The translations under genes and the position numbers were made by a program. Positions 1-10,975 of a stretch of DNA of 10,975 nucleotides are shown in pieces; positions within the stretch are counted from its first letter, which is position 1, and every line of letters begins with the position of its first letter. The notes beneath the pieces were generated by a model, which was not told the DNA's origin, did no database searches, and worked only from the letters and a program-made list of their open reading frames with translations. Source of the stretch: a virus (Duplodnaviria; Heunggongvirae; Uroviricota; Caudoviricetes); the IMG/VR virus record IMGVR_UViG_3300026549_000070. The stretch is one strand, 5' to 3'.

Positions 1-21
1 GTTCGAATCTCTCTTTGCCCA
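1..21 (+). tRNA. 3' end of a tRNA truncated by the window edge (T-loop, acceptor 3' strand, A73); isotype unknown
   Basis: GTTCGAATCTCTC-TTTGCCC-A; same T-arm wording as the Leu tRNAs at 1234 and 2504. Confidence 0.75.
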
Positions 22-86
22 TCTTAGTTTTATAGCAGATGACGTTGGTGTACAAGTAATGTTGTTGTCATCTCGTTCAACCATAA

Positions 87-166
87 GCAACATCGCCCTG
101 TGTGGGTAAACGGATAGGCTCTAAAGGTCTGTACGGTTGCAGTTCGATTCTGTGAACGATGATGCT
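87..166 (+). ncRNA. Atypical tRNA-like cloverleaf with ambiguous anticodon loop (UCUAAAG or CUCUAAA)
   Basis: GCAACATCG/CGATGATGC acceptor-like stem; D-like arm CTGT-GTGGGTAA-ACGG; TAGGC/GTCTG arm; T-arm TGCAG-TTCGATT-CTGTG; spacing is non-canonical. Confidence 0.4.
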
Positions 167-195
167 ATAATAGGAGGATCGCGTATGACTTACGG

Positions 196-216
196 ATAGT
201 GTAGGAGATACACTAT
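196..216 (+). promoter_or_regulatory. Perfect 8-bp hairpin presenting the Shine-Dalgarno (GGAGA) of ORF 217 in its loop
   Basis: ATAGTGTA-GGAGA-TACACTAT immediately before ATG 217; stop of mini-ORF MTYG (185-199) lies in the 5' strand. Confidence 0.5.
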
Positions 217-519
217 ATGTTAAACGATTATTGCGAGAGCGCCTTTTATAAGGCAAACTTCAGCTACGGTGAATATACCGCAAGACGCGGCACACAGGAA
301 GCTAGAAGATTCTGGTTCCGTTGGGGGAATCCTTGCGATCGTTACGCTCGCCGTGCGATGAAGGAAGATCGTTCCAAGAAGAAGAAAGATTCTCGAGGAC
401 TTATCAGAAACAGATTAAAATCTGTTAATATTGATACAACGGAAGAGGAAATTGATAACATTCTTACTGAATGCTTCGACAGCGAAATCTGTTGTATCAG
501 ATGGTGGTGTTATTACTAG
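217..519 (+). CDS. Hypothetical protein, 100 aa
   Basis: ORF track; AGGAG 9-13 nt upstream; no recognisable motif. Confidence 0.65.
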   Translation: MLNDYCESAFYKANFSYGEYTARRGTQEARRFWFRWGNPCDRYARRAMKEDRSKKKKDSRGLIRNRLKSVNIDTTEEEIDNILTECFDSEICCIRWWCYY

Positions 520-524
520 AGAAA

Positions 525-840
525 GCAAACTCTTTAAACTCGTGGGATAGTTTAGGTCGCGTGAAAACCTAAGAGTACTTGGGGAAATGAAGTATGAGCC
601 CAAGGTAAGGCTGGTATGAAAAATTACCGAGACATCAGCTTGCTAAATGACGGGCGGCATGGTCGACAAGCATAAAGGCCTTTACAATGGTTACTGTATG
701 ATGAATACAGGTAGAAAGTTTTACCAAAAGCTCTAGTGTAGGTTGTCTTAATGAGGCGTGGGTTGAAAAAGTACTTGGCTGTGGCAACTGAAAGAAAAAC
801 TTCGGATTTCGCTGCGTTGTCTTTTTGTTATGATGCAGCA
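525..840 (+). ncRNA. Large multi-hairpin ncRNA candidate, family unassigned
   Basis: No credible + strand ORF; helices TTAGGT/ACCTAA (552-572), CTTGGG/CCCAAG (578-604), GGTAA/TTACC (604-628), GCTTG/CAAGC (638-671), CTGTAT/ATACAG (694-710), GCTGCGTT/GATGCAGC (811-839). Confidence 0.5.
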
Positions 841-925
841 CGGCCAAATGTAGCTCAGATTGCCCTAAGAGCACTGACCTTGTAAGTCAGAGGACGGAGA
901 AATGGCAAAGCTCCCTGCGGCCGCA
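841..925 (+). tRNA. tRNA-Thr(TGT)-like, non-canonical T-arm and acceptor stem
   Basis: D-stem GCTC/GAGC; perfect anticodon arm CTGAC-CTTGTAA-GTCAG; T-arm GGAG-AAATGGCAAAG-CTCC lacks TTCG; acceptor CGGCC/GGCCG is interrupted. Confidence 0.55.
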
Positions 926-928
926 CAT

Positions 929-1003
929 GTTAGGCATAAGTTGTTCCTATTACGCCGATGAGGCACTACACTGTTAATGTATGTTTGCTACAGCTCGCCA
1001 ATG
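929..1003 (+). ncRNA. Y-RNA-like element 1 enclosing a tRNA-Asn(GTT)-type anticodon arm
   Basis: GGC-ATAA-GTTGT (933-944) pairs with ACAGC-TC-GCC (990-999); inside are GCC-GATGA-GGC and TACA-CTGTTAA-TGTA; no T-arm. Confidence 0.45.
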
Positions 1004-1043
1004 TTTCCAATTTCATTAAAAATTGGTGGTGCAAGGAGTCAAT

Positions 1044-1226
1044 ATGACAATCAAACTCGATAACGAGAGATTGCAAGAACTTGCATTCGTGCTAGGACAT
1101 ATGGCACGGTTCCATTTAAGTGGAAGATCAAAAGGCATTTGCCAAGATCTTTACAACAAGATTTCCAAACTTCAACAAGAAATGTTTGAAAATGGAAAAA
1201 CTGTTGCATACTTAAAGGATAGTTAA
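1044..1226 (+). CDS. Hypothetical protein, 60 aa (start moved from 1023 to ATG 1044)
   Basis: AAGGAG RBS 6 nt before ATG 1044; amphipathic helical sequence. Confidence 0.7.
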   Translation: MTIKLDNERLQELAFVLGHMARFHLSGRSKGICQDLYNKISKLQQEMFENGKTVAYLKDS

Positions 1227-1233
1227 TTTTGTT

Positions 1234-1315
1234 CGGTCAGTGGTGGAACTGGTATTCACTTCCGGCTTAAGACCGGACGCCGTAAGGATTGAGAGTTCGA
1301 ATCTCTCCTGGCCGA
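1234..1315 (+). tRNA. trnL: tRNA-Leu(TAA)
   Basis: CGGTCAG/CTGGCCG acceptor; TCCGG-CTTAAGA-CCGGA; long variable arm; GAGAG-TTCGAAT-CTCTC. Confidence 0.92.
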
Positions 1316-1366
1316 TTAAAACTCTTACAGTTTTTGCAACTGTACTAACTAAATATTGAAAATAAT

Positions 1367-1397
1367 TTTTCAGAAACTTCTGAAAAGTTGTTAATAT
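1367..1397 (+). promoter_or_regulatory. Perfect 9-bp inverted repeat followed by TTGTTAATAT promoter-like motif
   Basis: TTTTCAGAA-AC-TTCTGAAAA (1367-1386); TTGTTAATAT (1388-1397) recurs at 2494, 3257, 4604 and, as TGTTAATAT, at 10872. Confidence 0.5.
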
Positions 1398-1420
1398 AAA
1401 ATTATAGGAGAAAGGACAAT

Positions 1421-1555
1421 ATGAAAGCAATGATGGTTTGTAAATCAGTTAAGTCAGTAAAACTTGCCGGTCACATTAGTCTTCCAGTTTCTTTCGCCGG
1501 CTTTGCACCAGTTGCAGCTATTGCCCCAATTTCAGGACAGTGGCAGATCAAGTGA
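1421..1555 (+). CDS. Putative attenuator leader peptide 1, 44 aa: MKAMMVCKSVKSVKLAGHISLPVSFAGFAPVAAIAPISGQWQIK
   Basis: Manual translation; strong RBS AGGAGAAAGGA; stop TGA 1553-1555 overlaps the antiterminator 5' strand. Confidence 0.8.
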   Translation: MKAMMVCKSVKSVKLAGHISLPVSFAGFAPVAAIAPISGQWQIK

Positions 1556-1603
1556 GCCTAGTAAAATTTGGATTTTACGGGCTCAACTAAAAGTTGAGCC
1601 TTT
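1554..1603 (+). terminator. Overlapping antiterminator/terminator (attenuator 1)
   Basis: GAGCCT-A-GTAAAAT-TTGG-ATTTTAC-GGGCTC (1554-1584) shares GGCTC with terminator GGCTCAACT-AAA-AGTTGAGCC-TTT (1580-1603); U-tract is short. Confidence 0.75.
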
Positions 1604-1613
1604 AATGATTTAT

Positions 1614-1686
1614 AGGTGCGTGGTGTAAAGGTTTAGCATTACGGTTTCCAAGTCCGTCGGTGGGAGTTCGAATCTCTCCGCGCCTG
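1614..1686 (+). tRNA. trnW: tRNA-Trp(CCA)
   Basis: AGGTGCG/CGCGCCT; loop TT-CCA-AG; G73. Confidence 0.92.
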
Positions 1687-1702
1687 AAAACTAAAATTAC
1701 TT

Positions 1703-1776
1703 TGGGCATTAGTAGTAATTGGTTAGCTACCCGCTCTGATAAGGCGGAGGTCTCTGTTCAAATCAGAGATGCCCAA
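1703..1776 (+). tRNA. trnI: tRNA-Ile(GAT)
   Basis: CCGCT-CTGATAA-GGCGG; CTCTG-TTCAAAT-CAGAG; exact ends uncertain by 1 nt. Confidence 0.88.
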
Positions 1777-1784
1777 TAAAATAT

Positions 1785-1856
1785 GTACCTGTAGTATAAC
1801 GGCTAGTACGCGGCCTTGCCAAGGCTGAGGCGAGGGTTCAACTCCCTTCAGGTGCT
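1785..1856 (+). tRNA. trnG: tRNA-Gly(GCC)
   Basis: GTACCTG/CAGGTGC; CGGCC-TTGCCAA-GGCTG; U73. Confidence 0.92.
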
Positions 1857-1866
1857 TTCATTTGTA

Positions 1867-1942
1867 CGGGCAGTCGGCTAGCGGCGATGCCACTTGGTTT
1901 GGGACCAAGCATTCAACGGAGGTTCGAGTCCTCTCTGCCCGA
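1867..1942 (+). tRNA. trnP: tRNA-Pro(TGG)
   Basis: CGGGCAG/CTGCCCG; CTTGG-TTTGGGA-CCAAG. Confidence 0.93.
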
Positions 1943-1948
1943 TATTAC

Positions 1949-2021
1949 TTCTCTGTGGTGTAAGCAGGTAGCACCCAAGATTCTGGTTCTTGTTGTCTGG
2001 GTTCGAGTCCTAGCAGAGAAA
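1949..2021 (+). tRNA. trnQ: tRNA-Gln(CTG)
   Basis: TTCTCTG/CAGAGAA; CAAGA-TTCTGGT-TCTTG. Confidence 0.92.
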
Positions 2022-2145
2022 AAATCTTCTGTGAATTCCTAACGCAACACCGACGCGTTATGCGGGAGCGGGAGAATAAACATAGCAGTTCCTCTAAGAG
2101 GAAAGAAGAATTGGTAACAATCTTCACGGATAAGCAGAAGATTTT
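2021..2145 (+). ncRNA. Unassigned structured RNA between tRNA-Gln and tRNA-Ala
   Basis: Closed by perfect 11-bp AAAATCTTCTG/CAGAAGATTTT; internal GTGAA/TTCAC, TAACGC/GCGTTA, TTCCTC-TAA-GAGGAA. Confidence 0.5.
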
Positions 2146-2148
2146 TAT

Positions 2149-2225
2149 GGGGCTGTGGCACAGTGGTCAACTGCACTGGTTTTGCATACCAGCATTTATC
2201 GTGGGTTCGAATCCCACCAGCTCCA
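2149..2225 (+). tRNA. trnA: tRNA-Ala(TGC)
   Basis: GGGGCTG/CAGCTCC with G3:U70; CTGGT-TTTGCAT-ACCAG. Confidence 0.93.
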
Positions 2226-2306
2226 CTTACTTTATTGATTGTTTACTAACTATTCAATAAGAAAAAACATTTTGGGTAGCAACCTGATAGCTAAGGATTG
2301 ACGAAT

Positions 2307-2435
2307 ATGAATTTTTCAAAGATGTCGAACATAGTTAAACATTCCTCATTTGTTAGTTTCGTATTGGGATGCGGTATGTGTTCGAAGATGGTCCTTCGTT
2401 CTCTCTTTGGAAAACATTTCGTATTAGAGCCTTGA
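2307..2435 (+). CDS. Putative attenuator leader peptide 2, 42 aa: MNFSKMSNIVKHSSFVSFVLGCGMCSKMVLRSLFGKHFVLEP
   Basis: Manual translation; TAAGGA RBS upstream; stop TGA 2433-2435 lies inside the antiterminator 5' strand. Confidence 0.75.
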   Translation: MNFSKMSNIVKHSSFVSFVLGCGMCSKMVLRSLFGKHFVLEP

Positions 2436-2495
2436 AGTTGTAAGCAGGAACAGTTTACAGATTTTTCAAGGCGGCTCTTAGGAGTTGCCTTTTTT
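2426..2495 (+). terminator. Overlapping antiterminator/terminator (attenuator 2)
   Basis: GCCTTGAA (2429-2436)/TTCAAGGC (2465-2472) with inner TGTAAGC/GTTTACA; overlaps terminator AAGGCGGCTC-TTAG-GAGTTGCCTT-TTTT (2468-2495). Confidence 0.8.
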
Positions 2496-2503
2496 GTTAA
2501 TAT

Positions 2504-2585
2504 GGGTTTGTGGTGGAACGGGGATACACGCTAGCTTAAGGTACTAGTTCCGAAAGGATTGAGAGTTCAAATCTCTCCAGGCCCA
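2504..2585 (+). tRNA. trnL: tRNA-Leu(AAG)
   Basis: GGGTTTG/CAGGCCC; CTAGC-TTAAGGT-ACTAG (C31-A39 mismatch, G37); long variable arm. Confidence 0.82.
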
Positions 2586-2590
2586 TTTAT

Positions 2591-2661
2591 CCAAACTTGG
2601 TGTAGCGGTAGCACAGGTGACTGAAGATCATCTAGCTGGGGTTCAAATCCCTGAGTTTGGG
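2591..2661 (+). tRNA. trnF: tRNA-Phe(GAA)
   Basis: CCAAACT/AGTTTGG; GGTGA-CTGAAGA-TCATC. Confidence 0.85.
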
Positions 2662-2668
2662 CTATTAT

Positions 2669-2741
2669 GTTGAAGAAGTTCATACGGTTGAACGCTGCCC
2701 TCATAAGGCAGATGTAGCAGGTCCGAATCCTGCCTTCAGCA
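2669..2741 (+). tRNA. trnM: tRNA with CAT anticodon (elongator Met, or Ile2 if lysidine-modified)
   Basis: GTTGAAG/CTTCAGC; CTGCC-CTCATAA-GGCAG; G1:C72 and no GGG/CCC, so not an initiator. Confidence 0.85.
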
Positions 2742-2743
2742 AT

Positions 2744-2814
2744 GTGTTATTCGTTCAACGGTAGGACCGTGGATTGTGGATTCACTGATGAGGGTTCAAC
2801 TCCCTCATAACACC
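2744..2814 (+). tRNA. trnH: tRNA-His(GTG)
   Basis: GTGTTAT/ATAACAC; GTGGA-TTGTGGA-TTCAC; C73. Confidence 0.9.
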
Positions 2815-2822
2815 TAACATTT

Positions 2823-2906
2823 GGAAGTGAGTGAGGTTGGCGCTCTAAACTGTCTTGAAAACAGTCACCCCTAAAAAGGTCGCAAGTTCGATTCCTGTCG
2901 CTTCCG
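2823..2906 (+). tRNA. trnS: tRNA-Ser(TGA)
   Basis: GGAAGTG/CGCTTCC; ACTGT-CTTGAAA-ACAGT; long variable arm; G73. Confidence 0.88.
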
Positions 2907-2916
2907 TCAACTTTAT

Positions 2917-2989
2917 ACCGCGTTGGTTCATCGGCTGGAACAGCACCCTTACAAGATGTTTTAGGAAGGTTCAACTCCTTCACGCGGTA
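2917..2989 (+). tRNA. trnV: tRNA-Val(TAC)
   Basis: ACCGCGT/ACGCGGT; loop CT-TAC-AA; one anticodon-stem mismatch. Confidence 0.88.
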
Positions 2990-2998
2990 TAACAATAT

Positions 2999-3071
2999 GA
3001 TGAGGTAGCCAAATTGGTGAGGCAGCAGTCTGCAAAATTGTTATAGGTGGGTTCGAATCCCATCCTCATCT
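2999..3071 (+). tRNA. trnC: tRNA-Cys(GCA)
   Basis: GATGAGG/CCTCATC; GCAGT-CTGCAAA-ATTGT; U73. Confidence 0.92.
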
Positions 3072-3074
3072 TAT

Positions 3075-3161
3075 GGGCGTGTTACCATAGCTTGGCCGAA
3101 TGGGGCAGACTCTTAATCTGCTGACGAAAGTCCACCGGAGGTTCAAATCCTCTCACGCTCA
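3075..3161 (+). tRNA. trnK: tRNA-Lys(CTT) with long variable arm
   Basis: GGGCGTG/CACGCTC; GCAGA-CTCTTAA-TCTGC; variable arm GAC-GAAA-GTC. Confidence 0.85.
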
Positions 3162-3168
3162 TTATTTT

Positions 3169-3252
3169 GTGCTCGTGATAGCAGAGTGGGATTGCGCCAA
3201 ACTTTTAATTTGGAGTCGAAAGACAGACCGAGTTCGATTCTCGGCGGGCACA
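3169..3252 (+). tRNA. trnK: tRNA-Lys(TTT) with long variable arm
   Basis: GTGCTCG/CGGGCAC; CCAAA-CTTTTAA-TTTGG; variable arm GTC-GAAA-GAC. Confidence 0.85.
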
Positions 3253-3282
3253 AAACTTGTTAATATAAAAAACATAGGGATT

Positions 3283-3650
3283 TTGGCATTTCTAGGGTTA
3301 TGAGTTCAACAAATGATGTGAATTATGTGTTGTTCCATAACGCTTTGTTTCAAGCTTGCGCCTGATTTGAAAGACAAGGGAAACACGAGAGATTGTTGTA
3401 CCAAGTGTACAATAATTAAGGAAACGTCTAATACACGCTATCCTTCTCAAACAACTGACAGAACCTGATACACTTAGAGGCATTAAAGTTTTGAACTCGT
3501 CAAGCAAAACTGCTGCTCAAAGGATGATGAAGCCCGTGTCCCACATGCAGGTCAAATAATGGTGATACACAGTAGCCACTCAACTTCATCAGTGAAAAGG
3601 ATCCCGCCGAGTAGGACGTTCGATACAGATTCTTAGTACTGTGAAACATA
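3283..3650 (+). ncRNA. ~370-nt structured RNA candidate containing a 21-codon ORF (3300-3365); family unassigned
   Basis: Preceded by TTGTTAATAT (3257); helices 3343-3379, 3396-3412, 3487-3511, 3526-3590; crossing pair CACAGTA/TACTGTG (3568-3574/3637-3643). Confidence 0.5.
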
Positions 3651-3651
3651 T

Positions 3652-3724
3652 GCAGATGTAGCTCAATTGGCAGAGCACGGGTCCTCCAAACCTGAGGTTG
3701 AGGCTTCGAACGCCTTCATCTGCT
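3652..3724 (+). tRNA. trnG: tRNA-Gly(TCC), atypical (C33; C53:G61)
   Basis: GCAGATG/CATCTGC; CGGGT-CCTCCAA-ACCTG; U73. Confidence 0.8.
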
Positions 3725-3726
3725 CT

Positions 3727-3792
3727 AAGGCAAAAGTTAATCTTAGATATTCAAGTCCTGATGTGAACTGATATTTAAGACTAACAATGTCG
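3727..3792 (+). ncRNA. Y-RNA-like element 2 (simple long hairpin)
   Basis: GGC-AAAA-GTTA (3729-3739) pairs with TAAC-AAT-GTC (3782-3791); TCTTAGATAT/ATATTTAAGA inside. Confidence 0.4.
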
Positions 3793-3808
3793 AAAGAAGC
3801 TAATTATT

Positions 3809-4246
3809 ATGAAGAATATATTATTATTTATTTGGCAGTTACCACAAAATATCATAGGATTGCTTATAATGCTAGTTAACTTTAAGAGCGTTACTATGGA
3901 TAAGTCCAAAAAATGTTTTAGAGTAAAACACTTATGTGATTGTGGGATATCTTTAGGTAATTATATAATTATCGACTCAGATGTTAACTGTAAATATCAG
4001 ACCATTTGTCACGAACAAGGCCATCAAAAGCAAAGTCAAATGTTCGGTTGGCTGTATTTAGTCTTGTTTGGACTACCATCTATATGTGGAAATATTATTG
4101 ACAGAGTTTTCCATAAAAATTGGAAGTTATCAAAAAGACTATATTGGTATTATAATTTGCCTTGGGAAAAAAGCGCAAACAAACTTGGCGGCGTGCACGA
4201 AATATATATGGGTCAAGTTGAACACTTAGAAAGATTTAATTACTAA
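3809..4246 (+). CDS. Hypothetical membrane-associated protein with HExxH motif (possible zincin-like peptidase)
   Basis: Hydrophobic N-terminus IWQLPQNIIGLL; HEQGH; hydrophobic segment GWLYLVLFGL. Confidence 0.75.
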   Translation: MKNILLFIWQLPQNIIGLLIMLVNFKSVTMDKSKKCFRVKHLCDCGISLGNYIIIDSDVNCKYQTICHEQGHQKQSQMFGWLYLVLFGLPSICGNIIDRVFHKNWKLSKRLYWYYNLPWEKSANKLGGVHEIYMGQVEHLERFNY

Positions 4247-4273
4247 TGTGTATATAGTAATTATCAATATTAT

Positions 4274-4393
4274 ATAGGCAAAAGTTGTTCCTATTATCGT
4301 AAGTGGGTTCGACTCCCACCATCAGGATTTCCTGATGAGGTGAAACGGTGACACACGAGACTTAAAATCTTGCACCATTTACAACAGGCCTAT
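4274..4393 (+). ncRNA. Circularly permuted tRNA-Leu(TAA) inside a Y-RNA-like closing stem (element 3)
   Basis: T-arm 4303-4319, acceptor 3' strand CATCAGG 4320-4326, A-TTT, acceptor 5' strand CCTGATG 4331-4337, D-arm, CGAGA-CTTAAAA-TCTTG 4356-4372; flanks pair ATAGGC/GCCTAT and GTTGT/ACAAC. Confidence 0.75.
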
Positions 4394-4398
4394 TTTAT

Positions 4399-4478
4399 GC
4401 AAGTGTAGCCAGTCCTGTCTACGAAACAGGTATCTGTAGTTGGAGCTGTAAACGCAGGTTCGATTCCTGTCACTTGCA
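4399..4478 (+). tRNA. tRNA-Arg(ACG)-like lacking a D-arm, with a 23-nt variable region
   Basis: GCAAGTG/CACTTGC; only TAGCCAGT before CCTGT-CTACGAA-ACAGG; T-arm GCAGG-TTCGATT-CCTGT. Confidence 0.75.
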
Positions 4479-4484
4479 CTTCTT

Positions 4485-4569
4485 GGTTAGATGCGCGAGT
4501 GGTTGATGCGGCTTCCCTGCTAAGGAAGAGTACCTTCGGGTATCGCGGGTTCGAATCCCGCTCTAACCG
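4485..4569 (+). tRNA. trnS: tRNA-Ser(GCT)
   Basis: GGTTAGA/TCTAACC; CTTCC-CTGCTAA-GGAAG; variable arm TACC-TTCG-GGTA; G73. Confidence 0.93.
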
Positions 4570-4579
4570 CTTCCGTCAT

Positions 4580-4605
4580 AGGTTGCTTTTTAGCAACCTT
4601 TTTTT
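4580..4605 (+). terminator. Intrinsic terminator ending the tRNA array
   Basis: AGGTTGCT-TTTT-AGCAACCT followed by a T-run. Confidence 0.85.
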
Positions 4606-4619
4606 GTTAATATCCAACT

Positions 4620-5186
4620 ATGGATAAAAACACAATTATTGTAAATCTTTTCGCTGGCCCAGGCGCAGGAAAATCTACAGGCGCCGCTTATGTTTTTGCA
4701 AAACTTAAACTTGCGGGAATTGATTGTGAATATGTTTCTGAGTTTGCAAAAGACAAAGTTTGGGAAAACAACTCTGAAGTTTTCAAAAATCAATTTTACA
4801 TTACAGGTAAACAGTCATTCAAAATAAGTAGATGCTTTGGTAAAGTCGATGTAATCATTACCGACAGTCCAATTGCTCTTGGTGCATTGTACGCAAAAGA
4901 AGATCAGCCGATGTTAAAAGCTGCTTCACTTGAAGAGTTTGAAAGATACCATCGTAACAACTTCAACTTTGTTATCAATCGCGTGAAGCCTTATAATCCT
5001 AACGGAAGAAATCAAACAGAAGACGAGGCTAAAGAAATAGATGGAAAAACATCCAAGTTTCTCGAATCCCACAAAATCCCGTTTGTTGTCGTTAATGGCA
5101 ACGAAAAAGGATATGATGAAATTGTCAGAATTGTAAAAGACGGACTGAAGTTCGACTATGAAAAGAATCATCCACTTTTTGCATAA
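4620..5186 (+). CDS. P-loop NTPase/kinase (NadR/Ttd14-like AAA family)
   Basis: Walker A AGPGAGKS after hydrophobic strand IIVNLF; EFAKD; VIITDSP. Confidence 0.8.
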   Translation: MDKNTIIVNLFAGPGAGKSTGAAYVFAKLKLAGIDCEYVSEFAKDKVWENNSEVFKNQFYITGKQSFKISRCFGKVDVIITDSPIALGALYAKEDQPMLKAASLEEFERYHRNNFNFVINRVKPYNPNGRNQTEDEAKEIDGKTSKFLESHKIPFVVVNGNEKGYDEIVRIVKDGLKFDYEKNHPLFA

Positions 5187-5240
5187 TTTTTGAACTTTCC
5201 GTGCAGGTCTTTTATATTATTTTTGTAACGGAGGTTCAAA

Positions 5241-6629
5241 TTGACAAAGCAGGAAATTATCAAAAAAGTTATTACACCTATCGAAAATGCTGGTTTCAAG
5301 GCCTACTTTGTCGGCGGTTGCGTTCGTGATGAACTGACTGGAAGAACTCCTCACGACTATGATATTTCAACAAATGCAACACCTGATGAGATCAACAAAA
5401 TCTTTGGTGTTACAGAAACAAGAAAAGCAAATTTGTACGGAGTTGCAATGCCAATCATCAATGGTGAACAGATTGAAATTGCAACTTGGCGTTCAGACCT
5501 GACAAGAGGCCGCCATCCGACAATCAAGTTTTCAAACAAAATTGAAGACGATGCTTTCCGCAGAGACTTTACAGTAAACTCTCTGTATGAAGACAAAGAT
5601 GGAAACATTATCGACCCAACAGGTTGTGGCATTGCTGACATCAAATCAAACACATTAAGTTTTGTTGGAAACGCAGTTGACCGCATCACTGAAGACCCTT
5701 TAAGAATCTTCCGATATGTTCGCTTTGTTGCTTCAAAAGGTTTCAAGGCAAATGAAAATGATGTTGCTGCAATCGAGGCACACATCAACAAAATAACACC
5801 TGAGGTTGCTTTTGCTGATGTTTCTGTTGAAAGACAGTGTGCTGAGTTAATCAAAACTTTTGGCAGCAAAGACTTCACAATGGAAGTTTTTGAAATTATG
5901 AGAAGAATGGGTATCTTCGATGCAATTCATTTAACTGAGATTTTTGAAGATATGAAAACTTGTGAGCAGAATCCAAAATGGCACAGTGAAGGAAATGTTT
6001 TCAACCACACAATGCTGGTTGTGAAAGCAGCAGTTGCTCGTGCTCCTAAAATTGAAAATGAAATTGATCGTTTCGTTTTCATTATGGGTGCAATTCTGCA
6101 CGACTGTGGAAAACCTGCTTCAGGCCGCAAAAACGGCTTAAGCAAGAATGGTTTCCCTGCAGTTAAAGATCACGCAGAAGTTGGTGCTCCTATTGCTTTC
6201 AAGTTCCTGAGAGACTTAAGGTTAGATTGTGCAACTGCTCATCGTATTGAAGGCTTAGTTGCAAATCATATGAAGATGCATCAGTTAGGTCTGCTGGACA
6301 AAAAGTTTGCAATTATGAGCATTCTGAATCTGCCTGACTTCAACTTACTGTGCGAACTGTGCAGAAGCGACAGTGACGGTTGTATCAAAACTGCAGCTGA
6401 CGATGAAGAGATGCCTTTAGACGAAGCTCTGGCTTCTCCAAAAATTGCAAGCTTAATTGGTCAGCCAATTCCTGCACCTATTGTAACTGGTGATGATCTG
6501 ATTGCTTTAGGTTTCAAGCCAAGCGAAAAGTTCCGCAAGGCTCTAGAAGTTGCCCATAAAGATCAGGTAAACAACGGAAAAACTGATAAGGCAATTCTGA
6601 TTGCAAACATTAAAAATATGTTAAAGTAG
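5241..6629 (+). CDS. cca: tRNA nucleotidyltransferase (class II CCA-adding enzyme) with HD domain
   Basis: YFVGGCVRDEL..DYD; RRDFTVN; EDPLRIFR; HD region WHSEGNVFNHT..LHDCGK; TTG start with GGAGG RBS. Confidence 0.92.
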   Translation: MTKQEIIKKVITPIENAGFKAYFVGGCVRDELTGRTPHDYDISTNATPDEINKIFGVTETRKANLYGVAMPIINGEQIEIATWRSDLTRGRHPTIKFSNKIEDDAFRRDFTVNSLYEDKDGNIIDPTGCGIADIKSNTLSFVGNAVDRITEDPLRIFRYVRFVASKGFKANENDVAAIEAHINKITPEVAFADVSVERQCAELIKTFGSKDFTMEVFEIMRRMGIFDAIHLTEIFEDMKTCEQNPKWHSEGNVFNHTMLVVKAAVARAPKIENEIDRFVFIMGAILHDCGKPASGRKNGLSKNGFPAVKDHAEVGAPIAFKFLRDLRLDCATAHRIEGLVANHMKMHQLGLLDKKFAIMSILNLPDFNLLCELCRSDSDGCIKTAADDEEMPLDEALASPKIASLIGQPIPAPIVTGDDLIALGFKPSEKFRKALEVAHKDQVNNGKTDKAILIANIKNMLK

Positions 6630-6632
6630 AAT

Positions 6633-6659
6633 AAGGTGGGCATCAAGCCCACCTTTTTT
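6633..6659. terminator. Terminator between convergent genes, possibly bidirectional
   Basis: AAGGTGGGC-ATCAA-GCCCACCTT-TTTT. Confidence 0.85.
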
Positions 6660-7473
6660 ATACTGTTGCTACTGCGTGACTAAATGTATGCGCCCACTTA
6701 ATTTTTTCTGAGTTGTAAGGCTTTACTGAAGCAATAACTCTTTCCCAAGGAACAATCAAATCATTACCGCCATTTGGTGCATCATATTTATTTGTTTTTG
6801 GATTGTACTTACCCCAAGGATCATCAATAATAATTGACACAGGAGTGGTTTCAGGAAGCTCTTCCAAGTTTTCTTTTCTAAACTCAACACCTTTTTCCCA
6901 TTCAGCTTTACTATACTGAACACCTGTTACACAAACAATATGACCAAAGCCGCCGAAGTTTGTTGAGATTACCATAGGCAGGTTGTCCTCTACCATATAA
7001 CGCCAAAGCGCTTTTTTGAAATTAACTTTCTGTGAAAAGTGAGTTGCATTTGTTCCAATCCATTCATTTGTGCCTAATGACAAATAGTCGTGAAGCTCGG
7101 TAGGAAAATACATTGCGTCAAGTTCTGCTTTATTACAACTTCCATCTAATGATTTAATAAACAAGTTGTACATCGCAGGCTGCCGCTTCTTAAACTCAGC
7201 AAGAATTGTTGGTGATGTTAAGATATGTAAGCCAAGGTTGTCTTCAGGTTGTTTATACTTTCCTGATGGAAAAATGAATCCTGAATATTGAGCCCCCATG
7301 ATCATTGATGTTACATTACACATATTCTTCCAAGATATTCGATATTGTGCTTTCGGTTTTGCTGTTTCTGATGGCCAAATGAGTTCGTTGTTTCTTTGTG
7401 ATGAATTGATGATTTCGTGCCCATCTTTATCTTTGTCACATTCAAATGTAACAATTCCATTTTTCTCTAACAT
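6658..7473 (-). CDS. C39-like cysteine peptidase
   Basis: Cys in KNMCNVTSM, His in FGHIVCVTG, Asp in IIIDDPWG; GGAGG RBS on the - strand. Confidence 0.75.
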   Translation of the reverse strand: MLEKNGIVTFECDKDKDGHEIINSSQRNNELIWPSETAKPKAQYRISWKNMCNVTSMIMGAQYSGFIFPSGKYKQPEDNLGLHILTSPTILAEFKKRQPAMYNLFIKSLDGSCNKAELDAMYFPTELHDYLSLGTNEWIGTNATHFSQKVNFKKALWRYMVEDNLPMVISTNFGGFGHIVCVTGVQYSKAEWEKGVEFRKENLEELPETTPVSIIIDDPWGKYNPKTNKYDAPNGGNDLIVPWERVIASVKPYNSEKIKWAHTFSHAVATV

Positions 7474-7496
7474 TATATCCTCCGTTAAAAGTTAGT

Positions 7497-8006
7497 ATGA
7501 CTAAATATATTATGAATGAAAGCTTATTCAAACTTATTGAAGGCGAAGAAGAGAAGTATGTTCTTTCAAATGATGGAAAGGAAATATCTTGTGCTTTAAT
7601 AATTCAAAATGAAGCAGGTGAAATACTTGCTTGTCACTCTACAGGAAAAGGTTGGGGTAAGACAACTTACGACTTACCAAAAGGACATTTGAACACTTCT
7701 GATGCAGAAGCAGTAGACGCAGCAATTCGTGAATGTCGTGAAGAGACTGGTTTTGATGTATCTCAATTCAAAGATAAGATTGAGGATCTTGGCGAGTTCA
7801 AGTACACATCTTATAAAAACATCCACTTGTTCAGATTGGTTACTGAAATCCCAGATCTTAAAACATTACATTGTGACTCAACATTTACAGATGGTTATGG
7901 AAGAGAAAGACCTGAAGTAAATGGTTTTGCAAAAGTAAAACTAAGTGAGCTTGACTGGTTCTTCAAGTCAATTCAAAAAGTACTTAGTGAGGCAGGTATC
8001 AAATAA
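7497..8006 (+). CDS. Nudix hydrolase
   Basis: PKG...AAIRECREETGF Nudix box. Confidence 0.9.
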   Translation: MTKYIMNESLFKLIEGEEEKYVLSNDGKEISCALIIQNEAGEILACHSTGKGWGKTTYDLPKGHLNTSDAEAVDAAIRECREETGFDVSQFKDKIEDLGEFKYTSYKNIHLFRLVTEIPDLKTLHCDSTFTDGYGRERPEVNGFAKVKLSELDWFFKSIQKVLSEAGIK

Positions 8007-8431
8007 TGAATTTTAAGTTTTTCAATACTTGTGAGGAGTTTCTTACATATTATTTTGAACAGGGTCTGACAACTTGCTTTGAACTTGTTATGGAGCAGTT
8101 TGAAAAAGACCCTTGTTATCTTGATGATGAATGGATAAAGTGGTGTGTTGCTGAATACGAAACAGAAGATGGTGTAGTTCCTATGGCTGTTATCGGATTC
8201 CGCAAAGAAGAATCTTTCAATTCTGATCATATTTCTTCTTTTGAAGTTAATATAGAATATCGTGGATTAGGATTTGGTTCTTTGATTTTGAATGAGTTCA
8301 TAAAAGAGTATTGTTCAATGCCGTATGTAACATTGTATGCAGAAGACAAGAATGAAGGCTTTTATACAAGACTCGGATTTGAAAAAGATACTGATGTAAG
8401 TCCATATTTCTACTTTAAAGAAAATGCATAG
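8006..8431 (+). CDS. GNAT-family acetyltransferase
   Basis: Motif A FEVNIEYRGLGFGS; NEGFYTRLGF; start overlaps the upstream stop. Confidence 0.82.
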   Translation: MNFKFFNTCEEFLTYYFEQGLTTCFELVMEQFEKDPCYLDDEWIKWCVAEYETEDGVVPMAVIGFRKEESFNSDHISSFEVNIEYRGLGFGSLILNEFIKEYCSMPYVTLYAEDKNEGFYTRLGFEKDTDVSPYFYFKENA

Positions 8432-8864
8432 AAGAAGTTCAGAAGACGCTGAATGGCAAAAGACAAAAGCAATCGTTGATGTTCGTGACCAGCGATTTTG
8501 CAGATGTTGTGCAATTCTTTTGCCATCGGAGGTTAAACAACAAGAAGAGTTAAGTCCGCCTTATCAAATGTTACAACAAATAGATCACGCACACGTTCTT
8601 CCTGTTGGCAATAATGTAACATTAACTTATGATACAACGAACGTTTATTGTATGTGCAGGTATCATCACTCCTGTATTGACAATCTTATTCACCCTTTAA
8701 CTAATAAGCCTATGACCCAAAATGAACAATGGTATTGGTGGGTTAGAGTTCGATATAGAAAAACTTGGCCATACGATGAAAATCTTGATTACGAAGATCT
8801 TTACAATGCAATGGCCAAACAAAAAGAGGACACCAAGAAAAAGGATGTAATGTCTTGGTGGTAA
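8424..8864 (+). CDS. HNH-like (zinc-binding) endonuclease-family protein
   Basis: VRDQRFCRCC; IDHAHV; NVYCMCRYHH. Confidence 0.7.
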   Translation: MHRRSSEDAEWQKTKAIVDVRDQRFCRCCAILLPSEVKQQEELSPPYQMLQQIDHAHVLPVGNNVTLTYDTTNVYCMCRYHHSCIDNLIHPLTNKPMTQNEQWYWWVRVRYRKTWPYDENLDYEDLYNAMAKQKEDTKKKDVMSWW

Positions 8865-8873
8865 GAGGTTAAA

Positions 8874-9692
8874 ATGTTTAGTAAAAATCTATGGGGTAAA
8901 AAGCCCACAGAGTTCCTAGGTTCTGTAAAAGCGCTCAAAATCGCTTGTGTTATTATTTGGGCTGCAGTCTTTTTGATGATTAGCTGCTTATGTTCAAAAG
9001 TTTATGCAAAGCAAAAAGTTCCGCCACAAACATCAATCGAAAAAGAACTTGATGAAAAGCCAACAAGAATTGTAATTCCTACAGTACTTGAGAAGTCGAT
9101 TGCGATATGTCAGGAAGAATATGCAGTTGATATTGCTCACGCAGTTAATCTTGCATCAGCTAAGTATCAAATACCTCATTATGTTATTTATGCAATTATT
9201 GCAACAGAAAGCGGTAAGCATAGAACTGAAGACATTACACCTTCAAATGTAATGATGGTAAATCATAAAGCAAGCTCTTGCTTTAACTGTAAAGGCTTAA
9301 TGCAAGTTTCTTCTTATGCTGTTGAAGATTATAATAAAGTACATAACACAAAGTACACTCTTGAAGATATGTACAACATTTATGTCAATATTGAAGTTGG
9401 TACTTGGTATTTCAGTCAATTCAGAACAGTTGCAACTTCTTGGACTGAAATGTACATAATTTATAATGTTGGCTATGGCTTCTACACAAAAAGAAATCCT
9501 TATTGGTTTTACGGTTGGAACGGTAATTGGTACAATAATTATCGCAACTCATTCTTCTTAATGAACGGAATGTTGCCGCCTGATGCAAGTTGTAATAAAG
9601 GCCTTTATGGTAAAAACAAGCTCCCAACTTACCGTCCAAAGGACAGATTTGAAAAATGTCTTGATCTTTGTTATCAACATTTCAACAACTAA
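8874..9692 (+). CDS. Lytic transglycosylase (SLT domain) with N-terminal membrane helix
   Basis: AIIATESG catalytic Glu; GLMQV; NIEVGTWY; IYNVG; hydrophobic residues ~23-45. Confidence 0.88.
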   Translation: MFSKNLWGKKPTEFLGSVKALKIACVIIWAAVFLMISCLCSKVYAKQKVPPQTSIEKELDEKPTRIVIPTVLEKSIAICQEEYAVDIAHAVNLASAKYQIPHYVIYAIIATESGKHRTEDITPSNVMMVNHKASSCFNCKGLMQVSSYAVEDYNKVHNTKYTLEDMYNIYVNIEVGTWYFSQFRTVATSWTEMYIIYNVGYGFYTKRNPYWFYGWNGNWYNNYRNSFFLMNGMLPPDASCNKGLYGKNKLPTYRPKDRFEKCLDLCYQHFNN

Positions 9693-9712
9693 TTAGATAA
9701 CGAGGATATGTA

Positions 9713-10780
9713 ATGATAGGACTTTCAAAGTATCAAGAGGGGCAAGAAGTTTCAGCTTATACAAAGAAAGATGAGATTTTTGAAGGATATGTAAAGTCTC
9801 GCAACGGCATTAAGTATGTTGTTAATAGCAACAACAAGGCAATAAAGTTGTCTGAACTTAAACTTGTTAAAAGAGTTGGACGCTTAATTAAAGAAGATAT
9901 AGAACAAAAGATTGGTGATATTCTTGGTGAATATGACCTTGCAGCAATCACTGACGCACACGATGAAGATAAAGTTTCAAAGGCTCTAGCTGACCAATTG
10001 CGCTCCATAGATAGTGATGCTCAAAAAGTTGATAACAATGAACTTCAGTCAACAATTAAAAGTAAGATTGTTGGACAGTCTCTTGAACAAGAAGTTGAAG
10101 CAGGTAATATTAAGCAGGACGATGCTCTTGAAAAGTACAAAAAAGAAAACAGCGACGAAGGTGATGACAGCAATAATGATAAGTTAGGTGAAAGTCTTAA
10201 TATTAAAGGTATTGCTCCTGAAAAGTTGTTTAATAACAAAAAGATCCAAGAAAAATTACTTAATGAGATGGAACTGGAGTTAGGGACTGATGCAGAGTAC
10301 TTACAGCCAACAACAGATTATGGAATGGGTCCTGACCATCGTGAAGATGCAGTTGAGGACTGTATGGATATGATTGAAAATGGCGAGCCTAAAGAAAAGA
10401 TTATTGACCGCTTGCAGACTGAGTTTGAAATTGCAAAAGAAGAAGCAGAAAATATGTACAATGATCTTTCGCAGGATGACCTCGACTGGGAAGATGATGA
10501 TGTAACAACTGAAGAACAGAATGATGAATATGACCTTTATGGAGTAACATATTCTGACATATCAAATGATGTTGACAATGAGTTTGAAGATGAGTTGAAT
10601 ACTTTATCTTATGATGAAATTGGCTTTGGTAATGAACTTGTTGAACATCTTGCAAGAAAGTTTGGTGGAGATGCTGCAAAAGCAATTCGTGAATCTGAAG
10701 ATACTCAGGGTGCAGTTCTCAATCTTGCTGAACAGGTAAAAATGATTAAAGTAAACTTAATAAGAAGTAAAAACAGATAA
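9713..10780 (+). CDS. Acidic hypothetical protein, 355 aa
   Basis: Long ORF with GAGG RBS; D/E-rich; no catalytic motif recognised. Confidence 0.8.
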   Translation: MIGLSKYQEGQEVSAYTKKDEIFEGYVKSRNGIKYVVNSNNKAIKLSELKLVKRVGRLIKEDIEQKIGDILGEYDLAAITDAHDEDKVSKALADQLRSIDSDAQKVDNNELQSTIKSKIVGQSLEQEVEAGNIKQDDALEKYKKENSDEGDDSNNDKLGESLNIKGIAPEKLFNNKKIQEKLLNEMELELGTDAEYLQPTTDYGMGPDHREDAVEDCMDMIENGEPKEKIIDRLQTEFEIAKEEAENMYNDLSQDDLDWEDDDVTTEEQNDEYDLYGVTYSDISNDVDNEFEDELNTLSYDEIGFGNELVEHLARKFGGDAAKAIRESEDTQGAVLNLAEQVKMIKVNLIRSKNR

Positions 10781-10803
10781 TTAAAAAGTCAGAATTAAAA
10801 AGT

Positions 10804-10829
10804 AAGGCAACCTAATGAAGGTTGCCTTT
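10804..10829 (+). terminator. Intrinsic terminator
   Basis: AAGGCAACCT-AATGA-AGGTTGCCTT-T. Confidence 0.8.
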
Positions 10830-10959
10830 ATTCAATGAAAAGCCTTTTTCTGGGTATAACTGGTACACGCGTGTTAATATATTATGTAGGTATTAAAGGA
10901 ACTAAGAAAGACTTTAGTATAAATAAGTCACTCGACTTAAACTACGTATGGAGGCTTAT

Positions 10960-10975
10960 ATGGCGAAAAAAATAA
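10960..10975 (+). CDS. Start of the next gene, truncated by the window edge
   Basis: GGAGG RBS at 10950-10954, then ATG GCG AAA AAA ATA. Confidence 0.5.

Follow-up and report, generated by a model that had tools for sequence, protein, structure and literature searches.

In the enterobacterial multivalent attenuators, the leader ilvL of the ilvGMEDA operon senses isoleucine, leucine and valine, and the leader of the thr operon senses threonine and isoleucine. The pheM leader of the E. coli pheST operon places phenylalanyl-tRNA synthetase under attenuation control. Phage tRNA genes are usually seen as constitutive codon-usage helpers, or as spares against tRNA-cleaving defences, and the control of their expression is, to our knowledge, essentially unknown. 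A full-text search of the literature outside subscription journals turned up no description of tRNA genes controlled by a leader peptide.

The DNA investigated here is a stretch of 10,975 nucleotides (the window; IMG/VR record IMGVR_UViG_3300026549_000070) from a giant (jumbo) phage of cattle-gut samples. Leader ORF L1 in this window probably works, like L0 and L2, as a ribosome-mediated transcription attenuator, the three of them gating successive tRNA blocks of the phage. Two diverged clades (CCA enzyme approximately 75 % identical) both contain relatives with three leaders, each ahead of its own tRNA block; L2 lies within the window and L0 just upstream of L1 in the relatives. All of these loci come from one phage family and therefore amount to about two independent observations. 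The features of the window are as follows.

1320–1356, + strand: conserved motif A (AACTCTTACA...TACTAAnTAAATA), directly 3' of tRNA-Leu(taa)
1369–1384, + strand: inverted repeat TTCAGAA-ac-TTCTGAA, a short way 5' of the promoter-like motif
1389–1397, + strand: promoter-like motif TGTTAATAT, extended -10-like, with a predicted transcript start at about 1404
1406–1410, + strand: Shine–Dalgarno sequence AGGAG of L1
1421–1555, + strand: leader ORF L1, the subject of this study, 44 codons and TGA, with an ATG start
1553–1585, + strand: L1 antiterminator hairpin, with 5' arm 1553–1559 including the stop codon, inner hairpin 1561–1578 and 3' arm 1579–1585
1580–1612, + strand: predicted intrinsic terminator of L1, with stem 1580–1600 (dG -12.6 kcal/mol) and T-poor tail 1601–1612
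1613–2226, + strand: tRNA block 1, Trp(cca), Ile(gat), Gly(gcc), Pro(tgg), Gln(ctg) and Ala(tgc)
2307–2435, + strand: leader ORF L2, 42 codons, with an AAGGA Shine–Dalgarno sequence
2429–2497, + strand: L2 attenuator, with antiterminator arms 2429–2436 (stop codon 2433–2435) and 2465–2472, and terminator 2468–2491 followed by a T-run
2503–3252, + strand: tRNA block 2, Leu(aag), Phe, Met, His, Ser(tga), Val, Cys and two Lys-like tRNAs

By prediction, the phage units share with the ilv and thr attenuators a short leader with codons for several amino acids, rare codons among them, a mutually exclusive terminator and antiterminator, and a decision made by ribosome position. They differ in regulating tRNAs rather than biosynthetic enzymes, in spreading about 40 codons over 8–14 amino acids with no tight run of control codons, and in having no clear 1:2 pairing, an untranslated leader being predicted to give read-through and not super-attenuation. 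They are also phage-encoded, stand as three differently tuned copies in series and show no sequence or Rfam similarity to the bacterial leaders. L1 resembles the trp attenuator (trpL) in that a ribosome at the stop codon is predicted to mask the strand that pairs with the terminator 5' arm, and in its spacing, the single Trp codon lying about four codons before the stop; unlike trpL, however, this codon stands among 13 other amino acids and the target is tRNA-Trp with five further tRNAs. As with pheM, a leader-peptide attenuator is predicted to control a component of the translation machinery and to answer to charged-tRNA supply, but pheM belongs to a host gene, controls a synthetase and senses a single amino acid, whereas the phage output would be the tRNA genes themselves, so that what is made would feed straight into the step that is sensed. 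In Gram-positive bacteria, T-box riboswitches likewise make read-through at an intrinsic terminator before translation-related genes depend on the state of a tRNA, as predicted for the phage; they bind one uncharged tRNA directly and without translation, whereas the phage element is predicted to be of the translated-ORF type. A cmscan search of the whole window against Rfam returned tRNA matches only, with no Trp, His, Leu or Thr leader and no T-box reaching the gathering score.

The original prediction had described a 44-codon ORF with a ribosome-binding site whose peptide uses the same 14 amino acids as the tRNAs behind it, and this description was confirmed. AGGAG lies 10 nt upstream of the ATG, and exactly 14 amino acids are used, the same 14 that are served by the downstream tRNAs of the window as called by ARAGORN and Rfam. 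With all 44 residues inside this set, and with D, E, N, R, T and Y making up 34 % of residues in the long ORFs of the phage, the binomial P was 1.1e-8, even smaller than the value of about 1e-7 first estimated from an assumed 30 %. No random 44-residue protein window equalled the composition of L1 in 200,000 trials. A recount also bore out the codon usage that had been reported, namely Pro as CCA (3/3), Gln as CAG (2/2), Leu as CTT (2/2) and Ile as ATT or ATC, and the concentration of W, I, G, P, Q and A in the C-terminal 19 residues (15/19). The N-terminal half of L1 uses amino acids of block 2, and Lys codons number five in L1 and four in L2. Three of the seven Ala codons in L1 are GCC, compared with 3 % in phage genes; rare codons are characteristic of leaders already described (PMC2836559). 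Neither Pfam nor PHROG contained a family matching any of the three leader peptides.

The tRNAs at 1613–3162, from Trp to Lys(ctt) and including Met(cat), were identified by ARAGORN. A further unit at 3170–3252 was detected by Rfam only and is Lys-like because of its CU-UUU-AA anticodon loop; the two Lys-like tRNAs of block 2 in the window have unusual long extra arms. An apparent loss of tRNA-Ile(gat) in loci L001, L017 and L019 was rejected, as a non-canonical Ile(GAU) gene in the corresponding place had escaped ARAGORN. For this reason tRNA presence or absence was not used as a test of co-variation, except for the well-detected Ser(tga). The tRNA arrays of this phage family also contain many structured, tRNA-like spacers.

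The two sister leaders show the same bias towards their own blocks. In L2, 33 of the 42 residues belong to L, F, M, H, S, V, C or K, the eight amino acids of its own block (binomial 1.6e-7), and Ala, Trp and Gln are absent. L0 is rich in D, E, N, T, Y and R, which are exactly the residues missing from L1; in the L0 of locus L001, 31 of 40 residues fall within E, D, N, T, Y, R, M and L (binomial 1.2e-5). Random protein windows equalled the composition of L0, L1 or L2 in 0–12 of 200,000 trials. The amino acids served are polar for block 0 and largely non-polar for the other two blocks, and since the blocks are themselves split in this way, the contrast of L0 with L1 and L2 could come in part from peptide character alone.

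At the codon level, the observed fit was reached by shuffling tRNAs among blocks in 21 of 200,000 permutations for locus L001, 0 of 200,000 for L016, 12 of 200,000 for L013 and 21 of 200,000 for the window, corresponding to P values from 1e-4 to below 5e-6; the permutation test was weak at the amino-acid level and in the two-leader loci (L002 and L018; z 1.0–2.0). Isoacceptors were followed as well. L0 encodes Arg as AGA or AGG and Leu mostly as TTG, with tRNA-Arg(tct) and tRNA-Leu(caa) in its block, whereas L1 and L2 encode Arg as CGY and Leu mostly as CTY, with tRNA-Arg(acg) and tRNA-Leu(aag) downstream. In six clade I loci, tRNA-Ser(tga) follows L2 and the Ser codons of L2 comprise six TCN and one or two AGY; in four clade II loci, this tRNA has moved ahead of L2, and the Ser codons comprise no TCN and three or four AGY (Fisher P 0.015, for what is one evolutionary contrast). 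Some codons have no counterpart in the block behind them, these being five or six Asn and two Thr codons in L2 and three Lys codons in L0, all in clade II. The match between leader and tRNAs is thus an enrichment and not a rule.

The original prediction had proposed that leader composition in homologous arrays would co-vary with tRNA content while the peptide drifted. One clear case of co-variation was found, that of the L2 Ser codons with tRNA-Ser(UGA), but the peptide was not simply drifting, L1 being 63 % identical between clades. The 14-for-14 identity was not conserved in relatives and is particular to the variant in the window, as T, D, E, N or Y was present in 13 of the 27 L1 variants; the block-specific fit was what passed the permutation test. 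These 27 variants are 41–44 aa long, with in-frame indels only. The Shine–Dalgarno sequence and ATG of L1 are conserved in all 10 loci, and likewise those of L0 and L2. In the pooled leaders, pN was 0.29 vs a pS of 0.50 (P 4.5e-4), and the identical codon was kept at 70–86 % of conserved residues in L0 and L1, compared with 58–65 % in neighbouring genes. Judged from these substitutions, the leaders evolve as coding sequence. The first 12 codons of L1 are almost invariant, synonymous sites included, and this N-terminus could have another function as peptide or RNA. The L1 unit of the window is approximately 99 % identical to that of L001, the loci overall being 89–92 % identical.

The stop codon of L1 (TGA, 1553–1555) had been said to overlap the 5' strand of a hairpin, and it lies inside the antiterminator 5' arm, UGAGCCU (1553–1559) pairing with GGGCUCA (1579–1585). 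The seven outer pairs were retained in nine of nine distinct sequences, the changes being wobble-compatible. Positions 1580–1585 are common to the antiterminator 3' arm and to the terminator stem (1580–1600), a G+C-rich helix of 9–10 bp that ends 12 nt ahead of tRNA-Trp, its tail ending 1 nt ahead. The stem is the same in both clades; the U-tract behind it is poor in clade I (TTTAATGATTT) and canonical in clade II (TTTTTTGATTT). In stepwise folds, used as a stand-in for folding during transcription, the antiterminator formed before the terminator 3' arm existed. In the equilibrium fold of the naked window RNA, the terminator was already present together with the small inner hairpin, with P(terminator) at 0.49 and a whole-leader z-score of -0.87. 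The L1 antiterminator of the window appeared in the stepwise folds only. The sole candidate for a region 1:2-type pairing was a weak 5-bp helix (1499–1503 with 1555–1559) in the MFE fold of the window. On these computations, L1 is the thermodynamically weakest switch of the three, and a weak one.

In all three units and in both clades, despite differing sequences, the last codons or the stop codon supply the 5' strand of a helix, and the partner strand on the 3' side doubles as the 5' arm of an intrinsic terminator. With a ribosome masking the last four to six codons, P(terminator) rose from 0.00–0.21 in naked RNA to 0.75–0.97 (L2 of both clades and L0 of clade I); for L2 of the window, placing a ribosome over the last four codons raised it from 0.09 to 0.75. 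L2 and L0 have no evident region 1:2 pairing, their naked RNA favours the antiterminator, and their terminators are canonical, with a hairpin and then a T-run. In clade I, the antiterminator of L2 has one more U in its 5' arm and, to match, one more A in its 3' arm, a compensation read directly from the sequences, in which an indel shifts the arms between clades. L0 and L2 have a common terminator/antiterminator module (TTGCCT ... AGGCAA(A)CC ... GGTT(T)GCCT). They look as if they might be duplicates whose coding parts were rewritten to fit their own tRNA blocks, a suggestion made together with, and as tentatively as, that of modular sensors below.

Upstream of L1, a scan with the sigma-70 consensus found no two-hexamer promoter. 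Six exact copies of TGTTAATAT were present in the window, all on the + strand, vs 0.17 expected; the motif also stands 6 nt ahead of the SD-less ATG of the AAA_28 gene in four lineages, and precedes other genes and a tRNA-Met. No copy lies between the L1 terminator and tRNA-Trp, and as the terminator ends 1 nt before that gene, the tRNAs of block 1 would need read-through. Possible bypass promoters were seen in clade I, where a TTGAAC-N17-TATATT site lies 3' of the L0 terminator and where TGTTAATAT abuts tRNA-Leu(aag) after the L2 terminator, with its predicted start inside the tRNA. Motif A was found ahead of L0 and L1 in both clades and of L2 in clade I, and might serve as an RNA element or as a promoter of a second class. 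The inverted repeat is kept before L1 in both clades, with an analogous repeat before L0 in clade II, and may bind a protein or fold into a hairpin.

Contigs from two RNA libraries cover the region. In library X2, one contig spans 1200–3577 at a depth of 205, its neighbours being at 20–34; in X7, contigs bridge each leader and its tRNAs. The contigs run from leader through terminator into tRNAs, but DNA carry-over is possible in both libraries and the contigs show neither transcript ends nor strand, so they were not counted as evidence.

Beyond this phage family, no independent confirmation of the leader device was obtained from phage T5, crAss001, AAA_28 and CCA-enzyme anchors or INPHARED. 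A blastn search of INPHARED cultured-phage records matched single tRNAs only and recovered no relative, and scans of viral contigs with the L1 and L2 peptides returned the same IMG/VR contig only. Distant CCA-enzyme homologues (L007, L020 and L021) had no tRNA arrays nearby. Among 80 viral loci anchored on AAA_28 homologues, only L037, L047, L058/L061 and L032/L046 had tRNAs, with no convincing leader; L037 holds a weak candidate at 1456–1551. A quick look at the tRNA regions of T5 and crAss001 revealed small ORFs but no clearly matching unit of ORF and terminator. T5.070, which is Cys-rich and lies ahead of tRNA-Cys, was rejected as a leader as it looks like a zinc ribbon, and a 27-aa ORF of crAss001 (4195–4278) before Phe and Leu tRNAs is suggestive only.

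From these features we infer translation of the leaders, coupling of ribosome to polymerase and conditional termination. Transcription would begin at a TGTTAATAT-type promoter, about 17 nt ahead of the start codon, and a ribosome loaded at AGGAG would trail RNA polymerase over some 40 codons, largely those read by the downstream tRNAs. If decoding were fast, the ribosome would be at the stop codon while the polymerase was making the terminator; the antiterminator 5' arm would be blocked, the terminator hairpin would form and transcription would stop just short of the first tRNA. Were even one of the tested codons slow, whether through scarce or damaged host tRNA or through high phage demand, the ribosome would lag, the antiterminator would form first and transcription would read through into the tRNA block. 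New phage tRNAs would then quicken decoding and shut the gate again, a negative feedback. The link to starvation or to tRNA-cleaving defence is speculation. The core of the original prediction, namely that the leader is translated, has codons reflecting the tRNAs behind it and ends on a terminator and antiterminator, is supported by the three units, the two clades, the permutations, the Ser co-variation and the coding-like substitutions.

The leaders might instead encode small functional peptides, the hairpins being ordinary, partly leaky terminators or insulators, the tRNAs being transcribed from other promoters and the composition match being a by-product. The identity of L1 between clades, its near-invariant N-terminus, a dN/dS below 1, the promoter-like sites after the L0 and L2 terminators of clade I and the polar/non-polar split of the blocks would all suit such peptides. 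We nevertheless consider this unlikely: no Pfam or PHROG family was found for the three peptides, L1 and L2 are both non-polar and yet differ sharply along the divide between blocks 1 and 2, and no promoter motif separates the L1 terminator from tRNA-Trp. Nor would functional peptides predict the tracking of Arg, Leu and Ser isoacceptors, the Ser switch after the tRNA had moved, or a stop codon within the antiterminator arm in three units of both clades.

That leader translation regulates the blocks without codon-specific sensing, as a general sensor of translation speed or ribosome availability, or through RNA processing, stability or Rho access, is also quite unlikely. As 1:2 pairing is not clear, read-through would result from a stall at any of the approximately 40 codons and equally from a leader left untranslated, and the leaders do contain codons for tRNAs outside their own blocks (the N-terminal half of L1; Asn and Thr in L2 of clade II), both of which a general sensor would accommodate. 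It would not, however, need block-specific composition, isoacceptor tracking or Ser co-variation, and the canonical intrinsic terminators of L0, L2 and the clade II L1 also speak against this reading. It is very improbable that the ORFs are incidental and the region a non-coding RNA of processing signals and structured spacers between tRNAs. Such arrays are indeed full of tRNA-like spacers, and short ORFs are common by chance, but AGGAG and ATG have been kept, and at a suitable distance from each other, lengths change only in frame, pN is below pS, the stop codon keeps its position relative to the hairpin and no Rfam family other than tRNA was detected.

If L1 and its sister units are attenuators of the kind proposed, they would tie tRNA supply directly to decoding speed in a feedback loop and would be, as far as is known within the literature that could be searched, the first case of classical attenuation of tRNA genes. 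They would also offer annotators a way to predict regulatory small ORFs inside phage tRNA arrays, and suggest, for synthetic biology, compact and tunable devices that sense whether a chosen tRNA is charged or intact. More tentatively, the three cassettes might be modular, re-tunable sensors that gauge how fast each codon is decoded and release, on demand, the tRNA set that matches, including when a host anticodon nuclease hits, for example, tRNA-Lys. Were this so, the leaders would represent a widespread phage circuit of counter-defence and supply, reaching beyond one family.

The window covers part of the tRNA region in an uncultivated jumbo phage. ARAGORN and Rfam place about 19 tRNA or tRNA-like genes in it, every one on the + strand. 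The observation behind the original prediction concerning leader ORF L1 (1421–1555) was confirmed. The 44-codon ORF and its ribosome-binding site are real, and its peptide uses the same 14 amino acids as the tRNAs at 1613–3252, which run W, I, G, P, Q, A and then L, F, M, H, S, V, C, K; the codon choices read from it (Pro as CCA, Gln as CAG, Leu as CTT, Ile as ATT or ATC) were also correct. Avoidance of D, E, N, R, T and Y, which make up 34 % of residues in the long ORFs of the phage, exceeded chance, as at least one of the six was present in every one of 200,000 protein windows of 44 residues drawn at random.

No related cultured phage was found. Relative loci were gathered via the neighbouring CCA-adding enzyme and the leader peptide, and fell into two clades: clade I comprised the window, L001 (a 259-kb IMG/VR contig, DNA ~90 % identical) and L016–L019, and clade II comprised L002/L003 and L012–L015 (contigs of 117–295 kb, CCA enzyme 74–76 % identical). 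The order of the tRNA array was kept across loci, with homing-endonuclease genes interrupting in places, and each locus of sufficient reach contained three short ORFs with Shine–Dalgarno sites, each preceding its own tRNA block:

L0, e.g. L001 1377–1499: 40 codons; before Glu, Asp, Asn, Thr, Tyr, Arg(tct), Met, Leu(caa), Leu(taa)
L1, window 1421–1555, + strand: 44 codons, AGGAG 10 nt upstream; before Trp, Ile, Gly(gcc), Pro, Gln(ctg), Ala
L2, window 2307–2435: before Leu(aag), Phe, Met, His, Val, Cys, Lys; farther on Gly(tcc), Arg(acg), Ser(gct)

E, D, N, T, Y, R, M and L, the set avoided by L1, accounted for 31 of the 40 L0 residues; the tRNAs for D, E, N, R, T and Y, absent behind L1, are therefore placed immediately upstream of the window, where they follow a leader of their own. 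In L2, 33 of 42 residues were L, F, M, H, S, V, C or K, and Ala, Trp and Gln were absent.

Individual slots of the array varied. Two unrelated tRNA-Trp(cca) sequences occupy the slot behind L1 within clade I (window 1613–1687 versus L016 9184–9258), an allelic replacement of a tRNA cassette. The tRNA-Ile(gat) slot of L001 (5972–6054), L017 and L019 holds a non-canonical tRNA-like gene missed by ARAGORN; its anticodon loop reads CU-GAU-AA and its anticodon stem is followed by an insertion. A similar replacement was seen at window 1692–1772 in run X7, a cattle-gut RNA-library assembly. The last two genes of the 1613–3252 stretch (3074–3162 and 3170–3252) are Lys-like, with anticodon loops CU-CUU-AA and CU-UUU-AA; in each the extra arm is long and has a GAAA loop, which is uncommon in tRNA-Lys. 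In L001 this position is taken by three ordinary Lys tRNAs. Homing-endonuclease-like ORFs (HNH, DUF559) lie at varied positions (L001 6980–7597; L002 4830–5576, 6072–7172 and 8338–9006; L016 9565–10509), and one such insertion separates the L2 terminator from its first tRNA. A conserved element of ~36 nt beginning CTAACGCAACACC, with an AACGC/GCGTT hairpin, lies at 2040–2076 between tRNA-Gln and tRNA-Ala, which stand 127 nt apart, and recurs upstream of L2 in L002 (about 7255–7290). A 100-codon Arg/Glu/Asp-rich ORF (217–519), also within the tRNA region, is conserved in L001, L016, L017 and L019 and had no family match above threshold.

The fit between leaders and blocks was assessed by holding the leaders fixed, shuffling the tRNA genes among blocks and scoring the leader codons readable by the own block. 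The observed fit was reached in 21 of 200,000 shuffles for L001, in none for L016, in 12 for L013 and in 21 for the window with its two leaders. The test gave a weaker result when scored by amino acid, and in some of the loci with two leaders, because L1 draws on block 2 amino acids in its N-terminal half. The leaders track isoacceptors: L0, whose block holds tRNA-Arg(tct) and tRNA-Leu(caa), encodes Arg by AGA/AGG and Leu mainly by TTG, whereas L1 and L2, with tRNA-Arg(acg) and tRNA-Leu(aag) downstream, use CGY and mainly CTY; phage genes use both kinds freely. Because the tRNAs of block 0 serve polar amino acids and those of blocks 1 and 2 mostly non-polar ones, peptide character could account for part of the difference in composition between L0 and the other two leaders. 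Co-variation of leader composition with tRNA content, expected from the original prediction, was seen in one clean contrast (Fisher P 0.015) that represents a single evolutionary event: tRNA-Ser(tga) lies behind L2 in clade I (6/6 loci), where L2 has six TCN and one or two AGY Ser codons, and in front of L2 in clade II (4/4 loci), where it has no TCN and three or four AGY codons. All loci are from one family and thus amount to roughly two independent samples. The exact set match of L1 held in the window but not across variants, 13 of 27 of which contained one or more of T, D, E, N and Y, in most cases as a singleton. No replacement between clades brought in D, E, N or Y. Clade II also has several Asn in L2 and three Lys in L0, which the tRNAs of the respective following block do not serve. 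The match is an enrichment.

All three units share one layout in clades I and II. A hairpin with a T-run behind it has a 5′ arm that also serves as the 3′ arm of a second helix, and the 5′ arm of this second helix is made up of the leader's last codons or its stop codon. In L1 the TGA stop (1553–1555) lies, as predicted, inside UGAGCCU (1553–1559), which pairs with GGGCUCA (1579–1585); since the terminator stem (1580–1600) overlaps the latter arm, this antiterminator and the terminator are mutually exclusive. The sequences of the switch differ between clades and the design is the same; the L2 arms are GCCUUGAA/UUCAAGGC in clade I and UUGCCUGAAA/UUUCAGGCAA in clade II, the additional U in one arm being matched by an additional A in the other. 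The outer helix of L1 was kept in 9/9 distinct sequences, with wobble-compatible changes only and no double compensations.

In stepwise folding the antiterminator was the best structure until the terminator 3′ arm had been made. With the ribosome footprint modelled as unpaired RNA, the terminator probability for L2 (both clades) and L0 (clade I) was 0.00–0.21 for naked RNA or a ribosome at least 7–8 codons upstream, and 0.75–0.97 with the ribosome in the last 4–6 codons. For L1 in the window it was 0.49 for naked RNA, dipping to 0.07–0.17 only with the ribosome 5–7 codons before the stop. The equilibrium fold of the whole L1 leader in the window includes the terminator; that of clade II includes the antiterminator (z −3.3). 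L1 is modelled as a weaker switch than L2 and L0.

The L0 and L2 attenuators share a module, TTGCCT ... AGGCAA(A)CC ... GGTT(T)GCCT plus T-run (L001 1489–1555; L012 5579–5640 and 10990–11048), and both peptides end near Leu-Pro, which suggests that one cassette was duplicated and its coding part then rewritten.

Pooled leaders showed pN 0.29 versus pS 0.50 between clades (P 4.5e-4), length changes were in frame in all cases, and the Shine–Dalgarno site, ATG and stop position relative to the hairpin were all conserved. No Pfam or PHROG family matched the peptides. Compared with neighbouring protein genes, dN was higher in leaders (0.25–0.56 versus 0.12–0.25), dS was lower in L0 and L1 (0.43–0.77 versus about 0.9–1.5), and L0 and L1 kept more identical codons at conserved residues; the numbers are small, and this is the direction expected if codon identity outweighs peptide sequence.

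The motif TGTTAATAT occurs six times in the window, against 0.17 expected, often directly after a terminator T-run:

423, 1389, 2495, 3258, 4605 and 10872, + strand: TGTTAATAT

In four lineages the distance from the motif to the downstream ATG of the AAA_28 gene, a start codon that lacks a Shine–Dalgarno site, is exactly 6 nt; the motif also precedes other genes and a tRNA-Met. Judged by position only, it is a candidate phage promoter of the extended −10 type, and its distribution points to leaderless mRNAs. The copy at 1389–1397 would start the L1 transcript just before the Shine–Dalgarno site, and none lies in the 12 nt between the L1 terminator and tRNA-Trp, so block 1 would need read-through. 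Against this simple picture, clade I has a copy after the L2 terminator, directly adjoining tRNA-Leu(aag), though transcription from it would be expected to start inside the tRNA, and a TTGAAC-N17-TATATT site follows the L0 terminator. One contig of run X2, a cattle-gut metatranscriptome, spans 1200–3577 without a difference, and in run X7, from a related strain, there are contigs that join each leader to its tRNAs; in both runs ends and strand are not shown and DNA carry-over is possible, so these contigs are not taken as evidence.

At 3258–3650 the motif is followed by a 21-codon ORF (3300–3365) whose composition mismatches the next tRNAs, Gly(tcc) and Ser(gct). Run X7 contigs over 3284–3643 had 5–6 times the depth of neighbouring contigs, and this region may be a structured RNA instead of a fourth leader.

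No membership in Rfam leader families or the T-box family was found, and leader-peptide control of tRNA genes, in phages or cells, was not encountered in full-text literature drawn mainly from outside subscription journals. Brief inspection of T5, of crAss001 and of more distant relatives gave no convincing further unit. T5.070 of phage T5 (8628–8756, minus strand), a 42-residue ORF with six Cys immediately upstream of tRNA-Cys, was rejected as a leader; it resembles a zinc ribbon and no terminator separates it from tRNA-Cys.

L1 shares its logic with classical leader-peptide attenuation. Its nearest known counterparts are the multivalent ilvGMEDA and thr leaders and pheM-pheST, the last of which controls a translation component. 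The attenuation originally proposed has to accommodate an enrichment in place of an exact match and a weak switch at L1, but it is supported by independent comparative tests, and leader-peptide attenuation is probably the mechanism acting on the tRNA blocks of this phage family.

Follow-up and report, generated by a model that had tools for sequence, protein, structure and literature searches.

A short open reading frame ahead of nine tRNA genes

The window, the 10,975-nt stretch of phage DNA analyzed here, carries tRNA genes arranged in blocks. Block C (2504-3252, plus strand) consists of nine tRNA genes, for Leu(AAG), Phe(GAA), a CAT tRNA (Met or Ile2), His(GTG), Ser(TGA), Val(TAC), Cys(GCA), Lys(CTT), and Lys(TTT), the last of which was detected only by Rfam and by relaxed ARAGORN. 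tRNA-Leu(AAG) starts at 2504, and the unit ends at a copy of a putative promoter box, TGTTAATAT (3258-3266, plus strand). The final tRNA of the preceding block is tRNA-Ala(TGC) (2149-2226, plus strand). Between the two blocks lies a plus-strand open reading frame (ORF) that runs from ATG to TGA (2307-2435). The original prediction, in which it was leader 2, described it as an independent ORF of 42 codons; we confirmed this ORF, refer to it as leader C, and found a Shine-Dalgarno sequence, AAGGA (2293-2297, plus strand), 9 nt 5′ of its ATG. Since 2227-2306 contains no promoter box, leader C is apparently cotranscribed behind tRNA-Ala(TGC). As in a leader-attenuator, a short ORF with a ribosome-binding site is thus found in a transcribed leader.

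Comparisons were made with several relatives. One genome (L023) is the window's own, being 100% identical over 6,425 nt. In L001, the 276-nt spacer that contains leader C is nearly identical (4 differences), though its flanks differ by ~10%. A further relative, L003, is 295 kb long, has a CCA enzyme that is 74% identical, and retains the ORF as well as the antiterminator and terminator described below. More distant relatives of the CCA enzyme (L015 to L018) are not syntenic and have no tRNA island beside the gene. Contigs with homologues of leader A, a sister leader farther upstream (L021, L022, and L024 to L029), supplied no extra copies of leader C; nearly all contigs with leader A homologues end <2 kb past leader A, and the one that extends farther is L023.

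In L003, the homologue of leader C (7342-7485) occupies the same location and has 47 codons, the length having changed in frame, and AAGGAG stands at the same place as the Shine-Dalgarno sequence of leader C. Comparison of the two ORFs gave a dS of 1.29 and a dN of 0.44 (dN/dS, ~0.34). The Shine-Dalgarno sequence, the ATG, and the ORF have hence been retained despite saturated synonymous change, and no other frame on either strand is conserved between the window and L003. We conclude that leader C is conserved as a coding frame. Gene callers overlooked this ORF in the window's lineage.

A second homologue of leader C is protein P0148, a leader like that of L003 and the single protein matched in a profile search of 1.84 billion representatives. 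The peptide had no Pfam match at an E value of ≤1 and no homologues in a word-based protein search. Neither the profile search nor the word-based search found a homologue outside the phage clade. Back-translated leader C and gapped DNA patterns returned only the already-known L001 contig from IMG/VR, and DNA comparison of the region with GenBank phages yielded nothing in a near search and one 32-nt chance match in a distant search. We also considered a type I toxin-like membrane peptide; this candidate was dropped because neither L003 nor P0148 keeps the hydrophobic stretch.

The 276-nt spacer folds far better than shuffled versions of itself (z = -4.2), and none of the 4,227 Rfam families, leader families and T-box included, matched 2227-2502 at an E value of ≤5. 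Just upstream, at 2020-2146 (plus strand), is a conserved structured RNA element in which an invariant core of ~40 nt sits within a long, variable closing stem and is followed by a U-run. This element had no Rfam match, and the species genomes lack its conserved 26-nt core. It was analyzed from single folds, the variable closing stem being one that RNAalifold could not align. In L003, the counterpart of the element lies directly 5′ of the leader.

A predicted terminator and a competing antiterminator

The original prediction placed the stop codon of leader C inside GCCTTGAAG, which would pair with TTTCAAGGC, and both the pairing and its overlap with a terminator were borne out. GCCTTGAAG (segment 1; 2429-2437, plus strand) contains the stop codon (2433-2435) and forms the 5′ strand of an antiterminator. 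TTTCAAGGC (segment 2; 2464-2472, plus strand) forms the 3′ strand, and an inner hairpin (2438-2463, plus strand), of which the shape but not the sequence is conserved in L003, extends the structure. The whole antiterminator hairpin (2429-2472) has a fold energy of -17.2 kcal/mol. Between the ORF and the tRNA genes is an intrinsic terminator (2468-2495, plus strand; -14.6 kcal/mol) with a 10-bp stem (2468-2477/2482-2491), a 4-nt loop, and a U-tract. The strong terminator noted before tRNA-Leu(AAG) is present, but its stem ends 12 nt from the tRNA rather than the 9 nt proposed. Five nucleotides (2468-2472) belong both to the antiterminator and to the 5′ arm of the terminator; hence, the two structures are mutually exclusive.

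Folding indicates that the competition is specific. With its native 60 nt of upstream sequence, the terminator does not appear in the minimum-energy fold; its pairs have a mean probability of 0.16, compared with 0.03 in L003. When the upstream sequence was shuffled, the terminator was lost in 0 of 300 trials for the window and in 2 of 300 for L003. As controls, we folded three ordinary terminators from the window; for these, the pair probability stayed at 0.98, with no competition from upstream. When the stop codon of leader C plus 11 nt was masked, the terminator returned to the fold. From its geometry, a ribosome terminating at the end of leader C would mask the 5′ strand of the antiterminator. 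The leader stop in L003 is directly 3′ of segment 1.

Both structures have been maintained in L003, where the energies are almost the same as in the window (antiterminator, -17.1 versus -17.2 kcal/mol; terminator, -14.7 versus -14.6 kcal/mol). Two of the nine antiterminator pairs have changed on both sides, with 100% of the pairs kept, as have 2 of the 10 terminator pairs; this covariation is drawn from three DNA versions, of which two barely differ, and a shuffle control scored as high in 57 of 500 trials. A second pairing, between the 5′-untranslated region and the 3′ arm of the terminator, appeared in the full-length fold and was dropped, as it is not conserved in L003. At the level of sequence and predicted structure, these comparisons support a real leader ORF combined with a terminator/antiterminator switch, with compensatory changes in a diverged relative.

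We also looked at RNA data. Contigs from four metatranscriptome runs, from different studies, span 2468-2495, which faintly suggests that read-through RNA is present; these runs consist of contigs only, and uncovered parts carry no information. A spike in depth at 2199-2355 in runs X18 and X19 comes from T-arm matches to the tRNAs of other organisms.

Three leaders and the amino acids of their tRNA blocks

The original prediction counted 33 of the 42 residues of leader C as L, F, M, H, S, V, C, or K, the amino acids of block C, and we obtained the same count. After the start Met, 32 of 41 residues fall among the block's eight amino acids, compared with a frequency of 0.396 in phage proteins (binomial P = 6e-7). 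None of 3,373 windows of real phage proteins attained this match, and one unrelated ORF did so among 397 small ORFs. The peptide has no A, Q, W, D, T, or Y; the absence of A, Q, and W had been noted before. A claim about codon choice fared less well. Six of the seven Ser codons are indeed TCN, matching Ser(TGA), but this is ordinary phage codon usage (P = 0.30 by synonymous resampling). More generally, synonymous codons read by the anticodons of the blocks are not enriched in the leaders over normal phage usage (P = 0.09 to 0.30). Enrichment for the products that would be regulated is thus seen at the level of amino acids, with no signal among synonymous codons.

Leader C has two counterparts upstream. 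The leader B unit (1421-1612, plus strand; leader 1 in the original prediction) has a 44-codon ORF (1421-1555) and a terminator (1579-1601) before tRNA-Trp, and a promoter box at 1390-1397 precedes it. Its antiterminator is weak in this genome, where the terminator retains a pair probability of 0.87. Every amino acid in leader B is one for which block B or C encodes a tRNA, and D, E, N, T, and Y are missing from it in both lineages. The original prediction had also foreseen a third leader beyond the upstream end of the window, with a high content of D, E, N, R, T, and Y. We found it in the window's own genome (L023, 10001-10126) ahead of the Glu, Asn, Thr, Tyr, and Asp tRNAs and refer to it as leader A. 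Its family comprises 27 protein clusters, and the peptide sequence is well conserved. As a point against attenuation, in the window's lineage a sigma70-like promoter and a 102-codon ORF follow leader A ahead of the first tRNA. In some variants (P0129, 47 contigs), CAG replaces the TAG stop codon, and the ORF extends into the loop of the terminator; exact placement of the stop is therefore not indispensable everywhere.

Taken together, the three leaders match their own blocks at 80 of 124 residues, compared with 43.3 ± 7.8 when amino acid labels are permuted, a match reached in none of 200,000 permutations (P < 5e-6). The true assignment of leaders to blocks is the best of the six possible. Tiered attenuation, in which leader 1 was proposed to cover both blocks and leader 2 to recheck the second, is supported in one respect, the composition of leader B, which fits the tiered layout; the match at codon level is no better than ordinary usage.

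We asked separately if leader composition follows the gain and loss of tRNAs between lineages. The evidence was mixed, and we treat it as anecdotal. Where Ser(TGA) sits in block B instead of block C, Ser is less frequent in leader C and more frequent in leader B, and Gly is more frequent in leader C where Gly(TCC) has joined that unit. Tyr, Arg, and Ala in the leaders do not track the gain and loss of their tRNAs.

A candidate attenuator, its alternatives, and its relation to known systems

A promoter between 2495 and the tRNAs had been named in advance as an observation that would count against attenuation, and a full copy of TGTTAATAT, of the extended -10 type, is present at 2495-2503 (plus strand), abutting tRNA-Leu(AAG). 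This 9-mer occurs 7 times, compared with 0.47 expected, and on the coding strand only. It stands 6 nt 5′ of the ATG of the AAA_28 gene in 6 of 6 relatives examined and also follows other terminators; for these reasons, it is very likely a promoter. A hairpin and U-run followed by TGTTAATAT occur both at 2468-2503 and at 4580-4613. In L003, the counterpart of the box at 2495-2503 is degenerate, and in the L003/L019 lineage, none of the three leader terminators has a promoter-like box behind it, the tRNAs beginning 11 to 13 nt past them. The spacing of the box at 2495-2503 predicts an RNA start at ~2510, inside tRNA-Leu(AAG), so that Leu(AAG) would be obtainable only by read-through. Given this predicted start and the degenerate state of the box in L003, the box weakens the claim of exclusive control of the block and need not abolish the attenuator. 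If active, the box would make most of block C regardless of the leader. The attenuator may therefore modulate block C rather than gate it alone, with the box perhaps feeding all of the block except tRNA-Leu(AAG).

We propose, with moderate confidence, that leader C, in the tRNA island of a giant phage from the rumen, acts as a ribosome-mediated attenuator responsive to tRNA supply. RNA polymerase would arrive from upstream and transcribe the 42-codon ORF with its Shine-Dalgarno sequence. A fast ribosome that reaches the UGA would cover segment 1, leaving segment 2 free, and the terminator would form before the nine tRNA genes. If the ribosome lags within approximately the first 36 codons, segment 1 would instead pair with segment 2 in the antiterminator of -17 kcal/mol, which would take half of the 5′ arm of the terminator and allow the polymerase to read on. 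Decoding could slow down if tRNAs are in short supply, lack their amino acids, or have been cut by host defenses. Since ~80% of leader C codons specify amino acids of the downstream tRNAs, slow decoding would raise the output of those tRNAs. With no translation at all, this three-segment design is predicted to read through, unlike trp. We infer from these features that ribosome position picks the structure, that termination occurs, and that the response has the direction just described. RNA polymerase outruns ribosomes in Bacillus subtilis, and a phage host of this kind would make such coupling of ribosome and polymerase hard to achieve.

Leaders A and B would work in the same way, each being spelled out in the amino acids that the following tRNAs carry. 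We advance, more tentatively and with slightly less than even confidence, a picture of nested, demand-driven operons in which each leader probes the speed of decoding for the tRNAs behind its own terminator. Leader A would stand ahead of all blocks, leader B would draw its amino acids only from blocks B and C, and leader C from block C and beyond. Induction would follow, for example, when host defense nucleases cleave tRNAs or when the phage degrades the host pool.

The promoter box is central to a rival account, in which leader C is a conventional small gene that ends in a terminator and encodes a 42-residue product with its own function, the TGTTAATAT box drives transcription of the tRNAs as part of a terminator-promoter cassette of the kind seen elsewhere in the genome, and the match in composition is a coincidence. 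We consider this account unlikely. It draws on the exact copy of the 9-mer at 2495-2503, on the restriction of this motif to the coding strand (7 copies versus 0.47 expected), and on its presence after other terminators and, in six relatives, before the AAA_28 gene. It would also accommodate the evolution of leader C as a coding sequence (dN/dS, ~0.34), the conservation of the leader A peptide across 27 clusters, and the arrangement in L001, where the same terminator and box stand before a 205-codon gene instead of a tRNA. It does not predict that the upstream sequence should compete with the terminator, whose pair probability is 0.16 here and 0.03 in L003 versus 0.98 for the control terminators, an effect that shuffled sequences almost never reproduced. 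Coincidence would also have to extend to three leaders that match three blocks at P < 5e-6, one of them found where it had been foreseen. Moreover, the box is degenerate in L003 and would start RNA at ~2510, within tRNA-Leu(AAG), and the leaders belong to no Pfam family.

Other accounts keep the terminator conditional or discard the peptide. The terminator might depend on translation without being specific to tRNAs, in which case the leader would gauge translation capacity or ribosome-polymerase coupling or would be set by a protein or RNA that binds it; we regard this as improbable. On this view, the composition of the leader would reflect only that the phage's own tRNAs have to suffice for its translation. 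The 36-codon sensor zone does lack a run of any one codon, unlike classical attenuators, the synonymous codons give no signal, the three-segment layout would read through when translation is absent, and a conserved structured element lies just upstream, all of which such a general gauge would accommodate. What it fails to explain is why amino acids of the preceding blocks are avoided in each leader and why the leaders differ so sharply from one another in composition, in line with their blocks. A noncoding structured RNA, either a small RNA or a signal for processing between tRNAs, with an incidental and untranslated ORF, would fit the strong fold of the 276-nt spacer (z = -4.2), the near identity of this spacer in L001 (4 differences, with flanks ~10% different), and the failure of gene callers to report the ORF in the window's lineage. 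We consider this highly improbable, given that the ORF, Shine-Dalgarno sequence, and ATG are kept in L003 through saturated synonymous change and in-frame differences in length, that no other frame or strand is conserved, and that Rfam gave no match.

Phage tRNA genes are usually seen as constitutive extras that adapt codon usage or stand in for tRNAs that host defenses destroy. One defense that destroys tRNAs is PARIS (PMC12409363). If leader C is an attenuator of the kind that we favor, it would close a feedback loop on the translation machinery, with a leader measuring the decoding of the codons that are served by the tRNAs behind it, and it would explain how a phage might counter tRNA-targeting immunity as needed. 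It would also explain why tRNA islands are split into blocks and why small "hypothetical" ORFs lie among them. We found no publication on leader-peptide attenuation of tRNA genes; this would be the first case of classical attenuation of such genes and would sense many amino acids at once.

In the attenuators of enterobacteria (ilvGMEDA, trpL, hisL, leuL, thrL, and pheL), the position of the ribosome near the end of the leader decides the structure, and slow decoding leads to read-through. Leader C resembles the ilvGMEDA leader in having a short leader ORF, a terminator, and a mutually exclusive antiterminator, and it would likewise report on several amino acids at once. Unlike the enterobacterial leaders, it belongs to a phage and would control tRNA genes rather than biosynthetic enzymes, and it has three RNA segments rather than four, which would give read-through without translation. 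It is also long for such a leader (42 codons), samples eight amino acids with no tandem run of one codon, and has no sequence relation to the leader families in Rfam (Trp_leader, His_leader, Leu_leader, and Thr_leader). In Escherichia coli, attenuation of pheST by the pheM leader controls an aminoacyl-tRNA synthetase through the sensing of one amino acid. Leader C would similarly govern a component of the translation machinery, but the controlled products would be the tRNAs themselves. T-box RNAs bind uncharged tRNA directly, have no ORF, and carry conserved specifier and T-box sequences. As with a T-box, the state of the tRNA pool would be coupled to a choice between terminator and antiterminator, whereas sensing in leader C would be done by a translated ORF. 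Finally, the PeSLs of T4-type phages are plain punctuation, a promoter and a stem-loop between genes (PMC2839356), and here, too, stem-loop terminators joined to a putative promoter are found more than once between genes. Unlike a PeSL, the hairpin at 2468-2491 appears to be conditional, opposed by a conserved upstream antiterminator that is tied to the ORF.

Leader C and the tRNA island of the phage

The window is part of a tRNA island in a giant, uncultivated phage; the run records trace the samples to cattle gut or rumen. It carries at least 19 tRNA genes, all on the plus strand, followed on the 3′ side by genes for an AAA_28 NTPase and a CCA-adding enzyme and by NUDIX, GNAT, and SLT genes. 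GenBank phages include no close relative, and three related lineages were found in metagenomes. The first, L023, is a 160-kb contig with 100% identity to window positions 1 to 6425; hence, we treat it as the window's own genome, to which it adds 13.7 kb of upstream context. The second, L001, is a 259-kb IMG/VR contig with ~90% DNA identity to the window. The third comprises loci L003, L004, and L019, all from one 295-kb contig whose CCA enzyme is 74% identical. Two odd tRNAs were found by Rfam and missed by ARAGORN. One, at window 4399-4478 (L023 18100-18179), has an ACG anticodon loop and a long extra region, lacks a normal D-arm, and occupies the position where L001 carries tRNA-Arg(ACG). 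The other, at L023 12440-12512 and likewise at L019 9908-9980, is a tRNA-Asp(GTC) whose T-arm is aberrant.

Leader C is a 42-codon ORF at 2307-2435 with AAGGA 9 nt 5′ of its ATG. Its UGA stop (2433-2435) lies within the 9-nt segment 2429-2437. The tRNA genes that follow begin with tRNA-Leu(AAG) at 2504 and continue with Phe, a CAT tRNA, His, Ser(TGA), Val, Cys, Lys(CTT), and Lys(TTT). The ORF, stop position, pairing, terminator, tRNA order, and residue makeup described in the original prediction are all present in the sequence. The L003 counterpart is a 47-codon ORF (7342-7485), also with a Shine-Dalgarno sequence and just 5′ of tRNA-Leu(AAG). The two share their N terminus and a C-terminal motif and differ by in-frame insertions and deletions; dS is 1.29 (1.1 to 1.4 in neighboring genes, equally saturated), and dN is lower, at 0.44. 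No other frame or strand of the region is conserved. A profile search of 1.84 billion protein representatives returned one further member, which is L003-like. The peptide has no Pfam match, and no Rfam family, leader families and the T-box family included, matches the leader C region. We conclude from these sequence comparisons that leader C contains a conserved translated frame.

The leader C unit is also nearly identical in L001, with 4 differences in 284 nt (window 2227-2510 versus L001 6658-6942), against ~10% divergence elsewhere and strongly different tRNA-Ala genes flanking the unit. By sequence, this near-identity points to either strong constraint at the nucleotide level or recent exchange of the cassette.

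Predicted alternative RNA structures at the end of leader C

Segment 2429-2437 is paired with 2464-2472 in an antiterminator hairpin of −17.2 kcal/mol that also includes an inner helix. The terminator is of the canonical intrinsic type (−14.6 kcal/mol): its 10-bp stem pairs 2468-2477 with 2482-2491 around a 4-nt loop and is followed by a U-run. Positions 2468-2472 belong both to the 3′ strand of the antiterminator and to the beginning of the terminator 5′ arm. Folding with the native 60 nt on its 5′ side leaves the terminator out of the minimum-energy structure and gives it a mean pair probability of 0.16, whereas shuffling those 60 nucleotides abolished it in 0 of 300 trials. The L003 terminator behaves similarly (pair probability 0.03 with native upstream sequence; lost in 2 of 300 shuffles). 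In contrast, three ordinary terminators of the window (4580, 6633, and 10805) hold a probability of 0.98 with their native upstream sequence. Masking the stop codon and the next 11 nt in the folding, as a mimic of a terminating ribosome, restored the terminator in every lineage.

L003 has the same design in different letters (antiterminator, −17.1 kcal/mol; terminator, −14.7 kcal/mol), and its stop codon lies directly after the antiterminator 5′ strand rather than inside it. Two-sided changes that keep pairing occur at 2 of 9 antiterminator pairs and 2 of 10 terminator pairs. The formal shuffle control for this covariation (57 of 500) is weak because it draws on no more than three DNA versions, of which two are almost the same; the comparison with the control terminators is the stronger argument against a chance switch. 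We conclude that the predicted leader C switch exceeds chance, and that the folding shows two mutually exclusive structures that are conserved and specific.

Leader composition and downstream tRNAs

L, F, M, H, S, V, C, and K together make up 33 of the 42 residues of leader C, which contains no A, Q, or W. With the start Met excluded, 32 of 41 belong to this eight-amino-acid set of block C (binomial P = 6e-7, given that the set makes up 39.6% of this phage's proteins). None of 3,373 41-residue windows of real phage proteins matched this content, and one unrelated ORF equaled it among 397 small ORFs in all frames. We defined a block as the tRNAs from one leader's terminator to the next leader. 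Across the three leaders and their own blocks, 80 of 124 residues match, a value reached in 0 of 200,000 permutations of amino acid labels (43.3 ± 7.8), and the true leader-to-block assignment is the best of the six possible. The same test gave P = 1e-5 in the L003/L019 lineage. Between lineages, the fit of leader composition to the gain and loss of tRNAs was mixed.

Leader B, the 44-codon ORF at 1421-1555 and leader 1 of the original prediction, lacks D, E, N, T, and Y in both lineages (P of ~2e-8 and 5e-7); its amino acids are only those with tRNAs downstream of it, which fits a nested, tiered layout. A further leader rich in D, E, N, R, T, and Y had also been forecast upstream, and one was found in the phage's own genome: leader A, at L023 10001-10126 (homologues at L001 1377-1499 and L019 9533-9652). 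These six amino acids account for 25 of the 41 residues in this genome and for 24 of 40 in L001, and the tRNAs behind leader A are Glu, Asn, Thr, Tyr, Asp, Met, and Leu(CAA/TAA). A TGTTAATAT box and a Shine-Dalgarno sequence precede it, and a segment at its 3′ end is complementary to the terminator 5′ arm. This third leader is the strongest test of the composition match. In two natural leader A variants (P0129 and P0135), CAG replaces TAG, adding 12 codons up to a TGA in the terminator loop; one of the pair is present on 47 contigs. In phages with these variants, the attenuator logic would be altered or lost.

The match does not extend to synonymous codons. Codons cognate to block C under strict wobble number 24 of 41, versus 22.5 expected from phage usage (P = 0.30), and the corresponding values for leaders A and B are P = 0.09 and 0.21; given the amino acids, synonymous codon choice holds no extra signal in the three leaders. 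Hence, the six of seven Ser codons that are TCN, cited originally as matching Ser(TGA), are not evidence.

Probable promoter boxes and the case for attenuation

GTTAATAT occurs seven times in the window, always on the plus strand, versus 0.47 copies expected; counting the T in front of it, the motif is TGnTAATAT, an extended −10 element. In six of six relatives, TGTTAATAT is placed exactly 6 nt 5′ of the AAA_28 ATG despite varying upstream sequence, usually right after a terminator hairpin (window 4580-4622; same place in L001, L003, and the related loci L005, L006, and L008). With this spacing, transcription should start at or near the ATG, giving a leaderless mRNA. Other copies lie behind terminators, in front of other genes and one tRNA. 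A break between contigs of one metatranscriptome run falls at the terminator-box junction (4580-4620), where a 3.7-kb contig stops at 4611 and its neighbor starts at 4633; this is a weak hint. A second, sigma70-like promoter type (TTGAAC, 17 nt, TATATT) occurs after the leader A terminator in the phage's own genome and in L001 (~1585-1615), before the leader B box in L003 (4466-4500), and before the CCA-enzyme gene in the window (5190-5218).

No box lies between tRNA-Ala and leader C. Transcription of leader C probably begins at the 1390 box and runs through leader B and block B, or begins near a conserved structured element at 2020-2146. This element precedes tRNA-Ala in the window; it recurs at L003 7215-7325, where it precedes leader C, and, on the minus strand, at L009 1790-1925 and L011 1345-1490, where the genes behind it code for unrelated proteins. 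Its ~40-nt invariant core, beginning ACCGACGCGTTATGCGGGAGCGGGAGA, and a variable hairpin on the 3′ side of the core are enclosed by a closing stem of ~11 to 20 bp that differs wholly in sequence across the four contexts, always with a U-run 3′. It folds with z of −3.4 to −4.6 and has no Rfam match; candidate roles are a riboswitch-like attenuator, a protein-binding attenuator, and a small RNA. Elsewhere, window 3284-3643, between the box at 3259 and tRNA-Gly(TCC), formed separate contigs in one metatranscriptome run (depth, 102 to 130, versus ≤21 in the flanks), with sequencing adapter immediately before 3284, which suggests an abundant RNA of ~360 nt. A 47-codon ORF within it (3325-3468) is kept in L001.

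The main rival to attenuation is a plain small gene followed by a terminator-promoter cassette. A full box does lie at 2495-2503, between the leader C terminator and the tRNAs, where the original prediction had said that an independent promoter would refute it. Three observations weaken this objection. The box adjoins tRNA-Leu(AAG), and by the ATG-fused spacing it would start RNA near 2510, within the acceptor stem, so that tRNA-Leu(AAG) would be obtainable only through read-through. The corresponding 12 nt of L003, TTTTTATTATAT, are not a copy of the box, and none of the three leader terminators of that lineage has a box behind it. L001 carries, on the 3′ side of the box, a 205-codon insert (6936-7662, versus window 2504-2586) in place of the tRNA-Leu gene; this ORF has C2H2-like zinc-finger motifs and is probably of the homing endonuclease type. 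The insert keeps the first 7 nt of the window-type tRNA-Leu(AAG) on its 5′ side and has a different, short-armed tRNA with anticodon AAG on its 3′ side; several further endonuclease-like ORFs (HNH and DUF559) interrupt the tRNA blocks of relatives. We consider the rival unlikely. For block C of this genome, the attenuator may be a modulator rather than the sole gate.

A ribosome-mediated attenuator that senses tRNA supply is the best explanation, and we hold it to be moderately probable. A ribosome at the stop would mask segment 2429-2437 and let the terminator form; since the stop lies 32 nt ahead of the terminator stem, that ribosome should not itself block the terminator (compare PMC4824070). 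A ribosome delayed in the first ~36 codons would leave the segment free, and polymerase would read through. Without translation, read-through would also be expected because there are only three segments. This sign of response would suit a supply-on-demand loop for the tRNAs behind the terminator. The original observation is confirmed and extended, and its interpretation has partial support: the switch, the ORF, and the amino acid match speak for it, the codon-level match does not, and the box at 2495-2503 qualifies exclusive control.

A full-text literature search found no paper on leader-peptide attenuation of tRNA genes, in phages or elsewhere. The proposed device would work like the multivalent leader-peptide attenuators of enterobacterial amino acid operons; of known examples whose target belongs to the translation machinery, pheST is the closest.

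What the first reader, a model, noticed from the sequence alone, without database searches (positions are those of the whole stretch)
4274..4393. Complete circularly permuted tRNA-Leu(UAA), opened at the variable arm
Seen: the 3' half (T-arm, CATCAGG, A73) precedes the 5' half (CCTGATG, D-arm, intact CT-TAA-AA anticodon arm). The perfect 7-bp acceptor stem is therefore capped by a 4-nt loop (ATTT). The flanks pair with each other (ATAGGC/GCCTAT, GTTGT/ACAAC), closing the molecule where the variable arm would be. Established: permuted tRNA genes are known from some algae and an archaeon. Bacterial YrlA Y RNAs carry a T arm/loop-capped acceptor/D arm module, but there the anticodon arm is replaced by the Ro60-binding stem. 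Inference: either a Y RNA variant retaining a full anticodon arm (uncharged tRNA mimic or nuclease decoy), or a precursor cut in the acceptor loop and CCA-tailed into a two-piece or re-ligated tRNA. A normal Leu(TAA) gene exists at 1234, so decoding is probably not its only role.
Basis: partly seen in the sequence, partly recalled or inferred. Interest (0 to 1): 0.85.

Follow-up and report, generated by a model that had tools for sequence, protein, structure and literature searches.

The report
Scaffolded, rearranged tRNA mimic in giant phage
A giant cattle-gut phage carries a conserved small RNA gene that is a complete leucine-type tRNA written in swapped order with its acceptor end sealed by a loop; it sits on a short stem-and-motif handle shared by dozens of other tRNA-part RNAs in uncultured giant phages, so it is most likely a tRNA look-alike, not a working tRNA.

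Summary
Window 4274-4393 holds, in order, a T arm, a perfect 7-bp acceptor stem capped by AUUU, a D arm and a closed anticodon arm (CU-UAA-AA). ARAGORN calls the de-permuted sequence tRNA-Leu(UAA).

It is not an assembly artefact. Identical copies occur in independent assemblies. Diverged orthologues keep every helix through compensatory changes (11 pairs changed on both sides, 0/500 shuffles).

The pairing flanks are not a variable arm. They are a conserved handle: P1, ANA/C internal loop, P2 GUUGU/ACAAC, then UCCUAUU. I found this handle on 42 distinct RNAs in 29 contigs, mostly tRNA clusters of uncultured phages. Its cargo ranges from small hairpins, through T arm plus capped acceptor plus D arm (YrlA-like), to whole tRNAs.

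A covariance model built without this element finds it at 53 bits (E 5e-9). Rfam lists no such family, and YrlA scores 18.5 bits against a cut-off of 69. No Ro60 gene was found.

Orthologues carry UAA, GAA or UGA anticodons and an A or G discriminator, and one caps the acceptor with GAAA. Ordinary Leu(UAA) and Phe(GAA) genes sit in the same clusters. All this argues against decoding.

Best reading: a non-decoding tRNA mimic on a new handle.

The scan has noted YrlA-like mimics in many phages before. A sequence look-up with this element and its sibling E1 found the scaffold only in this window.

The parts
4274..4279 (+). P1, 5' strand (ATAGGC) of the outer closing stem
   Evidence: Pairs with 4388-4393. 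The P1 position covaries across 42 family members and in the E3-type alignment. RNAalifold predicts it on siblings.
4280..4282 (+). 5' side of the asymmetric internal loop (AAA; family consensus A-N-A)
   Evidence: Family counts: ATA 19, AAA 16, ACA 6, AGA 1.
4283..4288 (+). P2, 5' strand (A-GTTGT)
   Evidence: GTTGT pairs with ACAAC at 4381-4385. The first pair is A.A here, but AU, GC, GU or UA in 39 of 42 relatives. P2 itself covaries in divergent members found by the model: GAGGT/ACTTC, GGTGT/ACACC, ATTGT/ACAAT.
4289..4295 (+). Conserved unpaired motif TCCTATT
   Evidence: Present in 38 of 42 elements, with near variants in the other 4. This is partly by ascertainment, because the search pattern held TCCTA.
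4296..4302 (+). Linker ATCGTAA. TCGT (4297-4300) could pair with ACGA (4355-4358) as an alternative helix.
   Evidence: Conserved in the L052 orthologue. The alternative fold is -29.7 kcal/mol against -32.2 for the cloverleaf.
4303..4319 (+). T arm (GTGGG TTCGACT CCCAC)
   Evidence: (matches the T arms of the tmRNA and YrlA models).
4320..4337 (+). Acceptor stem as a capped hairpin: CATCAGG, then A73 plus TTT, then CCTGATG
   Evidence: 100% paired in 5 orthologues, with 4 of 7 pairs changed on both sides.
4338..4355 (+). A8, G9, type-II-like D arm (GTG AAACGGTGA CAC), A26
   Evidence: The middle D-stem pair U-A becomes C-G in L052. L052 and L124 have U8.
4356..4372 (+). Closed anticodon arm CGAGA CTTAAAA TCTTG (anticodon TAA at 4363-4365)
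   Evidence: The stem is identical in all full-length orthologues. The anticodon is TAA, GAA or TGA.
4373..4380 (+). 3' linker CACCATTT
   Evidence: The family has a U-rich run before P2.
4381..4393 (+). P2 3' strand (ACAAC-A), loop G4387 (C in 39 of 42 relatives), P1 3' strand (GCCTAT)
933..999 (+). Sibling element E1: same handle, cargo is a small hairpin plus an Asn(GUU)-type anticodon stem-loop
   Evidence: Model R1 scores it 28.2 bits, E 0.0014. Orthologues with the same cargo are in L001, L052, L087 and L124.
3729..3791 (+). Sibling element E2: degenerate handle with a plain hairpin
   Evidence: Absent from L001. Not found by R1 at E <= 1.
1233..1316 (+). Ordinary tRNA-Leu(UAA) gene of the same cluster
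4399..4570 (+). Downstream tRNA-like gene (Arg ACG, aberrant) and tRNA-Ser(GCT). The first starts 5 nt after P1, so RNase P cutting there would make the 3' end of the element.
   Evidence: The RNase P step is inference.
4580..4599 (+). Terminator-like hairpin plus T run, closing the transcription unit
   Evidence: RNA-library contigs of three runs stop at 4575-4611. This is a weak hint.
5241..6629 (+). Phage CCA-adding enzyme (PolyA_pol head plus HD domain)

Best explanation
The element is a genuine, selectively maintained small RNA gene. It is transcribed with the neighbouring tRNAs of an uncultured giant phage of the cattle gut or rumen.

It is one member of a previously unlisted family of modular phage RNAs. 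The constant part is a handle: closing stem P1, a 3-nt/1-nt internal loop, P2 GUUGU/ACAAC, and an unpaired UCCUAUU. The variable part is a cargo made of tRNA pieces.

Here the cargo is a whole Leu-type cloverleaf in permuted order.
- The acceptor end is sealed by a 4-nt loop, so the primary transcript has no free 3' end to charge.
- The handle leaves where the variable arm would be.

Most likely (inferred, not shown) the handle is a binding or stabilising module. The cargo then presents a tRNA-shaped surface (elbow, acceptor helix, anticodon loop) to a tRNA-binding factor. That could be as a decoy for a host tRNA-targeting enzyme, or as a tether, in the way YrlA Y RNAs work with Ro60. It does not act as a decoder.
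For: Reality and selection
- Identical copies occur in independent assemblies.
- Identity to strain variants is 97-98%. The flanking ORFs are 91-96% identical, and the next two tRNA genes are replaced.
- All substitutions among close orthologues fall in unpaired positions.
- The distant orthologue L052 and the partial L124 keep all helices. 92.6% of cells are paired, 11 pairs changed on both sides, 0/500 shuffles reach this, and slid controls give 37-50% paired.

Family
- 42 distinct elements in 29 loci share the handle.
- 38 of 42 unselected candidates have a P1 run of at least 4 pairs, against 1 of 42 when the partner strand is slid by one base.
- RNAalifold on 11 siblings, without this element, predicts P1, P2, the T arm and the acceptor hairpin. 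15 of 24 pairs are compensated.
- The model built from those siblings hits 4270-4396 full length at 53.4 bits, E 5e-9.
- It also finds divergent members with compensated P2, including two more in this phage's own contig.

Mimic rather than decoder
- Siblings lack an anticodon loop altogether.
- Acceptor caps are GAAA or UUCG-like loops in siblings and in L052.
- The anticodon is UAA, GAA or UGA, and the discriminator A or G, among orthologues.
- Position 8 is A here.
- A standard Leu(UAA) gene sits in this cluster. Standard Leu(UAA) and Phe(GAA) genes sit in the cluster of L001, whose copy reads GAA.

Expression (weak)
- Contigs from bovine-gut metatranscriptome libraries span the element exactly and end near the terminator.
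Against: - No partner protein was identified, and no TROVE/Ro60 was found.
- The function of the handle is unknown.
- A perfect 7-bp acceptor stem is the feature that lets RNase P cut M. smegmatis YrlA, which is then CCA-tailed in vivo (PMC4201824). This RNA may therefore not stay capped.
- The anticodon arm is canonical: a 5-bp stem and a 7-nt loop with U33 and A37. Its stem is the best-conserved cargo part. That would also fit a decoding role.
- Two family members hold normal-order tRNA-like cargo ending in CCA. The handle can therefore also flank things that look like real tRNA precursors.
- RNA-library contigs do not prove transcription.
- Family ascertainment relied on an exact 10-nt motif.
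Confidence: 0.68

Rival explanations
1. True permuted tRNA gene. RNase P cuts before C4331, the 3' side is trimmed to A4327 and CCA-tailed by the phage enzyme encoded downstream. The two pieces, held by the acceptor stem, P1/P2 and tertiary contacts, or sealed into one chain by a phage RNA ligase, then act as a tRNA on the ribosome.
For: - The cloverleaf is complete, with a canonical anticodon loop, G18G19, a T loop and a 7-bp acceptor.
- The de-permuted orthologues are all called as tRNAs.
- A CCA-adding enzyme is encoded 850 nt downstream, and a T4 Rnl1-type ligase lies upstream.
- Normal-order tRNA-like cargo occurs on the same handle.
Against: - The anticodon and discriminator change among near-identical orthologues on an unchanged Leu-type body.
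- L052 has a GAAA cap, and this lineage has A8.
- It is redundant with standard tRNAs in the same clusters.
- Most siblings on the same handle cannot decode.
- There is no bulge-helix-bulge motif, and no known bacterial pathway for circularising such a precursor (established knowledge).
- No join across 4393 to 4274 appeared in the RNA contigs laid, but contigs are uninformative on this.
Confidence: 0.12
2. Cis-acting cassette. The handle is a processing, termination or stability signal of phage tRNA operons. The tRNA-like cargo is incidental and has no function of its own in trans.
For: - Elements sit immediately before tRNA genes or between ORFs, and P1 is often followed by or made of a U run.
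- Cargo is highly variable, and some cargo is trivial AU-rich hairpins.
- The handle also flanks normal-order tRNA-like genes.
Against: - Cargo is itself conserved and compensated: the acceptor and D stems of this element, and the Asn-type stem-loop of E1 across distant phages.
- The P1/P2 helices are too short and interrupted for RNase III (inference).
- The scan lists no terminator-like site at the element. The only one in 3600-4700 is at 4580-4599.
Confidence: 0.15
3. Decaying relic. It is the junction of two tandem tRNA-Leu genes that lost their outer halves, with no function.
For: Tandem duplication followed by loss of the outer halves is the standard route to permuted order. tRNA genes in this cluster lie 1-10 nt apart.
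Against: - It is conserved above its surroundings, helices carry compensatory changes, and it belongs to a covarying family.
- No parental tRNA of this sequence is in any fetched locus.
Confidence: 0.03

Closest known systems
YrlA (Y RNA-like A; Rfam RF02553), the tRNA-mimicking Y RNAs of bacteria and some phages, partners of Ro60/Rsr (Chen et al. 2014, PMC4201824)
   Same: - Modular design: a closing stem with an internal loop carries a tRNA-like domain in the order T arm, loop-capped acceptor stem, D arm.
- It sits among RNA-repair and tRNA genes.
- The M. smegmatis member also has a 7-bp acceptor stem.
   Different: - The score is 18.5 bits against a cut-off of 69.
- The handle sequence and internal loop differ.
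- This element keeps a closed anticodon arm, and the handle leaves at the variable-region position rather than through the anticodon stem.
- No TROVE/Ro60 gene was found nearby, or in a complete genome that carries the same handle.
Circularly permuted tRNA genes of Cyanidioschyzon merolae and other algae, and of Thermofilum pendens
   Same: The 3' half (T arm, 3' acceptor strand) precedes the 5' half (5' acceptor strand, D arm, anticodon arm) with a short spacer. The flanks pair.
   Different: - Those have a bulge-helix-bulge at the flank pairing, cut by the splicing endonuclease and ligated to a circle. That motif is absent here, and the enzyme is absent from bacteria by established knowledge.
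- Their anticodons are fixed and they are the only gene for that tRNA. Here the anticodon varies and standard copies exist.
Phage 'stem plus UACAGCAA' small RNAs beside a Ro60-shaped protein (Felix O1-type phages; Bas63 gp130, PMC11482910). This rests on earlier notes of this scan, which are unpublished AI notes.
   Same: - Arrays of small RNAs hidden in phage tRNA clusters share one stem-plus-motif handle.
- Some of them carry permuted tRNA-like cargo.
- The 3' strand here (UUUACAAC, or CUACAGC in E1) resembles UACAGC.
   Different: - I did not compare sequences directly.
- No Ro60-shaped or vWA gene was found next to these elements.
- The 634-aa orphan at the head of the region has a helical N-terminal part and an all-beta C-terminal part, and Foldseek found no Ro60 match.
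Two-piece (permuted) tmRNA of alpha-proteobacteria and cyanobacteria
   Same: The gene order is permuted, with T arm and 3' acceptor strand before the 5' acceptor strand. The precursor loop is removed without ligation.
   Different: There is no tag reading frame and no G3:U70. ARAGORN finds no tmRNA, and the Rfam tmRNA hit covers the T arm only.

Membership tests
YrlA (RF02553) | Covariance-model score at or above the gathering score (69 bits) | tested here: not met
   18.5 bits, E 0.085-0.99.
YrlA (RF02553) | tRNA-like domain in the order T arm, loop-capped acceptor stem, D arm | tested here: met
YrlA (RF02553) | Anticodon stem continues into the Ro60-binding stem, with no anticodon loop | tested here: not met
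   A closed 5-bp/7-nt anticodon arm lies at 4356-4372, and the handle leaves from the variable region. Siblings such as L034, L041 and L055 do meet this feature.
YrlA (RF02553) | Ro60/Rsr (TROVE) gene adjacent or in the genome | tested here: inconclusive
   No TROVE or vWA hit is on record among called genes over about 30 kb of the phage's own contig. TROVE is absent from 5 scaffold-bearing viral records, including a complete 424-kb one. The rest of this phage's genome could not be searched.
tRNA (RF00005) / functional tRNA gene | Contiguous cloverleaf recognised by tRNA finders | tested here: not met
   ARAGORN finds nothing. Rfam gives 22.3 bits (below 29) on the 5' half only.
Permuted tRNA gene | The de-permuted sequence is a complete tRNA | tested here: met
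   ARAGORN calls tRNA-Leu(taa). Orthologues are called Phe(gaa) and Ser(tga).
Permuted tRNA gene | Flanks form the processing motif (bulge-helix-bulge) that allows circularisation | tested here: not met
   The flanks form P1, a 3x1 internal loop and a 6-bp P2. There are not two 3-nt bulges 4 bp apart.
Permuted tRNA gene | Acceptor-loop excision, CCA addition, aminoacylation | not testable with these tools
   Only contigs of RNA libraries could be laid, and these show no ends.
Permuted tRNA gene | Anticodon and identity elements conserved among orthologues | tested here: not met
   Anticodons UAA, GAA and UGA; position 73 is A or G.
   53.4 bits, E 5e-9, model positions 1-130.
   All are present. 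There are two deviations shared by the window, L001 and L126: N-N' is A.A, and the 3' loop nucleotide is G instead of C.
Two-piece tmRNA | Tag reading frame and alanine identity (G3:U70) | tested here: not met
   ARAGORN finds no tmRNA. Pair 3:70 is U-A.

The most novel reading that the evidence does not exclude
RNase P cuts the RNA in its 4-nt acceptor loop. The phage enzyme encoded 850 nt downstream adds CCA. The RNA then works as a two-piece, or ligase-sealed, tRNA whose 'variable arm' is the handle. Strains carry UAA, GAA or UGA anticodons on one Leu-type body, and bacterial LeuRS does not read the anticodon. The RNA would therefore be a phage-encoded missense or recoding tRNA, and the first permuted tRNA gene outside algae and archaea.
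Probability: 0.08. Interest if true: 0.95.

Novelty: new variant of a known kind. Interest (0 to 1): 0.64.

Why it matters
tRNA-mimicking Y RNAs are so far tied to Ro60. Here the same design principle, a constant handle plus a tRNA-shaped cargo, appears on a different, strongly covarying handle.
- At least 29 contigs carry it, most of them uncultured gut or rumen phages, often several per tRNA cluster.
- No Ro60 gene was found.
- The cargo spans a graded series: anticodon stem-loop only, T arm only, T arm plus acceptor, T arm plus acceptor plus D arm, a full permuted cloverleaf, and a normal-order tRNA.

That points to an unrecognised class of phage RNAs that display tRNA parts. They would plausibly act in the conflict over host tRNA-targeting defences. 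A simple sequence and structure signature finds them.

This particular member is the extreme case, a complete tRNA turned inside out. It is also the natural substrate for asking whether bacteria or phages can mature permuted tRNAs.

Tried and rejected
- Own genome and L001's 259-kb record are not held, so Ro60, RtcB and the like could not be searched genome-wide.
- Exact-sequence scans for the acceptor hairpin in IMG/VR found only the one orthologous contig plus chance matches.
- blastn of the region and of E1 against cultured phages found no relatives, only a tRNA-Ser match and one chance match.
- Pfam, PHROGs and PDB-sequence searches of the unassigned neighbouring proteins found no RNA-binding family. 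Queries were the 145, 271, 146, 355, 395, 199, 269 and 634 aa proteins.
- ORF clustering over 35 scaffold-bearing loci gave only two recurring groups. One was homing-endonuclease-like genes. The other was syntenic genes of one phage lineage: a 199-aa SprT-like gene, a 395-aa orphan and a 661-aa hydrolase-like gene. None is convincing as a partner.
- vWA searches gave a weak C-terminal vWA in a 574-aa protein of one related contig. It lies 30 kb from the RNA and is not in the other records.
- The 634-aa orphan upstream of Rnl1 was folded (pLDDT 82). It has a helical N-terminal part and an all-beta C-terminal part. PDB Foldseek matches have TM about 0.1, which is noise, and none is Ro60.
- Felix O1: the half of the genome I fetched has no tRNAs, so the comparison with its small RNAs was not made.
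- In the genome-contig scan, 3 of 5 matches were chance (no P1). Two real members lie in contigs binned to a Treponema MAG, which is a weak host hint only.
- RNAfold alone mispairs the T arm.
- MAFFT misaligns the 3' handle when E3-type and shorter-cargo members are mixed.
- The tandem-relic hypothesis is rejected (see rival explanations).
- K-turn and tetraloop-receptor readings of the handle were considered from the sequence and dropped, because the defining G.A pairs and the UAUGG partner are absent.

Full report
**1. What is there**

Window 4274-4393 reads, 5' to 3', as follows.
- P1 strand ATAGGC.
- AAA.
- A-GTTGT (P2 strand).
- TCCTATT.
- Linker ATCGTAA.
- T arm GTGGG-TTCGACT-CCCAC.
- Acceptor 3' strand CATCAGG.
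- A73.
- TTT.
- Acceptor 5' strand CCTGATG.
- A8 and G9.
- D arm GTG-AAACGGTGA-CAC.
- A26.
- Anticodon arm CGAGA-CTTAAAA-TCTTG.
- Linker CACCATTT.
- ACAAC-A, then G, then GCCTAT.

ARAGORN and Rfam's tRNA model do not call the native sequence. The only hits are a 22.3-bit partial tRNA match and an 18.5-bit YrlA match, far below its 69-bit cut-off. After de-permutation ARAGORN calls tRNA-Leu(taa). The element folds far better than shuffles (z = -3.76). An ordinary tRNA-Leu(UAA) lies at 1233-1316.

**2. Setting**

The window is the end of a 159,946-bp ENA metagenome contig. It belongs to an uncultured giant phage.
- The window holds 17 tRNA genes.
- It encodes a CCA-adding enzyme with an HD domain (5241-6629), a Nudix enzyme, a GNAT and a lytic transglycosylase.
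- Upstream lie more tRNAs, homing-endonuclease-like genes and a T4 Rnl1-type RNA ligase.
- Holders of the sequence are mostly bovine- and pig-gut metagenomes.

**3. Real, not an artefact**

- The identical element with both junctions is in an independently assembled JGI contig (L016).
- A 259-kb IMG/VR contig (L001) and a rumen contig (L126) carry it at 97-98% identity.
- For comparison, the adjacent AAA_28 ORF is 91-93% identical, the CCA enzyme gene is 96%, and the two downstream tRNA genes are largely replaced.
- The only differences inside the element are A73 to G, U34 to G, and one linker base. All are unpaired.
- L124, cut by a contig end, changes acceptor pair 2:71 from C-G to U-A and has U8.
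- L052, from a 295-kb contig, changes five of the seven acceptor pairs, the middle D-stem pair and the P1 pairs, and caps the acceptor with GAAA. It keeps the T arm, and the anticodon stem is letter for letter the same. Its anticodon is UGA.

On the five-sequence alignment the named structure has 92.6% of cells paired. 11 pairs are changed on both sides, and 0 of 500 shuffles reach this. Slid controls give 37-50% paired.

Contigs from two bovine-gut metatranscriptome runs of one sample cover the element exactly. RNA-library contigs of three runs stop at 4575-4611, next to a terminator-like hairpin at 4580-4599. This is only a weak sign of transcription, because DNA can be present in such libraries.

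**4. The flanks are a family-wide handle**

I confirmed this for E1 (933-999), E2 (3729-3791) and this element.

Pattern scans brought in many more:
- the shared 5' motif in IMG/VR;
- JGI/ENA metagenomes;
- species genomes.

After de-duplication there are 42 distinct elements in 29 loci. Their common plan has five parts.
- P1 of 4-8 bp.
- A 5' loop A-N-A opposite a single 3' C.
- P2, which is N-GUUGU pairing with ACAAC-N'.
- An unpaired UCCUAUU.
- After the cargo, a U-rich run before P2.

P1 covaries freely. Its third pair is GC 13, AU 15, CG 8, UA 4 and GU 2. The N-N' pair is AU 24, GC 8, GU 4, UA 3 and AA 3.

Without any pairing requirement, 38 of 42 candidates have at least 4 consecutive P1 pairs. 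When the partner strand is slid by one base, only 1 of 42 does.

RNAalifold on 11 siblings, excluding this element, predicts P1, P2, the T arm and the acceptor hairpin. 15 of 24 pairs are compensated.

A covariance model from that alignment (R1) finds window 4270-4396 over its full length at 53.4 bits, E 5e-9, and E1 at 28.2 bits. It also finds divergent members whose P2 is compensated (GAGGU/ACUUC, GGUGU/ACACC, AUUGU/ACAAU). Two of these are further copies in this phage's own contig.

Rfam 15 has nothing for the handle, and cultured phages gave no match. In this lineage the handle is slightly off consensus: the N-N' pair is A.A, and the loop nucleotide is G instead of C.

**5. Cargo series**

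On the same handle I saw these cargo types.
- AU-rich hairpins.
- Anticodon-stem-loop look-alikes. E1 and its orthologues in distant contigs carry CUGUUAA (Asn-type). Another member carries CUUUUAA (Lys-type).
- T arm alone.
- T arm plus a capped 7-8-bp acceptor stem.
- T arm plus capped acceptor plus D arm. This is the YrlA order, and the handle continues from a short helix at the anticodon-stem position.
- This element and its orthologues, which add a closed anticodon arm, so that the handle leaves from the variable-region position.
- Two elements whose cargo is a normal-order tRNA-like sequence ending in CCA. One scores 40.6 bits with Rfam's tRNA model but has G33.

Acceptor caps in siblings include GAAA and UUCG-containing loops. 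These look like structural caps, not processing spacers.

**6. Decoder or mimic?**

For a decoder:
- the cloverleaf is canonical, including a perfect anticodon loop;
- a 7-bp acceptor stem is the feature that lets RNase P cut M. smegmatis YrlA, which is then CCA-tailed in vivo (PMC4201824);
- the phage encodes a CCA enzyme and RNA ligases.

Against a decoder:
- three different anticodons (UAA, GAA, UGA) and both A and G at position 73 sit on one Leu-type body, two of them in near-identical strains;
- this lineage has A8;
- L052 has a GAAA cap;
- a standard Leu(UAA) gene lies in this cluster, and standard Leu(UAA) and Phe(GAA) genes lie in L001's cluster, whose copy reads GAA;
- most siblings cannot decode.

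I therefore put about 0.68 on a non-decoding mimic and about 0.12 on a matured tRNA.

The anticodon stem is the most conserved cargo part, so the anticodon arm itself probably matters. The 5' linker TCGT can alternatively pair with ACGA at the start of that stem (-29.7 against -32.2 kcal/mol). This reproduces the siblings' closing helix, so a conformational switch is possible.

**7. Partner and mechanism**

Nothing here identifies what the handle binds.
- No TROVE or vWA hit is on record among called genes in about 30 kb of the phage's own contig.
- TROVE is absent from five scaffold-bearing viral records, including a complete 424-kb genome.
- vWA hits are sporadic.
- The 634-aa orphan at the head of the region is not Ro60-like.

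The mechanism I commit to is by analogy with Y RNAs, and by the graded tRNA-part cargo. The handle binds or stabilises, and the cargo offers a tRNA-shaped surface to a tRNA-binding factor. The likeliest role is as a decoy in the conflict over tRNA-targeting host defences, which jumbo phages are known to counter with tRNAs and RNA repair (PMC7824862). These steps are inferred, not shown.

**8. Known or new**

tRNA-mimicking Y RNAs, including ones in phages, are known (PMC4201824). A Ro60-like phage protein next to tRNA genes has been proposed to use some of them (PMC11482910). Permuted tRNA genes are known only from algae and one archaeon, and a literature search found none for bacteriophages.

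This scan has repeatedly noted YrlA-like mimics in phages. A look-up by sequence with this element and with E1 returned only this window. I class the element as a new variant of a known kind.

Noticed in passing
window 4399-4478: A tRNA-like gene with a good acceptor stem, T arm and Arg(ACG) anticodon arm. The D arm is reduced to about 5 nt, and about 20 extra nt follow the anticodon arm. Rfam gives 35.5 bits and ARAGORN finds nothing. The orthologous position in L001 (5170-5246) holds a normal tRNA-Arg(ACG).
   Followed up: partly
window 3074-3162 and 3179-3244: Two odd Lys-anticodon tRNA-like genes (CUU and UUU) with long variable arms. The second lacks a recognisable acceptor stem (Rfam model positions 8-63 only). 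L001 has three ordinary tRNA-Lys genes in this stretch.
   Followed up: no
window 933-999 (E1); also L052:3120-3198, L087:2150-2226(-), L124:2846-2924(-): Handle RNA whose cargo is a small hairpin plus an Asn(GUU)-type anticodon stem-loop (CUACA CUGUUAA UGUAU). It is conserved almost letter for letter in distant phage contigs. A Treponema-MAG copy has CUUGUAA instead.
   Followed up: partly
L055:5179-5316(-) and L148:3221-3354(-): The same handle flanks a normal-order tRNA-like sequence ending in CCA. The first scores 40.6 bits as tRNA but has G33 and an acceptor mismatch. The handle is therefore not restricted to permuted cargo.
   Followed up: partly
L150:6937-6997 and L150:7766-7831 (this phage's own contig, about 12-13 kb upstream of the window): Two more small-cargo handle RNAs lie between protein genes, outside the tRNA cluster. 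One has a compensated P2 (GAGGU/ACUUC). The other ends about 20 nt before the 634-aa orphan gene.
   Followed up: partly
L032:3600-3784, and L085, L111, L114, L116: A larger handle RNA with two T arms and an internal second GTTCCTATTT motif. It recurs in several giant-phage contigs, including a complete 424-kb genome.
   Followed up: no
L150:7852-9756: A 634-aa protein with no Pfam hit and more than 1,100 relatives in large phage contigs. The confident model (pLDDT 82) has a helical N-terminal part and an all-beta C-terminal part, with no meaningful PDB match.
   Followed up: partly
window 3646-4276 against L001 4871-5046: The segment with tRNA-Gly(UCC), E2 and the 145-aa ORF is replaced in the sister phage by tRNA-Met and tRNA-Gly genes. 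The breakpoint lies exactly at the 5' edge of the permuted element.
   Followed up: no
L145 and L148 (contigs binned to an uncultured Treponema MAG): Handle RNAs, five in L148, lie amid 12 tRNA genes in 8 kb. This is probably a phage contig binned with, or integrated in, a Treponema genome. It is a weak hint at the host.
   Followed up: no
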